In this document: one piece after another, positions 1 to 64,000 of the stretch
Layout of the letters: every line of letters begins with the position of its first letter
Numbering within the stretch: the first letter of the stretch is position 1
Virus record (IMG/VR): IMGVR_UViG_3300044988_000363
DNA length: 64,000 nucleotides
Reading direction: 5' to 3' (one strand)
From: a virus
The notes under the pieces: generated by a model
Database searches by the model: none
What the model was told of the DNA's origin: nothing
What the model saw: the letters and a program-made list of their open reading frames with translations, nothing else
Program-made: the position numbers and the translations under genes

Positions 1-1110
1 GTAGGCGCATCTCGTGTGCGTGATATGTTTGAACAAGCAAAGAAGAATGCTCCTTGTATTATCTTCGTTGACGAAATTGATGCTGTTGGTCGTAACCGTA
101 ATGGCGGAAGCTTCGGCGGTGGTAACGATGAACGTGAACAAACCCTTAATGCATTACTTGTTGAAATGGATGGATTTAATGACAATGAAGGTATCATCAT
201 TATTGCAGCCACAAACCGTGTGGATGTGCTTGATCCTGCCCTTCTTCGTCCTGGCCGTTTTGATAGACAAGTTACTGTATCCAATCCAGACATTACAGGA
301 CGTGAGAAAATTCTTAAAGTCCATACTCGTAATGTTCCTTTGGGGGCAGACGTAGATCTAAAGGTTGTTGCTCGTGGGACTCCTGGATTTTCAGGCGCTG
401 ATTTAGCAAATCTTATCAACGAAGCAGCACTAATGGCAGCAAGACGTTCAAAGCGTATTGTCACTGCTCTTGAGTTTGAAGACGCACGTGATAAAATTCT
501 AATGGGTGCTGAACGTAGAACGCTTCTCATGACTGATGAAGAAAAGAAGATGACTGCTTATCATGAAGGCGGACATGCTCTTGTATCTCTCAAGATGGAA
601 GGTTCTATTCCAATTCATAAGGCAACAATTATTCCTCGTGGCCGAGCACTGGGTATGGTTCAATCTCTACCAGAGCGTGACCAAATCTCTCAGTCATACA
701 AGGAAATGATTGCTCATTTAGCAATGGCAATGGGCGGACGTGCAGCAGAAGAATTAGTCTTTGGGTCAGAAAACGTAACTTCTGGCGCTGCAGCTGATAT
801 TCAGCAAGCATCAAAAATTGCTCGTGCTATGGTTACACAGCTTGGGTTTTCTGCCAAGCTTGGCAAGGTGGCATACACTGAACCAAACTCAGATGTATTC
901 CATGGTCCAAAGGTTGCAGAAGAAACACAAAAGACAATTGATGATGAAGTAAGAGGCATTCTGGATGATGCTTATTATACTGCATATACTATTCTAAAGA
1001 AAAATAGAAAAGAACTAGACACTCTTGCTAAGGGTCTACTAGAATACGAGACTCTTTCAGGTCAGGAAATTCTTGATCTATTAGATGGAAAAGTACCGCT
1101 GAGAGACTAA
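1..1110 (+). CDS. ftsH: ATP-dependent zinc metalloprotease FtsH (5' truncated by window)
   Basis: Walker [32 protein letters not shown], zinc motif HEGGH; frame open from base 1. Confidence 0.95.
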
Positions 1111-1118
1111 AAAAGATT

Positions 1119-1207
1119 GGCTCCCTCCTCTTAGGTCTAAGAGTCTAACGAGAGCGCTGGATTACCAGGTGTCTATAGTTGAGTGCGCATTATCTATAGA
1201 TGGAGCC
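1119..1207. ncRNA. candidate structured RNA / multi-hairpin element
   Basis: GGCTCC/GGAGCC closes CTCTTAG/CTAAGAG, CTGG/CCAG and TCTATAG/CTATAGA hairpins. Confidence 0.35.
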
Positions 1208-1236
1208 TTTACTTTTCAATAGAAGTAGTTTATAAT
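1208..1236 (+). promoter_or_regulatory. sigma70-type promoter upstream of gp43
   Basis: TTTACT-N17-TATAAT. Confidence 0.55.
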
Positions 1237-1288
1237 ACTATGTTTGCATCTGTGGGACTATGTCCGGATTGCGTTTATTGGAGGATGG

Positions 1289-3772
1289 ATGTTTTATACA
1301 AATGTGTTTCAACGTGGAAACCGCATGTATGTGCGGGGATTTGATAAGGGTTTAAGATATACTGACATTGTAAATTATAAACCATATTTGTTTATTGCTA
1401 AACAGAATGGTAAATATAAGACTCTTGATGGAAAGCCAGTAGAAAAACTAGAATTTGATTCTATTGCTGATGCTCGTGATTTTATTGGCCGTTATGATCA
1501 AGTTTCTAATATGGAAATCTATGGTCTAACAACGTTCCCATATTTGTATATCTTTGATGCATTTAAAGGCGATATTGACTATGATCCAAAGATTGTCAAC
1601 ATTGCAACGATAGATATTGAGTGTGCTGCTGATGAAGGTTTCCCGGATATTCAAAAGGCTGATAAGCCACTTACCGCAATTACTTTGCGCAGCCGTAATC
1701 GTAATTACGTATTTGGTTGCGGAGAATTTAACAGTGACGACCCAAATACATTTTACACCCAGTGCAAAGACGAATACGAACTCATCCAACAGTTTCTCCA
1801 CTGTTGGGAAGGATTAGACATAGACATTATCACTGGATGGAACATTGAGTTCTTTGATATTCCGTATATTGTTAATCGTATTAAAAATCTCTTTAATGAA
1901 AGAGAAGCTAAACGCTTATCGCCATGGCGTATTCTCGACGAAAAGATTGTCGAGTTCAGAGGGAAGGAAAACCAGTCTTATAATCCTGCTGGAATATCCG
2001 TTCTTGATTATTACCAACTATATCGTAAATTTATGTTTGGCAATCAAGAGTCATATAAACTGGACTTTATTGCTCAGGTTGAACTCGGCGAAAAGAAGAT
2101 TGACTATTCGGAATATGGTAACCTTCTTGAGCTCTACAAAAATAACTACCAAAAGTTTATTGAATATAATATTCACGATTGTATTCTTGTTGATCGTCTA
2201 GATGATAAGTTAAAGTTCCTTGAACAAACTATGGCATTGTCTTATGACGCCAAGGTTAATTACCCTGATGTTATGACAACTGTTCGTCCATGGGATATCA
2301 TTATTCATAACTATCTTCTAGAAAAGAATATTGTTATTCCACCATTGAAGCGACAGCTTATGGAAGGTTCTCTAATCGGCGGTCACGTTAAGGAACCTAA
2401 GATCGGATTAAGTAAGTGGGTTGTATCTTTTGATTTGAATAGTCTGTATCCGCATTTGATCATGCAGTATAACATTAGTCCAGAAACATTCGTAACTAGA
2501 ATTCCGTTTTCTTCAGTTGATGAATTGTTGCGTGGAACTTTTGAAGTTGATAAGTTCAATAAAGATTATTCTCATGCAGCTAATGGTTGTTTATATCGTA
2601 AAGACGAACAAGGTTTCTTGCCTGCTCTGATGGAACGTATGTATAATGACCGCACCAAGTATAAAAAGTTGATGCTTGAAGCAAAGCAGAGATATGAGAA
2701 CAATCCTAACGCTGAAGATGAAAAGCTAGTTGCTCGCTATCATAATATGCAAATGGCCAAAAAAATTCAGCTAAACTCGGCTTATGGTGCATTGGCTAAT
2801 CAGTTCTTCCGTTGGTTCAGTTTCGATCACTCTGAAGCAATTACAATGTCCGGTCAGCTTTCGATTCGTTGGATTGAAAAGAAGATGAACTGGTATATGA
2901 ATAAACTTCTTAATAATCATAATGTAAAAGATATAGATTTTGTTATTGCATCAGATACAGATTCTATTTACGTTGAAATGGATCATTTGGTAGCTCACCT
3001 AGATACTACTGATGAATTGAAAATTGTCGCAGCAATTGATCAATTCTGTGAACAAAAAATTCAACCATATCTTGATAAGTGTTATGCAGAGCTTGCAGAA
3101 TATATGAACGTTTATCAACAAAAGATGCAAATGAAGAGGGAAACAATTGCAAATAAAGGGATCTGGCGTGGCAAGAAGATGTATATCCTCAATGCTTGGA
3201 ATGTTGAGGGTGTTCAATATTCGGAACCGAAACTCAAGCTCCAAGGTATTGAGGCGGTACGTTCAAGCACTCCAAAAGCGTGTCGAGAGAACATTAAAAA
3301 GGCTCTAGGTATAATTATGAACGGATCTCAAGACGAGCTTCAAAAGTTCATTGAAAAGTTTCGTGAAGAATTTATGCAGTTACCTTTTGAAGATGTAGCC
3401 TTTCCACGTGGTGTTAAGGGCATGTGGAAATATAACAAGGATAAGTCTCAGATTTATGACAAAGGATCTCCGATTCATGTCAAGGGAGCATTAATCTTTA
3501 ATCATCTATTGATTAAAAACAAAATTAACAGCATTCCTAAGATTCAGGATGGTGATAAGATCAGGTTTGCGTATTTGAAGATACCTAATCCTGTCAGAGA
3601 ATCAGTTATTGCTGTCCCTGATGAGATCCCTAGAGAGTTAGCCTATATAAATGATTACATAGATCGTGACGTTCAATTTAATAAATCATTTCTAGAACCT
3701 CTCAATTCAATTACTGACGTAATTGGTTGGGCTACAGAGAAAAGATCCACTCTGGATGACTTTTTTGCATAA
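1289..3772 (+). CDS. 43: family B DNA polymerase (T4 gp43-like)
   Basis: Exo motif DIEC, SFDLNSLYP, KIQLNSAYG, ASDTDS, C-terminal clamp-binding LDDFF; start moved to ATG after GGAGG. Confidence 0.97.
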   Translation: MFYTNVFQRGNRMYVRGFDKGLRYTDIVNYKPYLFIAKQNGKYKTLDGKPVEKLEFDSIADARDFIGRYDQVSNMEIYGLTTFPYLYIFDAFKGDIDYDPKIVNIATIDIECAADEGFPDIQKADKPLTAITLRSRNRNYVFGCGEFNSDDPNTFYTQCKDEYELIQQFLHCWEGLDIDIITGWNIEFFDIPYIVNRIKNLFNEREAKRLSPWRILDEKIVEFRGKENQSYNPAGISVLDYYQLYRKFMFGNQESYKLDFIAQVELGEKKIDYSEYGNLLELYKNNYQKFIEYNIHDCILVDRLDDKLKFLEQTMALSYDAKVNYPDVMTTVRPWDIIIHNYLLEKNIVIPPLKRQLMEGSLIGGHVKEPKIGLSKWVVSFDLNSLYPHLIMQYNISPETFVTRIPFSSVDELLRGTFEVDKFNKDYSHAANGCLYRKDEQGFLPALMERMYNDRTKYKKLMLEAKQRYENNPNAEDEKLVARYHNMQMAKKIQLNSAYGALANQFFRWFSFDHSEAITMSGQLSIRWIEKKMNWYMNKLLNNHNVKDIDFVIASDTDSIYVEMDHLVAHLDTTDELKIVAAIDQFCEQKIQPYLDKCYAELAEYMNVYQQKMQMKRETIANKGIWRGKKMYILNAWNVEGVQYSEPKLKLQGIEAVRSSTPKACRENIKKALGIIMNGSQDELQKFIEKFREEFMQLPFEDVAFPRGVKGMWKYNKDKSQIYDKGSPIHVKGALIFNHLLIKNKINSIPKIQDGDKIRFAYLKIPNPVRESVIAVPDEIPRELAYINDYIDRDVQFNKSFLEPLNSITDVIGWATEKRSTLDDFFA

Positions 3773-3781
3773 GAGGAAAAT

Positions 3782-4102
3782 ATGTCAGTAACATTAAACG
3801 AAGATGATGATTTTGGCTTTTCTCTAGTTTCAGAAGAGGAACTAAAAGCCAAAGAAGCAGAACTTCAGGCAAAACTATTAGAACAATCACAGGTTGTTCA
3901 GGAAGTGGTAAAACAAGCTTCTCAGACAGAGGCTACTGTGACAGAATATAAAGATAAGTTAAATGGATTACGTAACATGGTTATGCCATTGTTAAATAAT
4001 CTAGCAAAAGATCCAACAAAGACTTATGTTTTCTGGCCTGACCGTGCTACTAAAATTAAAGCATTCATTATGAAAGTCAACGCATACGTTGATGGTGCAT
4101 AA
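3782..4102 (+). CDS. hypothetical protein (coiled coil)
   Basis: ORF with SD GAGGA, coupled to next gene. Confidence 0.75.
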   Translation: MSVTLNEDDDFGFSLVSEEELKAKEAELQAKLLEQSQVVQEVVKQASQTEATVTEYKDKLNGLRNMVMPLLNNLAKDPTKTYVFWPDRATKIKAFIMKVNAYVDGA

Positions 4103-4896
4103 TGATTAATTATATCGCATTAGCAACAGCCTTGACACTATCTTTAGTGTCAGGGTTTTATTCTGTTTATGGATTAACAACATTGTTTGCCGCAGCGTTC
4201 TGGCCAGTTGTGTTTATGGGCGGAGCGTTGGAGATTGGCAAACTTGTGACAGCCTCTTGGCTTTATAATAACTGGGAAGATACTCCTAGGGTTTTAAAAT
4301 ACTATCTAACATCTATTGTTATAATACTAATGTTCATAAGTTCGATGGGCACTTTTGGATTTTTATCGAAAGCTCATATTGAACAATCTATCAAACTTTC
4401 TAATACTGCAGACGCAAGCCAGCTTGAAATTATTAATTCGAAAATTAATTTCGAAAAAGAGTATGTTGCAGATTTAGATAAGCAGATATCTCAGATCGAC
4501 TCGGCTATTTCGAAACTTACTGAGACTGGTAAGGCGGCGAGCTCTCTGAAAGCTGCTAACCAGGAAAGGCAGAATAGAGATAAACTTATTCTGAAAAAAG
4601 AAGAACATGTCAAAAATATATCCACACTTACCTCCGACAGAATCCGAGCAGAAGGAGATATTAAAAAGATCGAAGCCGAAGTCGGTCCTGTCAAATATGT
4701 TGCAGAACTCATTTATGGTAACCAAGCTCAAGACCATATGGACAATGCTGTTCGGGCGGTAATTATTTTATTAGTATTAGTATTTGATCCTCTTGCTGTT
4801 ATGTTATTAATTGCAGCAAATGTTGGATTGTCAAAAAACAAGTTGACTACTAACAAGTTTGGGCGTATACTAAAGGAAATGCTTGATAAGAAATAA
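4102..4896 (+). CDS. membrane protein with central coiled coil
   Basis: N-terminal hydrophobic helices, coiled coil, C-terminal TM. Confidence 0.75.
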   Translation: MINYIALATALTLSLVSGFYSVYGLTTLFAAAFWPVVFMGGALEIGKLVTASWLYNNWEDTPRVLKYYLTSIVIILMFISSMGTFGFLSKAHIEQSIKLSNTADASQLEIINSKINFEKEYVADLDKQISQIDSAISKLTETGKAASSLKAANQERQNRDKLILKKEEHVKNISTLTSDRIRAEGDIKKIEAEVGPVKYVAELIYGNQAQDHMDNAVRAVIILLVLVFDPLAVMLLIAANVGLSKNKLTTNKFGRILKEMLDKK

Positions 4897-4974
4897 ATTA
4901 TGCTTTGGGATGATATAATATTTTTGTCGGAAGCAGAGTTTCTGAAATATAATATAAATGAGAAAGGTTTGTTT

Positions 4975-6024
4975 ATGTCGTTAAAAGAACGTTTGATTAA
5001 AAATTCAACAATTGACTATACATCTACTCTTACAGATAGTAAGATCTATACCAAAAAGGATATGATCCAGACTCCAGTGCCAATGATTAACGTGGCTTTG
5101 TCTGGAACTATTGATGGTGGAATTACTCCTGGATTGACAATGCTTGCCGGTCCATCGAAGCACTTCAAGACTGGCTTTGCTCTGCTTTTAGCATCTTCGT
5201 TCCTTAAGAAGTATCCTGATGGTGTTATTCTATTTTATGATTCAGAGTTTGGCACACCACAGTCATACTTTACTAAGTTTAAGATTCCTCTTGACTCGGT
5301 TGTTCATACGCCAATCACTGACGTTGAAGAACTAAAGTTTGACATTATGAAGCAGCTAAAAGAAATTAATCGTGACGATCAGGTTCTAATTATTGTTGAC
5401 TCGATTGGTAATCTTGCTTCAAAGAAGGAAGTTGAAGATGCTATGAATGAGAAGTCGGTTGCTGATATGTCTCGTGCAAAACAGCTAAAGTCTCTGTTCC
5501 GTATGATTACTCCACATCTTACATTGAAGGATATTCCTCTTGTGGCGGTCAATCATACATATATGGAAATCGGTATGTTCCCCAAGGCAGTAGTTGGTGG
5601 TGGAACTGGCGCTTATTATGGCGCTGATAATATTTGGATTCTAGGTAGACAGCAGGATAAGGATGGTGCAGAAATTGCAGGTTACCACTTTGTTATCAAT
5701 GTGGAAAAGTCTCGTTACGTACGTGAGAAGTCTAAGATCCCAGTTACTGTTAGTTATGAGGGCGGCATTAATCGTTGGAGCGGTTTGCTCGATATTGCCG
5801 TCGAAGGCGGTTATGTGGCTAAACCAAAAGTGGGCTGGTATGCCAAGGTGGATCGTTCGACTGGGGAAGTGGATGGAAAGAATTTCCGAGCAGGTGATAT
5901 TGTGGACAGTAAAGAATTTTGGATGACAATGTTCCAAGAGACTGACTTCGCTGCATATATCAAGCGCAAGTATTCACTTGACACTGAAGGGACTTTAGTT
6001 TATGATGAGGATGAAGAAGTTTAA
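4975..6024 (+). CDS. uvsX: RecA-like recombinase UvsX
   Basis: AGPSKHFKT Walker A, FYDSEFG, T4-like context; start set at MSLKERL. Confidence 0.95.
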   Translation: MSLKERLIKNSTIDYTSTLTDSKIYTKKDMIQTPVPMINVALSGTIDGGITPGLTMLAGPSKHFKTGFALLLASSFLKKYPDGVILFYDSEFGTPQSYFTKFKIPLDSVVHTPITDVEELKFDIMKQLKEINRDDQVLIIVDSIGNLASKKEVEDAMNEKSVADMSRAKQLKSLFRMITPHLTLKDIPLVAVNHTYMEIGMFPKAVVGGGTGAYYGADNIWILGRQQDKDGAEIAGYHFVINVEKSRYVREKSKIPVTVSYEGGINRWSGLLDIAVEGGYVAKPKVGWYAKVDRSTGEVDGKNFRAGDIVDSKEFWMTMFQETDFAAYIKRKYSLDTEGTLVYDEDEEV

Positions 6025-6157
6025 GAATGTAATGGCCATATTAGCCAACGATGGCGTATGGTGGTGTTATTCTCACGATGATCATCCTGATTGGGGCGTT
6101 CATCGTTATGAGGATACTCATTGGTTTAATTATATGTTTAAGAGGTAATAAATATTC

Positions 6158-7564
6158 ATGAGTATTGAAAGAACAATTTTATCTAATTTATTGTTCAACG
6201 ACGAGTATGGTCGTAAGGTTATTCCATTCCTGAAACCAGAATATTTTCAGGATTATAATGAAAAGATTGTATTTGACCTAATTGATGATTATGTAAAGAA
6301 GTATAATTCATTTCCTTCTATTGAGGCGTTAGCCATTGACCTGTCTAATAAGGAAGGTCTAAACGAACAGACGTTCAAGATTGCTAAAGAAATTGTCTCG
6401 AGTCTTGAACATGATTCTAACACTAAGCTGGACTGGCTACTAGATCAGACTGAAAAGTTTTGTCAAGATAAAGCATTGTATCTTGCGATCATGCGGTCCA
6501 TACAAATTATGGATGAGAAAAATGGATCAATCTCCAAAGGAAATATACCGACAATTCTTACTGACGCTCTCGGTGTCTCTTTTGACACCCATATTGGTCA
6601 TGACTTTCTTGGTGATAGCGACGAGAGATATGAGTTCTACCACCGTAAAGAGAAAAGAATTCCTTTCGATCTTGACTACTTCAATACCATCACCAACGGT
6701 GGTCTCCCTAACAAAACTCTCAACATCGCACTTGCCGGTACTGGCGTTGGTAAGTCCCTCTTCATGTGTCACTGCGCCGCAGCAAATCTTGCCAAGGGAC
6801 ATAACGTCTTGTATATCACACTTGAAATGGCAGAAGAAAGGATTGCGGAGCGCATCGATGCAAACCTACTAGATACTGCTGTTGATGAGTTAGAACTTAT
6901 GCCCAAGCAGTCGTATGATACTAAGATTAATCGACTGAAGGAAAAGTTCACTGGTAAGTTGATTATCAAAGAATATCCGACTGCTTGCGCTGGTTCAGCA
7001 AACTTTCGTCATCTATTGAACGAACTACGTATTAAAAAGAACTTTGAACCAGATATTATATATATTGATTATCTGAATATTTGTTTGTCATCGAGGATTA
7101 AGCATGGAGCCAACGTCAATTCTTATACCCTTGTCAAAGCAATCGCAGAAGAGCTCCGTGGGTTGGCAGTTGAGTACGACGTCCCTATCGTCTCAGCAAC
7201 TCAAACAACTCGAGGAGGCTATTCGAACTCAGACGTGGGACTGGAAGATACATCGGAATCCTTTGGACTACCAGCCACAGCTGATTTTATGTTTGCCCTC
7301 ATTAGCTCAGAAGAACTTGAAAGTCTCAGCCAAATCATGGTTAAACAGCTCAAGAATCGTTACTCTGATCCTGGGAGTAATCGTAGGTTTGTGCTTGGCA
7401 TTGATCGCAGCAAAATGCGACTATACGATGTGGAACAATCTGGTCAAGATGGATTGGTTGATGATCGCCCAGTGATGGATAAGGGCAAGTTCATGGAGGA
7501 AGAAAATGAACGAGGAAGACCAAAATCAAAGTTCGACCGAAGTAAGTTCGACGGCTTTAAGTGA
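6158..7564 (+). CDS. 41: replicative DNA helicase (gp41-like)
   Basis: AGTGVGKS Walker A, YIDYLN, SESFGLPATAD. Confidence 0.95.
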   Translation: MSIERTILSNLLFNDEYGRKVIPFLKPEYFQDYNEKIVFDLIDDYVKKYNSFPSIEALAIDLSNKEGLNEQTFKIAKEIVSSLEHDSNTKLDWLLDQTEKFCQDKALYLAIMRSIQIMDEKNGSISKGNIPTILTDALGVSFDTHIGHDFLGDSDERYEFYHRKEKRIPFDLDYFNTITNGGLPNKTLNIALAGTGVGKSLFMCHCAAANLAKGHNVLYITLEMAEERIAERIDANLLDTAVDELELMPKQSYDTKINRLKEKFTGKLIIKEYPTACAGSANFRHLLNELRIKKNFEPDIIYIDYLNICLSSRIKHGANVNSYTLVKAIAEELRGLAVEYDVPIVSATQTTRGGYSNSDVGLEDTSESFGLPATADFMFALISSEELESLSQIMVKQLKNRYSDPGSNRRFVLGIDRSKMRLYDVEQSGQDGLVDDRPVMDKGKFMEEENERGRPKSKFDRSKFDGFK

Positions 7565-7709
7565 TAAAGAGCATACATTACAAATGGCAGAGCATGTCTG
7601 GTTGAAGGTAAAGGGATACCCTATTCCAGACTGCTATTCTGAAAAGGATAGGCTCGAGATATTTGAGCGTTATTATCATCGTGCAGTATCTCAATCACAG
7701 GGGGAATAA

Positions 7710-7895
7710 TTGATAGTCTGTTCTTGTAACTACATAGACACAGCCGACATTAAGGCTGTTCTAAATTATGCTACAGAGCCAAACGAACAGCAGGTGTTAA
7801 ATATGCTTGCCTGGACGCCAGAATGTGCTTATTGTAAAGATCTGATTACCAACGAAATCCGTAGATGTATTAAGGAGATGACTGATGGCGCTTGA
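7710..7895 (+). CDS. Bfd-like [2Fe-2S] ferredoxin
   Basis: IVCSCN ... CAYC four-Cys pattern in ~60 aa. Confidence 0.7.
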   Translation: MIVCSCNYIDTADIKAVLNYATEPNEQQVLNMLAWTPECAYCKDLITNEIRRCIKEMTDGA

Positions 7896-8076
7896 TTATA
7901 AGGTTGTGAAGGTTGAAAATTCTTACGTTGTTGAGGAAAGATTGACAGGGTATCAGATCAAGAGCTTTACAGATCAGAATGAAGCCAAAAAATATATGAA
8001 ATTTTTGAATCTTGGCGGAGGTTTTTCTGGTTTTACACCATCATTTATACTAAATAAAAATAGCAAAAATATGTAG
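7885..8076 (+). CDS. hypothetical protein
   Basis: ORF with SD AAGGAG. Confidence 0.65.
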   Translation: MALDYKVVKVENSYVVEERLTGYQIKSFTDQNEAKKYMKFLNLGGGFSGFTPSFILNKNSKNM

Positions 8077-8170
8077 GATGCCTTGAGCATCAGCGGCACG
8101 AGCCACAATAGAAGGGCCACGGAATAGTCGGGAGTAAATGGTGGGGTTCCACCCGACACATATTGCGCTA
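8061..8170 (+). ncRNA. candidate late small structured RNA
   Basis: CTAAATA at 8050 upstream, terminator downstream; AATATGT/ACATATT closing stem, GATGC/GCATC, GGC/GCC, GTCGGG/CCCGAC. Confidence 0.45.
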
Positions 8171-8181
8171 GAAGAAATTCG

Positions 8182-8209
8182 GAGGGTAGGTTCGCCTACC
8201 CTCTTTTTT
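8182..8209 (+). terminator. rho-independent terminator
   Basis: GAGGGTAGG-TTCG-CCTACCCTC followed by T6. Confidence 0.85.
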
Positions 8210-8257
8210 GTAGGTATTTCTCGGGGCGAGTCTGAAAAGGCTTGCCCTTTTTCGTAT

Positions 8258-8265
8258 TATAAATA
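8258..8265 (+). promoter_or_regulatory. T4-type late promoter
   Basis: TATAAATA. Confidence 0.7.
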
Positions 8266-8295
8266 TGATAAATGTTTTGTTCTAAGAGGTCTATA

Positions 8296-9543
8296 ATGCT
8301 ATCTTTTTCCAATTATTTGACTGAAGCTAAAAAGAAAATTGATTCTTCCGAAACTGAAATCGAGCCAGATACAGATAAAATTAATAGTAACACTGCTCTT
8401 GGTGTGGCGTTCGAGACCCTTACAGCTTTGCATCTTCATGATAGAACAGACTCCTCGAAAAATAAAGATCCAGAACATTTAAAGAGAATTGAAGAGATTA
8501 GAGCAAAACATCAAAAGGCTCTCGCTTTCCTTACTCCAGAAAAAAGAGCAAAAGTTTTAAAAGGCGCAGACAGAGCAGCTACTGCATATCTTGAAAGTTT
8601 AGGTAATCAAGGCATCAAACCAACAGACATTCACGAAGTGCATCATACAAGCACTGGCATTGATAAAGTTTTTGGTTCAAAAGTCAGTCAATCTCAGAAC
8701 CCACATGATATTGTTGTAAGAACAAAAAGACCACATCCATCAGCATTCGGTCCAAATAACGATCTTCATGGAACTTCCTTGAAGCTAACACAGGGAACTT
8801 TGAGTAACAATGGTGTTGGCGAAATGGATAAAGTGGCTGCTAGTCATGGTATGAAATTGAATATGGGCGACATCTGGAATAAAGGTTACAAAGACACTGT
8901 TGGTGATATGCCTAAAAAAGAAGTGAAGAAAATAAGAGATAGAGAAGATGTTGCTGGTGGTTACCTAAAAACTAGAGATAAAGTTCTGAAACATTATCAG
9001 AATGCGTTTAATAGCCCTGAAGGTGCAACTCCGGAAGAAAAATTAGAAAACCAGAAAAAACATTTGGCATATTTAATGAAATCAAATCCAGATATGAATT
9101 ATGATTACACTAATGCTGAAAAGGGTTATTCAAAACCAGTTTCGGATCTAGATCATGTAAAGGCTGTGCAGGCTGCTAGATCGTTTAGTACAAGAGTAAC
9201 AGATAGTATGATGCATATTTACGATCACGAAGGTAAACATATTCTTTCTGTTGAACATAGAGCTACACATGGTCCATGGTCGTCAATTCAAGTAAACGCT
9301 AAACTTGGATCAATGAAAGCGACGGGTCAACCAGCAAAGGCGCATCCAGCAGCTGCTGTAAATCCTCCAGAAAATAAAGCTCCTCCTGTCCCAGTTCAAG
9401 CACCACCAGCACAAAGACCAGATTCAGGTGGATTTGGACAACACAGAGGCGATGGACCAAATATTGGAAAACAATTGCCTAAACATTATCAAGGATATGT
9501 TGACAGATCGAGTTATATGGGTCACAAGGATAACGGGCAATGA
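8296..9543 (+). CDS. hypothetical, probable internal head protein
   Basis: start MLSFSNYLTE after SD GAGG; resembles T4 capsid targeting sequence. Confidence 0.65.
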   Translation: MLSFSNYLTEAKKKIDSSETEIEPDTDKINSNTALGVAFETLTALHLHDRTDSSKNKDPEHLKRIEEIRAKHQKALAFLTPEKRAKVLKGADRAATAYLESLGNQGIKPTDIHEVHHTSTGIDKVFGSKVSQSQNPHDIVVRTKRPHPSAFGPNNDLHGTSLKLTQGTLSNNGVGEMDKVAASHGMKLNMGDIWNKGYKDTVGDMPKKEVKKIRDREDVAGGYLKTRDKVLKHYQNAFNSPEGATPEEKLENQKKHLAYLMKSNPDMNYDYTNAEKGYSKPVSDLDHVKAVQAARSFSTRVTDSMMHIYDHEGKHILSVEHRATHGPWSSIQVNAKLGSMKATGQPAKAHPAAAVNPPENKAPPVPVQAPPAQRPDSGGFGQHRGDGPNIGKQLPKHYQGYVDRSSYMGHKDNGQ

Positions 9544-10769
9544 GAATAGATTTTAAAACCTACTTAAACGAACAAGCTGCTGCAACAGAAGGCAAAGCAC
9601 TAAAGCATCTTCGTCATATTGAAGATTATGCTATTCATGGTGGTCATGATGGTGTCGCAGCCGCCGATGAACATCTTCGTGGTATGCATGATATGTTGCT
9701 TGGTAAAAAATCAAGTTTACATGCTTCTACAAAATACGACGGTGCGCCTTCAATTGTATTTGGACAGCATCCAGAAACTGGACAGTTTTTCGTAGCTTCT
9801 AAGTCTGCTTTCAATAAAACTCCAAAGATTAATTACACTGACGAAGACATTGAAAAGAATCACGGACATGCTCCTGGATTAGTTACCAAACTAAAAGCTG
9901 CATTGAAACATCTTCCTGGTGTTATGCCACGTGAAGGCGGAGTGTATCAAGGCGACTTAATGCACACTGAAGGCGATGCTGTTTCAAAAGGTGGTAAAAC
10001 TTCTGTAACTCCTAACACTCTTACATATTCTGCACCAAGTAATTCGCCTGAAGGCAGAAATATGAAAAAGAAATTAGGTGTAGTTGTTCATACAAAATAT
10101 ACTGGTCGTGGTGGTTTACAAAGTATGTCAGCTCAACCACTTGATGCTAAGACACGTGCTAAGTTTAAAGATCATCCTGACGTTAATAATATTGATCCTA
10201 CTATAGATGTTAATCCAGCTAACTATTCTCCTGAAGAACAAAAAGCATTCCTTAATCATATGGATAAAGCAAAAAGAGCTTATGCTTCTATGAAACCAGA
10301 AGCTATGGATGCTATTGCTGGGCATGGTGAACAACTAGAAGCTCATGTTAATAATATGATTAGAACTGGTGGTAATGCTTCTGTTCAAGGATATATGGAT
10401 CATTTGACTGCTCGTCATCAGAAAGATCTTGAGAAAGTTAAGACAGATGCAGCCAAACAAAAAAGAATACAGGCGCATGGTGAATTACTTTCTCATATTA
10501 GTAACAACAGAGATCATTTCGATAAGTTATTGAAGGTTCATGGGCATTTGCAAGACGCTAAGAATGTATTGACTAATGTTCTAGCAAAGAACTCTCCATA
10601 CGAACATAGTGTTGCTGGTGAACACACTGGACCAGAAGGAACAGTTGTTGTTGATAAGAAAGGCAATGCTTCTAAATTTAATAACAGAAGAGAATTCAAT
10701 CGCCTAAATTTCTTGAAGGGCGCATTCCAGAAACAGCAGGTAGCAAATGCAGAAGATCAACTTCAGTAA
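9540..10769 (+). CDS. conserved T4-like phage protein, probable internal head protein
   Basis: MRIDFKTYLNE N-terminus; TKYDGAPS, YQGDLM and GPEG motifs reminiscent of a ligase-like fold. Confidence 0.6.
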   Translation: MRIDFKTYLNEQAAATEGKALKHLRHIEDYAIHGGHDGVAAADEHLRGMHDMLLGKKSSLHASTKYDGAPSIVFGQHPETGQFFVASKSAFNKTPKINYTDEDIEKNHGHAPGLVTKLKAALKHLPGVMPREGGVYQGDLMHTEGDAVSKGGKTSVTPNTLTYSAPSNSPEGRNMKKKLGVVVHTKYTGRGGLQSMSAQPLDAKTRAKFKDHPDVNNIDPTIDVNPANYSPEEQKAFLNHMDKAKRAYASMKPEAMDAIAGHGEQLEAHVNNMIRTGGNASVQGYMDHLTARHQKDLEKVKTDAAKQKRIQAHGELLSHISNNRDHFDKLLKVHGHLQDAKNVLTNVLAKNSPYEHSVAGEHTGPEGTVVVDKKGNASKFNNRREFNRLNFLKGAFQKQQVANAEDQLQ

Positions 10770-11670
10770 TTTTTTAATTGAATCCGATCGTTCAACTCAT
10801 GTAATGACGTTCATGAGAGCCAATCCGCCAACGATTGGTCATGAACGAGTTGTCAATCATGTTACAGATCTTGCTAAAAATTTAGATGCAGGTCATAGCA
10901 TTGTTTTATCTCATTCGCATGATGGTGATAAGAACCCATTAACTGCTGAACAAAAGCTAAGACATGCTAAATTGGCATTTCCCGGAGCCAATGTATCAAC
11001 TTCTTCTCCTGAACGCCCTAATATCATGAATCAAGTTTCTAATCTTTATGGTAAAGGTGTGAGAAACTTACATGTTGTAGTTGGTCAAGATAGAGTTGAT
11101 CAGTTTGATAAATTGCTAAATCAATATAAAGGCGTTGAAGGTGCACATGGTCATTATGGCACTGATATGAACATTACAGTTCATTCAGCTGGTGGTAGAG
11201 ATCCAGACGCTGAAGGAATTGAAGGTGTATCTGGAACTGGTCAAAGAGTTCACGCAAGAAATAATAATTTTGAAGGATTCCGTGCAGGCGCACCAAGTCA
11301 TATGACTGACGAGCAAGCAGCTTCGCTTATGAATGATATTCGTAATGCTAAACCACCAGAGAAACCAGTAAAACCAACTAAGAAAAAACTAAAAGAAGAA
11401 ACAGTTGCTGGTGGCGAAATGGTAAGAGGGTTTGGTGATGTTTCTGGTAATCCAGCAGTTCAGAACGATCCTTTGCAACAATATATTGGTGCCAATGCTT
11501 TAGCAAAAGATCAACAAAACGGCGCTTTGATGAAAATGATGAAAGACAGTCAATATAATTTGATTGGGTTTAAAGAGTTTAATCCACGCACTGTTACTAG
11601 AGATAAATCATTAGAGTATTGGAACTCTGATGAAAATGGCGACTTCTTAAAATCTAGAAAGAAAAAATAA
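10747..11670 (+). CDS. cytidylyltransferase-like (HIGH-type) nucleotidyltransferase
   Basis: RANPPTIGH, KNPL, VVGQDR motifs. Confidence 0.8.
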   Translation: MQKINFSNFLIESDRSTHVMTFMRANPPTIGHERVVNHVTDLAKNLDAGHSIVLSHSHDGDKNPLTAEQKLRHAKLAFPGANVSTSSPERPNIMNQVSNLYGKGVRNLHVVVGQDRVDQFDKLLNQYKGVEGAHGHYGTDMNITVHSAGGRDPDAEGIEGVSGTGQRVHARNNNFEGFRAGAPSHMTDEQAASLMNDIRNAKPPEKPVKPTKKKLKEETVAGGEMVRGFGDVSGNPAVQNDPLQQYIGANALAKDQQNGALMKMMKDSQYNLIGFKEFNPRTVTRDKSLEYWNSDENGDFLKSRKKK

Positions 11671-12983
11671 TGGCACAGTTTCGTAAAGATACACATCAAT
11701 ATTTGCCTGATAATAAAACATTATTTGAAGTTGTTATGCTCGCCGATCAATATGGTAATCAAGTTGGACCAGCAAACCCAACAGGAACTGCTGTTGATGC
11801 TTTTGGTAGAGCCAGAGTATCAAGCCCACTAACTCTTTTTGATTCTTCTCACCGTTATCGTGACAACAATCTATGGACCACTTCTAATACTGCTGGTGGA
11901 ACTTATGCGTTTTCTGAAAATGAAGGTCTTGTAAATCTTAATTTAACAACCGCCAACAATGCAGAAATCATTCGTGAGACAACTAAGGTTTTCTCTTATC
12001 AACCAGGCAAGTCTTTACAAATTTTACAAACATTTGTCATGCAGCCTAAGACTAATGTTCGTCAGCGTGTAGGTTATTATGGCGCCAACAATGGCATTTA
12101 TCTTGAGGTGGCAAATAATACAGCATATTTGGTTGAAAGGTCTTTATCATCAGGAGTAATGCAAGAAACGAGAGTAGCGCAGTCTAATTGGAATTATGAT
12201 ACTCTATTAGGCGCTGATACTTCGAGTCCATCTGGTATCACTTTAGATTTATCAAAATCGCAGATTATGTTTATTGATATTGAATGGCTTGGTTTGGGAA
12301 CAGTAAGATGCGGTTTTATTATTGATGGTAGAATAATTCACTGTCATTCATTTCACCATGCTAATTATATCACGTCAACATATATGACTACAGCTTCTCT
12401 ACCTTTGAGATATGAAATAAAGAATACAGGCGTAACTGCAAGTAATACAACTCTAAAACAAGTATGTTCCACTGTTATTTCTGAAGGCGGATATGAACTA
12501 AGAGGTCTTCAACAAGCTGTTGGAACTGCTATTGGGACGCCAAGAGATTTGACAACAGTTAATACATACTATCCAGTTATCTCAATTAGATTGAAGGCTT
12601 CTCCTAATAGACTTGATGCTATTGTTATTCTTACTGCGCTATCATTAATGGGTATTACTAATAATGCTAATTATAATTGGCGAGTTGTAGCATCAGGCAC
12701 AAGTACTGGTGGAACTTGGAATAGCGCAGGAACTGATTCTGCTGTTGAATATAATCTTACAGGAACAAGTTTTGCGGACGGTAGAATTTTGGCTTCCGGA
12801 TGGACCACTGGTTCTAATCAGGGTTCAAGTCCTGTTGATATTTTAAAAGAAGCACTATTTAAGTTTCAGCTGGAAAGAAATGGACTTACTTCCTCTCCTT
12901 ATGAGTTAACATTAGTTGCTGCAACAGATTCTGCAGGCGCTGATATATACGCTTCTATGGACTGGGAAGAGATCTCAAGATAA
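11670..12983 (+). CDS. probable virion structural protein
   Basis: beta-rich, T/S/N/G-rich; DAFGRARVS and YQPGKS segments; late block. Confidence 0.55.
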   Translation: MAQFRKDTHQYLPDNKTLFEVVMLADQYGNQVGPANPTGTAVDAFGRARVSSPLTLFDSSHRYRDNNLWTTSNTAGGTYAFSENEGLVNLNLTTANNAEIIRETTKVFSYQPGKSLQILQTFVMQPKTNVRQRVGYYGANNGIYLEVANNTAYLVERSLSSGVMQETRVAQSNWNYDTLLGADTSSPSGITLDLSKSQIMFIDIEWLGLGTVRCGFIIDGRIIHCHSFHHANYITSTYMTTASLPLRYEIKNTGVTASNTTLKQVCSTVISEGGYELRGLQQAVGTAIGTPRDLTTVNTYYPVISIRLKASPNRLDAIVILTALSLMGITNNANYNWRVVASGTSTGGTWNSAGTDSAVEYNLTGTSFADGRILASGWTTGSNQGSSPVDILKEALFKFQLERNGLTSSPYELTLVAATDSAGADIYASMDWEEISR

Positions 12984-12990
12984 TATTTTT

Positions 12991-12998
12991 TATAAATA
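12991..12998 (+). promoter_or_regulatory. T4-type late promoter
   Basis: TATAAATA. Confidence 0.7.
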
Positions 12999-13069
12999 AA
13001 CAGTCAGTGCGAGTATAAAAGGGTACGCCAGACCTCGCATATATAAGGAAAGCCCAAGGGAAACTCCAG

Positions 13070-15205
13070 ATGAAAAAGTTTACTACATTTGAAACTCAGC
13101 TAGGCGAGTCTGTCGTACTCACTGACAAGGCCAAATTATCTCTTTATAAAAAATCCTCAAATTCAGGCATCTCCACGGATATACTAGAAGAAGTGTATCG
13201 TAGAGGTTATTCAATCTGGAACGAAGCCTTTGGCGGAACTCCGGATTCATTTGCATTTGACCGAGTAAATTCATTTATCGCTGATGGTTTTGCTGCCCAG
13301 CTTGATGAAGACCTAAAGAAAGCATGCTGGAAGGGCTATGAAGCCATTGGCATGAAGAAGAAAAATGGTAAGACCGTTCCTAATTGCGTTCCAGTTAAGG
13401 AAGAAGAATTAAACAAGCCAGTCATGACTCCTGCCCAACTTGCTGATAAGCACGGGGTTTCAGTTGAGTCAATTGACAAGGCTCTTAAAGCAGGCATTAA
13501 GGTTGAGAAAGAACACACAACCCATTCAGCTGATGCCAAAAGAATTGCTTTAGCCCACCTCGGCGAAAAGCCAGATTATTATAAGAAATTAGATAAAGCT
13601 GGACTGGAAGAAAATGCTGAGAAGCATTCCAAAAATCCAGACGATCCGGCTTCAAGATTTATAGGGAGCAATGAATTGGTAGACATTTATAAGAAAGAAA
13701 CTCCTGGTCAGCTTATCAAGCGTGTTGTAAGAGAATGCCTTGAAGAAGGCGATGTTATTCATACTAAGTTTGCTGTGAAAAATTTACAGAAGCGTGGCAT
13801 CGAAGGTCCGCATAAAGCTGGCGCTCAAGATTTGATGCGTAACTGGGCTAAACATCCATTTGATTGGGAAGCCGATGATAAAGTTTCTTATCATGGAACA
13901 ACTGCACGTATTCATAAAGATGGAAAGCACATAGACGTAGACGCTGGTGCACATGGAATAGATCCTGATATTAAAACAAAAATAATTAGAAAACAGGCTG
14001 CAAAGAAAACTGGCAACGTTGTAAAGATTAAAGAAGCTGCAATGCAGGCAACAACTGCTCCTGCTCCAACTGCTGCTGATATGGGTCCTAAAAGACTCAG
14101 TAGATATCAGACAACTCAGCAGACAAGCACTATTGGTAATCAGGGTTTTAATCGTTCTGGTCCAATGGGAACTCATATCAATCCTTCGTCGCCAACTACA
14201 CCAAGAGGCGTGAGATCAATGACCTCTGGTTCAACTCAGGCAACAGCAAAAACATTAACACCACAGCGTGTTTCTGCCAATCAACCAGCACCAAAGACAG
14301 CTTCTGCTCCAGCATCTGCTCCAAAGCCATCAGCCAGTTTCGGTTCTTCTTCAAGACCAACTACTGTTAGTGCAACATCTGGTGGGATGGAAAAGAGTGG
14401 CGGATATAAACTATCATCAGGAATGAGCGATGCTGTTAAGGCTAAAGTAAAGCCAGCTGCACCAGTTCAGATTCCTGCAGGCGCTGGCAAAGCAGTAAAC
14501 GTTCTAAGTAAAGTAGCTAAGTTTGCTGGACCAGTTGGTGCAGCTATTGGATTGGTTGCTGACGCCAAGCCATTGAACAAGGGCGAAGATGAATTTGCTC
14601 GACAGAAGTCACTAGGAATTACTAAGCCAAACGTAACTCCTGGTATGGGAAGCACAAAGAACATTGAGCCTGTTAAGGGCGGAGCAATTACAACTAAGGC
14701 TCCTGACTATTACAAGGGTAAGGTTGGCGATTACACTGTAAAAGCTGGTGATACTCTTTCTGGTATTGCTTCAAGAACAGGTCAATCAGTTTCAGATCTA
14801 GCAAGCAAGAATAAGTTTGATAGCGAAAACAAGATTGCCGCTGGATCTAAGCTATTTACTGGTAGCGTTCCAACACCACCATCAAGACCAGAAACTGAAT
14901 CAGGTTCAACTAAAAAGAAAATTAAAGAAGCGATTTCAGAAGCCACATATAAGGGAAAGAAAGTTCCTTTGAATAAGCCAATGGCTGGCGATGTTAAGAA
15001 ATCAAAAGTTTTCGTTGATCCTGATGGCGATGGTAAGGCGCAGAAGGTAAACTTCGGTGACAAAAGCATGTCTATCAAAAAAGATCAGCCTGCTCGTAAG
15101 AAATCATATTGCGCAAGATCTTCAGGTCAGGGTAATCTAACAGATAAAACCAGTGCTAATTATTGGTCAAGAAGAGCCTGGAATTGCGAAGAGACTGAGG
15201 AATAA
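13070..15205 (+). CDS. multi-module LysM-containing protein, probable processed internal head protein
   Basis: MKKFTTFE N-terminus, LysM YTVKAGDTLSGIA, GIKVEKEH and RKKSYCARS modules, repeated L/I-x-E junctions. Confidence 0.65.
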   Translation: MKKFTTFETQLGESVVLTDKAKLSLYKKSSNSGISTDILEEVYRRGYSIWNEAFGGTPDSFAFDRVNSFIADGFAAQLDEDLKKACWKGYEAIGMKKKNGKTVPNCVPVKEEELNKPVMTPAQLADKHGVSVESIDKALKAGIKVEKEHTTHSADAKRIALAHLGEKPDYYKKLDKAGLEENAEKHSKNPDDPASRFIGSNELVDIYKKETPGQLIKRVVRECLEEGDVIHTKFAVKNLQKRGIEGPHKAGAQDLMRNWAKHPFDWEADDKVSYHGTTARIHKDGKHIDVDAGAHGIDPDIKTKIIRKQAAKKTGNVVKIKEAAMQATTAPAPTAADMGPKRLSRYQTTQQTSTIGNQGFNRSGPMGTHINPSSPTTPRGVRSMTSGSTQATAKTLTPQRVSANQPAPKTASAPASAPKPSASFGSSSRPTTVSATSGGMEKSGGYKLSSGMSDAVKAKVKPAAPVQIPAGAGKAVNVLSKVAKFAGPVGAAIGLVADAKPLNKGEDEFARQKSLGITKPNVTPGMGSTKNIEPVKGGAITTKAPDYYKGKVGDYTVKAGDTLSGIASRTGQSVSDLASKNKFDSENKIAAGSKLFTGSVPTPPSRPETESGSTKKKIKEAISEATYKGKKVPLNKPMAGDVKKSKVFVDPDGDGKAQKVNFGDKSMSIKKDQPARKKSYCARSSGQGNLTDKTSANYWSRRAWNCEETEE

Positions 15206-15207
15206 TC

Positions 15208-15654
15208 ATGATTGGTAAGATCGAACCATACGACGCATTGAAGGTTGCATTAGCAGACACTTACGTATTCAGCGTAAAGGTTCAGGGTTATCATTGGAAT
15301 GTAACAGGTCCACATTTCTCTGAATACCATAAGTTCTTTGGCGAATTGTATTCAGAAGTAAATGACGCTGTTGATGTCATTGCCGAATCTATTAGAACAT
15401 TTGATGCATTTTCTCCTGGTTCTATGAAAAGATTTTTAGAACTAACAACTATTGAAGAAGCAACTAATATTCCTGATGGTCTAGTTATGATCAGCAAGCT
15501 TGCTTCTGATAACGAAAGAGTTATTGCTTCTCTTACTTCTGCATACGAATTATGTGAAAAGCATAAACATTACGCTGTATCAAATATGTTACAGGATCGT
15601 CTAACTGCTCATCAGAAGCATGGTTGGATGCTAAGATCGTTTATAAAGGCATAA
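15208..15654 (+). CDS. dps: Dps/ferritin-like protein
   Basis: HWNVTGPHFSEYH, DVIAE, KHGWML. Confidence 0.9.
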   Translation: MIGKIEPYDALKVALADTYVFSVKVQGYHWNVTGPHFSEYHKFFGELYSEVNDAVDVIAESIRTFDAFSPGSMKRFLELTTIEEATNIPDGLVMISKLASDNERVIASLTSAYELCEKHKHYAVSNMLQDRLTAHQKHGWMLRSFIKA

Positions 15655-15657
15655 CAA

Positions 15658-16962
15658 ATGAGAAGTTTAGAACACATCATCAGAGATATAAGAGAGGGCA
15701 AGGCTTCTAAGGGCAAAAAGAGTAGCCTAGAACACTCTATTCGTAAAGTTGTATCAAAAGAATACGAATCTTCATTCGGCGCTAAAGATAGCAAGCCAGT
15801 TGATGAAGATGTCGGTGGATTGGCTGGCAGCGGCACTGGTGGTGAACCTAAACTTCATACAGAAGACGGAAAGAAAAAGAAAACTGATGAAGCAGTTGGT
15901 GCTATTGGTACAGACAAGTTTCAAGGTAATGAATTTAAATCAATAAGAACTACAACACCTCATATTAAGCCACCAGCTGGCGAAGGAAGTCATTCACAGG
16001 CTCCCGAAAACGCTTCAAGACAAAGATCTATTGCTAAAGAAAGAGCAGGCATTAATAGAGTTAGCGAATCAAAACTTGATTTCGCTGATCCAATAGCAAA
16101 AAACGCTGCAGAATTGCTACTTAAAGTAGCTCCAGAAGCTAAACTTCCTGCTATTTTCAGACCAAAAGGAATGCCAGCTAAACCAAAAGCTGGAGTTCCG
16201 GAAGTTATACCACCAAAGAAAGCTGAAGTTCCAGCTAAGGTTGAACCCAAGACTGTTGTTGAACCTAAGACTGAAGTCCCAGCAAAAGTTGATACTAAAA
16301 CTGAACCAAAATTAGCAGCACCTGAAAAGGTAGACACTAAAACTGAACCAAAATTGGTTTCGCCAGAAAAGGTAGATACTAAACTTGCTGCACCTGGTAA
16401 AGAAGATGTTAAACTTGCTGACCCTGATGTTAAAACATCGCCAAAACTTGCAGCTGTTGAACCAGCCGTAAAGGCAGCTATTCCAGGAATAGCAAAAACT
16501 GCTGGAAAATTGGCACCATTTATTCCTCCATTTATCGGAGGCATGGGTTCAATGCCAACAAAAGACGCTTTTGATTTCAGATCAAAAAAAGTGCCAGTAG
16601 CTTCTCACATTCATCACGCAAAAAGACATATGAAAGAAGAAGTTGCTTCTGAATTGAGAAAGAAGATTCAGAACATGCCAAGAAAAGATGCTGGAGATCG
16701 TAAGTCAATTGAATATGTTGGTCGTATGGATTCTGATCCTAAGTCTGCTAAAGAAAAGACTTCAAGATTGGCAATAATCAAAAATGTAATTGATGAAGCC
16801 AAAAAAGAAAAGGCAATGAAGCCAAGAGTTGAAACTGAAAGCGGTATGGGTAAAGAAAAAAAGTTTATTTATCCAAATGATACTGAAGTTGTTATTGGTC
16901 CAAACCCAAAGAACAATTTTCTAGATGTAGAAACAAGGAAAATGCCAAATGACAACCAATAA
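15658..16962 (+). CDS. hypothetical K/P/E-rich repeat protein
   Basis: repeats of the type KVDTKTEPKLAAPE. Confidence 0.7.
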   Translation: MRSLEHIIRDIREGKASKGKKSSLEHSIRKVVSKEYESSFGAKDSKPVDEDVGGLAGSGTGGEPKLHTEDGKKKKTDEAVGAIGTDKFQGNEFKSIRTTTPHIKPPAGEGSHSQAPENASRQRSIAKERAGINRVSESKLDFADPIAKNAAELLLKVAPEAKLPAIFRPKGMPAKPKAGVPEVIPPKKAEVPAKVEPKTVVEPKTEVPAKVDTKTEPKLAAPEKVDTKTEPKLVSPEKVDTKLAAPGKEDVKLADPDVKTSPKLAAVEPAVKAAIPGIAKTAGKLAPFIPPFIGGMGSMPTKDAFDFRSKKVPVASHIHHAKRHMKEEVASELRKKIQNMPRKDAGDRKSIEYVGRMDSDPKSAKEKTSRLAIIKNVIDEAKKEKAMKPRVETESGMGKEKKFIYPNDTEVVIGPNPKNNFLDVETRKMPNDNQ

Positions 16963-17407
16963 AGATTTCAAAGATTTCATCAATGATATGAAAAATTCAC
17001 GTCAAGAAAATCTTGATGAAGGTGTTTGGGACGTTGTTAAGGGTGCTGCTAAAACTGTTGGTAGATTTTTAGGGCCAGCTGCAACAGCAATTCAAGGCTA
17101 TGACGCTTATCAAAAATATCAAAAAGGAGATTATCCAGGCGCTGCATTGTCAGCAGCTGGAGCAGTTCTTCCTGGGCCATTGGGTTGGGCGGCTACTGGT
17201 GCTAGTATTGCTCGCGATCAACAAAAAGACGATGAACCAGAGACGCCAAAGGCTCCAGAAACACCAAAACCAGCAGAGCCTGAAACACCAAAAGCTCCAG
17301 AACCAACTTCTGAACCTTTGAATTATAGAAAGGTTAAAACCACTATTGAAAAAGAAAGTGGTGGTAAAAAGATTAAATCTTTTAAACAATTTCATAAAAA
17401 TAAATAG
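16949..17407 (+). CDS. hypothetical protein, probable internal head protein
   Basis: DFKDFI...NLDE N-terminus, PETPKAPE repeats. Confidence 0.65.
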   Translation: MTTNKDFKDFINDMKNSRQENLDEGVWDVVKGAAKTVGRFLGPAATAIQGYDAYQKYQKGDYPGAALSAAGAVLPGPLGWAATGASIARDQQKDDEPETPKAPETPKPAEPETPKAPEPTSEPLNYRKVKTTIEKESGGKKIKSFKQFHKNK

Positions 17408-17431
17408 TTGAAATAATTCAGAGGATCTAAA

Positions 17432-19816
17432 ATGTCTGACAAAAAAACAATTCAAGAAGCTCTTGCTGAAGTTCAAAGAAATGCAGAACTTATGGAAGCG
17501 CCAAACGTTTTTAAGCTATTTGGTCGTGGTGCAGCAAAAGTTCCAAAATCAGCACCAATACGCCCTATGCCGCATGGCGGAGAAGATCTGGTTGGTAAAG
17601 CAAAACAGGCTCCAAAGGAACCACCAACAATTGATCTTAAGGCAGAAAAGCCAAAAACAACAACACCTAATGTCCCTGAAGCTCCAAAATCAACTATCAA
17701 AGATTTTGGTAAAGCTGTTGCTGGAGCTGGACTTGCAGCTGGTGCAGGTTATGCTGGTTATAATGCATTCACTAAAGGAGCAGTCAATCCTCCTACTGAA
17801 AAGTTTACAAAGGACGAGCCGAAAGCAGAAAAGCCAAAGGCAGCTGAAACACCAAAAGCTCCAGAAGCTGCAAAACCACAAACTTTTGGTCAGGCGTTTG
17901 CTGCTGCTCGTAAGGCTGCTGAAGCAAAAGGCGCAAAGACATCTGGTCAGTTTGAATTCCAAGGTAAGAAATATCAGACAAACCTTCAAGGAACAGGAAC
18001 TACTAAAAAGCCACAAGAAAAATATGTTTCTATGAGCAAACAGACAAAGGTTGACGTAAGTGCGCCAAAGGCAGCAGCAACTCCTACAGTCACAAAAACA
18101 CCTGAAACTCCAAAGCCAGCTGAAACATCAAAGGCTCCAGAAGCATCACAAACTTCCCCAGCACCAAAGGCTCCAGAAGCTCTAGGTAAAACTATTGGTT
18201 CTTTGATGAGAGGAAATGTCTCTAGAGCAGGAGAAGGTGCTAAGGAATGGGTTTCAGCTGTTTCAACAAGCAGTAGCAGAGCTTGGAACAAAACAGCAGA
18301 CGCCTTCGATCCAAAGGGCGCAGAATCAGAAAGCGGATATTCTAAAAAAGGAAAAACTAAAATGTCAGAAGAAAACGAAATTAATGAAGCAATGCCTTTA
18401 CCACCACGTCGTCCAGGGCAAACTGGTAGCTCTATGATCCAGAGAGGAGATACTTTATCTTCTCTTAGTAAGAGATCTGGACTTTCTGTTGCTGATATTA
18501 TGAAACAAAACCCAAATATCAAAGATCCTAACAAAATTAGTGCTGGCGCTTCAATTAACTTACAGAAGCCAGAGCAAAAAACTGTTTGGAAAGATCCAGT
18601 TTCTGCTGGTTATGATAAACCAGCACAAACAACTACTACAAGCCCAAATACAACTAAGTCTTGGGATTCTGATATTCCAAAAATTGATAAAGGGCCAACT
18701 ACTTCTGCAGCGCCCACACCAACACCTGCTCCATCCACATCAAGTAGTTCATCAATGCTTTCTGGAACTCCAGTAGCACAACAGAGAACACTAGAAAAAG
18801 AAAGTGGTGGTAAGAAAAAAGTGGCAGAAGAAAATAGCCCACTAATTGCAGCATTCCTAGACCTACAGGCTAAGAACCCAGCAAACATGTTCGAAGCTGC
18901 TAAGAAGGCTAAGAAAGACTATGACCGTGACGGCAAGGTAGAGTCACCAAAGGACGAAGTTTGGGGTTCACGTTTCCGTGCTGCTAAGGCAGCTGGTAAG
19001 ATGGCGGAAGGCGTAAAGGCTGATCCAAACGATCCTTCATATCAGGGTGGTGGTGATGTAACATCTACACCTGAAAAGAAAACTTCTATGCCAAAGCCAA
19101 CTGCTCCTAAGACTGATTCATCAGTTCAGGGTTCAGGCGATGTCACTATGAATGGCAAGCCAACAAGAGTTAAGGAAGAAGTTACTTTCTCACAGGCAGA
19201 AATCGACCATATTAACTCTTTTTTTCTTGAAGCCTCTGTAGCACCAAATAGACCTGAAGTCGCTATAGGGGCAGATTCTACTTCAGATAAGATGTCACAG
19301 AACGATGTTACTGCGACAGCTGAAAGTGGTAAGAAAATCAGAAAAGAAGAAGTTGAAGTTGATGAAGGATACGGAAACACTCCTTCTGTTCGTTCATTTG
19401 GTCATGATCCGCTTTCAGGCGGTCGTGGTCGTCCAAGAACAGATGTTGCCACTAAAGGCGAAAGAAAGGGTATGGTAAAAAAGTCCACTCAGGATTCAAT
19501 GAAGCGTAGAATTGCTGACCGTCTTGGTTCGCATGCTAAGGCAAATCTACCAGAAGAAACTCTTGAAGAAGGTCGCCCAAAGAAGAACCCAACACCTGAA
19601 ACAACTGAGCGTGATCCACGCAAGCATATTCAGGTAGAGGCAGGGCGTGCTGCTGCTGGTAACGTTGTTGACTTTACTCACAATGATGGTTCGAGATCAA
19701 AGATTACACCAGCAATGGGTAGAAAAATTGTTTCTCATCTTCAGGGTCTAAAGCCAGCTGACCGTCAGTCTGCTGTTAATAAGATGCATGATAGTGCTGA
19801 AGGACTAAAAGTTTAA
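17432..19816 (+). CDS. large low-complexity LysM-containing protein
   Basis: LysM IQRGDTLSSLS...NPNIKDPNKISAG, DYDRDGKVES motif, P/K/T-rich linkers. Confidence 0.7.
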   Translation: MSDKKTIQEALAEVQRNAELMEAPNVFKLFGRGAAKVPKSAPIRPMPHGGEDLVGKAKQAPKEPPTIDLKAEKPKTTTPNVPEAPKSTIKDFGKAVAGAGLAAGAGYAGYNAFTKGAVNPPTEKFTKDEPKAEKPKAAETPKAPEAAKPQTFGQAFAAARKAAEAKGAKTSGQFEFQGKKYQTNLQGTGTTKKPQEKYVSMSKQTKVDVSAPKAAATPTVTKTPETPKPAETSKAPEASQTSPAPKAPEALGKTIGSLMRGNVSRAGEGAKEWVSAVSTSSSRAWNKTADAFDPKGAESESGYSKKGKTKMSEENEINEAMPLPPRRPGQTGSSMIQRGDTLSSLSKRSGLSVADIMKQNPNIKDPNKISAGASINLQKPEQKTVWKDPVSAGYDKPAQTTTTSPNTTKSWDSDIPKIDKGPTTSAAPTPTPAPSTSSSSSMLSGTPVAQQRTLEKESGGKKKVAEENSPLIAAFLDLQAKNPANMFEAAKKAKKDYDRDGKVESPKDEVWGSRFRAAKAAGKMAEGVKADPNDPSYQGGGDVTSTPEKKTSMPKPTAPKTDSSVQGSGDVTMNGKPTRVKEEVTFSQAEIDHINSFFLEASVAPNRPEVAIGADSTSDKMSQNDVTATAESGKKIRKEEVEVDEGYGNTPSVRSFGHDPLSGGRGRPRTDVATKGERKGMVKKSTQDSMKRRIADRLGSHAKANLPEETLEEGRPKKNPTPETTERDPRKHIQVEAGRAAAGNVVDFTHNDGSRSKITPAMGRKIVSHLQGLKPADRQSAVNKMHDSAEGLKV

Positions 19817-20055
19817 TGCCTATCTTTGCTAAGAATATTATTGTTGGGGCAGAAAAAAAGGAAGAACCAAAAGTTCTTCCTGCCTCCAGCACCAATTCCT
19901 TTGACAATTTACGTTCAAAAATAGTTAGAACTATTCCTTTTCAAGAAAAGGTTGAAGAAAAAACACATTATGAAATTGTCAAAGAAGGCGATTTAATTAA
20001 ACACCACAATACCAAATCTCACTATCTTAATGATATGACAGGATTTGGGAATTAA
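19816..20055 (+). CDS. hypothetical protein
   Basis: translationally coupled ORF. Confidence 0.55.
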   Translation: MPIFAKNIIVGAEKKEEPKVLPASSTNSFDNLRSKIVRTIPFQEKVEEKTHYEIVKEGDLIKHHNTKSHYLNDMTGFGN

Positions 20056-20087
20056 TAAATAAAATAAATTCTTTAGGAGGAATACAA

Positions 20088-20711
20088 ATGCCATTATGGG
20101 GTAATCAAGACACTGCTTCTAATTCAACTATCTTTGCGCCAACAAGCGTAAAGCTAGCACCAAACAGTGCAAACAGAGACAATCTTTTCGGTAACACAAC
20201 AGCTAACGCTTTTATTGATGGCGTAACAGTTGGTCAATTTGGTGTTGATGGTAACGAAGTTGCTGCCAATCCAGGAATCACCCACACTGGTTGGGTTCTT
20301 CGCACTGCAGGTTCAGGAGGACGTGCTGGTCGTGTTATGACAGAAGTTCTAGTAGCTGGTGGTATTACTACTGATGCTTCGGACGACGTATCAATGCCTG
20401 ATTACGTTATTCTTGTTAACACACAGCCTGTTAATACAACAATTAATGCAACTTCAAACGTAAATAACACTGGTGTTATCTTTACTGTTGCTGCAACAAG
20501 ACCAGCTGGCGGAACAATTTCTTATCGTTGGCAAGCTAATACAGGTTCTGGCTTCGTTAACGCTGCTGCAGGAACAACTGGCAATACAACAGCCAATCTT
20601 ACTGTCCATGCTAATAGCTTCACAACTGGCGCACAGTTCCGTGTTCTTCTTCAGGCAACTGGAGCAGCAAACGTCACTTCAAGCGTTGCTACACTAACTG
20701 TTAATACTTAA
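20088..20711 (+). CDS. probable virion surface protein with C-terminal Ig-like domain
   Basis: strong SD AGGAGG; QP...FTVAA...SYRWQ...FRV...ATLTV Ig-like pattern. Confidence 0.65.
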   Translation: MPLWGNQDTASNSTIFAPTSVKLAPNSANRDNLFGNTTANAFIDGVTVGQFGVDGNEVAANPGITHTGWVLRTAGSGGRAGRVMTEVLVAGGITTDASDDVSMPDYVILVNTQPVNTTINATSNVNNTGVIFTVAATRPAGGTISYRWQANTGSGFVNAAAGTTGNTTANLTVHANSFTTGAQFRVLLQATGAANVTSSVATLTVNT

Positions 20712-20721
20712 TAGGTGATAT

Positions 20722-20991
20722 ATGACAGATAACAGCAAAAAAGTTTCGCAATTACCAACTGCTGCTAATGTAGCTTCTTCAGATAGAGTCTTAGTCCTCC
20801 GAGATCCTTCTGGAGCTCCATCTGTTCGCACAGTAAATGCAAACATTTTTGCTGCTAATCTAGTAACAGGAACTGTTCCGGCAACTGCTAATACAACAGG
20901 TATTGCCGGAACTATTCGTTATAACGATTCTTATATCTATGTGTGCGTTGCTAATAACACATGGAAAAGAGCAGCACTTAGCACCTGGTAA
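20722..20991 (+). CDS. small structural-type protein
   Basis: GIAGTIRYNDSYIYVCVANNTWKR tail-fibre-like segment. Confidence 0.55.
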   Translation: MTDNSKKVSQLPTAANVASSDRVLVLRDPSGAPSVRTVNANIFAANLVTGTVPATANTTGIAGTIRYNDSYIYVCVANNTWKRAALSTW

Positions 20992-21380
20992 TGAATGAAA
21001 ATTTGACTGATAAAAATTTTTTATTATATTGCGCTTCACATTATGATAACGCAAGATATGTTTCTACTGAAGATTTTTTAGAAGATCTTAATAGATTAAA
21101 ATATATTAAAAAATTAATTACAAGATATACTGAATATGGTGAGTTGAAAGAACGTTTGATACTTAACCATATTATTATTTTAAATAATTGTTTTGGACCT
21201 GAGGTTCTTTGTAAAATTTTATATTTAAAAATGAAACCTCAGATGAAATACATCAAACCTTTTTTGATAATGCTTAACATATTACCAGATTATATTTACA
21301 ATGTAAATAATGAAAAAACAATTGACACAAATTTAATTGAAATGGATGCAAAAATTGTCGCAAAACTAAGGGAAGTTTAA
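20991..21380 (+). CDS. conserved T4-like phage hypothetical protein
   Basis: LKERLILNHII motif. Confidence 0.7.
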   Translation: MNENLTDKNFLLYCASHYDNARYVSTEDFLEDLNRLKYIKKLITRYTEYGELKERLILNHIIILNNCFGPEVLCKILYLKMKPQMKYIKPFLIMLNILPDYIYNVNNEKTIDTNLIEMDAKIVAKLREV

Positions 21381-21946
21381 TGCAAAGTATAATAAAACAA
21401 TTAGAAAACTTTGTAAAGTTTGCGGCAAAAGAAATAAACCTTACAAAACTACCAAAGATTCATTTCGTAGGTAAGTCACAAAATTCAAAAGCAGCCTTCG
21501 GTCATTCTAATGGCAACGAAATATATGTTCGTATAACAGAGCGCCATCCTGGCGACATTATGCGCACTATTGCCCACGAGCTTATTCATATTAAGCAAAC
21601 ACAGATGGGTAAAAAAGGTGAACAATACAGAGAAGACGAAGCTAACGCTATAGCAGGAAGAGTAATGAGAAAATTTAATACAACCTACCCTAGCGTATTT
21701 AATCAAAAACCAACTTCATCAAACATCGCAGAGACTGAATCTCTTATGCCAGCCAACGTAATGGGATCCGGTGGTCCAGGTGCTGGTATTCAAACCTATA
21801 GTCCATTGATTGATATGGACAGAGGCAATAAAAAATTCAACCCTATGTCAGCTCTATACAAAAAGAAAAAGCTAAGAGACATTGTTGGTCTTAAAGCTGC
21901 GTTCAAGAGAGAACGTAGAGCAGAAACAAGGAAAGATCAGAACTAA
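21380..21946 (+). CDS. putative zinc metallopeptidase
   Basis: IAHELIH (HExxH) and downstream EDEAN. Confidence 0.65.
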   Translation: MQSIIKQLENFVKFAAKEINLTKLPKIHFVGKSQNSKAAFGHSNGNEIYVRITERHPGDIMRTIAHELIHIKQTQMGKKGEQYREDEANAIAGRVMRKFNTTYPSVFNQKPTSSNIAETESLMPANVMGSGGPGAGIQTYSPLIDMDRGNKKFNPMSALYKKKKLRDIVGLKAAFKRERRAETRKDQN

Positions 21947-22332
21947 TGGACGAGAAGACTTGCAACAATCTAGAATTGAAACAAAATAAACTAGAAGATG
22001 CTATCTCTAAATTAACTGATATATCTGCTGATCTTAATAAAATGATCGCAGTTCATGAACTACGTTTGACTCAACAAGAGAAAATTACTGATAGCTTAGA
22101 AATTATTTTAGAAAAAAGAAGAGATGAATTTGATACTCGTGAAGAGAAAATTTATGAAACAATTGAAAAAGAAGACGCTAAAATTAGCGAAAAGCTAGAT
22201 GAATGTTTTGATAAATTTTCTAAAAAGATGAATGATCTAGAAAAAATGATGTGGGTGTATGGCGGCGGATTTGCCCTTGCTGCTTTTATTTTGGCCAATT
22301 GGGGCGATGTTATGAAATTGATGGCTCGTTAA
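21946..22332 (+). CDS. coiled-coil protein with C-terminal TM helix
   Basis: heptad pattern then hydrophobic segment. Confidence 0.6.
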   Translation: MDEKTCNNLELKQNKLEDAISKLTDISADLNKMIAVHELRLTQQEKITDSLEIILEKRRDEFDTREEKIYETIEKEDAKISEKLDECFDKFSKKMNDLEKMMWVYGGGFALAAFILANWGDVMKLMAR

Positions 22333-22397
22333 AAAACAGTTTGCCTTTTTTGAAAATGCCAGTATAATCATATATGAGGTCATTATGAGGATAGATT

Positions 22398-23420
22398 ATG
22401 GATTGGCTGGCTCACAAGTATATCGGTATTATTTCTACTCGTTTAGAAAAGTTTAAACGTAAGGGTCCAAACCTTTACAACTTCCGCTGTCCTGTATGCG
22501 GGGATTCCGAAAGTCATCAGAATAAAGCACGAGGATACATCTACCAGAAGGATGGCAAGATGTTGTTCCATTGTCACAACTGTAATGCTACAATGGGAAT
22601 TCCCAACTTTATTAAGATGCTTGATGTCAACTTATATAATGAGTATCAGTTAGAAAAGCTGGCTGATAAGAAAACGCCTGAGCAAGATGATTACGAAAAG
22701 TTCGTAGAGAAAATGCGGAAGCCAGTTTATATGACTTCCGGACCATTGAAAGGATTGAAGAAAGTATCTCAGCTTTCGCCATTTGATCCAATCAAAAAGT
22801 TTGTTGTGGAGAGAAAGATACCTAATGTATATCACGCCAAGTTATTTGCATGTCCTAATTTTAAGCATTTTACTAATAATTTGGTTCCCAACAAGTTTTC
22901 AGCTGAGTCTCTGGCTAAAGATGAGACAAGACTTCTTATCCCTTTTCTTGATAGTAATAAGACTGTTCATGCCTTCCAAGGGAGAACGTTGGGATCTTCA
23001 ACAGTTAAATATATTACAATTGTTCTTAATCAATCAATACCTAAACTTTATGGCTTGGACACTGTTGATCGTAACAGAATTATTCCTGTCCTTGAAGGTC
23101 CGATTGACAGTATGTTTGTTCCTAATAGCATTGCTACTGCTGGAGGTGATCTCGTTAGTGCAGTAACAGATTTCGATAAATCTAGGTTGACAATTGTGTA
23201 TGATAATGAGAAATATTCTAAAGAGACCGTTAAGAAAATGGAAAAGGCTATTCTTAATGGTTACTCTGTGTGTATTTGGCCCGATAATTTAGATCAAAAA
23301 GATATTAACGATATGGTTTTATCTGGTATGAGTTCTGAATTTATTGAACATATTATCAAAACTAACACCTATCGTGATTTACCGGCACAATTAAGGTTGA
23401 ATCAGTGGAAGAGAGTTTAG
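22398..23420 (+). CDS. 61: DNA primase (gp61-like)
   Basis: zinc ribbon CPVCGD...CHNC, TOPRIM EGPIDS, YDNE, KDIND. Confidence 0.95.
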
Positions 23421-23883
23421 ATTTCTTTGATGCTGAGATTTTTGCTTTATGTTCTTCGGACATAGGACCACGAGGGCCAGTTTTTACGCCTTTGTTCCAA
23501 GCAGGTCTTCCTTTCATTCGAAGCGAGTGAGCAGGATTTTTGCCTCTTCTAGAAGCGTATTTTTTAATACGATCTTCTATGCTATACGGACCATATGGAC
23601 CCACAGGACCGGATCTGACAGGCGGCATATCTCCTCCTTCAGTTTTATTATGGAGAACACCATTGTTTAAATCTTTTCTGCCATACCATCTGATATATCT
23701 GCGTTCTAATGCTAAGGCGCCAATTTCTGTTAAATTGCTCTCTAAGAATACAATTTTGGATTTGTCTTTTGGAACAGAAACACCATGTTGTTTGGAGAAA
23801 GCTCTTTTATCTTTTCCCTTACCAATGTAATATGGAGTATTATCTGATGATCTTAGGTAGGCGTATACGTAATAAATATTCAT
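23362..23883 (-). CDS. GIY-YIG homing-endonuclease-like protein with NUMOD3 motif
   Basis: YYVYAYLR...YYIGKG...R, AWNKG and [10 protein letters not shown]; start at MNIYYV after GAGGAG. Confidence 0.85.
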
Positions 23884-23950
23884 GCTGTCGCTCCTCTTTA
23901 GCGGTAGAGTAGGTAGAGACTGCAATCTCGTGACCTACGCTTTATTTATA
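23881..23950 (-). promoter_or_regulatory. repeated late-promoter/two-hairpin leader, copy 1
   Basis: TATAAATA-AAGCGTAGGTCAC-GAGA-TTGCAG-TCTC-TACCTACTCT-AC-CGCT-AAAGAGG-AGCG-ACAGC-ATG. Confidence 0.85.
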
Positions 23951-23981
23951 AAACTTGACTTTTAACAATGGAGAATATATA

Positions 23982-24239
23982 ATGAAAGTTCGTAAGAAGC
24001 CAGTTGATGTAGAAGCACATCAACTAACAGAGGATAATGCTGGAGTATTATCAGATTGGTGTGGTGGTTTACTTATTCTTCGTGATGATAATTTCGAACC
24101 AACAAAGATTAAAATTCTTACACTTGAAGGCATTATGACAGCACGTGTTGGAGATTATATTATTAAGGGAATTGCTGGTGAGTTTTATCCTTGCGCTCCT
24201 GCTATTTTTGATCAGACCTATGAGGTTATTGTACCATGA
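23982..24239 (+). CDS. conserved phage hypothetical protein
   Basis: RKKPVDVEA...TLEG...GEFYPC pattern; TTGACT-N17-TATAAT upstream. Confidence 0.75.
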   Translation: MKVRKKPVDVEAHQLTEDNAGVLSDWCGGLLILRDDNFEPTKIKILTLEGIMTARVGDYIIKGIAGEFYPCAPAIFDQTYEVIVP

Positions 24240-24675
24240 CAAAATATCTTGTCGATGTAAAAGTTGCTGGATGGAAGACGTATCTTATTGATGTTCCAGA
24301 AGGCGAAGACTTGTATGATAGCATTTATGAACAGTTAGAGTCAGATTTACTCGATCCAATTATTGATGACACTTATGACGAATTGATGGGTGATCCAAAG
24401 GAATATAAGAAATGACCGATGAAGAAACAAATAAGCTAAAGAAGATTCTTTTTGTCTTAACTCTTATTAAAAATAAAGAATCTGATGAACGCAAGCTTGC
24501 ATACTTAGAAGCAATTGAAGAAGCAATTGAACATGCAAAAGAACTTTTGGGAATAAAAGTTAAATTGTGAGACAATTAATGAGCGAAGAACAGTTTGTCA
24601 AATGTTATGTTGTTTTTGGCTGTGTATTTCTGATCTTAATAGTGATGGATATGTTTGGATTATGGGGGAACAGTG

Positions 24676-25320
24676 ATGAATGACATTCATCAGCAGCAAT
24701 TGAAGCAAGTAAGAGAAAGCGTATATGAGGAAAATCTGCGGCTTCGTGCCGAACTCGCCGCAGCCAATGAGTTTAAGAAGCATTACACTGATTTGATTTC
24801 AGTCAATGCTGAACTAATGGGAGCACCTAATGACGGATCGATTACAGACTCAGTAGTTCAAATAGAGAAACTTGTAAAGAAACTTCGTGCCGACCTCGAT
24901 GCCGCTAATGAGGAAGTCGAAAAATTACGGGAACGCCTTGGTCCACATGGACTAGTCGTCGTAGACATAGACAAGACGGGGCATTACGTGTCTGAGAAAG
25001 TTGCCGACGAAATCACCCGCCTCCGTACCGACCTTGCCGTAGCCAATGAGCGATGTGAGATGCTGACAAAGGAAGTCGTAGAGTGGCGTAGTCGCCCCGA
25101 TGCTTTGCGGGCTGACAAAGCCGAAGCCGACCTCGATGCCGCCATTTCAGAGCGTAATGGCCATTACGCTACATTGAAGCATGTGGCTAAAGAGCGTGAC
25201 GAAGCCTTGCGTAATCAAGCAGAAACTCAATCTAAACTAGATGCTCTTGAAAAACTGTTTCAGATGACCTGTCAACAGTTTGAAGAAAAGCGCCAGCGTA
25301 TTCTAGAGGTTCTTGACTAA
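24676..25320 (+). CDS. coiled-coil repeat protein
   Basis: LRAELAAANE / LRADLDAANE / LRTDLAVANE repeats. Confidence 0.65.
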   Translation: MNDIHQQQLKQVRESVYEENLRLRAELAAANEFKKHYTDLISVNAELMGAPNDGSITDSVVQIEKLVKKLRADLDAANEEVEKLRERLGPHGLVVVDIDKTGHYVSEKVADEITRLRTDLAVANERCEMLTKEVVEWRSRPDALRADKAEADLDAAISERNGHYATLKHVAKERDEALRNQAETQSKLDALEKLFQMTCQQFEEKRQRILEVLD

Positions 25321-25668
25321 TGACGAAGCATTGTGTATATTTTTAGTGGAAAGGAGCCTACACATGACCAAGAATAAAGCAGAATCGGAGTATGTTATGA
25401 TAAGGCGAAAGTGTGAAGATTCGGATATGGCAGAGTTAACATTCGCTAAGAATAACGAAAAACTTGACCTGACAGATTATAGGTGTATCCGAATGTTTTC
25501 AGAGACCACAGAGGAATGGGTTCATAAAGATGAATACGAGCATTTCTATGAAGAGTATCGCAAATTCAATGGTCTGATGATGAGGCATGGTGCGATACTA
25601 TCATATATAAGTGAACCGTGTGAAGAAAAGGCTGTCACCACTTTCTTGAGGATGAAGGCGAAAGACTG

Positions 25669-25923
25669 ATGACCTATACGTGGAGTAAGTATCCTGATGC
25701 CAAACCTAACCGATCTGGATACTATTACACATACTATTTCAATAACGAAATGAATGATTGTTTTTACAAAGCGATATACTATAATACTTCCGCAGACGAG
25801 TGGATCGGGTGGAGAAGAGGTATAGAACCTAAAGTTATAGGATATGTAGATAAGACGTATGCGAAGTTCTATGTTCCTTGTTTAGATTTGGTAACGCCAG
25901 ACATAGGGAGTTTCTTGGAATGA
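25669..25923 (+). CDS. hypothetical protein
   Basis: ORF coupled to neighbours. Confidence 0.55.
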   Translation: MTYTWSKYPDAKPNRSGYYYTYYFNNEMNDCFYKAIYYNTSADEWIGWRRGIEPKVIGYVDKTYAKFYVPCLDLVTPDIGSFLE

Positions 25924-26151
25924 GTGAAGATATTGTGAAGCGACTGCGTGAACCATGCTTTTTCAATGGATACGATCAGCAAACTTCTGAAGAAGCCGCT
26001 GATGAAATCGAGCGTCTTCGTAAGTATGAACAACTAGTCAATTTCATTGCTACGGACTATGTTGAACTCTCGCATGATAAGGTTCAAAATGAATATCTTC
26101 TTATCATAAAGAAGTGCCGAGAGTTGGTTAAGGACCATCCTTAGATTTATG

Positions 26152-26223
26152 AGACCGTTAGCTCAATGGTAGAGCACCGCATTGTAGTGGTAGGTTCGAG
26201 GTTCGATTCCTCGGCGGTCCAAT
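26152..26223 (+). pseudogene. degenerate tRNA-like sequence
   Basis: TAGCTCAATGGTAGAGC D-arm and GGTTCGATTCC T-arm, but 6-nt anticodon loop and no CCA. Confidence 0.55.
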
Positions 26224-26239
26224 TGAAAAGAGAAACGAT

Positions 26240-26470
26240 ATGATTGATCCAAAAGTGCTTAGAGACGCATCGGAATACCTAAAAGAAATTTATAGTGAAC
26301 CAGATAGAAAGTGTTTAGACATTTTGTATCAGTTTACAAAAGGATCGAATGATGATAGAACCATGATTATCATTCACAAAAGATATGATAAGAACTGGGG
26401 TCAACCAACATCTTATAGTTATCTTGATTTGGCAATATGTGCTGATACATATAGAAGGAAACTTGTCTAA
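26240..26470 (+). CDS. hypothetical protein
   Basis: ORF only. Confidence 0.5.
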   Translation: MIDPKVLRDASEYLKEIYSEPDRKCLDILYQFTKGSNDDRTMIIIHKRYDKNWGQPTSYSYLDLAICADTYRRKLV

Positions 26471-26591
26471 TGAGTAAAGACCTTGTAGAACGACTGCTTC
26501 ATGTATGATGGAATAGTGCTAGTGTTTCACAATGATCGTTATGACCATTGTTGGGACAAACAGTTTACAATAGAAAACTAGTGAGAAAATA

Positions 26592-26828
26592 ATGAAACAC
26601 ACGATTGAACTTGACCATGACCAAAGTGATGCTATTGTCATTGATTCTCTAAAGGAGGCGTATCGACTCAATGCTGATCCGCTCCCCGACGAAGGTGGAG
26701 AGAAATGGGTTGATGTCGAGTTTCTGGCTGCTATAGATCATGTCCTAGAATATTATCATAACTATGAGCAGAAGAAGTTATGGATTGTTGAAAAAGAATC
26801 GTTTAATAATGGAAAGAGTAACAAATGA
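26592..26828 (+). CDS. hypothetical protein
   Basis: ORF only. Confidence 0.55.
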   Translation: MKHTIELDHDQSDAIVIDSLKEAYRLNADPLPDEGGEKWVDVEFLAAIDHVLEYYHNYEQKKLWIVEKESFNNGKSNK

Positions 26829-26969
26829 ACAACGCTAAGATTGAAGAACTTGCAAAATGGGCTGCTAACAAACTAAACGGTGGCAACTGGTATGATGAAA
26901 AATTCTATCAGTTCGGACACAAAGAAGCATGGATGAATATGATCAAAGAATTGATTGAAAGGTTAGAAG

Positions 26970-27764
26970 ATGAACGACGCTAAAATTATTGCTATTACAC
27001 AACCAACGATAACACTTCCGCCAAGCGATGAATTGTTTGGACAAATCCGCCCTATGACTGCCGAAGAGTTTATCTGTTATACAGCAAGAGTTTCTAATCC
27101 ATCTAATCAGAATAACACACTAACTGCACCTAAACTTCTAAAGTATCTGATTGAGCATAAGCACTGGAGTCCTTTTGAGATGGTGTCTATCACAATGGAA
27201 ATCAATACAACCCGTGATATCTCGCATCAGATCATTCGTCACCGTTCATTCTCATTCCAAGAGTTCTCACAGCGTTATGCTGATCCGACCAAGGACATGG
27301 CATTCGTAACGAGAGAAGCACGATTGCAGGATGCTAAGAACCGTCAGAATAGTATTGAGATTACAGGTGATAATGCGGATGATAATGAAGTGAAGAATCT
27401 TTGGGGTTTCTGGCAAAGAGAAGTCACACAGAAATCAAAAGAAGCATACAAAGAAATGATTGTGATGGGTCTGGCAAAAGAGCAAGCCAGAGCAATTCTT
27501 CCAGAAGGTCTAACTTCTACTCGTCTATATATGGCAGGGACGCTTCGTTCGTGGATTCATTACATTGATGTTCGTGCAGAAGAAGGCACACAAAAGGAAC
27601 ATCGTGAGGTTGCACTAGCAGCACAGCAAGAGATTCTAAAGCACTTCCCATCATTGGAAGAATATTGGTATCCGACTCCTCCAACACCAGAAGAGTTAGA
27701 AGCGACATACGGTGTTGAAAAAATTGAACAACTCTGTAAAGAACCTTGGTGGAGGTTTTGGTGA
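26970..27764 (+). CDS. thyX: flavin-dependent thymidylate synthase
   Basis: HWSPFE, RHRSFSFQEFSQRY signature. Confidence 0.95.
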   Translation: MNDAKIIAITQPTITLPPSDELFGQIRPMTAEEFICYTARVSNPSNQNNTLTAPKLLKYLIEHKHWSPFEMVSITMEINTTRDISHQIIRHRSFSFQEFSQRYADPTKDMAFVTREARLQDAKNRQNSIEITGDNADDNEVKNLWGFWQREVTQKSKEAYKEMIVMGLAKEQARAILPEGLTSTRLYMAGTLRSWIHYIDVRAEEGTQKEHREVALAAQQEILKHFPSLEEYWYPTPPTPEELEATYGVEKIEQLCKEPWWRFW

Positions 27765-28063
27765 TGAGTAAAATAGTTCTCGTTGAAACCGTGTCTATGT
27801 TCAGGCATATATATGCTGTGGAACTTACTGATAATGATCCACCAGAATATGCACTTGATGATGTCATTGACTCTTTAAATCAGGAAACTAAATTAGAAGA
27901 GTTTGCGCAAGAACACATTGAGGAGAATATTTTTTCACACCGTGTTATTACAGAAGAAGAATATCTACAATTATTTGATCAGCATCATCCATATGCTGCT
28001 CCATTATGGACGAACGAAGAAAAGAAAAAATATATTTTTAAGAACAAAGAGGCAGTAGAATGA
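27764..28063 (+). CDS. conserved phage hypothetical protein
   Basis: MSKIVLVETVSMFR, coupled to thyX and RNR. Confidence 0.65.
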   Translation: MSKIVLVETVSMFRHIYAVELTDNDPPEYALDDVIDSLNQETKLEEFAQEHIEENIFSHRVITEEEYLQLFDQHHPYAAPLWTNEEKKKYIFKNKEAVE

Positions 28064-29961
28064 CAGACATGAACGTTTACCAGCAGTATATACATAAGAG
28101 CCGCTACGCTAGATTCCTTCCAGAAAAGAATCGTCGAGAACATTGGAACGAAACTGTTCAACGTTATGTTGATTATATGTTTACAAAAGTTTCAACTGGT
28201 CAGGGATGGACAGTTGACCAAAAGCTAAAGCAAGAAGTATTCGAGGCAATTTATAATCTAGAAGTTATGCCATCGATGCGTGCATTGATGACTGCCGGTA
28301 AAGCTCTTGATCGTGACAACGTTGCTGGTTATAATTGTTCATATCTACCAATCGACGATCCCAAGGCATTTGATGAAGCTATGTGCATTCTTATGAATGG
28401 CACTGGCGTTGGTTTCTCGGTTGAGCGTCAGTATGTAAACAAGCTACCAGAAATTCCAGAACAGCTATTTGATTGTGATACTATGATTACAGTTCGTGAT
28501 TCTAAGGAAGGTTGGTCAAAGGCATTACGTATGCTTATTTCTTTGCTTTATGCAGGAGAAATTCCAAAGTGGGATCTATCAAACCTTCGTCCAGCTGGTG
28601 CACCACTAAAGACATTCGGTGGACGTTCTTCTGGTCCAGAACCATTGAGCGATCTATTCAAGTTTGTTATTAAAATTTTCAAGGGCGCAAAGGGTCGTAA
28701 GCTAACTTCTCTAGAGTGCCACGATTTGATGTGTAAGATTGGTGAAGTTGTCGTTGTTGGTGGCGTTCGCCGTTCTGCTATGATCAGTCTATCTAATCTA
28801 TCAGATGACCGTATGCGTCATGCAAAAGCAGGAGCATGGTGGGAAGCAAATGTTCAAAGAGCTTTATCAAACAATTCAGCAGTATATACCGAGAAGCCAG
28901 ACGTTGGTCAGTTTATGGCAGAGTGGCTCTCAATTTACGAATCAAAGTCAGGCGAAAGAGGCATCTTTAGTAGAGACGCATCTCAAAGAGTGGCACGCAA
29001 GAACGGTAGAAGAGACCCATCTTTTGAATTCGGCACTAATCCCTGCTCTGAGATTATCCTGCGACCTTATCAATTCTGTAACCTTACAGAAGTCGTTATA
29101 CGAGAGTCTGATACTGAGAAATCACTTGCTAGGAAGATTAAAGTTGCAAGTATACTTGGCACTTTCCAGTCAACGATGACATACTTCCCATATCTACGTA
29201 AGATATGGCAGAAGAATACAGAAGAAGAGCGTTTGCTTGGCGTATCATTTACTGGCATTTACGATTGCCCGTTGATGAATGATTATAATGATCCAGAATT
29301 ACCTGCAAGACTAGAACGTCTACGTCAGGTTGCTATTGATACAAATAAGGAATGGAGCGAAAAACTTGGAATTAATCAGTCAGTGGCCATTACCTGCGTC
29401 AAACCAAGTGGAACGGTTTCTCAATTGGTACTTAGTCCTTCCGGTATTCATCCAGGTCATGACCATTATTATGTGCGTCGTGTACGCTCTGATAACAAAG
29501 ATCCACTTACGAAGCATCTTATTGACGCAGGTGTTCCTTATGAGCCTGACGTTACTAAGCCTCACAGCACTACGGTATTTTCATTCCCAATGAAGCTACC
29601 TGATTCTTCGATTACAAGAGAGCATGTATCGGCTATTGATCATCTAGAACTTTGGTTGAAGTATCAGCGCCATTGGTGTGAGCACAAACCTTCTGTTACT
29701 ATTAATGTAAGAGAAGAAGAATGGCCACGTGTTGGTGCATGGGTTTATGATCACTTTGACGAAATGTCAGGTGTATCATTCCTTCCTCATGATGGTGGAA
29801 CTTATCGTCAGGCTCCATATGAAACGATCACTAAAGAAGAGTATGAAGCAGCGATCATAAATATCCCGACAACAGTCGATTGGGATGATCTTGTTGAAAT
29901 GGATGATAATGTAGAAGGAGTACAAACTCTCGCATGCACTTCTGGTAATTGCGAAATCTAA
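28060..29961 (+). CDS. nrdJ: class II (B12-dependent) ribonucleotide reductase
   Basis: YNC, GGVRRSA, TNPCSEI, CVKPSGT, C-terminal CTSGNC; no beta subunit adjacent. Confidence 0.88.
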   Translation: MTDMNVYQQYIHKSRYARFLPEKNRREHWNETVQRYVDYMFTKVSTGQGWTVDQKLKQEVFEAIYNLEVMPSMRALMTAGKALDRDNVAGYNCSYLPIDDPKAFDEAMCILMNGTGVGFSVERQYVNKLPEIPEQLFDCDTMITVRDSKEGWSKALRMLISLLYAGEIPKWDLSNLRPAGAPLKTFGGRSSGPEPLSDLFKFVIKIFKGAKGRKLTSLECHDLMCKIGEVVVVGGVRRSAMISLSNLSDDRMRHAKAGAWWEANVQRALSNNSAVYTEKPDVGQFMAEWLSIYESKSGERGIFSRDASQRVARKNGRRDPSFEFGTNPCSEIILRPYQFCNLTEVVIRESDTEKSLARKIKVASILGTFQSTMTYFPYLRKIWQKNTEEERLLGVSFTGIYDCPLMNDYNDPELPARLERLRQVAIDTNKEWSEKLGINQSVAITCVKPSGTVSQLVLSPSGIHPGHDHYYVRRVRSDNKDPLTKHLIDAGVPYEPDVTKPHSTTVFSFPMKLPDSSITREHVSAIDHLELWLKYQRHWCEHKPSVTINVREEEWPRVGAWVYDHFDEMSGVSFLPHDGGTYRQAPYETITKEEYEAAIINIPTTVDWDDLVEMDDNVEGVQTLACTSGNCEI

Positions 29962-29974
29962 GAAGGAATAATAA

Positions 29975-30163
29975 ATGAAGGTAGACGCAGAATTATTCGA
30001 TCTTTGTAGAGAATTTATAAAAGAAAATAAAATTGAATGTTCGGAAACTATATACCAAACAGACAGAGTAGCTGAAAATTCTTTAGAATTTATTGAATCA
30101 ATCTGTGACTTAATTGGATACCATGAAGAAGATGATGATGAAGGGTATGAAGAAGAAGATTGA
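29975..30163 (+). CDS. acidic hypothetical protein
   Basis: SD AAGGA, ORF. Confidence 0.55.
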   Translation: MKVDAELFDLCREFIKENKIECSETIYQTDRVAENSLEFIESICDLIGYHEEDDDEGYEEED

Positions 30164-30372
30164 TAACACGTATCGATCCTCCTCTTCCCCTTTATACCCC
30201 TAAAGGAAAGGCTTTAGCTCATTTTTTAATCGATTATGGGTTTGAGCACGATTTATATTGGGTGTGTTTTCAAGACGAAACTGGTGAATGTTGGACTTGG
30301 AATAACAAAGATATAAAGGCGCAAAACAATATCACAGCAGGCAGATCAAACATCCAGAAAGAGTTAAAATGA
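30160..30372 (+). CDS. hypothetical protein
   Basis: overlapping start/stop with neighbours. Confidence 0.6.
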   Translation: MITRIDPPLPLYTPKGKALAHFLIDYGFEHDLYWVCFQDETGECWTWNNKDIKAQNNITAGRSNIQKELK

Positions 30373-31190
30373 TTAATAGTTTAATTCCTTTATTGTCTTT
30401 TATGATCAATCCGGATTGGACAGTTACTAAAGACGTTCAATATGGCAAAACAATAGAAGAAAAAGCAGATTTATATTTGCTTAATAGTGGTGTAAGACCT
30501 GCTGTTGTTTTCATTCATGGTGGCGGATGGATGGCTGGCGATAAAAGTGTTTATGAAGGCAGAGCTAAAAAATATGCTTTAGCAGGTTTTCATACATTTT
30601 CTATTAATTATAGATTAGCAAAAGCAGACAAACCAGAAACTCAATGGAGTGCTCAAATACAAGATGTTCAGCATTTTATTCGTTGGCTTCGAGCAAATGC
30701 TGCCTCTTTGAGAATTGATCCAAATAGAATTGCAGTTTGTGGCGATTCTGCAGGAGGACATTTGTCTTTACTTTTGGGATCTTTAGATTATAATTATCCT
30801 GGTGATAGAAAAGATGAGTTGAGTTCATATTCTTCTAAAGCTGCAGCGGTAGTAAACATGTTTGGCCCTTCGGATTTATCTACTCCTGAAATGCTGAACG
30901 TTTTAAAAACAACCGCCGTATTTAATTATGGCGCAGCGCCAGCAGATGCATCGCCAATTAATTCTATTTCTTATTCTACTTCTCCAGTTTGCACAATACA
31001 TGGAACAAAAGATTTATTGATTCCGTTTTCACAAGCAACAAACTTGAAAAACAAACTAGATCAATATAGAATAAGGAATATTCTAATTAGTTATGATGGT
31101 GGCCACAATCTAAACGAAGTTCCATGGTATGTTCAACTGTACTTGGATTTAAGAGGGTTGTGGTTTTTAACAGGTATACTAAAACCATAA
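30369..31190 (+). CDS. alpha/beta-hydrolase esterase/lipase (HSL-like)
   Basis: HGGG oxyanion motif, GDSAGG nucleophile elbow, HGTKD, GGH. Confidence 0.9.
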   Translation: MINSLIPLLSFMINPDWTVTKDVQYGKTIEEKADLYLLNSGVRPAVVFIHGGGWMAGDKSVYEGRAKKYALAGFHTFSINYRLAKADKPETQWSAQIQDVQHFIRWLRANAASLRIDPNRIAVCGDSAGGHLSLLLGSLDYNYPGDRKDELSSYSSKAAAVVNMFGPSDLSTPEMLNVLKTTAVFNYGAAPADASPINSISYSTSPVCTIHGTKDLLIPFSQATNLKNKLDQYRIRNILISYDGGHNLNEVPWYVQLYLDLRGLWFLTGILKP

Positions 31191-31218
31191 CTAAATATCC
31201 CGAAGGAGATTCGGGATG
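31191..31218 (+). promoter_or_regulatory. late promoter variant with hairpin around SD and start codon
   Basis: CTAAATA overlapping ATCCCGAA-GGAGA-TTCGGGAT(G). Confidence 0.65.
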
Positions 31219-31623
31219 TCATGGATTTATAAAGGTGAGATAGTAGAAGATATTGGTAATTATATTGGATTTGTATATATGATTACCAATCTTCGAACCG
31301 AAAGAAAATATATCGGTAAGAAGAATTTTTATTTCTCAAAAACAAAACAGCTCAAAGGCAAGAAAAAGAGATACAAAGTAGAGTCTGATTGGAAAGACTA
31401 TTTTGGATCTAACGAAGAGCTAAATCATCACGTAAACATATTTGGACAAGAACAGTTCAGAAGAGAGATCCTTAGATTTTGCACATCTAAAGGAGAAATG
31501 TCTTATTACGAAGCCAAATATCAATTTCATTATGATGTTTTAGAATCAGATCAGTGGTATAATTCTTGGATCTCTTGTAAGATTCATAAGAAACATTTGA
31601 CTTTCTTAAAAAAAGGAGTATAA
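31216..31623 (+). CDS. small GIY-YIG family nuclease
   Basis: GFVYMITN...KYIGKK, YFGS, WYN. Confidence 0.75.
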   Translation: MSWIYKGEIVEDIGNYIGFVYMITNLRTERKYIGKKNFYFSKTKQLKGKKKRYKVESDWKDYFGSNEELNHHVNIFGQEQFRREILRFCTSKGEMSYYEAKYQFHYDVLESDQWYNSWISCKIHKKHLTFLKKGV

Positions 31624-31730
31624 TATGAAAGGTGGAAAAAAGTTTCGTAAGCAACTAATCAAGCTACAGAATCAGCTTGGTAAGATCGAAGGTAAGAATC
31701 TTTGGTTGCAGATGAAAAAGGAGAGTATGA

Positions 31731-31829
31731 ATGGCGTGGCCACATAAGAATCGTCCCCGCAAGGGTCGCCGTAAAGTCGGCAGTCAGAAGCGTAAGGCTC
31801 GTCGCTTAAAGGGTCGTAAGCGTAAGTAA
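31731..31829 (+). CDS. 32-aa highly basic peptide
   Basis: MAWPHKNRPRKGRRKVGSQKRKARRLKGRKRK with SD AAGGAG; below ORF-track cutoff. Confidence 0.6.
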   Translation: MAWPHKNRPRKGRRKVGSQKRKARRLKGRKRK

Positions 31830-31853
31830 TTTAATCAAGAAAGGTGAATAAGT

Positions 31854-32144
31854 ATGAATAAGTTTTTTCTAGCAGCAGCATTTGTTCTCGGTCTATCAGG
31901 TTCGGCATTTGCTCTAACAACTCATGACGAGACACACAACGGTAAGACTGTTGCTGTTCCTGGAGCTCAGAAGAGTAATGGAGTATTTGCTCCTGCTGTT
32001 CAGGTAACGCCACATGGTATGGTTGTAACTGCTCCTCCAGGCGCTGACGTCGTTGTTGATAATGATGAAGGCGATATGCAGATTGATATTGTTCCAACAG
32101 GCAAGAAGCGTGGTCTTCTAGGTCTAGGGTTTTTAGGAATGTAA
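31854..32144 (+). CDS. secreted hypothetical protein
   Basis: signal peptide ending SAFA. Confidence 0.65.
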   Translation: MNKFFLAAAFVLGLSGSAFALTTHDETHNGKTVAVPGAQKSNGVFAPAVQVTPHGMVVTAPPGADVVVDNDEGDMQIDIVPTGKKRGLLGLGFLGM

Positions 32145-32146
32145 CA

Positions 32147-32605
32147 ATGAAAAAGTTGAATCTGGACGAAGTAAGAGAGTTCATTGTCAATACATCATTG
32201 TCAACCAAAATCTATATCGGTTCAGATTCAGCACGTTATCGTAAGGGTGATGTCTGGCACGCTGAATACTGTACCGTAGTAGTGGTTCACTATAATGGTA
32301 ATCGTGGTTGTAAGGTGTTTGGACAGTTAGAATCAGAACGTGACTATGACCAAAAAAAGGACAAGCCACGTATGCGTCTAATGAATGAAGTAATGCGTAC
32401 CGCACAGATGTATTTGGATCTTGAAGGGGCCATTGGTCAAAGAGACGTTCAAATCCATCTGGACATCAACCCTGACGAGAAGCATGGTTCTTCATGCGTA
32501 ATCTCAGAAGCTGTTGGTTATATCAAAGGAATGTGTAATGTTGTTCCTTTCGTTAAACCAAATGCGTTCGCAGCTTCTATTGCTGCTGATAGGCTGCTTG
32601 CGTAG
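32147..32605 (+). CDS. RNase H-like YkuK family protein
   Basis: IYIGSDS, IHLDIN, KPNAFAASIAAD. Confidence 0.75.
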   Translation: MKKLNLDEVREFIVNTSLSTKIYIGSDSARYRKGDVWHAEYCTVVVVHYNGNRGCKVFGQLESERDYDQKKDKPRMRLMNEVMRTAQMYLDLEGAIGQRDVQIHLDINPDEKHGSSCVISEAVGYIKGMCNVVPFVKPNAFAASIAADRLLA

Positions 32606-32613
32606 CCTATCTT

Positions 32614-32689
32614 GGGGATGTAGCTCAATGGTCAGAGCCGGTCGCTCATAACGGCTTGGTTGCAGGTTCGAGTCCTGCCATCCCCACCA
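32614..32689 (+). tRNA. tRNA-CAU, probably Ile2 (lysidine type)
   Basis: cloverleaf, loop CTCATAA, G1-C72, CCA end. Confidence 0.85.
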
Positions 32690-32707
32690 TTTTATAAAGG
32701 ATATATT

Positions 32708-33124
32708 ATGAGATATATTATTGCAATAGCATTTGCTTTGATTGCTACTAATGCAAATGCTGGTTTCTTGGATGATATTTTTAACTTCCAACGAGAAGCT
32801 AATCATCCACGTCAAACAAAAAATACTAAGCATTCTAAGCATATAAATAATTATTCCACTGGTGGCGGACATAACGCCTCGTGGTATAATGACCGGAGCG
32901 GACGGACAGCATCCGGTATGCGTCATCACTTTGGTGTAGCGCATAGAACCTTACCATTTGGAACAACGGTTTGTATCCACAACCCGTCAAATGGTAGGCA
33001 AGTAGAAGCCGTTGTAACCGATAGAGGGCCATTCGTCAGAGGAAGAACAATTGACGTTAATCAAAACGTGGCTCGTGCTCTAGGTTTCTCAGGAACCGCA
33101 CATTTAAATTACCATCCGTGTTAA
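32708..33124 (+). CDS. RlpA-like double-psi beta-barrel protein (lytic transglycosylase-like), secreted
   Basis: ASWY...TASG...AHRTLPFGT...DRGPF...IDV; signal peptide. Confidence 0.85.
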   Translation: MRYIIAIAFALIATNANAGFLDDIFNFQREANHPRQTKNTKHSKHINNYSTGGGHNASWYNDRSGRTASGMRHHFGVAHRTLPFGTTVCIHNPSNGRQVEAVVTDRGPFVRGRTIDVNQNVARALGFSGTAHLNYHPC

Positions 33125-33159
33125 GAGTCGGTTGCACACAACAGAAAGGTAAATCCAAA

Positions 33160-33687
33160 ATGAATAAGATTATTTTTGCTACTGCGACAGCAGTGGCTAT
33201 GTTTGCGTTCAGCAGCACAGCCGAAGCAAGTCGCACTAGCCAGAATACTCAGTATTCACAACACGAAGAAGTATCTTTTGATCCAATTGGTGATTTACTT
33301 GGCGGACCTGAAAAGGGTTGGTCAGTTATGACTCCAATTAATCGTCGTGTTAAGCATTCTGCTTATCACAGTAAGAGATATTCTACATACTCACATCATT
33401 ACTCTGGACCAATTTCTGCATCAATTGTTTCTTATGGACATATGTTGCAGCATATGGGTCTAAGAGTATCCGAACACCCAGCATTCGGCGGCGTTCATCA
33501 TGTTCATCATGGTTGGGCGCATTATTCTGGGCGTGCGATCGACGTTAATGTTGGCCGTGGCGTATATGAAGCACATTCCGGCTATAGTCGTAAGTTCGAT
33601 GCAATTGCTGCACGAGCACGAGCAGCTGGCTATACAGTTCTGTGGCGTGTTGCTGGTCATTTTGACCATATGCATATCCAGAAGTAA
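33160..33687 (+). CDS. secreted protein with peptidase M15-like zinc motif
   Basis: signal peptide; HYSGRAIDV and HFDHMH. Confidence 0.55.
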   Translation: MNKIIFATATAVAMFAFSSTAEASRTSQNTQYSQHEEVSFDPIGDLLGGPEKGWSVMTPINRRVKHSAYHSKRYSTYSHHYSGPISASIVSYGHMLQHMGLRVSEHPAFGGVHHVHHGWAHYSGRAIDVNVGRGVYEAHSGYSRKFDAIAARARAAGYTVLWRVAGHFDHMHIQK

Positions 33688-33729
33688 TATAAGTATAAGG
33701 GAGGCAATGTCCGTGCCTCCCTTTTTATC

Positions 33730-34308
33730 ATGGAGGCAACTTTGAACATAGAAAAAGAGGATAAGAACATAGATATCCCTAGTATAGAAGATCATCACTA
33801 TTATCTTTTCAATTCAACTTTCGACGCTAATTCTACCGGCGATGCATTAAGGTTTATTCTCGCCCGTAATCTAATGAAAAAAGATCGCCCGAAGTTTATG
33901 AAGTTTATCATCAACTCTCCTGGTGGCGAAGTTCCTTCTGCGTTTGCTCTTATTGATACAATCAAAGGCTCTAAGATCCCGGTGTATATGTATGGACTTG
34001 GTGAAATTGCTTCTTGTGGTCTACTTACGTTTATGGCTGGAGCGAAAGGACATCGTTACGTTACACGAAATACAGCAATTCTTTCTCATCAGTTTTCATG
34101 GGGAACAATTGGCAAAGAGCATGAATTACATGCATCAGTAAAAGAATTTAATAATACAAGCCAGCGCATTATAGATCATTATAAAAAGTGCACTGGACAA
34201 ACAGAGGCAACAATTAAAAAGTATTTGTTACCGCCAGAAGATGTTTGGTTAACGCCCAAGGAGGCAGTGAAATATGGCATCGCAGACGAAATTGTGGATT
34301 TCTACTGA
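33730..34308 (+). CDS. clpP: ClpP-family protease
   Basis: INSPGG, ASCG (Ser), SHQ (His), DVWLTPKEAVKYGIAD. Confidence 0.88.
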   Translation: MEATLNIEKEDKNIDIPSIEDHHYYLFNSTFDANSTGDALRFILARNLMKKDRPKFMKFIINSPGGEVPSAFALIDTIKGSKIPVYMYGLGEIASCGLLTFMAGAKGHRYVTRNTAILSHQFSWGTIGKEHELHASVKEFNNTSQRIIDHYKKCTGQTEATIKKYLLPPEDVWLTPKEAVKYGIADEIVDFY

Positions 34309-34546
34309 TTATTTCAGCACTAGATTTTGGATTATAGTAGAAGTTTTAGCAACAGCAACTTTAATTGTTGGAGTTGCTTTTAATTCTTGGAACATATATC
34401 CTTTGAATCTATATATAAATGTATTGGGAAATTTTTTCTGGTTTATGCTGGCATTACATTGGAGAAAGCTTTCTTTGTTAGTTATTCAAGTTGTTGTTCT
34501 TGGTTTATATGTAGCCGGAACTGTTAAGGTAATGATGGGAGTATAA
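34274..34546 (+). CDS. small membrane protein
   Basis: three hydrophobic segments. Confidence 0.55.
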   Translation: MASQTKLWISTDYFSTRFWIIVEVLATATLIVGVAFNSWNIYPLNLYINVLGNFFWFMLALHWRKLSLLVIQVVVLGLYVAGTVKVMMGV

Positions 34547-34547
34547 A

Positions 34548-35252
34548 ATGGCAATTATTAGATTTAGTGACGAAGAAGTATTTGGTGTTGATTCTACAGA
34601 GTATGAAATTCTAGTTAACGCAGTAGCAAATGTAGGAGAAACTCCTGGTGCTATTGTTGAGATCGGTTCTCGACGTGGCGGCTCGGCCAAGATGATTATT
34701 GATACTCTTGTTGCAACTGGTAATAATAACCGTTCAATGTTTTGTATTGATCCTTATGGTAATATTGATTATCCTTATACAAATAAGGGATTGGCATTAC
34801 ATTATGGGCCTGATGCTGTTAAGGATGGTGATGTTGATGACGCAGAGAAGACAACACCAATTAAGTTAGATTATGATAATGAAATGCGTAATCGCACAAT
34901 CCCTTCTCTGTATTATTATGGTTATAACGCTGGCCTAAACTTCACTTTCTTTTGTCTAGAAGATACAGAGTTCTTCAAGCGTTATGCTGATGGTGTTCCA
35001 GTATACGATCAGCGCAAGACTCTAGAAACAGAATACGCCTTTGTGTTCTTTGATGGTCCTCATGACAATGCTTCTCTTAATGTAGAGTGCGAATTCTTTG
35101 TTCAGAGAGCTCCAGTCGGCGCAGTATTTGTCTTTGATGATATTGGTATGTATGATCATGATAAGGTCGTAGAAGAAAGTCATCTATTCAATAATGGATT
35201 TGAAGTCCTAGAAAAGGGAAATACAAAAGCTTCTTACGTCAAGCGTAAGTAA
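34548..35252 (+). CDS. class I SAM-dependent methyltransferase (TylF/Methyltransf_24-like)
   Basis: VEIGSRRGGS, IDPY, FFDGPH, VFDD. Confidence 0.75.
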   Translation: MAIIRFSDEEVFGVDSTEYEILVNAVANVGETPGAIVEIGSRRGGSAKMIIDTLVATGNNNRSMFCIDPYGNIDYPYTNKGLALHYGPDAVKDGDVDDAEKTTPIKLDYDNEMRNRTIPSLYYYGYNAGLNFTFFCLEDTEFFKRYADGVPVYDQRKTLETEYAFVFFDGPHDNASLNVECEFFVQRAPVGAVFVFDDIGMYDHDKVVEESHLFNNGFEVLEKGNTKASYVKRK

Positions 35253-35263
35253 GATATGCAAAT

Positions 35264-35297
35264 CTCCAGATTATAAATAATACATAACATTCTGGAG
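35264..35297 (+). promoter_or_regulatory. late promoter within an SD-sequestering hairpin
   Basis: CTCCAGA...TATAAATA...TCTGGAG. Confidence 0.7.
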
Positions 35298-35302
35298 GAA
35301 AC

Positions 35303-36028
35303 ATGCTAAATTTTGGCGAATATCTGTCTGAATTAAAATTAACTCTTCAATATCATGACGAGTTAAATCCAAAGATTTGGAGAACCGAAGATAAACTAAA
35401 ACCAGAAGTCCGTAAGGCTCTTCTGAAGTTTGCTTATACTTGGGCAGATTTTGCCAAAATTCCAAAGTCAATGATCGATCATGTTATTATGACAGGTGGT
35501 AATGCTAATTATAACTACACTAGCAAATCAGACATTGACGTTCATGTTATGGTTGACCGTTCTAAACTATTTTCCGATCCTAAGTTTGTAGAAGAATATC
35601 TACAAGACAAGAAATCTTTATGGACTCTTACTCATAACGTAGATGTTTATGGTTATCCCCTTGAACCATACGCACAGGATAAGACTTTAAAGTATCCAAA
35701 GAATCAAGGCATTTACTGCCTGACAAAAGATGAATGGCTACAGAAGCCTCGTAAGATTGATTATGATTTTAAGAACGATCATCTTCTAAAACAAAAAGTC
35801 TCTCATTACATGCATGCAATAGATCACATGATCAATTCTAAAATGGGAGTCGATGCTTTTGAAAATATGAAAGCTCGTTTTAAGAATATGCGCACAGCTT
35901 CTCTTCAACAGTATGGCGAGTTCGGTAGAGAGAATCTTGTATTCAAGGAACTACGTAATCGTGGTTACATTGACAAAATGAATAAATACGAAACATCGCT
36001 TAAAGACAAAGAGTTGTCTTTAAAATAG
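35303..36028 (+). CDS. Pol-beta-type nucleotidyltransferase
   Basis: TGGNANYNYTSKSDIDVH (hG[GS]x9-13DxD); MLNFGEYLSE N-terminus. Confidence 0.75.
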   Translation: MLNFGEYLSELKLTLQYHDELNPKIWRTEDKLKPEVRKALLKFAYTWADFAKIPKSMIDHVIMTGGNANYNYTSKSDIDVHVMVDRSKLFSDPKFVEEYLQDKKSLWTLTHNVDVYGYPLEPYAQDKTLKYPKNQGIYCLTKDEWLQKPRKIDYDFKNDHLLKQKVSHYMHAIDHMINSKMGVDAFENMKARFKNMRTASLQQYGEFGRENLVFKELRNRGYIDKMNKYETSLKDKELSLK

Positions 36029-36193
36029 AACTTTTCTTTTCCTAAAATACAGTTTATAATATAATGTCTAGTGTGGAGGATGTAATGGAAATGAGTAGCG
36101 ATCTAGAATTTATGGTTGAGACAGATATGATCTTACAGGGTTACAATCCATATAACCCTGATGAAGTAAATATATATTGGGAGATTTATTTTA

Positions 36194-36469
36194 ATGGCTA
36201 TTGAGATTTATTCAAAAAATAATTGTTCTTTCTGTGATCAAGCAAAACAAATGCTTCGTATGCACGGAAAGGATTTCATTGAGTATAAGTTAGACGAAGA
36301 CTTCACACGAGAAGTTCTGCTAACAAAGTTTCCTGAAGCTAAGACGTTTCCTGTAATTGTCCTCGATGGATTTAACATCGGTGGCTTTGAGCAGTTGAAG
36401 CGACATCTTACTGAGGAAACATCAGACTCTCGTAAGATTCTGTTGGAAGATAATTATCACGGAGCATAA
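36194..36469 (+). CDS. glutaredoxin
   Basis: CSFC, TFPVI, IGGF. Confidence 0.9.
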   Translation: MAIEIYSKNNCSFCDQAKQMLRMHGKDFIEYKLDEDFTREVLLTKFPEAKTFPVIVLDGFNIGGFEQLKRHLTEETSDSRKILLEDNYHGA

Positions 36470-36472
36470 ATT

Positions 36473-36754
36473 ATGGCTATGTATGAACGCAACGTGTTGC
36501 TTCAAGATCTGCGCAAGAATGTAATGGCAGTTCATTTCACAAAGGTAAATGGTGAAAAGCGTGAGATGCGTTGCACTCTTATGCCACAACTTCTACCACC
36601 CAATTATGTAAACGAAGAGACACAAGAAAAAGATTTCCATGACAAGAACCAAGATGTTCTTGCTGTATGGGATGTGATGAAGGGTGGATGGCGTTCTTTT
36701 CGCATCGACTCTATTGAGTATGTTGAAATTTTAGATCCTTATCAATACTCATAG
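36473..36754 (+). CDS. WYL-like SH3-fold protein
   Basis: FTKVNGEKREMRCTL, VWD...GWRSFR. Confidence 0.65.
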   Translation: MAMYERNVLLQDLRKNVMAVHFTKVNGEKREMRCTLMPQLLPPNYVNEETQEKDFHDKNQDVLAVWDVMKGGWRSFRIDSIEYVEILDPYQYS

Positions 36755-36763
36755 GAGAGATAC

Positions 36764-37126
36764 ATGAGCGAAAAGACCTATTGGGGACATCATCTTATTA
36801 TTAATGCAGGTGAGTGTAACCACAACACTATTACAGATTATAATACAATCCATGAATTTACTAAGCAGTTAGTCAAGGATATTGACATGGTTGCTTATGG
36901 TGAACCACAGATTGTAAAGTTTGGTACAGGTAATAAGGCTGGTTATACTCTAGTTCAATTAATTGAGACAAGTAATATTTGTGCTCACTTTGTTGACGAG
37001 ACAAATGATGTCTACTTAGATGTCTTTTCTTGCAAGCCATTTAATGAAAAAGCTGTAGTCAATCTCGTTAAGGTCTTCTTTGAAGCAAAGAAGATTGAAA
37101 CTGTATTCCTTGACAGACAAGCGTAA
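36764..37126 (+). CDS. speD: S-adenosylmethionine decarboxylase proenzyme
   Basis: LIETSNICAH cleavage region, YLDVFSCK. Confidence 0.8.
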   Translation: MSEKTYWGHHLIINAGECNHNTITDYNTIHEFTKQLVKDIDMVAYGEPQIVKFGTGNKAGYTLVQLIETSNICAHFVDETNDVYLDVFSCKPFNEKAVVNLVKVFFEAKKIETVFLDRQA

Positions 37127-37175
37127 TATATAACAGGTGGCGATTAATCGCCACCATTTATTATTGGGGTGAGAA

Positions 37176-37718
37176 ATGGTAAAAGCAGTATTCCTTGACC
37201 GTGATGGAACTATTAATGAGCTCGTGCATGGAAGAGAAAACCCAAAGCATGTTTGTCCTTGGTATTTTGCAGAATTCAATTATATTGATGGTGTTGAAGA
37301 GGCAATTAAAGGATTAAGAGCTCTTGGGTTTTCTTTGCATGTTGTAACAAATCAACCAGATGTTGATGATGGATATACAACAGAAGATACTATGAATGTT
37401 ATTCATCAATGTCTCAAAAATGATTTGAATGTAGATACAATTCAGGCAGCAAGAACACGTGGAACTGAAGAGTATAAACCTAATCCTGGTATGTTAAATA
37501 AGATCATTAAAGAATGGATGGTTACTAAAGAACGTAGCTGGATGATTGGTGATACATGGCGTGACGTTGTTGCTGGCAACCGTGCCGGAGTCAAGACTAT
37601 ATACCTTGGTGACATTTATAGTGCTCCTTCAGAATGGTTACATATTAAACCAGACTTTTATGCTAAGAACCTTCTTGAAGCAGTAACAATTATTCAACAG
37701 AATGTGGGTGGAAATTAA
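37176..37718 (+). CDS. HAD phosphatase, GmhB-like
   Basis: FLDRDGTIN, VTNQ, KPNPGM, MIGD. Confidence 0.85.
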   Translation: MVKAVFLDRDGTINELVHGRENPKHVCPWYFAEFNYIDGVEEAIKGLRALGFSLHVVTNQPDVDDGYTTEDTMNVIHQCLKNDLNVDTIQAARTRGTEEYKPNPGMLNKIIKEWMVTKERSWMIGDTWRDVVAGNRAGVKTIYLGDIYSAPSEWLHIKPDFYAKNLLEAVTIIQQNVGGN

Positions 37719-38722
37719 TGAGTGGTTTTGAAGAGAATGAAATTTCTATAAAGGCAAATGGTGGAACTGAATTAGTTAAACGTAAGCTTGCTTCTATGCT
37801 TCCAGAAAGCTTGCTTGAAGACTTTCAAATTATTTGTTCTAGAACACGTGATTTGGACGAAAACAAAATTCGTATTCTTTGGTGTCATGATCTACCCGAA
37901 GACCCTGAATCTAAAAATTTCAGAGACACTGAATGGCGAAATAAGTTTCATAAATTTGTTTTCGTTTCTAATTGGCAGTATAGCCGTTATAATTTGATTC
38001 ATGGTTTACCAATGGATGATAAGTCTATTGTTCTAGATCATGGTATTACTCCTGCTCCTGCTTCTTGTTTAGAAAAGCCAGATGATGGTAAGATTCATTT
38101 GGTATATACCTCAACGCCACAGCGTGGATTGGCTATTCTTGTTCCAGTGTTCGAACATTTGGCTGAAACAAATCCAGATATTCATCTACACGTTTACTCT
38201 TCTTTTAAAATCTATGGATGGGAAGAAGCAGATAAACAGTTTGAAGAATTATACGAAACAATTCGTAATCATCCTCAGATGACTTATCATGGTTTCACTC
38301 CAAACGAACAACTAAGAGAAGAACTCAATAAGTATCATATTTTTGCTTATCCTTCTATTTGGACAGAGACTTCTTGTATTGCTATGCTAGAGGCTATGTC
38401 TGCAGGATTGGTTTGTGTTCATTCGAATCTCGGAGCTCTACCAGAAACTTCGGGTGGTTTAAATGTAATGTATAATGTTAATATGGAAGATGTTCAGAAA
38501 CACGCTGGTGTATTCGCTGGTAATCTACAAGCAGCTATTCGTCTCGTTCGTGACAAAAAGCAAGACAACATGATCGCCTTTAATAAAGTTTATGTAGATA
38601 ACAAGAACAATGTAGAATTTATCAAGAACAAATGGGAAGTAATGTTAAACGATCTCAAAGCTGAATATCCCGACGAAGAGTCTCGTAAATTTCCCAAAGA
38701 AATGTTTGTCTACAAGGTATAA
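37718..38722 (+). CDS. GT-B (family 4-like) glycosyltransferase
   Basis: YTSTPQRGL, YPSIWTETSCIAMLEAM. Confidence 0.85.
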   Translation: MSGFEENEISIKANGGTELVKRKLASMLPESLLEDFQIICSRTRDLDENKIRILWCHDLPEDPESKNFRDTEWRNKFHKFVFVSNWQYSRYNLIHGLPMDDKSIVLDHGITPAPASCLEKPDDGKIHLVYTSTPQRGLAILVPVFEHLAETNPDIHLHVYSSFKIYGWEEADKQFEELYETIRNHPQMTYHGFTPNEQLREELNKYHIFAYPSIWTETSCIAMLEAMSAGLVCVHSNLGALPETSGGLNVMYNVNMEDVQKHAGVFAGNLQAAIRLVRDKKQDNMIAFNKVYVDNKNNVEFIKNKWEVMLNDLKAEYPDEESRKFPKEMFVYKV

Positions 38723-38757
38723 ATACTATTGACTTCTTATAAAATATAAGGTATTAT

Positions 38758-39153
38758 ATGTCTAATAATTCGAATAATGTCGTGAGTTTCCCCAAGGGTA
38801 AGAACGCTAACAAAGATATTACTCTCGAGGATATCCAACATAATATGGAAATGATGAGACATTATCATATCCAAGAAACTATCCAAAATCTGGTTCCAAT
38901 GATTTTCAATCAATTAGACATTGCTGGTTTCGGTCTCATCGAAGATGATGTAGATGTCGATGTTAAGGATGGCGCACTCATAGTGGAAGCTTTGCGTTCT
39001 TTGATGCTAAAGCACTATGATATGCACCATCCTTTTCAGCAGGTGTCCGAAGCTATCTTCGTTCCTCATCCCAAGGAAGAAGGTGCATTTAAGATTGCTG
39101 ATAAGTTGGAACTAGATCTAAAACCTCTGGATGAACCTGAAGAAACTGAATAG
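38758..39153 (+). CDS. hypothetical protein
   Basis: ORF with TTGACT-N17-TATTAT and TATAAATA upstream. Confidence 0.7.
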   Translation: MSNNSNNVVSFPKGKNANKDITLEDIQHNMEMMRHYHIQETIQNLVPMIFNQLDIAGFGLIEDDVDVDVKDGALIVEALRSLMLKHYDMHHPFQQVSEAIFVPHPKEEGAFKIADKLELDLKPLDEPEETE

Positions 39154-39160
39154 GTGATTT

Positions 39161-40018
39161 GTGATTATTGTTGACTTGAATCAGGTTATGTTGTCTAATC
39201 TGTTGATGCAGCTTGGCAATCATACTAATGCTCAACTAGAAGAAAATATGGTTCGCCATATGATTCTTAATTCTATTCGTTCTTATCGTCAGAAGTTCTC
39301 TGATGAATATGGCGAAATGATTATTGCTTGCGATAATACAAACTACTGGCGCAAGCAGATCTTTCCTTATTACAAGGCCAATCGTAAAAAGAATATCGAG
39401 AAGTCAGAACTTGACTGGAAGGCTCTGTTCGAATGTCTTAATAAGATTCGTGCAGAACTCAAGGAGTATTTTCCTTATCGAGTTATTGATGTTGAGTCTG
39501 CAGAGGCTGATGATATTATTTCCACACTTGTCTCTAAATTCGGCTCAGAACTAAATACTGGTGAGAAAATTCTTATTCTGTCTGGCGATAAAGATTTTAT
39601 TCAGTTGCACGTTTACCCTAACGTAAAACAATACGATCCTACTCGTAAGAAATGGGTAACGCACGATGATCCTGAACGATTTCTACATGAACATATTCTT
39701 AAGGGGGATGCAGGGGATGGGATTCCTAACGTGTTGTCTCCTGATAATTGCTTTGTTGTCGGCGATCGGCAAAGACCGCTAACAGCGAAGAAGATGGAAA
39801 AGATTATGGGCACTGATCTAGAAGAAATGGATACAATCACTGCCCGTAACTATTCTCGTAACGCACGATTGATTGATCTTAGCTTTACTCCTGACTCTAT
39901 TCGTGAGAAAGTTATGGAGCAATATGAAGCTCAGGCAAATCGTGATCGTAGCAAACTACTAAATTACTTTATAGCAAACAAACTCAAAAACCTTACTGAA
40001 CATTTGAGTGAATTTTAG
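39161..40018 (+). CDS. rnh: T4-type RNase H / 5'-3' exonuclease
   Basis: YKANR, EADDII, SGDKDFIQL, GDAGDGIPN. Confidence 0.93.
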   Translation: MIIVDLNQVMLSNLLMQLGNHTNAQLEENMVRHMILNSIRSYRQKFSDEYGEMIIACDNTNYWRKQIFPYYKANRKKNIEKSELDWKALFECLNKIRAELKEYFPYRVIDVESAEADDIISTLVSKFGSELNTGEKILILSGDKDFIQLHVYPNVKQYDPTRKKWVTHDDPERFLHEHILKGDAGDGIPNVLSPDNCFVVGDRQRPLTAKKMEKIMGTDLEEMDTITARNYSRNARLIDLSFTPDSIREKVMEQYEAQANRDRSKLLNYFIANKLKNLTEHLSEF

Positions 40019-40027
40019 GAGATAATA

Positions 40028-40447
40028 ATGGCTGTCCTTGGAATGTATGAATTTTTACACAAGGTTTCTAAATTAAAAAAGACGCAAGAAAAGGTTGATA
40101 ATATAAAAGCTAATGACACTATGGCTCTACGTATTGTGCTACAAGCAGTCTTTGACCCTAATGTCAAGTTCCTTCTCCCAGAAGGAGTACCGCCATATAA
40201 GCCAAATGATATTGTAGATCAGCAGCATGTATTCCACAGAGAAGCTGATAAGATTAGATATTTCGTCGAAGGTTTCCATCCAACTCTCAATCAATCAAAG
40301 CGTGAAATGATGTTTGTTGAGTTTCTTGAGAGACTAGATCCCGACGATGCAAAGCTTGTCCTAGCTATGAAGGATAAGAAGATGCCATTTCCTGGCATTA
40401 CCATTCAACACGTAAAAGAAGCACTACCAGGGTTAATCGCAGAATGA
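40028..40447 (+). CDS. conserved T4-like phage protein
   Basis: LPEGVPPYKP, KREMMF. Confidence 0.7.
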   Translation: MAVLGMYEFLHKVSKLKKTQEKVDNIKANDTMALRIVLQAVFDPNVKFLLPEGVPPYKPNDIVDQQHVFHREADKIRYFVEGFHPTLNQSKREMMFVEFLERLDPDDAKLVLAMKDKKMPFPGITIQHVKEALPGLIAE

Positions 40448-40665
40448 GCAAGTCAGCGTTAAAGAAGTTCAAGAAGAACGATTATTCAGATCACGAAGAG
40501 TATCATGACGATCCACGTGATCGTGTAAACAAGCGCAAAGAGAAGCGTGTAGAACGTGCTCTTCGCACTAAGGATATCTCTGCTTTGGTTGAAGACGATG
40601 AAGACTTTGACATCGGAGATATCTGTTCAGGCACAACTCGTGGTCATGCATGGGAAGATGATTGA
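40444..40665 (+). CDS. hypothetical protein
   Basis: overlapping ORF. Confidence 0.6.
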   Translation: MSKSALKKFKKNDYSDHEEYHDDPRDRVNKRKEKRVERALRTKDISALVEDDEDFDIGDICSGTTRGHAWEDD

Positions 40666-40889
40666 TGCCTATTTACAAGCTACGTAATAATCAGACTGGT
40701 GAAGAGTGGGAAGAGCTTATGTCTATTTCTGAGATGGAACAGAAGATTGTAGAACATCCGCATGTCGAACTTCTTATTAACGGTGCGCCCATGGTCACAG
40801 GAACCATGGGCAAGAATACTCCAATGAAGACTAAGTATAAGGATGCTACTTCAGTCAAGCGCCCATTCTTAGATTCTACAGGAAAATAA
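40665..40889 (+). CDS. FmdB-like small protein (paralog 1)
   Basis: MPIYKL...TGEE...MSISE...NGAPM. Confidence 0.6.
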   Translation: MPIYKLRNNQTGEEWEELMSISEMEQKIVEHPHVELLINGAPMVTGTMGKNTPMKTKYKDATSVKRPFLDSTGK

Positions 40890-40890
40890 A

Positions 40891-41130
40891 ATGGACCCTT
40901 TGCAATTTTGTTATTGGCTACAAGGATTTAACGAACTTAACACATCAGGAAAACCTCCTGGCGAGTTACAGTGGAAGATCATCCAAGACCACTTATCAAC
41001 AGTCTTTAATAAAGTTACTCCAACCTATCCAGGTGGCGTATATCCTGAAGTTTTTCCTATGCCTTCTAGTCCACCATGGACAATTACATGCGAAACTAAG
41101 GCTAACACGCAAACAACGGCGATTTGCTAA
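40891..41130 (+). CDS. hypothetical protein
   Basis: QFCYWLQGF...IQDHL..VF pattern. Confidence 0.6.
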   Translation: MDPLQFCYWLQGFNELNTSGKPPGELQWKIIQDHLSTVFNKVTPTYPGGVYPEVFPMPSSPPWTITCETKANTQTTAIC

Positions 41131-41372
41131 TGCCAACATATAAGTTTTTAAATAATGATACTGGCGAAGAGTATGAAAACTTCATGTCGATATCGGAACT
41201 TGATGCATACTTGCAAGAAAATCCGCATATCACTCAACTCGTAAATGGCGCTCCTATGATCGCTTCTGGTAGAGGCATGGGTAAACCTGAAGATGGTTTC
41301 CGTGATCTGCTCAAAGATATTAAGAAGAGAAACCAAAAAGGTATAACCAGGAGTACCATCAACACATTCTAA
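41130..41372 (+). CDS. FmdB-like small protein (paralog 2)
   Basis: MPTYKF...TGEE...MSISE...NGAPM. Confidence 0.65.
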   Translation: MPTYKFLNNDTGEEYENFMSISELDAYLQENPHITQLVNGAPMIASGRGMGKPEDGFRDLLKDIKKRNQKGITRSTINTF

Positions 41373-41380
41373 GGGGTAAA

Positions 41381-42142
41381 ATGGAAGAAGAAACAACAAC
41401 ACGTCGATTAACTCGTAAAGAAAAAAGACTTCTTCGCCAACAAGGAAAACAACCGAAAGAAAATTATCAAGAGAAATTAAATTTTAATCTAAAACATTTT
41501 CATCCTCTTACACAGAATCAGAAGTTAGCATTTGATTCATTTGATGATGATAAAAATTTAATGCTCCATGGTATTGCCGGAACAGGCAAATCTTTTATGG
41601 CATTATATCTTTCTTTAAAACAGATCCTCAGCGATCCTGAATGTATTTACAAGAAAGTTGTTATTGTAAGATCGGTTGTTCCTACCAGAGATATGGGATT
41701 CCTTCCTGGTAGCGACAGAGAAAAGACTAAAGTATATGAAGCGCCTTACTACGCCATTTGCACAGAATTATTTGGTCGTGGTGATGCGTATGAATACCTA
41801 AAAAGAAGAAATGTTATTGAGTTTATCTCTACCTCTTTTATTAGAGGTATTACGCTTAACGATTGTATCGTTGTTGTTGATGAAATGCAGAATGCTACTC
41901 TTCACGAGCTAGATTCTGTTATTACTCGTATTGGTCATAATTGTAAAGTTGTATTCTGTGGAGACTTTAGACAGTCTGACTTCACAAGAGAGCACGAGAA
42001 GAACGGGTTGACTGATTTCATGCGTGTCGTAAAGAACATGAGATCTTTTGATTTGATTGAATTTAATGCAGAGGATATCGTAAGATCTGCTCTTGTTAAA
42101 GAATATATAATACTGAAGGATAAAATGAGAATTGTCACGTAA
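41381..42142 (+). CDS. phoH: PhoH-family ATPase
   Basis: GIAGTGKS, GFLPG, FIRG, DEMQN, GDFRQSD. Confidence 0.92.
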   Translation: MEEETTTRRLTRKEKRLLRQQGKQPKENYQEKLNFNLKHFHPLTQNQKLAFDSFDDDKNLMLHGIAGTGKSFMALYLSLKQILSDPECIYKKVVIVRSVVPTRDMGFLPGSDREKTKVYEAPYYAICTELFGRGDAYEYLKRRNVIEFISTSFIRGITLNDCIVVVDEMQNATLHELDSVITRIGHNCKVVFCGDFRQSDFTREHEKNGLTDFMRVVKNMRSFDLIEFNAEDIVRSALVKEYIILKDKMRIVT

Positions 42143-42788
42143 ATTATTTAAACACAATCTAGTTCCAGAAGTGGAAATAGATACGAAGAACATTGATGGC
42201 AAAAGATATTATGTGTTACCGAGTGGAGAGAAATTTCGCTCGGTAACAACCGTATTAGATGGAGCACTAGACAAAACAGCATTAATGGAGTGGAAGAAAC
42301 GTGTCGGAGAAGAAGAGGCTCAGAAGATTTCTACACAGGCTGCTCGTCGTGGAACCGCCGTACACTCAATCGCCGAGCGTTATGTCCTCAATGAAGAGGA
42401 CCATCTTCGGGGTGCTATGCCTTCTGGAATTGATGCTTTTAAAGGTATTCAAACGCTCTTAGACAAATACGTAGATAATATCCTAGGTATCGAACTCCCT
42501 CTCTATTCTACTGTTTTAAAAACAGCAGGTAGATGCGACTTGATCGCAGAGTTTGATGGCGTCCCTTCTATAGTTGATTTTAAAACAAGCCGTAAACTTA
42601 AAAAAGAAGAGTGGATCACCAGTTATTTTTTACAGACAGCTTGTTACGCTATGATGTTTTCTTGGATGTATAAAATAACAATTCCTCAAATAGTTGTGAT
42701 GATAGCAGTAGACCATGAAAGCCCACAGCTTTTTGTTAAAGATACAAAGGATTATGTAGAAGAAGTTCTAAGAATTTTCAGAACTTAA
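42132..42788 (+). CDS. PD-(D/E)xK exonuclease
   Basis: SVTTVL, RGTAVH, AGRCD, DFKTS, YFLQ..CYA. Confidence 0.85.
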   Translation: MSRKLFKHNLVPEVEIDTKNIDGKRYYVLPSGEKFRSVTTVLDGALDKTALMEWKKRVGEEEAQKISTQAARRGTAVHSIAERYVLNEEDHLRGAMPSGIDAFKGIQTLLDKYVDNILGIELPLYSTVLKTAGRCDLIAEFDGVPSIVDFKTSRKLKKEEWITSYFLQTACYAMMFSWMYKITIPQIVVMIAVDHESPQLFVKDTKDYVEEVLRIFRT

Positions 42789-43226
42789 TTTTTGTTCTCT
42801 TTTTAATCTACAAGTTTCTTTTATCTTAGCTTTACGTTCTTCCGTACAAGGTCTTCCTTTTAAAGCTATAGAAACTTTTTCTCCAACTTCTTTAGGTCTC
42901 TTTCTTCCTGAAAGAGTTTTAGATATCTTTTCTTTAACTGCTTCTTTTCTAGGAACGCCTTTTCTTTTTTTATTTGCGGCAATTATGTTTTCGAAACTTT
43001 TTTGTTTGCCATTTTTTATTCCATCAGAAATATTTTTTCTGTGTTGTTTTGTTTTTATTTTGCCTTTATTTGATTCAGAAATTAGTTTCTTGGTTTCTTC
43101 TGTGTGAGGAATACCGCTATTCCATCCAGAAGATATTTGAATAGTTTGCCAAGGTTCTAATGGAGGTATTTCATATTCTAATGGCGGAAGACCTAGTGCC
43201 TTCCCTATAGGGTCATAAATATCCAT
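42768..43226 (-). CDS. NUMOD3-repeat protein with no recognisable nuclease domain
   Basis: HTEETKKLIS, KQHRKNIS, EAVKEKIS, EVGEKVS, TEERKAKI repeats. Confidence 0.75.
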   Translation of the reverse strand: MDIYDPIGKALGLPPLEYEIPPLEPWQTIQISSGWNSGIPHTEETKKLISESNKGKIKTKQHRKNISDGIKNGKQKSFENIIAANKKRKGVPRKEAVKEKISKTLSGRKRPKEVGEKVSIALKGRPCTEERKAKIKETCRLKREQKLSSENS

Positions 43227-43292
43227 GCTGGACCTCCGTGTAAGGTTTAGAGTAGGTAGGGATTGCCTTCCCGTGACCTACACTTATTTATA
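43224..43292 (-). promoter_or_regulatory. repeated late-promoter/two-hairpin leader, copy 2
   Basis: TATAAATA-AGTGTAGGTCAC-GGGA-AGGCAA-TCCC-TACCTACTCT-AA-ACCT-TACACGG-AGGT-CCAGC-ATG. Confidence 0.85.
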
Positions 43293-43304
43293 CAACAAAA
43301 GTCT

Positions 43305-43622
43305 TCATAAAACAACCAGAATAATAATTCCTAGTATAACTAAAGTCCAGAATAAATCGGAGAGGCTACCTTTAGCCTTTCTTCCTCTTTTTCTACTAAA
43401 CCCACCTGTAGTTTTACTCGTTACATACCATGAATTCGGCCCAACCTTCATAGATTGGGTCGTTCTGGATCTTCCAGTTTTTTGATTGGTCGAATAGGTA
43501 GTTCTCATATTACCTTTAAGACCAAAAGATGTAGAAGTAGTTACGCCTCTTTTACCACCCCATGAGGTAGTAGTTCTAACAGGCCCAACCTTCCTTGTGA
43601 TTCTAGTTCTTACATTTCCCAT
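43305..43622 (-). CDS. basic protein with C-terminal TM helix
   Basis: R/T/G-rich N-terminus, hydrophobic tail. Confidence 0.6.
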   Translation of the reverse strand: MGNVRTRITRKVGPVRTTTSWGGKRGVTTSTSFGLKGNMRTTYSTNQKTGRSRTTQSMKVGPNSWYVTSKTTGGFSRKRGRKAKGSLSDLFWTLVILGIIILVVL

Positions 43623-43637
43623 ACACCTATTTAGGCG

Positions 43638-44051
43638 TTAGCACCACAAGGTTCCGTAAGAGTCCTCTTCATCTAGAGAGAATACAGTTTTCTTGATGCC
43701 GAAATGTTCGATGGCTTTCTGACATCCCGGACAAGGTTCCGCCCTACCACTTACCCAGTTCATGTCTCCTTTGTGCTTGCGCTTTACACGATAGACATAT
43801 AGAGTGGCATTCTTAAGATCTTCTTCGTCGACAATCTTCAATGCTTTGATAATGCAATCTACCTCTGCATGTTTAAAGATCGCATCGTTATTCTTTGCGA
43901 ATCTTTTCTGCAGAGGGTGAGATTTGTCGGAGTTTAGTCCAACTGAAATAATCTCGTTACGGATAACGAGACAAGCAGCGAGTTTCATTTTCATGTTGTT
44001 GGAAGTGGCGAGTCTACGGACAAAGTCCATATATTTCTTGTCGCGAGTCAT
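43638..44051 (-). CDS. zinc-dependent cytidine/dCMP deaminase superfamily protein
   Basis: HAE...PCPGC; start set at MTRDKKY after GAGGA. Confidence 0.85.
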   Translation of the reverse strand: MTRDKKYMDFVRRLATSNNMKMKLAACLVIRNEIISVGLNSDKSHPLQKRFAKNNDAIFKHAEVDCIIKALKIVDEEDLKNATLYVYRVKRKHKGDMNWVSGRAEPCPGCQKAIEHFGIKKTVFSLDEEDSYGTLWC

Positions 44052-44056
44052 AATAT

Positions 44057-44225
44057 AATCCTCGGGAGTTACTACCTTCTCCCAGTCACTATTTCGTTGA
44101 GACAGGTTTAGTGGATAAGACGGCATATCAGAGGACGTTCCAGGTTGCCTCTACCTATGTCTGTATAAAGCGATATGCCTACCTTATACAGTGAACGGAA
44201 AGTATCCATCTCTTTCCGTCGGATT
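44057..44225 (-). ncRNA. candidate pseudoknotted structured RNA
   Basis: AATCC/GGATT closure, five hairpins, loop GGCATATC complementary to downstream GATATGCC. Confidence 0.6.
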
Positions 44226-44226
44226 T

Positions 44227-44301
44227 TGGAGCGGGCGACCAGATTCGAACTGGCGACCAACAGTTTGGAAGACTGTGACTCTACCCCTGAGTTACACCCG
44301 C
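44227..44301 (-). tRNA. tRNA-Gly(UCC)
   Basis: cloverleaf, CCA. Confidence 0.9.
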
Positions 44302-44423
44302 ATTAACCAAATGTATATAGGTCTTGTAATACAAAACCAGCGACAATCATCAATAAAAAGAAACAAACGATCTTGATAATTGCCGAAATTTTATGTTGTT
44401 CTTCAGTCATAATACATCCTTTT

Positions 44424-44498
44424 TGGCTCGGGATCATGGACTCGAACCACGAATGTCGGAGTCAGAATCCGAAGTTTTACCAATTAAACTAATCCCGA
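44424..44498 (-). tRNA. tRNA-Gln(CUG)
   Basis: cloverleaf, CCA. Confidence 0.9.
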
Positions 44499-44499
44499 A

Positions 44500-44575
44500 T
44501 GGTGCTGGCAGCAGGAGTCGAACCCACGACCTTCTCATTACAAGTGAGTTGCTCTACCGTCTGAGCTATGCCAGC
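44500..44575 (-). tRNA. tRNA-Thr(UGU)
   Basis: cloverleaf, CCA. Confidence 0.9.
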
Positions 44576-44576
44576 A

Positions 44577-44990
44577 TTAGTAAGCAGGAACCATACAACT
44601 CTGAACCAGATCTGCTCCACCGAATAGCTGGCCAAACAAATCATAAGGATCAACATACATTGCACAGTTTCCAGAAGTTGCCACAGGAACATTAGTTGGA
44701 TATCCCGGAGGCGAATAGATGTTAGAAGCTTCTGGTGTTGGTACTGAATTATAAACAGGAACCAACGGTGCAGGTTGAACAGGAACTACTACTGGAACCA
44801 TAACTGTAGAGCTAATAGGACCAGGACCAGCAGGAACATACTCAACTGCAACAGGAACCTGAACAGTCTTTACAACTTTCTTTACTGGCTGCTGGTATGT
44901 AATCTTACAGTTATTACATACACTAATATTATCCTGCGCATAAGCAGGAACAGCCAATACAATCCCTAGAGCAACTAGAAACTTTCTCAT
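44577..44990 (-). CDS. secreted Pro/Val-rich hypothetical protein
   Basis: signal peptide ending AYA. Confidence 0.6.
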   Translation of the reverse strand: MRKFLVALGIVLAVPAYAQDNISVCNNCKITYQQPVKKVVKTVQVPVAVEYVPAGPGPISSTVMVPVVVPVQPAPLVPVYNSVPTPEASNIYSPPGYPTNVPVATSGNCAMYVDPYDLFGQLFGGADLVQSCMVPAY

Positions 44991-44992
44991 TG

Positions 44993-45277
44993 TTACCACC
45001 CGTAGTAATAACCATTCCCAGGATAATAGTAATATGGCGAATTAGCGTATGGATAACGAGGACCATAGTAATATGGATAAGGATTATATCCATAACCCTG
45101 CGAAGCAATTGCGCCGCCGATTACTCCTCCGAGAATAGCAGCACCAGCCATGGCACCATAAGCTGCGCCATAACCACCGTAACCATATCCACCGTAGTAT
45201 CCACCACGATACCAAGCATTAGCCGGAGTCGTAATAACGCTACCGAGGATAACTAAAGCAGCAACAATCTTCTTCAT
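44993..45277 (-). CDS. secreted Gly/Tyr-rich protein
   Basis: signal peptide ending ANA, glycine-zipper GAAILGGVIGGAIA. Confidence 0.65.
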   Translation of the reverse strand: MKKIVAALVILGSVITTPANAWYRGGYYGGYGYGGYGAAYGAMAGAAILGGVIGGAIASQGYGYNPYPYYYGPRYPYANSPYYYYPGNGYYYGW

Positions 45278-45342
45278 AGCTTTTCTCCATAAAGCGAACT
45301 GACCGTGGGTCCGCACGAGTCTATTTAGCGACCAACCTATAA

Positions 45343-45418
45343 TGGCTCCCGAGGAAGGGCTCGAACCTCCGACAAAGTCGTTAACAGCGACCTACTCTAC
45401 CAACTGAGTTACACGGGA
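45343..45418 (-). tRNA. tRNA-Asn(GUU)
   Basis: cloverleaf, CCA. Confidence 0.9.
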
Positions 45419-45486
45419 ATAATTCTTATATTCTTAGTATACCTTATTTAGTCAGAAAGTCAAATTCTTTTTTGACTGAGAGAGAA

Positions 45487-46224
45487 TTAACTGAAGGGAC
45501 ATTTCGATTCTCTTTTTTGATTTCTCTTATCAAGCTGGACGAATTTTCTCCACCCATAAAAACTTGTTTGAGAATGGAAAGACATTTTCTTCCACTCGTA
45601 TTCCGAAACCAAATGTTGTCTAATCTTTACCTTCTTTTCTGACAAAGGCACCATAATAGCCAAAGGAAGACCAATCGGAATGATAAATTCTGATGTGTAA
45701 TTCGGAATCATCATATTTATGTGAGTCGAAGAGTTTAACTTATAATCAACGACTCCAGGAAGAACTCTAAAATAGAAATCTTCTAAATTCCATTCAGCGC
45801 CAAGAAAAACAAACTTAACACCTGTCTTTTCTTTAAAAAACCATGGGCTAGTTAATTTCAAATGAAAATAATTTTTAAACCCTTCACCATATAATTGCTT
45901 ATCATGAATATCACAACCAGTGTCAAACGAAGCCCAAGTATCCATTCTGTTGTTAGCAATTTTAATAATTCTATCAGACCAGTTTTCTAGAACAATTCCT
46001 CGTTTATAAAGTTCAAGGAAACCAGAACATGTCTTCATATTTGCATTATTAAATGCTCTGTTGTTTACAATCCTATAGGGATTTCCCTCTGGCTTCCTAA
46101 GATTGTCCCACCATTCTGGTGTCGCTTTATAAGCATGAACAATAGGAGTTACCTCAAAAATCATACGATGCGCTGTGAAACAATCTATTGTTATCTCTGG
46201 ACTTCTTTTGAAGAATGAAAACAT
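45487..46224 (-). CDS. hypothetical protein inside tRNA array
   Basis: MKTCSG, KLTSPW, LPGVVDY, C-terminal KCPF. Confidence 0.7.
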   Translation of the reverse strand: MFSFFKRSPEITIDCFTAHRMIFEVTPIVHAYKATPEWWDNLRKPEGNPYRIVNNRAFNNANMKTCSGFLELYKRGIVLENWSDRIIKIANNRMDTWASFDTGCDIHDKQLYGEGFKNYFHLKLTSPWFFKEKTGVKFVFLGAEWNLEDFYFRVLPGVVDYKLNSSTHINMMIPNYTSEFIIPIGLPLAIMVPLSEKKVKIRQHLVSEYEWKKMSFHSQTSFYGWRKFVQLDKRNQKRESKCPFS

Positions 46225-46240
46225 AATATATTCTTTCTTT

Positions 46241-46314
46241 TGGTACTGGCACCAGGTATCGATCCTAGTCTACAAGATCCACAATCTCGTGTGCTACCTT
46301 TACACTATGCCAGC
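46241..46314 (-). tRNA. tRNA-His(GUG), no G-1, A73
   Basis: loop TTGTGGA; base -1 is T, discriminator A. Confidence 0.85.
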
Positions 46315-46317
46315 ATA

Positions 46318-46391
46318 TGGATCGGGGTCAGGGACTCGAACCCCGACATGCAGATTCAAAGTCTGCGGTTCTACCATTAAACTAACCCCGA
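46318..46391 (-). tRNA. tRNA-Gln(UUG)
   Basis: cloverleaf, CCA. Confidence 0.9.
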
Positions 46392-46398
46392 ACAATTT

Positions 46399-46490
46399 TG
46401 GTGCGTAGGGATGGATTCGAACCACCAATGTTACCGCAAAGGGAACGGATTTACAGTCCGTCGCAACACCACCGTCGTTGCCGCCTACGC
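46399..46490 (-). tRNA. tRNA-Tyr(GUA)
   Basis: long variable arm, CCA. Confidence 0.85.
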
Positions 46491-46495
46491 ATGTT

Positions 46496-46572
46496 TGGAG
46501 TCCCAGGAAGGATTCAAACCCTCAACCTTCGGTTCCGTAGACCGATGCTCTATTCAGTTGAGCTACTGAGAC
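46496..46572 (-). tRNA. tRNA-Arg(ACG)
   Basis: cloverleaf, CCA. Confidence 0.9.
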
Positions 46573-46573
46573 A

Positions 46574-46650
46574 TGGTGCCCTTGGTCAGATTCGAACTGA
46601 CACTTTGTTGATTTTGAGTCAACTGCCTCTGCCGATTGGGCTACAAGGGC
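46574..46650 (-). tRNA. tRNA-Leu(CAA), short variable loop
   Basis: 77 nt, 5-nt variable loop. Confidence 0.85.
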
Positions 46651-46807
46651 TTTTCTTGAACAATAATCAAAACTGGATAGCATGTTCTTTTAACAAGATA
46701 AATGCCAGGTTTCCAGTTAATAGGATTGTTGTTTTTTATTCTTACTGGTATTTCGCAATAAAAATCAACTCGTTTTGTGGATCCTATAATACCACCTACA
46801 TGTTTCA

Positions 46808-46883
46808 TGGTGCTTCCCCCTAGAATTAAACTAGATCCTCTCGTTCTTCAGACGAGCGTGCGCATCAGCTACACCAGAGAAGC
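46808..46883 (-). tRNA. tRNA-Phe(GAA), atypical T-loop
   Basis: loop CTGAAGA, T-loop TTTAATT. Confidence 0.75.
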
Positions 46884-46889
46884 ATTATA

Positions 46890-46985
46890 TGGTAGGCCAG
46901 GTAGGATTCGAACCTACTCGTTGTCTTTCATCCGGATTCATGGACAACAGCGTCTCGCCACGTCTTCCTATTCCGTCACTGACCT
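46890..46985 (-). ncRNA. tRNA-like RNA lacking a canonical anticodon arm
   Basis: intact acceptor stem, D-arm, T-arm and ACCA; anticodon arm reduced to GCG-AGA-CGC, extra GTTGTC/GACAAC arm. Confidence 0.7.
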
Positions 46986-46989
46986 ATAT

Positions 46990-47066
46990 TGGTGCCCCTG
47001 GTAAGATTCGAACTTACAACCTCCTGATTCTAAGTCAGGCATCTCTTCCAGTTGGACTACAGAGGC
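46990..47066 (-). tRNA. tRNA-Leu(UAG), short variable loop
   Basis: 77 nt, 5-nt variable loop. Confidence 0.85.
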
Positions 47067-47070
47067 ATAT

Positions 47071-47145
47071 TGGTACGGGATGACAGGGTTGAACTGCCGA
47101 CCTTCGCCGTGTAAAAGCGTTGCTCTACCACTGAGCTAATCCCGC
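47071..47145 (-). tRNA. tRNA-Val(UAC)
   Basis: loop TTTACAC, CCA. Confidence 0.85.
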
Positions 47146-47236
47146 ATATTATCTATCACCTAAATTCAAAAGGAATGCTAAGATTCCTATTGATATCCAT
47201 AACACAACGAGTAACTTTAACATACTCTGTCCTAAT

Positions 47237-47314
47237 TGGTCGGGGTAGCAGGATTCGAACCTGCGACCTACTGGTTCCAAACCAGCCACGCTAACCAGAC
47301 TGCGCTACACCCCG
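47237..47314 (-). tRNA. tRNA-Pro(UGG)
   Basis: cloverleaf, CCA. Confidence 0.9.
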
Positions 47315-47321
47315 AATATAT

Positions 47322-47397
47322 TGGATGCGAAGCGTTGGAATTGCACCAACTTCTACTGGTTTATGAGACCAGCGAGATACTATACCTCCCGCCCGCA
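47322..47397 (-). tRNA. tRNA-Met(CAU), atypical
   Basis: loop CTCATAA; T-loop TGCAATT, irregular acceptor stem. Confidence 0.65.
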
Positions 47398-47404
47398 AAA
47401 CTCT

Positions 47405-47479
47405 TGGTGCTGATAGTTGGAATCAAACCAACCTGAAACGCCTTATGAGAGCGCCTCGACATCTTGCCGACCTATCAGC
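47405..47479 (-). tRNA. tRNA-Met(CAU), atypical D-arm
   Basis: loop CTCATAA, CCA. Confidence 0.7.
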
Positions 47480-47483
47480 GAAA

Positions 47484-47557
47484 TGGCACCAGTGGAAGGA
47501 GTCGAACCCTCGCCTGCTGTTTTGGAGACAGCCGTGCTACCGTAACACTTCACTGAT
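47484..47557 (-). tRNA. tRNA-Trp(CCA)
   Basis: cloverleaf, CCA. Confidence 0.88.
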
Positions 47558-47559
47558 AA

Positions 47560-47649
47560 TGGCGGAGTGGTGGCGGAATCGAACCCCTGGCCTTTCGGCT
47601 CTACTGGTTTTCAAGACCAGACTAGTATCCCCGACTAGATACGCACTCC
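47560..47649 (-). tRNA. tRNA-Ser(UGA)
   Basis: long variable arm, G73. Confidence 0.85.
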
Positions 47650-47664
47650 ATTTTTATTTAAACT

Positions 47665-47740
47665 TGGTGGACCAGAGAGGAATCGAACCCCCGACCCTCT
47701 GAATGCAAATCAGATGCTCTCCCAACTGAGCTACTGGCCC
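47665..47740 (-). tRNA. tRNA-Ala(UGC)
   Basis: G3:U70, CCA. Confidence 0.92.
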
Positions 47741-47798
47741 GAAACGTATTCTATTTAGTAATATTACCGCATTTTAACAGACAAGTCAACAACTTTTT

Positions 47799-47889
47799 TG
47801 GCGGAGAGTGAGAGATTCGAACTCTCGGTAGACTTTCGCCCACGCTTCGTTAGCAGTGAAGTGCCTTAGACCAACTCGGCCAACTCTCC
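47799..47889 (-). tRNA. tRNA-Ser(GCU)
   Basis: long variable arm, G73. Confidence 0.9.
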
Positions 47890-47893
47890 AATT

Positions 47894-47985
47894 TGGTAGG
47901 CATGGTGGGACTCGAACCCACTGAAGAACACCCATCTGATGCTAAAGGCTTTATAAGAGCCTCCCCGCTACCCAGCGTCACGCCC
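47894..47985 (-). tRNA. tRNA with UAU anticodon (nominally Ile) and long variable arm
   Basis: AGGCT-CTTATAA-AGCCT, 24-nt variable region, ACCA. Confidence 0.7.
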
Positions 47986-48033
47986 AAACTTTGTAAACTT
48001 ATAAATACTAAGCAGCAGATGATTGAGGATACA

Positions 48034-48666
48034 ATGAAAGCATATACTTACACTATTACCCACATTTCTACTGGTAATATTTATTACGGAGTAAGAAAAT
48101 CGTCCATCGAAGATATTGGAGTGGACTACTTTTCTTCCTCTAAACTTATCAATCGCCTCATACAAGAGGATGGTATTGAAAACTTTTCATTTAAAGTTAG
48201 AAGAAAGTTCGATACATACGAAGATGCTCGTAAACACGAAACCAAGTTTCTTCAGAGAGTGAAAGCAGTATCTAATCCTAGGTTCTATAACCAAGCCATT
48301 TCTTCTCCGAGAGTGTGCAAGAAAGACTCACATTCAGAAGAAAAAAGAAAACAATCTATTTCAGAAACTATGAAACTGCTGTGGCAGTCAGAAGACTACA
48401 GAAATAGACAAAAATTCAACAAACTCTCTAAAGAAGAAAGATCTAAGAGAGGAAGAAAAGGCGGTCTTGCAACTGCTAAGACCAGAACCAAGAAACCCAA
48501 AAACAAACCTACTTACAGTGAAATCTTGATCGTCAAAGACGGTAAGACCAAAACAGTAAAAAGAAACCAAGTCCCAGCATACAGAAAGTATGGTTGGGAA
48601 AGGGCGAATGGCGACCCGTACGGGGATCGAACCCGTTATCTCTGGCGTGACAGGCCAGCGTCTTAA
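48034..48666 (+). CDS. Seg-like GIY-YIG homing endonuclease, antisense within tRNA array
   Basis: AYTYTITH...YYGVR, YFSSS, FYN; TATAAATA at 48000; start after GAGGA. Confidence 0.8.
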   Translation: MKAYTYTITHISTGNIYYGVRKSSIEDIGVDYFSSSKLINRLIQEDGIENFSFKVRRKFDTYEDARKHETKFLQRVKAVSNPRFYNQAISSPRVCKKDSHSEEKRKQSISETMKLLWQSEDYRNRQKFNKLSKEERSKRGRKGGLATAKTRTKKPKNKPTYSEILIVKDGKTKTVKRNQVPAYRKYGWERANGDPYGDRTRYLWRDRPAS

Positions 48667-48685
48667 CCAATTCGACTTACGAGCC
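48609..48685 (-). tRNA. tRNA-Asp(GUC)
   Basis: cloverleaf, G73, CCA. Confidence 0.88.
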
Positions 48686-48693
48686 ATTATAGC

Positions 48694-48831
48694 TTTCGGG
48701 CAGACGAGGACACACATTCGTCTCTTCTCTCACATTTGTTACAGCGCCGTGAATTAGCCGTATATACTTGCACCATATATCCGGTCCTATCATTTAGAAC
48801 GATAGGTATATGGCTACGTATGCACCCGAAA
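48694..48831 (-). ncRNA. candidate structured RNA between tRNA-Lys and tRNA-Asp
   Basis: TTTCGGG/CCCGAAA closure, TAGCC/GGCTA, CCTATC/GATAGG, AGACGA/TCGTCT. Confidence 0.55.
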
Positions 48832-48833
48832 CT

Positions 48834-48909
48834 TGGAGGATCCTCAGGGACTCGAACCCTGAACCTTGAGATTAAAAGTCTCTTGCTCTACCTATTGAGC
48901 TAAGGATCC
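48834..48909 (-). tRNA. tRNA-Lys(UUU)
   Basis: cloverleaf, CCA. Confidence 0.9.
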
Positions 48910-48916
48910 ATTATAT

Positions 48917-48994
48917 TGGTAGGGCGGATGGGACTCGAACCCACATTGCACAGATTGAAAGTCTGTTTTCCTAGGCCAATTAGAAGACCGCCCC
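48917..48994 (-). tRNA. tRNA-Glu(UUC)
   Basis: cloverleaf, CCA. Confidence 0.88.
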
Positions 48995-49050
48995 GTAACT
49001 TACACACTTAATATACCCTGAAAGAAAGTCAAAGTCAACTTCTTTCTGAA

Positions 49051-49126
49051 TGGTAGACCGAGAGGGGATCGAACCCACGACAAAGGGATTAAGAGTCCCC
49101 TGCTCTACCAACTGAGCTATCGGTCC
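49051..49126 (-). tRNA. tRNA-Lys(CUU)
   Basis: cloverleaf, CCA. Confidence 0.9.
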
Positions 49127-49132
49127 ATAAAC

Positions 49133-49208
49133 TGGTGCTGTAGGAGAGATTCGAACTCCCGACCTACTGATTACTAATCAGTTGCTCTACCAACTGAGCT
49201 ACTACAGC
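49133..49208 (-). tRNA. tRNA-Thr(AGU)
   Basis: ACTGA-TTAGTAA-TCAGT anticodon arm, otherwise canonical. Confidence 0.88.
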
Positions 49209-49209
49209 A

Positions 49210-49285
49210 TGGTTGTCCCTGCTGGCTCCGACCCAGCGACCCCAGTCTTATCAGGACTGTGCTCTACCAACTGAGCTAAGGGACA
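49210..49285 (-). tRNA. tRNA-Ile(GAU)
   Basis: loop CTGATAA; atypical T-loop. Confidence 0.85.
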
Positions 49286-49287
49286 TC

Positions 49288-49422
49288 AATTCTTAGAAAG
49301 ATACAGGTTTACTATGTCACTCATTCTGATGGTTGCAATCCAGAGCAGAACCTATTTGCGACACAAGGTTTGGGCTTTTTTACGGATCCTCGCCCGCACG
49401 AGCCTGTACCTATCTAAGAATT
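49288..49422 (-). ncRNA. candidate structured RNA between tRNA-Cys and tRNA-Ile
   Basis: ~20-bp closing stem AATTCTTAGA-TAGGTACAGG / CCTGTATCT-T-TCTAAGAATT with internal stems. Confidence 0.6.
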
Positions 49423-49501
49423 GGAGGGAGTGATGGGACTCGAACCCACATATTTTAGGTTTTGCAGACCTTGCCGTAACCAATTCCGGACACACACTCC
49501 C
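49422..49501 (-). tRNA. tRNA-Cys(GCA)
   Basis: loop CTGCAAA, U73, CCA. Confidence 0.85.
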
Positions 49502-49503
49502 AT

Positions 49504-49528
49504 AAAAAAGGCGGCTAAAGTAGCCGCC
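49504..49528 (-). terminator. rho-independent terminator
   Basis: GGCGGCT/AGCCGCC stem followed by T6 on minus strand. Confidence 0.75.
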
Positions 49529-49538
49529 CTCTATTTAG

Positions 49539-49817
49539 TCAGAGACCAGCGGCCAGTGCTCGATAACCTGCAGCAATTAGCTTGCGGCTAGGAGTACCTG
49601 CACGATACTTAGCGACAGTTTCGCCCTTTGAATTCTTGCGCTCGTTTAGATAGATCGCATAACCCATCTGACGGATCTGATAAACAGCGTCGTGCGGATT
49701 AGCAACACCGTAGCGAGTCTTAATCTGCGCAGCAGTAAGCTGCTCGCCACGACCAACTAGAGCCTCAAGAACCTTCTCAACCTTACTAATGCTAGCAACC
49801 ATTATATACTTCTCCAT
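49539..49817 (-). CDS. small winged-HTH-like protein
   Basis: LTAAQIKTRYGVANPHDAVYQIR. Confidence 0.65.
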   Translation of the reverse strand: MEKYIMVASISKVEKVLEALVGRGEQLTAAQIKTRYGVANPHDAVYQIRQMGYAIYLNERKNSKGETVAKYRAGTPSRKLIAAGYRALAAGL

Positions 49818-50010
49818 TATTAAAAGATGTCGACAACTCGACCGTTAGAATCAACTGCACGGATCCGAGCTTCCGGAAACTGCCACTGCAGCTGACGCAT
49901 CCCATCTCGATACAAGAGAGGAATATTCTGAGTATACGAATACGTACGCCAGTTACCCGACTGATCCTGAAGCTGAATTTCGATCATGTCCATATCCGTA
50001 ACTCCTTTTC

Positions 50011-50208
50011 TTAGGTTAACTTAATCTTACTATATTCTTCGAGGAAAGTAAAGACATTTTTTAGATCAGCGAAGATAAACTTTTTGTTCTGCCAGCTATC
50101 TTCTTGATCGTTACCACTAACCTCTACCATCCAACCGTTCTCGTAACGGTTGACAGTAACACTATCCGAAACATTCATAAATGAGTCACTTAGCTTAACC
50201 GTAGCCAT
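50011..50208 (-). CDS. hypothetical protein
   Basis: SD GAGGA, ORF. Confidence 0.6.
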   Translation of the reverse strand: MATVKLSDSFMNVSDSVTVNRYENGWMVEVSGNDQEDSWQNKKFIFADLKNVFTFLEEYSKIKLT

Positions 50209-50209
50209 A

Positions 50210-50638
50210 TCATCCTCTTCTAGATTTGGTTCCTACTGTCGTCAAATCGACATCGGGACCAGCATATTGCAATCCGCCTTTGTTATATAGCGGCATAACC
50301 AGACTCGCTTTCTTCAGGATTTCCTTCTGAACGTGCTCTGGCTCTTTGTGAAGGTTAGTCATAATATCTCGCTTCGAACAATCACCGGCGACTAGCGCCT
50401 TGTCGTCGTAATGGCGAGTAGAACGATCAACCACCATAGACTCATTATACTCTTTTCTGAACGATAAGTCAAGCGATTTTTTGTCTTTTTTAGATTTTAT
50501 TTGATCCGGGTGAAGACCCTTTGATATCAACCATCTATCGTGGTCCGAGACTAGCTTGGACTTAGCCTTATTCTTACGGCTCTGTTTACGCTTGCTAACA
50601 GTCGTCGTATAATAGGCTGGAAGAATGTGCATAGACAT
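50210..50638 (-). CDS. conserved phage hypothetical protein
   Basis: PLYNKGGLQY C-terminal motif. Confidence 0.65.
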   Translation of the reverse strand: MSMHILPAYYTTTVSKRKQSRKNKAKSKLVSDHDRWLISKGLHPDQIKSKKDKKSLDLSFRKEYNESMVVDRSTRHYDDKALVAGDCSKRDIMTNLHKEPEHVQKEILKKASLVMPLYNKGGLQYAGPDVDLTTVGTKSRRG

Positions 50639-50868
50639 AGTTATCTCCTAACTTTGTCTATCATACCCCTGACTCAGAAAAAAGTCAAGCGATAATTTCT
50701 AAGATTTGTTTCAATTTCTCTACTGAAGGTTTATACTCTTGTTCAAGTATTTCTCGAGCATATCTATGATTCTCATAGTCTAATTGTCTTAGATACTTGT
50801 ATCTAGAGTCAATAACAGCCTCTAAAACTATAGGCAATATTTCTGAATACTTGATATACAGTTTATCG

Positions 50869-51207
50869 TCATTCATCGACCTCTTCCTTCAAGTTCTCAA
50901 CAACTATATATTCAGCTTCTTTACTTATCTGCATATGTTCTTCAAGAATATCTCGAACTTTGATAAGCCGATCTTCAATATCGATAATAGTATTATGAAC
51001 AGCTTTATCATTATGACCTTCTTGAAGATCAATCAATGCTGCGTTCAAATTCATATCTGCAGAATAGTCAACTTGCCACTTATGAAACTGTCCGCCTTCG
51101 TCCATGTCTTCCATCAATTTAGGTTGAGGAAATAGAATGTTTTTAATAAGTTCTAACTTTTCTTCAGCGGGTGTATTAGTTCTTTTCTCAACTTTAAATG
51201 GCCACAT
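50869..51207 (-). CDS. hypothetical protein
   Basis: ORF in regA operon. Confidence 0.6.
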   Translation of the reverse strand: MWPFKVEKRTNTPAEEKLELIKNILFPQPKLMEDMDEGGQFHKWQVDYSADMNLNAALIDLQEGHNDKAVHNTIIDIEDRLIKVRDILEEHMQISKEAEYIVVENLKEEVDE

Positions 51208-51223
51208 AATATAATTCCTTCAA

Positions 51224-51625
51224 TTACTTTTTCTTCCGACCCATATTATATTTAGTTTCTAAAGTCCATTCATGCTTTTCTTTATGGTTGATAATCTTAA
51301 TCTGACTCATTGAAGCTAATGGCTCGTTAATACGCTCTGGGTCTACAACTTTCAACAAACCCCATTCTTGAAGTAGCTGAATAATCTTATTACGACGACC
51401 TTTATCTTCGTCAGAAAAATTAGAAGGCTTACCGTCTATAGTAAACATTTCTTTAAAATGGACAATATAATACTTACCCTGCTTATGAAAAATATGGCAG
51501 GACTGATAAAGTTTTTTCTCTTTACGTGAAGCAACACCTATACGAGTTAGGGTTTCTTTGATCTTGAGAAAATCTTCTTCTTCAGCAATCTTCACCTCAA
51601 TTAAAGAATCTAAAAGTTCATTCAT
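51224..51625 (-). CDS. regA: translational repressor RegA
   Basis: FLKIKETLTRIG, LYQSCHI, YYIVHFKE. Confidence 0.95.
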   Translation of the reverse strand: MNELLDSLIEVKIAEEEDFLKIKETLTRIGVASRKEKKLYQSCHIFHKQGKYYIVHFKEMFTIDGKPSNFSDEDKGRRNKIIQLLQEWGLLKVVDPERINEPLASMSQIKIINHKEKHEWTLETKYNMGRKKK

Positions 51626-52080
51626 TTGACTCCACCTTTATTATTTTTATTTTTTATAAGTTCAATTTGTTGTGGCGTAAGAATCTTTAATGCTTCTTTA
51701 GTGCGCACAATATTGTATTTATAATAATTAGAAACCAAGGTTTGGAGTTCTTCTTTCTTCTTACGGTCAGCCTTTTCTTTATCAGTTTCTTTAACGCCTC
51801 TCATCTTTCTTTTTCTTATAGAATTATAAAGATAATCATAATGCATTTGATCTGTCACACCATAGTGACAATTCATTTCATTAGCATAAAGAATTGTTTC
51901 TCTATAGTTTGATAAAACGCTATTAGTTCTCCATTGGCTATACTCTGAATCAACGTCAACCTCTTTACCAGAAGTTATTGAGTTTTCAAATCTCCAGTCA
52001 TACCTTGGTTTCTGTATTTTAATTTCTTGTTCAGGCTCTTTTCTTTCCTGTAACGTAACGTCTAAAAACTTAGCCATCAC
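51622..52080 (-). CDS. 62: clamp loader small subunit (gp62-like)
   Basis: ANEMN, HYDYLYNSIRKRK; position between gp44 and regA. Confidence 0.85.
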   Translation of the reverse strand: MMAKFLDVTLQERKEPEQEIKIQKPRYDWRFENSITSGKEVDVDSEYSQWRTNSVLSNYRETILYANEMNCHYGVTDQMHYDYLYNSIRKRKMRGVKETDKEKADRKKKEELQTLVSNYYKYNIVRTKEALKILTPQQIELIKNKNNKGGVK

Positions 52081-53030
52081 ACAAACTCACATTCAATCAT
52101 AACTTGAACTAGAAATGCCATAAAATTAATTTCAGGATTTGCAGCAAAAGCATTCTGGTATTGATATTTTGCTAGCTGTAGAACCAACACTGGTGCTGTT
52201 TGCTTAGTGCAAATATCAGACGAAATTTCATAGAACTGATTATAAAGATAATTAACATCCGTATCTAGATTATTTTTTACCCACTTACGGATTTCAGTAT
52301 AATTCTGTTCCTTCATCAACTTAACAAGATCCTTGATAGAAGTCTCTGTCATATTTGCTAGAATGCCAGAGTCAATCTTACCAGTCGCTGAATAACGCTG
52401 AAGCTCGTTAAGGACTCGCCGCCAATCTGGGAAGTGCTTATTGATTACTTCAGCAACAACAGCCTTATCAAACTCAATGCTTTCTGATTCAAGAATAAAT
52501 GTAACTCTCTTGAAGAACTGCGTAGCAAGCTTGGCCATAGCCTTCTTGCTAATTTTAAAATCAATTACCGAGCATCTTGAATGCAAAGGTTCAATGATAC
52601 GGTTCTTGAAGTTGCACGTAAGAATGAACCCGCAGTTTCTTGAGAACTCTTCCATAAAATTGCGAAGTGCGGGTTGAGTAGAATTGGCATTAAGATAATC
52701 CGCTTCGTCAAGGATGACATATTTCCTGCCACCGGAAAGTGATACGGATGACGCAAAGTTGAGTATTTCGTTACGAAGTGTGTCGATATTTCCATTCATA
52801 GATCCATTAATGACGATATAATCACAACCAAGCTGTTCTAGCATAGCACGTGCTACGGTCGTCTTACCGACACCTGCTGTTCCTGCTAGGATTAAATTAG
52901 GGATATTCTTTTGATCAACAAACTGTTGGAATGTTGCCTTCAAATCACAAGGAAGAATAGTTTCTTCAATAGTCTTAGGTCTGTATTTTTCAGTCCAGAT
53001 AAAATGTTCATCCATGTCAAAATTCTCCAT
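52077..53030 (-). CDS. 44: clamp loader large subunit (gp44-like)
   Basis: WTEKYRP, GTAGVGKTT, LDEAD, SRC. Confidence 0.95.
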   Translation of the reverse strand: MENFDMDEHFIWTEKYRPKTIEETILPCDLKATFQQFVDQKNIPNLILAGTAGVGKTTVARAMLEQLGCDYIVINGSMNGNIDTLRNEILNFASSVSLSGGRKYVILDEADYLNANSTQPALRNFMEEFSRNCGFILTCNFKNRIIEPLHSRCSVIDFKISKKAMAKLATQFFKRVTFILESESIEFDKAVVAEVINKHFPDWRRVLNELQRYSATGKIDSGILANMTETSIKDLVKLMKEQNYTEIRKWVKNNLDTDVNYLYNQFYEISSDICTKQTAPVLVLQLAKYQYQNAFAANPEINFMAFLVQVMIECEFV

Positions 53031-53032
53031 TA

Positions 53033-53103
53033 TATAAATAAGCGTAGGTCACGGAGTCCCCACTCCTACCTACTCTAACGCTAATTAGGAGCGCCAGCAT
53101 ATG
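53033..53103 (+). promoter_or_regulatory. repeated late-promoter/two-hairpin leader, copy 3
   Basis: TATAAATA-AGCGTAGGTCAC-GGAG-TCCCCA-CTCC-TACCTACTCT-AA-CGCT-AATTAGG-AGCG-CCAGCAT-ATG. Confidence 0.85.
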
Positions 53104-53652
53104 ATTATATATAAAATCACCAACCTTATCAATGGCAAAATTTACGTAGGTAAAACTACAAAAACCGCCAAAGAAAGATTTAAACGCCATTTCTACAACC
53201 ATAAAACTGGTAACACCTACCTCTATAAATCTATGCGAAAACATGGGTTCGATAATTTCAACATAGAAATAATAGAAAAAACTGAAAACTTGAACGAAAG
53301 AGAATCGTTTTGGATATCAGAATTATCGCCCGAATATAATATGACCTCCGGAGGAGATGGAGGAGATACTTCTCAATCCCCAAATTATATTACTGCAATA
53401 AAACAAAGAGATATATCAGGTCAAAAAAATCCAATGTTTGGAAAGAAAAGAACAGATACTGCAATCTATCTCGTTGCTGCCAGAGAAAAAATGATTCAAG
53501 CAAATAAATGTCCAGTCATTTGCGAAGGTATCGAATATGATTCAGTAGGCAAAGCCCAAGAAGCATATCCTGGAATATCTATACGCAAAAGACTGGACAA
53601 CCCAAAATATCCTAATTTCTATCGCCTAAGAGAAAAAACTATCAAAAGGTAG
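53101..53652 (+). CDS. GIY-YIG homing-endonuclease-like protein
   Basis: IIYKITNLINGKIYVGKT...RFKRH, YNMTSGG, KNPMFGKK. Confidence 0.88.
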   Translation: MIIYKITNLINGKIYVGKTTKTAKERFKRHFYNHKTGNTYLYKSMRKHGFDNFNIEIIEKTENLNERESFWISELSPEYNMTSGGDGGDTSQSPNYITAIKQRDISGQKNPMFGKKRTDTAIYLVAAREKMIQANKCPVICEGIEYDSVGKAQEAYPGISIRKRLDNPKYPNFYRLREKTIKR

Positions 53653-54295
53653 AACTTGATTCCACGGCAATATAATATTCTACATCATCATGAACAAAAT
53701 GGGAGATACCTTTTGATGAAATATTAACATCATAATCACCCGGAATGATCTTAATATTCTCAGCCTTAAAGATTGCCTTGAATGCCTTATCAGTATCACC
53801 AATCTGAACAGAATAGATGTCGCCAGAAGGATTCTTAGAATCAGCAGCCTGTAGATAAAGGTTCTTACCATCACCCATAACAACAATCTCAGGAAGAGCA
53901 AGAATGCCTGCTGCCTTCTCAACATCCTTGAGATTATCATTAGTCAAACGAAAAGTAACATCAACCGAAGGAAGATTGATTTCTCTTTCCGGAGCCTTTG
54001 TTACCGTGCTTTCGTCAGCATACACATAATGAGTCTTACGATTATTGTCAGAAATGTCAACAGACTTATCTCCAAACTTAAAATCTGGATCAGTGAAAGT
54101 GCTAACGATCGAAATGAAACGATCGAGATTATAGATTGCAAATCGTCTATCAAAGTCGGTCTTAACCTTTGCCTTTGCCATGATTGTCTTGGTTGGCGAA
54201 ATGGTCTTAAGAACATTGCCTTCCTGAACAACAATGGATGGATTGATCTTCGCAAAGTTCTTCAAAACATTAACTGTATCTGTATCAATCTTCAT
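53642..54295 (-). CDS. 45: sliding clamp (gp45-like)
   Basis: VLKNFAKINPSI, FAIYNL; synteny 45-44-62-regA. Confidence 0.92.
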   Translation of the reverse strand: MKIDTDTVNVLKNFAKINPSIVVQEGNVLKTISPTKTIMAKAKVKTDFDRRFAIYNLDRFISIVSTFTDPDFKFGDKSVDISDNNRKTHYVYADESTVTKAPEREINLPSVDVTFRLTNDNLKDVEKAAGILALPEIVVMGDGKNLYLQAADSKNPSGDIYSVQIGDTDKAFKAIFKAENIKIIPGDYDVNISSKGISHFVHDDVEYYIAVESSSTF

Positions 54296-54310
54296 AATAT
54301 ATTTCTCCTA

Positions 54311-55183
54311 TCACTTATTTTTTGACTTCATCATTTTCTTTGATTTGATTGCTCCTGGGTCTGCTGTTGCAGAAACACCAATTGAAGCAAGATCAGCAAG
54401 CGAACCACCAAAGATATAAGTTCCGACGTGCTGCAACTTCATCCATGGACAGAACCATGTGCGTAGACCAATGTCCTGCGCCTTCTGACAGAACCAATAA
54501 TCTTCTGAAAGATAACGCTTAGAAACTGGATCGATTTCTGCCTGGAAATACATAAGGATCTCGCGAGTGCCATCGAAATGTTCTGTGCGCACGTGATCAG
54601 GCTTATAACTATACTTGTCTTTATAGTGATCGTAAAACTTTTGCATGGCATTCTTCGAGACCATCATAAAGCCTGTTCCAATCTCAAGAACCTCTACTGG
54701 CTCATTGACAGGAATAGATTGCTGTCCACCCTTTGGATTAAACACATAATCGCCAACATATCTTTCAAGAACATTTGGATCATCGTCAGCAACGCCCTTA
54801 TCCACAGCGTGCTTAATCTTTTCCCAAGAGATACACTTCTTAGGATATGGACCTCCAATAATGTCATACTTCTCTTCTTCATTGGCCTGAAGAGCCATAA
54901 GAGCAATAACGTCTTGAGGATTGAATCCAATGTCAGAATCAATAAACATTAGATGCTGCATGTTAGAACGCATGAACTCATCACAGCAATAATTACGTGC
55001 ACGAGTAATTAGAGATTCATTAAACAAATAATAAAACTGTAATGGAATATTATACTGCGTACAAATAGATGCTAGATCTGAAGCAGACTTAGCAAACATA
55101 CCAGCGCATTGTCCACCATACATAGGCGCAGCAACAAACAAACCACGCTCTCTCAACTTTTCAATAGGAATCTTAATTTCCAT
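54311..55183 (-). CDS. GT-A-like glycosyltransferase
   Basis: FIDSDI (DxD), GTGFMM, SEDYWFC. Confidence 0.65.
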   Translation of the reverse strand: MEIKIPIEKLRERGLFVAAPMYGGQCAGMFAKSASDLASICTQYNIPLQFYYLFNESLITRARNYCCDEFMRSNMQHLMFIDSDIGFNPQDVIALMALQANEEEKYDIIGGPYPKKCISWEKIKHAVDKGVADDDPNVLERYVGDYVFNPKGGQQSIPVNEPVEVLEIGTGFMMVSKNAMQKFYDHYKDKYSYKPDHVRTEHFDGTREILMYFQAEIDPVSKRYLSEDYWFCQKAQDIGLRTWFCPWMKLQHVGTYIFGGSLADLASIGVSATADPGAIKSKKMMKSKNK

Positions 55184-55194
55184 AATATACCTTT

Positions 55195-55383
55195 CTATGC
55201 TGTAATAGTATTTTTATAATTACATGATTGACAATGAACTTCTTTTCGAGGAGGATGAGAAGTCAAGATCATATTAGGCTGTGATTCTACCAACTCATCG
55301 CCGCACGCAGGACACTGAATACCAGTACCATGATTCATTCTTACATTTCTCTTTTCTTCTTCATACTCTTCAAGAGTTCTCAT
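55195..55383 (-). CDS. small zinc-ribbon protein
   Basis: CPAC...CQSC. Confidence 0.65.
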   Translation of the reverse strand: MRTLEEYEEEKRNVRMNHGTGIQCPACGDELVESQPNMILTSHPPRKEVHCQSCNYKNTITA

Positions 55384-55751
55384 TTCTTATCCTTGTAGTG
55401 ATCTGCATACAACATCATTATAACATAATGAAGAACTTTTAGCAAGTCATCTTTATTGCTGCCATGTTTTTTTCCATAGCGCCAAAGATACTTGATAGCT
55501 GTGTTTCGGAAGGTGGGCATTGAGTCACCGAGGGCGAGCCACACATCAAAACATTCTATATTCTGCTCTTCAGTCATATAATGCTGCCCATATGTCTTAT
55601 CAATATAGGCATGGAAGTCACGAATAATTTCGTCTTCCTTGTATTTATATTTAGGTTCAGTGGAATTTTTCATTCTTGTATCATTAATAATCTTAGTGAG
55701 TGGAACCCATGTTTCTCGAATATCACATCCTTCACCATCTAATCTTGTCAT
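55380..55751 (-). CDS. DUF3310-like protein
   Basis: TYGQHY, AIKYLWRYGKK, DLLKVLHY. Confidence 0.75.
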   Translation of the reverse strand: MTRLDGEGCDIRETWVPLTKIINDTRMKNSTEPKYKYKEDEIIRDFHAYIDKTYGQHYMTEEQNIECFDVWLALGDSMPTFRNTAIKYLWRYGKKHGSNKDDLLKVLHYVIMMLYADHYKDKK

Positions 55752-56284
55752 TAAGTCATAACCTCCATAATATAGTCAATAATCTTTTGCTGATCTTCTT
55801 TATTATTGTTTTTCATCTTAGTAGTGTTAAACATCAACGTCATGTTTGACAGAATATTTGCAATCTTAGTTTCTCTGCCCTGAAGCCACGTTTCGTTTTG
55901 GTTACTGCCACGTTCTTTATATCTTTCTTCACGGACAGTTTTATCCGTTTCCAAATAAAGGATCTCTGTGTCATAATTTTCTACGCAATGTTCAAGAAAG
56001 GAGGATGTGAAAAGGCGGTCGCCCTCGAAAAGAACAACCGCATCTTTATCTAAACTTGCTAGGAATTTAACTGCTTCTGGCTGAACGGCCATAGACATAC
56101 GGTCTGTACCGGAAAAGGTTTCACCCTCTTCATACTTACCTAGAATATAAAGACCACCAGCCTGATGATAGGGAACTAATTTGACTTGAGTAAACTGTTC
56201 TAGAAACAGATACTTCTTCATAATCTCTTTCATTAATGTAGACTTACCAGCACCTGGTTCGCCACCAATCGCAATCACTTTCAT
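55751..56284 (-). CDS. P-loop nucleotide kinase (hypermodification-associated type)
   Basis: GGEPGAGKST, SGTDRMS, FEGDRL. Confidence 0.8.
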   Translation of the reverse strand: MKVIAIGGEPGAGKSTLMKEIMKKYLFLEQFTQVKLVPYHQAGGLYILGKYEEGETFSGTDRMSMAVQPEAVKFLASLDKDAVVLFEGDRLFTSSFLEHCVENYDTEILYLETDKTVREERYKERGSNQNETWLQGRETKIANILSNMTLMFNTTKMKNNNKEDQQKIIDYIMEVMT

Positions 56285-57276
56285 TATGTAAACCTTTCAA
56301 TACCAACAGCTTCAGGTTCAACAAACAAACCTGTGCAATCTAGAATACCATTCTCACTATATAAAGCCATTTTACTATTGTTTATTTGATTAGTCAATAG
56401 TTTATTATTTAGGGTCTCAACACGAGCATCCCACATGGGTTGCCAATCAATTCCATCCCAACCATCCTTTTCGCATTGAGCAATTTCTTCTGCCTGACGA
56501 TCAAGATAATAACTTAGGTAACGACCATGTTTAACTCTGAATAACTTTTTAAAAGAACAGAGACATGTTTCCATATCAAAGTAATCAGTATCAGGAAATT
56601 CCTCCTGAACTTCTTTTAGAATATAATACGCTTGGCCGTCAAGATAATTTATTTGTTTTGCGTTTAGTTTTTGATCATACCATTCATCTAACCCAAGAGC
56701 AAGACATAAACCGTTACGATGTGAACGTGAACCTGAATAATCGTCAAGCATTAGGTTACTTGGTTCAATGGGTAATCCACAACATTGTTTAAGAGTTTGT
56801 AAATAAAACCAAGTTGAGTAACGACCAAACTTATGAAACTTGGTCTTAACTTCGTCCCATAGCGCATCAAAGTTTTCTCTTGGTGTTCCAGTAAGGAACG
56901 GGCGAAACGCTTCAATTTGAGAACGATCACCAACCCAGTTTTTGTAAGATTCAAACTGTGCAGGCAAATGACCCTTGTTCCACTTAGTGTCTGTTTGATA
57001 ACGTAGTCTTTTATAATTATGATTGTTCCAATCTTTCAGGCGATCAAGACCAACAAGTTCCATGTCTGGAAACTCATTCCATATCACCCAAGTTGTTGGA
57101 AAATAATACGTTGTGCCGTAGATCCAAGCAATCCAGAGTTTTTGTTCTCTGTTATGCTCGAACCTACGGAACAAGTAATTGGTCATAAAGATAGCGGGGT
57201 CGCAATCCTTAATGGAAAGCGACCACCGATACCAGTTTATAAAGTCTTGCTTACTTTTCGAATACGGGTAAGACAT
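56284..57276 (-). CDS. alpha-glutamyl/putrescinyl thymine pyrophosphorylase clade 2-like (amino acid:DNA transferase)
   Basis: WIYGTTY, FGRYSTWFYLQ, METCLCSFKK, YYLDR; adjacent to kinase. Confidence 0.75.
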   Translation of the reverse strand: MSYPYSKSKQDFINWYRWSLSIKDCDPAIFMTNYLFRRFEHNREQKLWIAWIYGTTYYFPTTWVIWNEFPDMELVGLDRLKDWNNHNYKRLRYQTDTKWNKGHLPAQFESYKNWVGDRSQIEAFRPFLTGTPRENFDALWDEVKTKFHKFGRYSTWFYLQTLKQCCGLPIEPSNLMLDDYSGSRSHRNGLCLALGLDEWYDQKLNAKQINYLDGQAYYILKEVQEEFPDTDYFDMETCLCSFKKLFRVKHGRYLSYYLDRQAEEIAQCEKDGWDGIDWQPMWDARVETLNNKLLTNQINNSKMALYSENGILDCTGLFVEPEAVGIERFT

Positions 57277-58555
57277 CTAGCTCCAATGGAAGATTGCAGT
57301 ATTTGATTACTTCTTTGAGATTTTCCACCCAGCCCTTTTCAACAGATTCTGAGTATTCTTCTTTGCTCTTATAGTATACTACAATTGCACCCTTCTTCAA
57401 CTTCTCTGATCGCATATGTCGCAGAGCGTATCCAATAGCTTCACCAAATTTCAGTTTGGTGCCGTGAGTATAAATTGCAGCAATTCCCTTCACTTCATAC
57501 TTATTTGCAGTGTAACGTGTCAAATAAGCATCATCATATGTGATCAAGTTCTTCTGATATTTTAGTTCTGCCTGATCTTTATTGAAGTCTGTCAAAATAG
57601 ACTGAAGAGCACCAGATAGCTGCTTTTTTGTTGCAGCAACAGAAGTAAAACGCTCGTAAATAAGTTTGCGAGCCTTCTCTATGTCTTCATTCTTATTAAA
57701 ATCAAGCTTGAAGCTAAGAAGATAGTTGATAACATTACGCTTCAAATCTTCTTTGCTGTTTGTCTTCTTGATCTCGAAAGATTCTCTGTTTTCATAAAGA
57801 CCAAACAAATCATAGTTGTTCTGCTTTTCCAATTCATTAGAACCAAATTCTGATTCATGGATGAAAATAACAGGAACGCTATCCCACCCCTTTGCCTTTT
57901 TGGCAGCAGCAAACCTTGTGTTACCATCGACAATCATTTTCGTGCCGCAATCCTTAACGACACAAACAATCGGCTTAAACACCTGTCTTGCTAAGGAAGG
58001 ATTCTCTTCCATTCGAGTAACAATCTCACGAACAGAATGAGGGTCAACAATAACAGTTCTTACCTGATTACGTTCAAACTGTTCGACCTCAAAGATAGAA
58101 AGAGTCTCATAGTCTTTAAGGTCAGTAAGATACTTTACATTCTGTGAAAGACGTTCAACCAACTCAACATCAGTTGATGTTGTCTTCTTTCCTTCAATAC
58201 CGTTTCCTCTACCTTCAATATAATCTATGACAATCTTTTTCATGTTTGGTGTTAGCAACGAAAGATCTACGCAATGAGCGTTATTACGCTCAATGTAAAA
58301 CATATCCTTGTTAACTTTAGTACCATAATCAAGAGCAAACCATTCTAGAGTTTGCGCCACATTATCTTGATCAGCAGCGCCTTCGAACAAAAGAGTCTTT
58401 TCCACTAGACCCTTAGAATAGTCTTTCCAAAATTCTTCGTTCTTAAGCGAAGTAATATAATTATAATAATCTTTACCGTTTGGGGATTTATACCCAATGT
58501 TAATCTTACCACTCTTCTTGCAACGCTGACCATAAACCTGAACTGAATTTTGCAT
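57251..58555 (-). CDS. ParB/Srx-like domain protein with possible GIY-YIG-like N-terminus
   Basis: PIVCV...IVDGNTRFAA; own TTGACA-N17-TAATAT promoter (58622-58650) and SD GAGGAG. Confidence 0.65.
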   Translation of the reverse strand: MQNSVQVYGQRCKKSGKINIGYKSPNGKDYYNYITSLKNEEFWKDYSKGLVEKTLLFEGAADQDNVAQTLEWFALDYGTKVNKDMFYIERNNAHCVDLSLLTPNMKKIVIDYIEGRGNGIEGKKTTSTDVELVERLSQNVKYLTDLKDYETLSIFEVEQFERNQVRTVIVDPHSVREIVTRMEENPSLARQVFKPIVCVVKDCGTKMIVDGNTRFAAAKKAKGWDSVPVIFIHESEFGSNELEKQNNYDLFGLYENRESFEIKKTNSKEDLKRNVINYLLSFKLDFNKNEDIEKARKLIYERFTSVAATKKQLSGALQSILTDFNKDQAELKYQKNLITYDDAYLTRYTANKYEVKGIAAIYTHGTKLKFGEAIGYALRHMRSEKLKKGAIVVYYKSKEEYSESVEKGWVENLKEVIKYCNLPLELDVLPVFEK

Positions 58556-58630
58556 GATAATACTCCTCTTAGTGCGGGATAGTACTTCATTACTAGATTG
58601 AGAACTATTCTCAATAAACATATATTACCA

Positions 58631-59203
58631 CTACTCTGAGAAAATGTCAAGCCCTTTATATTCGAGGAAGAGTTCTACGCAACCTCCTTTTCCTTTTTTG
58701 GTTGCAGCCTTATATATCACATCATCCAGAGAGTAATCAATTTTCTCAAACTCCGAAGAGTTTACTCGAAACATAGCCAATAGACATCCACTTTTTTGTT
58801 TACCTACGAATTGTATGCCTAGCTTTTTGTAGAATGGTATAGCAGGAATTTCCGAAGAAACTCGAAAATAATCCGCACTCGAATAGAAAGCATAATACAA
58901 AGATTCATTGCACAATTTTCTAGCAACACCTTTGTTTCTGTGCGCATAAAAAGTGTGAAGCAATTGAAGGTTAGCCGTATAAGGTTTACGTTTTGAAATA
59001 GTTGTGAGAATGGCTCCGGCAAGGTCATCGCCTTCCCAGAGCCCAACAACTTCGTCCCACTTATTCAACATGTCGCATTTAGCAACAAATGTCTTGGCAA
59101 ACTTATCTTCTTTACGATCGCTAATGCTTGCTACAAATTGTTCTCTTGTAACCTTTTTAAACTGCGATAAACTCTCGAGCTTTCTTTCCTCGCTCTTTTC
59201 CAT
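58631..59203 (-). CDS. GNAT acetyltransferase
   Basis: HRNKGVARKL acetyl-CoA loop, AIPFYKKLG; start uncertain. Confidence 0.8.
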   Translation of the reverse strand: MEKSEERKLESLSQFKKVTREQFVASISDRKEDKFAKTFVAKCDMLNKWDEVVGLWEGDDLAGAILTTISKRKPYTANLQLLHTFYAHRNKGVARKLCNESLYYAFYSSADYFRVSSEIPAIPFYKKLGIQFVGKQKSGCLLAMFRVNSSEFEKIDYSLDDVIYKAATKKGKGGCVELFLEYKGLDIFSE

Positions 59204-60029
59204 ATTTTGTTTTCTCCCATGACGTATAAATCTCGTGATCATATTTTAGTTCAGGAAATTTATAATCGCCCTCAAGAAGAATTTGCAGAACATCTGGGCC
59301 ATTATTAAGCGCAGCATCTATAAACGCTTCAACAAATCTAAAAGAATCTTCTAACTCTCTACGATCAAAAGAATTACGGAAACAACGGAACTCAATAGTT
59401 CCTGTGTGCTTCATACAATATGTATTAATAGCATAACGGAATGGGCGACCCATTGATACGCCATCTTTACCAGCAGCATGTAGCTTGATAAAGTGTTCAA
59501 AATCTGTTGCTAAATTAATAATGTTAGCAGACATATAATCTGGCATTAATCGACCACAATCTAACTTTAGATAAGTCTTTGCTGTTTTTGTGGAGGCCAT
59601 ATCCGGATGCAATCTAAACGCATGAATACGATCAACTACAACATGTTGATTATCACGGATATATGCTACAAGTCTTTTTAACCCTGCAATATCTTCTCGA
59701 AGACCGGGAACGAAAACATGAATGTGATTATGAGAGATACAGTTGCTAGTAGGAGAACAATTATTTCGCTTATAAAAATCAAGGATTTCAAAAATACGAT
59801 CAACCTGTTCTGGCCAAGTTTTCGTTGGTCTAACATTTATTTCTCCTCCGAATGGTGGTTCAATACCAAGTGGGTCACAAGCAATACCACGATAAGGTGG
59901 ATTTAAATTAACAACATCTGTTTCTGAAAACTCCCATTTACCTAAATGTTCTGGAAGTGGAAGGCGGCGATCCACATCTCCCACTTCCATCTCAAACCCC
60001 CAAGTAAAACTCTTTGGGTCATATGTCAT
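59157..60029 (-). CDS. amidoligase (COOH-NH2 ligase)
   Basis: WGFEMEV, GGEIN, HNHIHV, TIEFR. Confidence 0.75.
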   Translation of the reverse strand: MTYDPKSFTWGFEMEVGDVDRRLPLPEHLGKWEFSETDVVNLNPPYRGIACDPLGIEPPFGGEINVRPTKTWPEQVDRIFEILDFYKRNNCSPTSNCISHNHIHVFVPGLREDIAGLKRLVAYIRDNQHVVVDRIHAFRLHPDMASTKTAKTYLKLDCGRLMPDYMSANIINLATDFEHFIKLHAAGKDGVSMGRPFRYAINTYCMKHTGTIEFRCFRNSFDRRELEDSFRFVEAFIDAALNNGPDVLQILLEGDYKFPELKYDHEIYTSWEKTKYGKERGKKAREFIAV

Positions 60030-60709
60030 TGCAAATCCTCAATCGTTGGAAATTCATACTTATTATAGCTTATTACTTTGAAATTTTCAACTATAAAAAC
60101 TTCGAACATAGGAGCAGTAACTTGGAAACTCAAACCACTCCTCTTTAGAATATCAGCAGTTGATGCAAAGATAATACCATTTGAAGCGTATGAATAATGC
60201 AATGGTCTGGCTTCGTTACGAAAAGCAGTAATTACTTTATCTTTATCTAGAGTGCAAACTGACATACTAGAAGGATGAAATTTATGCAAAGGGACTTCGC
60301 CAGCTTCTAAACAACGTAAAATTAATTCGCTATCGTTCTTTGTGATTACATCATATCCAAAAGTTCCTTTCCACTGTTCTGGGTTCTCTTGAGAGATAAC
60401 ACCGTTATGAACAATAGAAAGTTCTTCGGTTGCCATTGGTTGATTGTATGCAAGATCGCTAGTTGAGTATCGAACATGACCAATGCAATATAAATTGCCA
60501 TCTTCGTTTGCCCAACTAGAAATATCTTTACTATTAATAAATGTGTAAGCATCAACTGGTTCTTTGATTGTATGAACCTTACCATCTTTAACATATGATA
60601 CACCTGTGGCATGTTTGCCACGAATCATTGATTCAACAAAAAGCCGACGAACCAGTTCAAATTCTTTTTCGCCGGGATTTTTGATAGCTATGCCTAACAC
60701 TCCACACAT
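60026..60709 (-). CDS. class II (Ntn) glutamine amidotransferase domain
   Basis: N-terminal MCG, GHVRYST, NQP, HNG, NDSE. Confidence 0.88.
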   Translation of the reverse strand: MCGVLGIAIKNPGEKEFELVRRLFVESMIRGKHATGVSYVKDGKVHTIKEPVDAYTFINSKDISSWANEDGNLYCIGHVRYSTSDLAYNQPMATEELSIVHNGVISQENPEQWKGTFGYDVITKNDSELILRCLEAGEVPLHKFHPSSMSVCTLDKDKVITAFRNEARPLHYSYASNGIIFASTADILKRSGLSFQVTAPMFEVFIVENFKVISYNKYEFPTIEDLQ

Positions 60710-62094
60710 TAGAAAAATGCCTCTAGACTCGCTTCTTCTGCCTTACCATAAGGATCTTTCAACCCATGAACATGAAGATAATCATACCATTCCTTATCTT
60801 CCCACATACCTGGGGAAACACCATTCCACAATGGACGCTGCAAAGGATGCGCCTTATTCATACGACGTTCTTCTACATATTGCTTACGTAGCATTTCATA
60901 ATCATATGATTGTAATTCAAGCATCTTCTCACGGAAGTAACAAACTACAGAAATACGCTCAGAAGTAGCGCTATCAGGATTGTTAAGAACAATAGGGGTA
61001 TTTCCATGGATAACTTCATGGTTATTGACAAGCAAAAGGTCACCAGGACGCACATTAACAGCAATTCTATACTCCGGAAAAACAAGGTATCCTCCTGTGT
61101 ACTCTCCTGTGCCAAGCACAAGTAGATTACTTAGGCCAGCGTCCAAGTCTCCTGCGTCTCGATGACATGCAGTACGGAATGTTTTATTAACAGTGATTGT
61201 AGTAAACACTGTTTCAGGAACAAGAAAACGTGGATCAAGTTTGTCTGCTGCCGCTTTCTGATTATTCCAACGCCATGGTAGTAATTCCTTAAAACCTCTA
61301 TTCAGAGATTGGAGGAATGGGTATGCCAACTTAAATAGTTCTGGGTACTTTTCAGTATATGAAGTTGCACGCCCATAAGGAATCCGAGGGTAACGATCGT
61401 ACCAGCCAGCCACACCTGACCATACTGTTGCTGCATAGTTAGTGGTCGATGCCCACTTTTCTGCGACCATTCTTGCTTCTTCACGAACCATCTCCTTGGG
61501 TTTGTTATTAAGACCATCTACCCACTTATCAAACCAACCATGATATTCTGGATAAACCTTAGTTACTTCTGAACGCAACCAAACAGTCCCACGAACTTCG
61601 TCAACTGGCTTATATCTTGGATCATTATATTTCGCACGAATACTTTCAATTGAAGTATCGTCAAAAAGAGTAGCGCCATCGTCCATTAAGAAGTCAAGTA
61701 CTTCCTGTTGATATGGTGTAACCCAATCACGACCACCACGACCTTCCGTGGCAAGCATTTCACCACGAGGGCCAGCTGCAAGACCACGATTCTGTGATTC
61801 AGTTGCAGCTTCTCTCAAACCAAGATAAGCACTATCTTGTTCTTCTTGACTAAAGTAATTCTTACGGAATTTGAATGCAATACGTAATTCATCATTACCT
61901 TTATCGCAATTTTCGCAATCTTTTGCGCCGCAATCCGCCTTAGTAAGAGGATCGCAAAGCGGCGGCATATAACAATCTGTGTCTTCTTCGATCAAAATGT
62001 CATAATTTGATTCATCAACAAATTGACCAAGAAGGTGTTCACAATCATGTTTTTCTCTTGCTACAATACGTCTAACCATAATTTGCCTCCACAA
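60709..62094 (-). CDS. TET/JBP-family 2OG-Fe(II) dioxygenase
   Basis: FTTITVN...HRDAGD...HGNTP...RISVVCYFR. Confidence 0.8.
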   Translation of the reverse strand: MWRQIMVRRIVAREKHDCEHLLGQFVDESNYDILIEEDTDCYMPPLCDPLTKADCGAKDCENCDKGNDELRIAFKFRKNYFSQEEQDSAYLGLREAATESQNRGLAAGPRGEMLATEGRGGRDWVTPYQQEVLDFLMDDGATLFDDTSIESIRAKYNDPRYKPVDEVRGTVWLRSEVTKVYPEYHGWFDKWVDGLNNKPKEMVREEARMVAEKWASTTNYAATVWSGVAGWYDRYPRIPYGRATSYTEKYPELFKLAYPFLQSLNRGFKELLPWRWNNQKAAADKLDPRFLVPETVFTTITVNKTFRTACHRDAGDLDAGLSNLLVLGTGEYTGGYLVFPEYRIAVNVRPGDLLLVNNHEVIHGNTPIVLNNPDSATSERISVVCYFREKMLELQSYDYEMLRKQYVEERRMNKAHPLQRPLWNGVSPGMWEDKEWYDYLHVHGLKDPYGKAEEASLEAFF

Positions 62095-62126
62095 TTTCTT
62101 TCATCATGTAGTATATATGCAAACTT

Positions 62127-62504
62127 TTAAGGCCACAAAATCTTTTTGATGTCTGGTGGAGTCCACCCATCTGGCTTTAAAATCTTTCCATCTTCTCTGC
62201 GCTTTGGCTTACCATCTGGTCCTAGTTTTGCCATGTTAGATTTGTGGACTTCGTCGAAGACAACGTCCAAGGGAATCCCGTAAGATGCAGCAGTCCCACA
62301 GACAATGTAAATAATATCAGCAAGCTCTTTGGCGACATTCTCTAGATCGTCCTTCTGTTCGCCTTCCATATATTCATTAAATTCTTCGCTCAATAACTTC
62401 ATACGAAGATTTCGCTCGGCCATATCAGGAAACACTGCAGCCTGACCAATATTCTGACCAACAGCTGTTTGAAAATTCTTTACATCTTGAAACATATTAC
62501 TCAT
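62127..62504 (-). CDS. MazG-like/PRA-PH NTP pyrophosphohydrolase
   Basis: EEFNE, KELAD, VHKSNMAK, DGKILKP. Confidence 0.85.
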   Translation of the reverse strand: MSNMFQDVKNFQTAVGQNIGQAAVFPDMAERNLRMKLLSEEFNEYMEGEQKDDLENVAKELADIIYIVCGTAASYGIPLDVVFDEVHKSNMAKLGPDGKPKRREDGKILKPDGWTPPDIKKILWP

Positions 62505-63060
62505 ATATCCACTCCGGAGGATTGCGGTTTTTCCAACTATGAAGATGAGTCTTACCCATCTTATAATAATTACGATAATTTTCTACTGGATTAGATCCAA
62601 TAATGTATTCTGGCGCCATGCAAGAAGGCATAGTAGTCATGTCATACTCTTGCAAATTCTTAGGCGGAGAAGCTAATGTAGCTGAGATCTCACCATAACA
62701 CTTATGCGTCTTATCATAACGATAAGTATATTCCTGCATAAGAGCAAAGAAATGATCTACCAGCCAATTATAATTCTCGACGCTCGTGCGAGCCCATACA
62801 GCAGATGGGTGATTGATATGTGTAGCTGAGTATATAACATCTTCACGTGCATCATTTAGCAACCACCATTTCTTTTTGCGGGTTTTAGTTGTTCCATCTT
62901 CCTGCTCGACTTGAACTTCGAGTTGAATCTCTCGACCATCGAGCAAACGATGCGCTGTCGAAAGCAGCTGAGCAGACTCGAGGATCATCTTAACAACATG
63001 ACGATCTACCATCCACTCGGCTGCAGTAACAGGGTTCTCAGAAATATAAAAAATATTCAT
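62497..63060 (-). CDS. pyrimidine-dimer DNA glycosylase-like protein
   Basis: MNIF...DRHVVKMILESAQLLS, HINHP. Confidence 0.8.
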   Translation of the reverse strand: MNIFYISENPVTAAEWMVDRHVVKMILESAQLLSTAHRLLDGREIQLEVQVEQEDGTTKTRKKKWWLLNDAREDVIYSATHINHPSAVWARTSVENYNWLVDHFFALMQEYTYRYDKTHKCYGEISATLASPPKNLQEYDMTTMPSCMAPEYIIGSNPVENYRNYYKMGKTHLHSWKNRNPPEWIYE

Positions 63061-63210
63061 TACTTATCCCAGTATAGAAACAACTTAACCCAAATATAAA
63101 CTAAAAAACAAATAATAGCAAATAAAATAATATCTTCGATTTTACGCATTTTTTCTGCAAGGATATAAAAATGAAAGTATCTTTCTCCTATTCCTGACAG
63201 TTTAACCAAA

Positions 63211-63684
63211 TTATCCATTATTTTTCCACTTCCTTAAGGCTTGATCTCGATGAAACTTATTTGCTTTATCATAAAAGCGAATACCATCTAAATGATCGAT
63301 TTCATGTTGAAACACTCTCGCTGACATACCTATGAATTGTTTTGTTAGAGTGTCTCCGTTTGGAGTCTGAAATCTTACTCGAATAAATTCAGGACGCTTT
63401 ATTTTAACTATTAATCCGGGATAAGTCAAGCATCCTTCTTCGAGCGTAACAGTCTGTTCGCTTTGCTGCACAATCTTTGGATTGAAACAAACAAAGTTTT
63501 CTGGCGCTGCTCTCATAGCGAAGATTCGATATGGCGTTCCTACCTGATTAGCTGCTAGACCCAACCCATTGTTTTCATACATACACTTAACCAAGTTCTG
63601 TGCATATTCAACTGGGTCGAATGGAGGATCTTTAAAATCAAATTCTTCACATTCGGTTGTAATATATCTATCGTCTAATTCCAT
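63211..63684 (-). CDS. def: peptide deformylase
   Basis: GLGLAANQVG, EGCL, HEIDH. Confidence 0.93.
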   Translation of the reverse strand: MELDDRYITTECEEFDFKDPPFDPVEYAQNLVKCMYENNGLGLAANQVGTPYRIFAMRAAPENFVCFNPKIVQQSEQTVTLEEGCLTYPGLIVKIKRPEFIRVRFQTPNGDTLTKQFIGMSARVFQHEIDHLDGIRFYDKANKFHRDQALRKWKNNG

Positions 63685-63688
63685 AATT

Positions 63689-64000
63689 TTATTCCTGTAA
63701 ATATTTTTCAAATTTACTTTTCATTTTCTCATATATCCCTAAACCATTATTGCAAGCAACGCATAATAATCCTCTATATTTTCCTGTATTATGGTCATGA
63801 TCTACATGAGGTAGTTGCATTTCTTTATCACAAATTTTACATCTTCTTTGTTGGATTTCAAGTTCATGTAAATACTTGTTGTAAGTCATATCTACTATGC
63901 CTTTGGATAGCCAATGTTTTTCCATAAGTATGGCTTTATTTTCTTCTCTGTATTTTCGGGCTTTTTCTTTATCGTATCTTTTTGACCAATATTCAGGATC
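63689..64000 (-). CDS. endonuclease VII-like HNH protein (5' end beyond window)
   Basis: CKIC...HVDHDH...RGLLCVACN; frame open to window edge. Confidence 0.8.
   Translation of the reverse strand, partial: DPEYWSKRYDKEKARKYREENKAILMEKHWLSKGIVDMTYNKYLHELEIQQRRCKICDKEMQLPHVDHDHNTGKYRGLLCVACNNGLGIYEKMKSKFEKYLQE

What the first reader, a model, noticed from the sequence alone, without database searches (positions are those of the whole stretch)
44057..44225. Pseudoknotted ~170-nt RNA between tRNA-Gly and the deaminase gene
Seen on the minus strand: AATCC/GGATT closes the hairpins ACGGAAAG/CTTTCCGT, CTGTATAAGG/CTTTATACAG, AGAGG/CCTCT, CACTA/TAGTG and GGGAG/CTCCC. The loop GGCATATC of hairpin 2 is an exact 8-nt complement of downstream GATATGCC. 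AACCTG recurs in two loops and AGGTAG three times. The closing stem contains the deaminase SD. Inference: an unrecognised ncRNA, ribozyme or riboswitch-like leader processed from the tRNA transcript.
Basis: partly seen in the sequence, partly recalled or inferred. Interest (0 to 1): 0.72.

Follow-up and report, generated by a model that had tools for sequence, protein, structure and literature searches.

The report
Conserved pseudoknotted RNA trailing phage tRNA-Gly
A roughly 163-base RNA encoded directly after the glycine tRNA of an uncultured T4-like lake phage keeps its hairpins and a pseudoknot through compensating mutations in three other phages, so it is a real RNA family absent from Rfam 15 with unknown function, and not a regulator specific to the deaminase gene.

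Summary
Every stem and the 8-nt loop/downstream complement are in the sequence, on the minus strand (44064-44226).

Single-sequence folding is unremarkable (z about -0.7 to -0.9). Comparison settles it. I found three divergent homologs (70-87% identical) in lake-phage contigs L048, L054/L055 and L057. Each starts 0-1 nt after the CCA of tRNA-Gly(UCC).

- On a 4-sequence alignment, 96% of pair cells are standard pairs, against 40-47% in slid controls.
- 14 pairs carry double (compensatory) changes: hairpins 1, 2 and 5 have four each, and the pseudoknot has one.
- Loops and junctions are more conserved than stems.

Not conserved:
- the closing stem that would hide the deaminase Shine-Dalgarno sequence;
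- the repeated hexamers.

The element goes with the tRNA, not the deaminase. It precedes the deaminase, an unrelated ORF, or a tRNA-like RNA, and two near-complete relatives lack it.

There is no Rfam 15 match at E<=10, no similarity to T4 rnaC/rnaD and no match in GenBank phage records.

Best reading: an accessory structured ncRNA cut out of the tRNA transcript, analogous to T4's small stable RNAs. Its function is unknown.

The parts
44227..44301 (-). tRNA-Gly(UCC) with encoded CCA. The element starts at the next base.
   Evidence: ARAGORN and Rfam tRNA, 63 bits. The same adjacency is seen in L048, L054 and L057.
44064..44226 (-). Conserved core of the structured RNA, about 163 nt. Similarity to the homologs ends at the 3' arm of H5.
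   Evidence: nhmmer E=9e-24 to 3e-30. CM R1 scores 172-203 bits. Alignments A3 and A5.
44194..44220 (-). H1: 8-9 bp stem (44212-44220 with 44194-44202) and an invariant 9-nt loop, AGAUGGAUA (44203-44211).
   Evidence: 4 pairs with changes on both sides, 94% of cells paired.
44161..44191 (-). H2: 10 bp stem (44182-44191 with 44161-44170) and an 11-nt loop that carries the 5' strand of the pseudoknot.
   Evidence: 4 compensatory pairs, mainly from L054.
44172..44179 (-). PK1 5' strand, GGCAUAUC, in the H2 loop.
   Evidence: Pairs with 44122-44129. One U-A to C-G double change and A-U to G-U changes; 97% of cells paired.
44122..44129 (-). PK1 3' strand, GAUAUGCC. It contains the in-frame AUG at 44126, which is not a start codon.
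44130..44152 (-). H3: AGAGG/CCUCU with a 13-nt loop holding a conserved CCUG.
   Evidence: 100% of cells paired, but nearly invariant; one A-U to G-U change.
44153..44160 (-). Junction AYAUAGGU, nearly invariant.
44112..44121 (-). Invariant single strand GUCUUAUCCA. UAUCCA (44112-44117) is complementary to UGGAUA of the H1 loop (44203-44208), which gives a proposed second pseudoknot, PK2.
   Evidence: All 12 columns are invariant in the 4 sequences, so the pairing is possible but not proven.
44085..44103 (-). H4': GUCUC/GUGAC (GCCAC/GUGGC in the homologs) with the loop AACGAAAUA.
   Evidence: 95% paired with one compensatory pair, against 87.5% and none. RNAalifold also picks it.
44064..44083 (-). 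H5: GGGAG/CUCCC with the loop ARGGYAGUAA.
   Evidence: 4 of 5 pairs are changed on both sides in L048 (UCCGG/CCGGA); 100% paired.
44052..44063 (-). Non-conserved 12-nt tail holding the deaminase Shine-Dalgarno sequence GAGGA (44059-44063).
   Evidence: Not alignable with the homologs. The closing stem is not kept.
43638..44051 (-). Cytidine/dCMP-deaminase-fold gene, 137 aa, true start ATG at 44051. A neighbour, not part of the RNA.
   Evidence: Pfam PF00383, 6e-15. 90 homologs are all about 137 aa.

Best explanation
The segment 44064-44226 (minus strand) encodes a roughly 163-nt structured non-coding RNA of a family absent from Rfam 15, carried by some uncultured T4-like freshwater phages as an accessory module directly 3' of tRNA-Gly(UCC).

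**Fold (shown by comparison)**
- Five hairpins: H1, H2, H3, H4' and H5.
- An H-type pseudoknot between the H2 loop and the strand after H3.
- Probably (inferred) a second loop-to-strand pairing: the H1 loop UGGAUA with UAUCCA.
- Loops and junctions are almost invariant, which points to a specific tertiary fold or binding surface.

**How it most likely works (inferred)**
- It is transcribed as part of the tRNA array transcript.
- Its 5' end is made by maturation of the tRNA-Gly 3' end.
- In L057 its 3' end would be made by RNase P-type cleavage at a tRNA-like RNA that starts 12 nt further on.
- The compact fold lets it accumulate as a small stable RNA that acts in trans on a host or phage factor, like T4 rnaC/rnaD.
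- The factor and the effect are unknown.
For: - **Homologs.** Four distinct homologs, 70-87% identical, each 0-1 nt after the tRNA-Gly CCA.
- **Covariation.** 96.3% of 190 pair cells are standard pairs, against 40-47% for slid partners. 14 pairs have double changes, against 1-5 for slid partners. 0 of 500 shuffles reach these values. The MAFFT-only alignment repeats the result.
- **Pattern of change.** 57% of stem columns vary yet stay paired. Only 37% of unpaired columns, 19% of PK1 columns and 0% of PK2 columns vary.
- **Sharp boundary.** Similarity stops at the H5 3' arm, and the tails beyond it cannot be aligned.
- **Not coding.** 1-nt indels and stop codons occur in every frame, and there is no SD before AUG 44126.
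- **Different downstream partners.** The element precedes the deaminase in the window, ORF133/134 in L048 and L054, and a tRNA-like RNA in L057.
- **One transcription unit.** No promoter-like or terminator-like site lies between the promoter-like site at 45463-45436 and the deaminase.
- **Precedent.** T4 has the same layout, tRNA-Arg | rnaD | rnaC with gaps of 1 and 6 nt. The phage is T4-like: its DNA polymerase is about 50% identical to those of cyanomyoviruses.
- **Real and recurrent.** The element is identical in contigs from lake metagenomes dated 2016-2025.
Against: - There is no expression or end-mapping data, so processing and stability are inferred only.
- Only four distinct sequences exist, so covariation statistics of the R-scape type are not possible, and PK2 has no covariation at all.
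- In three of the four cases an ORF with its own SD starts 12-31 nt after H5, which also fits a cis-acting leader.
- Two near-complete relatives lack the RNA entirely, so it is dispensable.
- Folding energy alone is unremarkable: z = -0.9 to -2.2.
- There is no sequence or model similarity to T4 rnaC/rnaD.
Confidence: 0.55

Rival explanations
1. It is a cis-acting 5' leader of whatever gene follows. After the tRNA is cut off, the folded element forms the 5' end of the downstream mRNA. It then protects that mRNA from 5'-end-dependent decay or tunes translation, possibly as a riboswitch.
For: - In the window, L048 and L054 an ORF with SD plus UAUAUU-AUG starts 12, 27 and 31 nt after H5.
- There is no terminator between the element and the ORF.
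- Conserved loops and junctions are aptamer-like.
- In the window the 5' tail can pair with GGAUU, which overlaps the SD (-5.5 kcal/mol).
Against: - The downstream genes are unrelated, and in L057 the next feature is a tRNA-like RNA, not an ORF.
- There is no conserved expression platform. The closing stem is 3 bp in L048 and L054, and there is no terminator.
- The same ORF134 and the same deaminase are expressed without the element in many relatives.
Confidence: 0.25
2. It is a self-cleaving ribozyme or processing helper that frees the tRNA-Gly 3' end, or separates the tRNA from the mRNA, without host endonucleases.
For: - It starts exactly at the tRNA 3' end in all four cases.
- It has a (possibly double) pseudoknotted compact fold with invariant junction nucleotides. 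From my own knowledge, HDV-like and hatchet ribozymes cleave at their own 5' edge.
Against: - There is no match to any Rfam ribozyme model at E<=10.
- The first 6-8 nt after CCA differ completely in L054.
- tRNA-Gly matures without the element in most relatives.
- No cleavage assay is available.
Confidence: 0.08
3. It is a non-functional spacer, a remnant of decayed genes or tRNAs, whose hairpins are chance.
For: - The MFE z-score is about -0.7 to -0.9.
- The element is absent from most relatives and lies at a hypervariable junction.
Against: - Compensatory changes occur in four helices, and the similarity is sharply bounded at divergences where the flanking spacer cannot be aligned.
- There is no tRNA signal by ARAGORN or Rfam.
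Confidence: 0.05
4. It is translated, either as a longer deaminase N-terminus from AUG 44126 or as a small peptide beginning MPSYP.
For: - The frame is open from 44126 into the deaminase.
- AUG or GUG followed by a PSYP reading is present in all four sequences.
Against: - All 90 deaminase homologs are about 137 aa and match from residue 1-2 of the short form.
- 1-nt indels shift the frame after six codons in L048 and L057.
- No SD precedes the AUG, and the AUG lies inside the covarying PK1 strand.
Confidence: 0.02

Closest known systems
Phage T4 small stable RNAs rnaC (species 1, 139 nt) and rnaD (species 2, 119 nt)
   Same: - They are encoded inside the tRNA cluster of a T4-type phage, on the same strand.
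- rnaD starts 1 nt after tRNA-Arg.
- They are similar in size, and their function is likewise unknown.
   Different: - There is no sequence or covariance-model similarity.
- rnaC ends in a tRNA-like T-arm/acceptor. This element has none, although in L057 such a tRNA-like RNA follows it.
- This element has a covarying pseudoknot.
ROOL and GOLLD large ornate RNAs
   Same: They are phage- or prophage-encoded structured ncRNAs of unknown function, often near tRNA islands (paper 10.1101/2024.12.08.627333). GOLLD is named in part for its lake origin.
   Different: - They are 500-800+ nt and form multimeric cages. This RNA is about 163 nt.
- There is no Rfam match to either family.
3'ETS-leuZ (sponge RNA cut from the trailer of the E. 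coli glyW-cysT-leuZ tRNA operon) and RtT RNA of the tyrT operon
   Same: These are functional RNAs released from the 3' trailer of a tRNA transcript. 3'ETS-leuZ is described in paper 10.1101/2021.04.25.441314. RtT is from my own knowledge only.
   Different: - They are bacterial, not phage RNAs.
- 3'ETS-leuZ works by linear base-pairing with sRNAs and has no elaborate fold.
- No target is known here.
- There is no Rfam RtT match.
Pseudoknotted riboswitch aptamers and self-cleaving ribozymes (for example ZTP, HDV-like, hatchet)
   Same: They have a compact pseudoknotted architecture with invariant junction and loop nucleotides and covarying stems.
   Different: - No model of any such family matches at E<=10.
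- There is no conserved expression platform and no consistent downstream gene.
- Activity is untested.

Membership tests
T4 rnaC/rnaD-type stable RNAs of phage tRNA clusters | Encoded in the tRNA cluster, on the same strand, abutting a tRNA. | tested here: met
   The element starts 0-1 nt after the tRNA-Gly CCA in all 4 homologs. The T4 layout is shown.
T4 rnaC/rnaD-type stable RNAs of phage tRNA clusters | Sequence or structure homology to rnaC or rnaD. | tested here: not met
   nhmmer and CM R1 find nothing in the T4 locus L097.
T4 rnaC/rnaD-type stable RNAs of phage tRNA clusters | Accumulates as a discrete stable RNA processed from the tRNA precursor. | not testable with these tools
   Only DNA contigs could be laid. 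The two RNA runs hold about 5% of the sampled words.
Riboswitch or cis-regulatory leader | The same class of downstream gene across members. | tested here: not met
   The downstream feature is the deaminase, an unrelated ORF133/134, or a tRNA-like RNA.
Riboswitch or cis-regulatory leader | A conserved expression platform: a terminator, or a helix that hides the SD. | tested here: not met
   There is no terminator. The duplex between the 5' tail and the SD region is 5 bp in the window and in L057 but 3 bp in L048 and L054.
Riboswitch or cis-regulatory leader | Binding of a ligand. | not testable with these tools
   This needs in-line probing or ITC.
Any Rfam 15 family (4227 models, including tRNA, tmRNA, T-box, RtT, ROOL, GOLLD, manA, wcaG and all ribozymes) | A covariance-model match. 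| tested here: not met
   There is no hit on the element at E<=1 or at E<=10 in the window, L048, L054 and L100.
tRNA or tRNA-like RNA | A cloverleaf or a T-arm/acceptor minihelix. | tested here: not met
   ARAGORN and the Rfam tRNA model are silent on 44052-44226. There is no GUUCGAAUC-type T-loop in the element.
Self-cleaving ribozyme | Site-specific self-scission. | not testable with these tools
   No assay is available, and the known ribozyme models do not match.
Protein-coding N-terminal extension | A reading frame conserved in the homologs. | tested here: not met

The most novel reading that the evidence does not exclude
The RNA is an active partner of tRNA biology, not a passive stable RNA. 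Two forms of this reading remain open:
- It is a ribozyme or tRNA-binding RNA. The invariant H1-loop UGGA is complementary to the UCCA 3' end of the adjoining tRNA-Gly, and the internal UAUCCA could compete for it. Such an RNA could control release, CCA-end access or charging of the phage tRNA.
- It is a decoy or sponge that disarms a host defence or RNase targeting tRNAs.

Its accessory, present-or-absent distribution at a hypervariable locus fits a counter-defence role.
Probability: 0.12. Interest if true: 0.85.

Novelty: new variant of a known kind. Interest (0 to 1): 0.58.

Why it matters
Phage tRNA islands are known to carry enigmatic non-tRNA RNAs: T4 rnaC/rnaD, ROOL and GOLLD. None of these has an established function.

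This adds a small, experimentally tractable family of about 163 nt with a covariation-supported pseudoknotted fold and almost invariant loops. It is found in abundant, recurrent freshwater T4-like phages. Natural isogenic-like variants with and without the RNA co-occur in the same lakes. That is a ready-made comparison for asking what such RNAs do.

It also corrects the annotation:
- The deaminase starts at 44051.
- The element is not a deaminase riboswitch.

Tried and rejected
- **Folding energy as evidence.** z = -0.7 to -2.2 only, so this is not diagnostic.
- **Exact-pattern scans from the window's own sequence.** Three scans found nothing. The tRNA-Gly 3'-half pattern returned only contigs already held.
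- **A mis-set pattern.** One search used a minimum gap of 20 where the true gap is 15-16.
- **Looser pattern in genome contigs.** It gave 32 hits, about the number expected by chance. The 107-nt-spaced subset, like the five extra viral hits, does not match the element's HMM; the bacterial ones read like protein-coding sequence.
- **RNAalifold's alternative long-range helix** (UGCCGUCUU with the H5 region). Rejected because it destroys H5, which has four compensatory pairs.
- **Contig look-ups through homologs of the deaminase and of ORF134.**
  - P0001, P0002 and P0004 and P0092, P0095, P0098, P0101, P0093 and P0096 show other upstream contexts without the element.
  - For P0094 and P0099 no DNA was available.
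- **blastn of the L054 and L057 elements against 50,697 GenBank phage records.** No match.
- **Earlier scan notes searched by sequence.** None found.
- **A joint 44084->44201 in run X6.** It hints at a further divergent homolog, but the contig could not be retrieved.

Full report
**1. What is in the window**

The minus strand of 44227-49499 carries an array of 24 tRNA genes. The last one is tRNA-Gly(UCC), 44227-44301, with an encoded CCA. A cytidine/dCMP-deaminase-fold gene follows (Pfam PF00383, 6e-15).

Between them lie 175 nt (44052-44226).

Folding alone says little. The MFE z-score is -0.70 with flanks and -0.88 for the core. Rfam 15 finds nothing on the element at E<=1 or E<=10.

**2. 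The deaminase does not own the element**

- Ninety deaminase homologs are all about 137 aa and align from residue 1-2 of the short form. The start is therefore ATG 44051, not 44126.
- Most relatives are 85-87% identical in protein and syntenic: Asn-tRNA, two ORFs, Thr, Gln, mini-ORF, Gly. In them only 16 nt separate the tRNA-Gly CCA from the deaminase ATG.
- That short form co-occurs with the element-bearing form in the same lake samples. It has the higher contig depth in three of the four runs laid.
- A 99%-identical deaminase has a promoter and a hairpin upstream instead.
- Other relatives have a terminator plus promoter, or another gene.
- The window's version is identical in contigs from lake metagenomes dated 2016-2025. 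It is real and recurrent, but those copies carry no comparative information.

**3. Homologs**

An nhmmer search of fetched loci found the element in metagenome contig L048 (E=9e-24). Searching upstream of homologs of L048's next gene added L054/L055. A two-anchor pattern added IMG/VR contig L057.

The four sequences are 70-87% identical to each other. That is about the same as the deaminase DNA (70-78%) and less than the tRNA (76-96%).

In all four the element begins 0-1 nt after the CCA of tRNA-Gly(UCC). Similarity ends abruptly at the 3' arm of hairpin 5, and the tails beyond it cannot be aligned.

What follows the element differs:

| Sequence | What follows hairpin 5 |
|---|---|
| Window | Deaminase, ATG 12 nt after H5 |
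| L048 | Uncharacterised 134-aa ORF, then terminator plus promoter, then the deaminase |
| L054 | Homologous 133-aa ORF, then the deaminase |
| L057 | 12 nt, then a tRNA-like RNA, then the contig ends |

The L057 tRNA-like RNA has a 7-bp acceptor stem, a GUUCGAAUC T-arm and UCCA.

The ORF134 family also occurs directly after tRNA-Gly without the element. Two near-complete relatives (96% and 98% complete) lack the element anywhere. The positive control for that search is. The RNA is therefore an accessory module tied to the tRNA-Gly 3' side.

**4. Structure**

I built covariance model R1 from the MAFFT alignment A3 and realigned the four sequences to it, giving A5.

The model I tested has these helices:
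- H1, H2, H3, H4' and H5;
- PK1, the H2 loop paired with the strand after H3;
- PK2, the H1 loop UGGAUA paired with UAUCCA.

Results for that model:
- 96.3% of 190 pair cells are standard pairs, against 40-47% when the 3' partners are slid by 1-3 columns.
- 14 pairs carry changes on both sides, against 1-5 for slid partners.
- 0 of 500 shuffles reach these values.

The structure-blind alignment A3 gives 94.7% paired and 13 such pairs.

| Helix | Pairs changed on both sides | Note |
|---|---|---|
| H1 | 4 | |
| H2 | 4 | |
| H5 | 4 of 5 pairs | GGGAG/CUCCC becomes UCCGG/CCGGA in L048 |
| PK1 | 1 | U-A to C-G, plus A-U to G-U; one U-U mismatch in L054 |
| H4' | 1 | |
| H3 | 0 | Nearly invariant |
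| PK2 | 0 | Fully invariant, so only a proposal |

Other points on the structure:
I prefer H4'.
- The closing stem AAUCC/GGAUU, which overlaps the SD, is 5 bp in the window and in L057 but only 3 bp in L048 and L054.
- The substitution pattern is that of a functional RNA. 57% of stem columns vary yet stay paired. Only 37% of unpaired columns, 19% of PK1 columns and 0% of PK2 columns vary.
- Single-nucleotide indels and stop codons exclude a conserved reading frame.

**5. Identity**

- No Rfam 15 model matches the window, L048, L054 or L100 copy at E<=10.
- blastn of two homologs against 50,697 GenBank phage records finds nothing.
- The phage is T4-like. It has a PHROG-262 DNA polymerase about 50% identical to those of cyanomyoviruses.
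- In T4 itself the tRNA cluster ends with tRNA-Arg | rnaD | rnaC, with gaps of 1 and 6 nt. The layout is the same, but there is no sequence or model similarity.
- ROOL and GOLLD are other phage ncRNAs found near tRNA islands.
- 3'ETS-leuZ is a bacterial precedent for a functional RNA cut from a tRNA-operon trailer.

**6. Mechanism**

Shown:
- a conserved, covarying, pseudoknotted fold;
- adjacency to the tRNA;
- independence from the downstream gene;
- an accessory distribution.

Inferred:
- The element is co-transcribed with the array. The scans find no promoter-like or terminator-like site between the promoter-like site at 45463-45436 and the deaminase.
- Its 5' end is produced by tRNA 3' maturation.
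- In L057 its 3' end is produced at the next tRNA-like RNA.
- It accumulates as a small stable RNA that acts in trans.

I give this reading 0.55. Rivals:

| Reading | Confidence |
|---|---|
| cis-acting leader or stabiliser | 0.25 |
| Ribozyme or processing helper | 0.08 |
| Non-functional spacer | 0.05 |
| Translated | 0.02 |

That a selected RNA structure exists at all I put at about 0.9.

**7. Verdict**

The interpretation as an unrecognised ncRNA processed from the tRNA transcript is supported in outline. The deaminase-leader and SD-sequestration part is not.

It is a new RNA family of a known kind: small structured RNAs embedded in phage tRNA islands. Only four distinct members are known so far, and there are no functional data.

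Noticed in passing
window 44303-44410 (-): A 35-aa hydrophobic mini-ORF (MTEEQHKISAIIKIVCFF...) with its own SD sits between tRNA-Gln(CUG) and tRNA-Gly. It is conserved in relatives (L009: MDHKTSAIIKIVCFF...) but absent in L048. It looks like a small membrane peptide embedded in the tRNA array.
   Followed up: partly
L057:14394-14476 (= L100, contig end): 12 nt after the element lies a tRNA-like RNA that neither ARAGORN nor Rfam calls. It has the acceptor stem CUCCACG/CGUGGAG, the T-arm GCAGG-UUCGAAU-CCUGU and UCCA, but an aberrant middle. It recalls the tRNA-like 3' end of T4 rnaC.
   Followed up: partly
window 46884-46989, 47315-47483, 49286-49421 (-): Other non-tRNA spacers of the array are conserved in relatives, at 77%, 100% and 76% identity respectively. 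Spacers 46651-46807, 47146-47236, 47986-48608 and 48686-48833 have no match in the loci held. The array may therefore hold further non-tRNA RNAs.
   Followed up: partly
window 47326-47392 and 47564-47649 (-): Rfam gives a weak tRNA hit (31.5 bits) and a tRNA-Sec-like hit (36.8 bits, below its cut-off) where ARAGORN calls nothing. These may be extra or atypical tRNAs.
   Followed up: no
upstream of the deaminase gene in L001-L048, L025, L026: The junction upstream of the deaminase is hypervariable. At least six different arrangements occur among close relatives: a 16-nt spacer, the element, ORF134, promoter plus hairpin, terminator plus promoter, or another gene. It looks like a recombination hotspot at the end of the tRNA array.
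   Followed up: partly
L026:1-22: The ENA contig starts with an Illumina-adapter-like string (CAGACGTGTGCTCTTCCGATCT), which is probably an assembly artefact.
   Followed up: no
L053 and L056, upstream of the ORF134 homologs: More distant relatives carry repeated CCUGUUAAGUUUUAGG...CAGCAAAC-type units interleaved with tRNA-like T-arms in the corresponding region. This is a different repeated RNA-like module.
   Followed up: no

Follow-up and report, generated by a model that had tools for sequence, protein, structure and literature searches.

A portable two-strand cassette with a candidate antisense RNA in front of homing endonuclease genes of uncultured T4-like phages

In large lytic phages, the main selfish elements are homing endonucleases. 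To our knowledge, the control that keeps these enzymes harmless has been worked out for only a few T-even genes, each with an mRNA hairpin of its own. Ribosome-binding sites sequestered by hairpins with an embedded late promoter have been described for I-TevI, I-TevII, I-TevIII, segB, and mobE of Aeh1 (PMC2988022; PMC3014915). A review of T4 mobile elements reports that inserted endonuclease genes can embed promoters for their neighbors or create antisense transcripts, and describes no shared antisense element (PMC2988022).

Other described systems are related to parts of the present one. CfrI of cyanophage S-PM2 is a ~225-nt antisense RNA across psbA and an endonuclease gene, which was found experimentally and whose function is unknown (PMC2984593). 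PeSLs are composite promoter-terminator cassettes of T4-type phages (PMC2839356, PMC4122927); they consist of an early (sigma-70) promoter and a simple stem-loop on one strand and flank genes of hyperplastic regions (PMC4122927). Outside phages, the transposase of IS10/Tn10 is under antisense control by the RNA-OUT/RNA-IN pair (PMC5006887).

In this study, we describe a cassette that would be a variant of two kinds of control already known, i.e., antisense control of a mobile element's nuclease and leader control of an endonuclease. As in the T-even genes, a late promoter lies directly upstream of a homing endonuclease gene, RNA structure surrounds the Shine-Dalgarno sequence, and the presumed aim is to limit or delay translation of the nuclease. 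In the T-even genes, however, the promoter is inside the mRNA hairpin and late transcripts escape, whereas in the cassette the promoter precedes both hairpins, and the fold under selection is that of the opposite strand. The T-even hairpins are also gene-specific, whereas the cassette is one family on hundreds of unrelated genes. Like CfrI, the predicted RNA of the cassette is an antisense RNA of a T4-like phage that overlaps a homing endonuclease gene, but CfrI is known from a single locus, whereas the predicted RNA is ~60 nt long, confined to the 5' leader, and part of a multi-copy covarying family. PeSLs resemble the cassette as small, conserved, repeated regulatory units of promoter and stem-loop that are tied to gene gain and loss; unlike them, the cassette has late-type boxes on both strands, contains a pair of covarying hairpins as well as the first codons of the ORF, and is restricted to homing endonuclease genes.

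The DNA analyzed here (the window) is a stretch of 64,000 nucleotides from the IMG/VR virus record IMGVR_UViG_3300044988_000363, and it comes from a novel T4-like phage. Genes for gp62, gp44 and gp45 are located at 51.6-54.3 kb of the window, and an Rfam scan gave 25 tRNA matches, with a cluster of 23 at 44.2-49.5 kb. Among cultured phages, Stenotrophomonas phage DLP6 has the nearest gp44 (62% identity), and a megablast search with the gp44-gp45 region against 50,697 cultured phage records returned no match.

A sequence-only reading of the window had reported one element of ~70 nt in three copies, each in front of a different gene. These copies are present as described, and chance predicts none: the pattern GTAGGTCAC-N10-22-TACCTACTCT has exactly three matches in the window, at 23906-23938 (-), 43249-43281 (-) and 53044-53076 (+), and none in 100 shuffles. 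With filters off, the covariance model likewise hit only these three copies in the whole window, at 87-92 bits, and the next best hit had 18 bits. The repeat is real, but its true length is 87-89 nt: the conserved unit occupies 23867-23954, 43210-43296 and 53029-53117 and takes in the ATG and codons 2-4 (nnT-ATT-TAT). In all three copies, a T4-type late promoter, TATAAATA, is located 60-68 nt before the ATG, and 3-4 nt separate it from the first stem, which lies downstream. Each of the three endonuclease ORFs overlaps a convergent neighbor gene at the 3' end of the latter. The covariation reported for the two stems was likewise seen in the three copies, both in stem a (GAGA/TCTC, GGGA/TCCC and GGAG/CTCC) and in stem b (CGCT/AGCG twice and ACCT/AGGT once). 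Stem b is really a helix of 7-9 bp that extends from CTA to CAG, and its full pairing is found on the opposite strand only. Below, the hairpins containing stems a and b are designated 1 and 2 on the gene strand and 1' and 2' on the opposite strand.

Copy 3 (53029-53117; fold orientation -, gene on +; covariance-model hit of 86.8 bits) precedes a gene for a GIY-YIG + NUMOD3 homing endonuclease (53101-53652, +), which is inverted between gp45 (53642-54295, -) and gp44 (52077-53030, -). The late-promoter box TATAAATA is at 53033-53040 on the gene strand (+), and its complement, UAUUUAUA, is the U-rich tail after hairpin 1' on the - strand. Hairpin 1/1' (53044-53073, -) has the outer stem GTAGGT/ACCTAC, an internal loop of 3 nt versus 1 nt, and the inner stem GGAG/CTCC. 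Hairpin 2' (53075-53097, -) is an 8-bp helix, CUGGCGCU/AGCGUUAG, with two G.U pairs, and its loop carries the complement of the gene's GGAG Shine-Dalgarno (53088-53091). Codons 2-4 of this copy contain TATATA in place of TAAATA on the opposite strand, and a sigma-70-like promoter, TTGATA-17-TATAAT (53104-53132, -, opposite to the gene), matches at 11 of 12 positions and ends at the complement of the ATG.

Copy 2 (43210-43296; fold orientation +, gene on -; 92 bits) is located at the junction of + and - gene blocks, in front of a gene for a NUMOD3-only protein of 152 aa with no nuclease domain (42768-43226, -). Read on the + strand, it starts with the late-promoter core ATAAATA (43215-43221, opposite to the gene), which is the complement of the third base of codon 2 and of ATT TAT. 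Five bases including CAT, and a G, lead to hairpin 2' (43228-43250, +; CUGGACCU/AGGUUUAG), in which CUGG...UUAG contains two G.U pairs and the loop is the complement of the gene's GGAG. A single A separates it from hairpin 1' (43252-43281, +), which is composed of a 6-bp outer stem, an internal loop of 1 nt versus 3 nt, and a 4-bp inner stem (GGGA/TCCC). ACU-UAUUUAUA follows, the complement of the gene's late promoter, whose box TATAAATA is at 43285-43292 on the gene strand (-).

Copy 1 (23867-23954; fold orientation +, gene on -; 88.5 bits) is, like copy 3, associated with an inverted gene. This gene encodes a GIY-YIG-motif endonuclease of 173 aa (23362-23883, -; PHROG homing endonuclease) and is located after the primase gene (22398-23420, +), between it and a gene for a 94-aa protein (23955-24239, +). 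The box TATAAATA is at 23943-23950 on the gene strand (-), hairpin 1/1' at 23909-23938 (+) with the inner stem GAGA/TCTC, and hairpin 2' at 23885-23907 (+), where CUGUCGCU/AGCGGUAG contains one G.U and one U.G pair. The ATAAATA core of this copy (23872-23878, +, opposite to the gene) is inside codons 2-4 (AAT ATT TAT).

The cassette is a real, widespread, undescribed structured element of uncultured T4-like phages, where hundreds of unrelated homing endonuclease genes share it. The contigs that carry it are from IMG samples of freshwater type. An exact-pattern scan of IMG/VR identified at least 114 loci with the GTAGGT-type core. GTAGGT/ACCTAC is invariant in the window, as the sequence-only reading had stated, but not in the family, in which a large subfamily has GTCCGT/ACGGAC; a scan for this outer stem gave more than 110 loci, with about half of the unique matches listed being true members. 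Nearly all members have a common layout: a TAAATA-type box 3-5 nt upstream, hairpin 1, TCTA, hairpin 2, CAGC, ATG and nnT-ATT-TAT. The inner stem of hairpin 1 varies freely yet stays paired, hairpin 2 surrounds the Shine-Dalgarno sequence, and in diverged copies the outer stem has changed in a compensatory manner (GTAGAT/ATCTAC, GTATGT/ACATAC, GTAGTC/GACTAC, GTCCGT/ACGGAC and GTAGGC/GCCTAC).

We also searched for the cassette among known elements. A scan of the window against Rfam 15 at gathering thresholds detected only tRNAs and no family matching the cassette, and an E-value scan of positions 53000-53150 gave one chance match (E=2.8), in agreement with the earlier view that the element is undescribed. 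In the three nearest cultured relatives, which are Stenotrophomonas phage DLP6, Methylophilales phage Melnitz and Synechococcus phage S-H38, the covariance model had no hit at E<=1. The leader gave no blastn match among the 50,697 cultured phage records, a weak result because the query is too short for BLAST statistics. No description of the cassette was found in literature searches, which covered subscription papers in part.

The cargo of the cassette is always a homing endonuclease-type gene; several GIY-YIG subtypes, HNH enzymes, NUMOD3-only proteins and others are encoded by the downstream ORFs. Pfam analysis of 73 downstream proteins detected NUMOD3 in 23, GIY-YIG in 20 and HNH in 6. The proposal of a portable cassette that swaps its cargo is borne out by this tabulation, in which the same element is fused to unrelated GIY-YIG, HNH and NUMOD3-only genes. 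The three window proteins all match homing-endonuclease PHROGs and are dissimilar, as had been noted: one has GIY-YIG and NUMOD3, one has a GIY-YIG motif, and one has NUMOD3 only. The protein with the GIY-YIG motif has PHROG homing-endonuclease hits only.

The cargo proteins also provided information on where the cassette ends. HNH proteins behind it begin with MxIYHxHHIxPK, and several GIY-YIG proteins have an extra peptide, MxIY or MSSIY, that precedes a complete GIY motif of their own. In more than 90% of 85 aligned copies, codon 2 has T as its third base, whatever the amino acid, and this base and the following ATT TAT are conserved at the nucleotide level independently of the cargo. Judged by this pattern, the first codons are part of the cassette and not of the cargo, and the conserved unit thus extends from the promoter box through codon 4, i.e., over the 87-89 nt given above.

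To analyze the fold, we used a covariance model in the opposite-strand orientation that was built from 16 seeds; 97 hits were aligned, which gave 93 distinct rows. Of the 1653 pair cells in these 93 copies, standard pairs make up 99.5% on the opposite strand versus 90.3% on the gene strand. Covariation in this larger alignment is strong, with compensatory changes on both sides in 15 of the 18 pairs; none of 500 shuffles reached the observed pairing, and no slid register came close. There are 152 G.U cells on the opposite strand versus 0 on the gene strand (60 versus 0 without one invariant pair), each of them being an A.C mismatch on the gene strand. In computed folding, the opposite-strand RNA was more stable in 89 of 89 unique copies, with means of -18.6 versus -13.8 kcal/mol. 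The 93-row alignment was fitted to the model; a walk outward from the invariant CTA...CAG in 85 unique copies, which was model-free and not fitted, agrees with it, giving a helix of 7-9 bp in which the gene strand has A.C at 127 non-Watson-Crick positions, where the opposite strand has G.U, and G.T at only 3.

The conserved RNA fold sits on the strand opposite the endonuclease gene. The compensatory changes and the G.U asymmetry indicate selection on RNA and not only on DNA. Hairpin 1 is strand-neutral, and hairpin 2 of the gene strand has 4-5 bp flanked by A.C mismatches; the mRNA does not contain a very stable hairpin that sequesters the Shine-Dalgarno sequence. The fold had been assigned in the sequence-only reading to the leader of the endonuclease mRNA, an assignment that the 152 versus 0 G.U cells contradict, the conserved fold being primarily on the other strand. 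Nothing points to the ligand-binding site that was suggested there as well.

The opposite strand also contains promoter-like and terminator-like sequences. The loop of hairpin 2' is complementary to the gene's Shine-Dalgarno sequence by construction, and the stem-loop is conserved and stable. Codons 2-4 (nnT ATT TAT) read as the late-promoter core TAAATA on the opposite strand; this core occurs in 60 of 94 copies, where the hairpin mostly follows after 6 nt, and TATATA replaces it in 27 copies (~29%). Transcription from T4 late promoters usually starts ~6 nt after the TATAAATA box. By analogy with this spacing, a late transcript of the opposite strand would begin at the G of GCUG, and one of the gene strand would have its first base 2-3 nt inside hairpin 1. 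Hairpin 1' was missed by a simple terminator scan on account of its interrupted stem, which has an internal loop; 3 nt separate the stem from the U-rich tail. We therefore describe it as terminator-like and not as a terminator. The outer stem and the GUG/CAC bulge are near-invariant in sequence, and a protein partner of these parts is possible.

These features could be combined in a portable two-strand cassette, a reading that we hold with slightly better than even confidence and that rests on sequence comparison. On the gene strand, the cassette would provide the late promoter TATAAATA and a leader of ~60 nt, together with the Shine-Dalgarno sequence and the opening codons, ATG included (M-x-I-Y). 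On the opposite strand, the late-promoter-like (A)TAAATA in codons 2-4, or the sigma-70-like substitute in one subfamily and in window copy 3, would direct synthesis of an antisense RNA of ~60 nt starting at or just before GCUG. The predicted RNA would fold into hairpin 2', with an 8-bp stem that includes G.U pairs and a loop exactly complementary to the gene's Shine-Dalgarno sequence, then into hairpin 1', and would end in the U-rich tail that is the complement of the gene's late promoter. We infer that such an RNA is produced, that it ends at this tail, and that translation is repressed by it: once paired with the endonuclease leader, the RNA would keep ribosomes from binding, in the manner of RNA-OUT on RNA-IN in IS10. 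Hairpin 1' and the tail may in addition stop or attenuate transcription of the opposite strand, replacing the displaced intergenic terminator. The A.C mismatches of the gene strand would leave the Shine-Dalgarno hairpin of the mRNA weak and the antisense hairpin strong. Any endonuclease ORF recombined behind the cassette would then be expressed late, throttled in translation, and insulated from the host operon. The two-strand reading gives no account of the near-invariant sequence of the outer stem and bulge.

IS10 RNA-OUT would be the closest analogue of the cassette in working mode, without homology. In both systems, the nuclease or transposase gene of the mobile element has within its 5' end a promoter of the opposite strand (here, promoter-like boxes), and a short stem-loop antisense RNA of ~60-70 nt (here, a predicted one) is the complement of the region where translation starts; the proposed effect is that ribosomes are kept from binding. 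Unlike RNA-OUT, to which it has no sequence or Rfam relationship, the cassette has phage late-type boxes, two hairpins, and the anti-Shine-Dalgarno sequence in a loop, and on the other strand its terminator-like tail is at the same time the promoter of the gene itself. Its cargo is a homing endonuclease in a lytic phage, and its RNA is a predicted one.

Several other readings need to be weighed against the two-strand cassette. The strand data bear most directly on a cis-regulatory leader of the gene strand, in which hairpin 1 stabilizes the late mRNA or binds a protein and hairpin 2 partly masks the Shine-Dalgarno sequence. Hairpin 1 can fold on either strand, hairpin 2 has the Shine-Dalgarno sequence in its loop and 3' arm, the bulge and the outer stem are invariant and resemble a protein site, and hairpins at ribosome-binding sites are a known mode of control of T-even endonuclease genes (PMC2988022). 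We nevertheless regard such a leader as quite improbable, given the 152 A.C mismatch cells and zero G.U cells of gene-strand hairpin 2, its variable helix positions 4 and 5, which are only Watson-Crick or opposite-strand wobble pairs, and the weaker gene-strand fold in every one of the 89 copies; the start of the late transcript expected inside hairpin 1 and the conservation of nnT-ATT-TAT before HNH cargo also speak against it. A mask similar to that of I-TevI would involve long-range pairing: in read-through transcripts, UAUAAAUA would pair with UAUUUAU of codons 2-4 and close a three-way junction that hides the start, and late transcripts, without the 5' arm, would be translated. This logic matches known T-even cases (PMC2988022), and the two 7-8-mers that flank the whole element are exact complements in most copies. 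However, this sole long-range helix consists of 7 A-U pairs only and closes a multiloop, ~29% of copies (TATATAT) are internally mismatched in it with no compensating promoter change, one copy with TATAAGTA is likewise uncompensated, inverted insertions have no upstream same-strand transcription to mask, and the opposite-strand G.U pattern is left unexplained. We consider this mask very unlikely, and the sequence-only reading was right that the I-TevI mechanism does not fit hairpins that are both downstream of the promoter. A DNA-level recombination module kept for cargo swapping without an RNA function has a precedent in the PeSLs of T4-type phages (PMC4122927), and could draw on the many unrelated cargo genes, the vestigial MxIY peptide sometimes left behind, and the presence/absence polymorphism at one site. 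Yet the stems vary freely while 99.5% of pairs are kept, and strand-specific wobbles are the signature of a single-stranded fold and not of duplex homology; the invariant blocks, of only 9-11 nt, are too short for homologous exchange. A purely DNA-level role is therefore hardly credible.

The main rival holds that the module is a terminator or insulator only, the fold being the 3' end or an attenuator of neighbor-gene transcripts antisense to the endonuclease, with no dedicated antisense RNA. Genomic context provides evidence on both sides. The gp45-gp44 gap is <=90 nt in about half of the 80 closest gp44 loci, and 7 of 7 short gaps read have a canonical GC hairpin and T-run directly before the gp44 Shine-Dalgarno sequence; the cassette is upstream of gp44 in only 4 of the 80. 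In the window, this gap is 626 nt and is made up of the inverted endonuclease gene and the cassette, with hairpin 1' and UAUUUAUA exactly in the position of the native terminator of empty sites. The comparison of filled and empty sites thus indicates that the unit is mobile or polymorphic and replaces the displaced terminator. Among ~82 copies with resolved context, the endonuclease gene is inverted between two genes of one direction in 45 and located at a convergent junction in 8 more, and all three window modules point in the same way as the gene convergent with the endonuclease. In inverted copies, the fold is already part of ordinary read-through transcripts of the operon, which makes a dedicated small RNA unnecessary there. 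The terminator reading fits these insertions, as well as the solo modules described below, which lack an endonuclease. It does not fit the 27 copies in which the endonuclease is co-directional with both neighbors, so that no operon read-through can supply an antisense RNA: the fold, the G.U asymmetry and the stability difference persist in this class. The antisense TAAATA is best preserved there, being intact in 25 of 27 copies, compared with 29 of 45 inverted copies and 7 of 8 at convergent junctions (co-directional versus inverted, Fisher p=0.01, uncorrected for relatedness). Such a pattern would be expected if the box were a working promoter that is most needed without operon read-through. 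Moreover, termination needs neither hairpin 2' nor conservation of codons 2-4 at the nucleotide level, and solo modules are rare compared with hundreds of endonuclease-linked copies. Altogether, we judge a terminator-only role to be rather unlikely.

A scan for solo forms without an endonuclease detected 7 loci of the GTCCGT type and none of the GTAGGT type. These modules belong to one lineage and one site, upstream of gp44, and have neither the ATG nor the gene-strand promoter; they keep both hairpins with all pairs Watson-Crick, have no anti-Shine-Dalgarno loop, and have gained a clean U6-8 tract before the gp44 Shine-Dalgarno sequence. They show that the module can serve on the operon strand by itself. 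Since hairpin 2' is kept without the anti-Shine-Dalgarno loop, it may serve some function other than pairing with the endonuclease mRNA. The solo modules also suggest that G.U pairs are kept in endonuclease copies because the A.C mismatches on the gene strand weaken the Shine-Dalgarno hairpin of the mRNA while the opposite hairpin stays strong. An origin of the two-hairpin module as a common native terminator invaded by endonucleases was considered and rejected as a general explanation, solo modules being limited to these 7 loci. As for the alternative proposal of the sequence-only reading, that the element is the conserved end of a mobile cassette, the presence and absence of the unit at gp45/gp44 among relatives are in its favor, and the selection at the RNA level is against an end conserved as DNA only.

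For the biology of these elements, it is significant that the data point to one regulatory module common to hundreds of unrelated endonuclease genes; its covariation is unusually clean and its strand signal is clear. We see about an even chance that the cassette defines a large undescribed family of cis-antisense RNAs, in a plug-in unit whose convergent late promoters each double as an element of the other strand, with an anti-Shine-Dalgarno hairpin and a terminator. If so, this would be a new RNA family in phage biology, the first general antisense-RNA control system for homing endonucleases, and, after IS10, the second example of a mobile nuclease throttled by RNA from inside its own 5' end. 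It would explain how essential operons such as gp45-gp44 tolerate the insertion of endonuclease genes, which is often inverted. The cassette would also represent a compact natural part that combines a bidirectional late promoter, a terminator and a translational throttle, and could serve as a sequence tag for free-standing endonuclease genes in metagenomes.

Variation in the family extends to the opposite-strand promoter and to copy number. In 17 copies, the MSSIY subfamily, the opposite strand contains TTGACA-N16-18-TAnnnT, with one perfect TTGACA-17-TATAAT; here, TTGACA is the complement of ATG TCA A, and TAnnnT is located in an enlarged hairpin 2' loop. As with IS10 RNA-OUT, the presence of several copies per genome could permit action in trans. 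Near-complete phage genomes (98-100%, CheckV) contain 1, 4 and 8 copies of the cassette, and an 82%-complete contig contains 4.

The gp45/gp44 junction, where copy 3 of the cassette (the repeated element that heads homing endonuclease genes) is inserted in the window, is empty in a number of IMG/VR loci, among them L118, L122, L127, L133, L135, L137 and L146. These seven empty sites carry a canonical terminator, a GC-rich hairpin followed by a T-run, located 10-25 nt 5' of the gp44 start; therefore, gp44 must be expressed in these phages by read-through of the terminator. In some close relatives (L117:2222-2500, L119, L120 and L125), the gap is filled by an unrelated small, co-oriented ORF of ~75-85 aa with CxxC...CxxC spacing, which stands in place of an endonuclease gene.

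A further arrangement was found in only seven IMG/VR loci of a single lineage (L235:5290-5370, L255, L270, L273, L279, L316 and L322), in which a solo module, without an endonuclease, lies immediately 5' of gp44. It consists of two hairpins, both entirely Watson-Crick; a clean U6-8 tract comes next, and after it the gp44 Shine-Dalgarno (SD). In these seven loci, the hairpins lack the anti-SD loop (the complement of the endonuclease gene's GGAG SD), and the other strand has neither a TAAATA box, the late-promoter core, nor an ATG. Separately, L057:741-828 is a cassette copy at the gp44 site where the bases directly after CAG no longer start an ORF (no ATG); it looks as if the endonuclease was deleted and the cassette left in place.

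In the window, the gp44 ORF at its annotated length begins at an ATG (53030) that is overlapped by GGAG. This GGAG is more likely the SD of the next ATG, 15 nt downstream (53015; MDEHF...), and the cassette ends 2-3 nt from this SD.

Each of the three endonuclease ORFs in the window faces a convergent gene and overlaps its 3' end, by 59 nt for primase (23362-23420), 21 nt for exonuclease (42768-42788) and 11 nt for gp45 (53642-53652); neither a spacer nor a terminator separates any of the three pairs. The second of these ORFs encodes a 152-aa NUMOD3-only protein (42768-43226, minus strand), which has no nuclease domain, yet its cassette is retained with a high score (92 bits); the alternatives for this protein are a decayed endonuclease and a DNA-binding derivative.

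Sigma-70-like promoter elements occur opposite the gene in a subfamily of 17 copies whose proteins start with MSSIY (including L049, L077, L085, L090, L060 and L021). Here, the -35 hexamer TTGACA is the complement of ATG-TCA-A, and the -10 TAnnnT is inside an enlarged loop of hairpin 2', the cassette hairpin that bears the anti-SD loop. Window copy 3 has TTGATA-17-TATAAT at 53104-53132, on the minus strand, opposite the gene. Finally, of the 25 tRNA matches that an Rfam scan of the window gave, 23 are clustered on the minus strand at 44230-49499.
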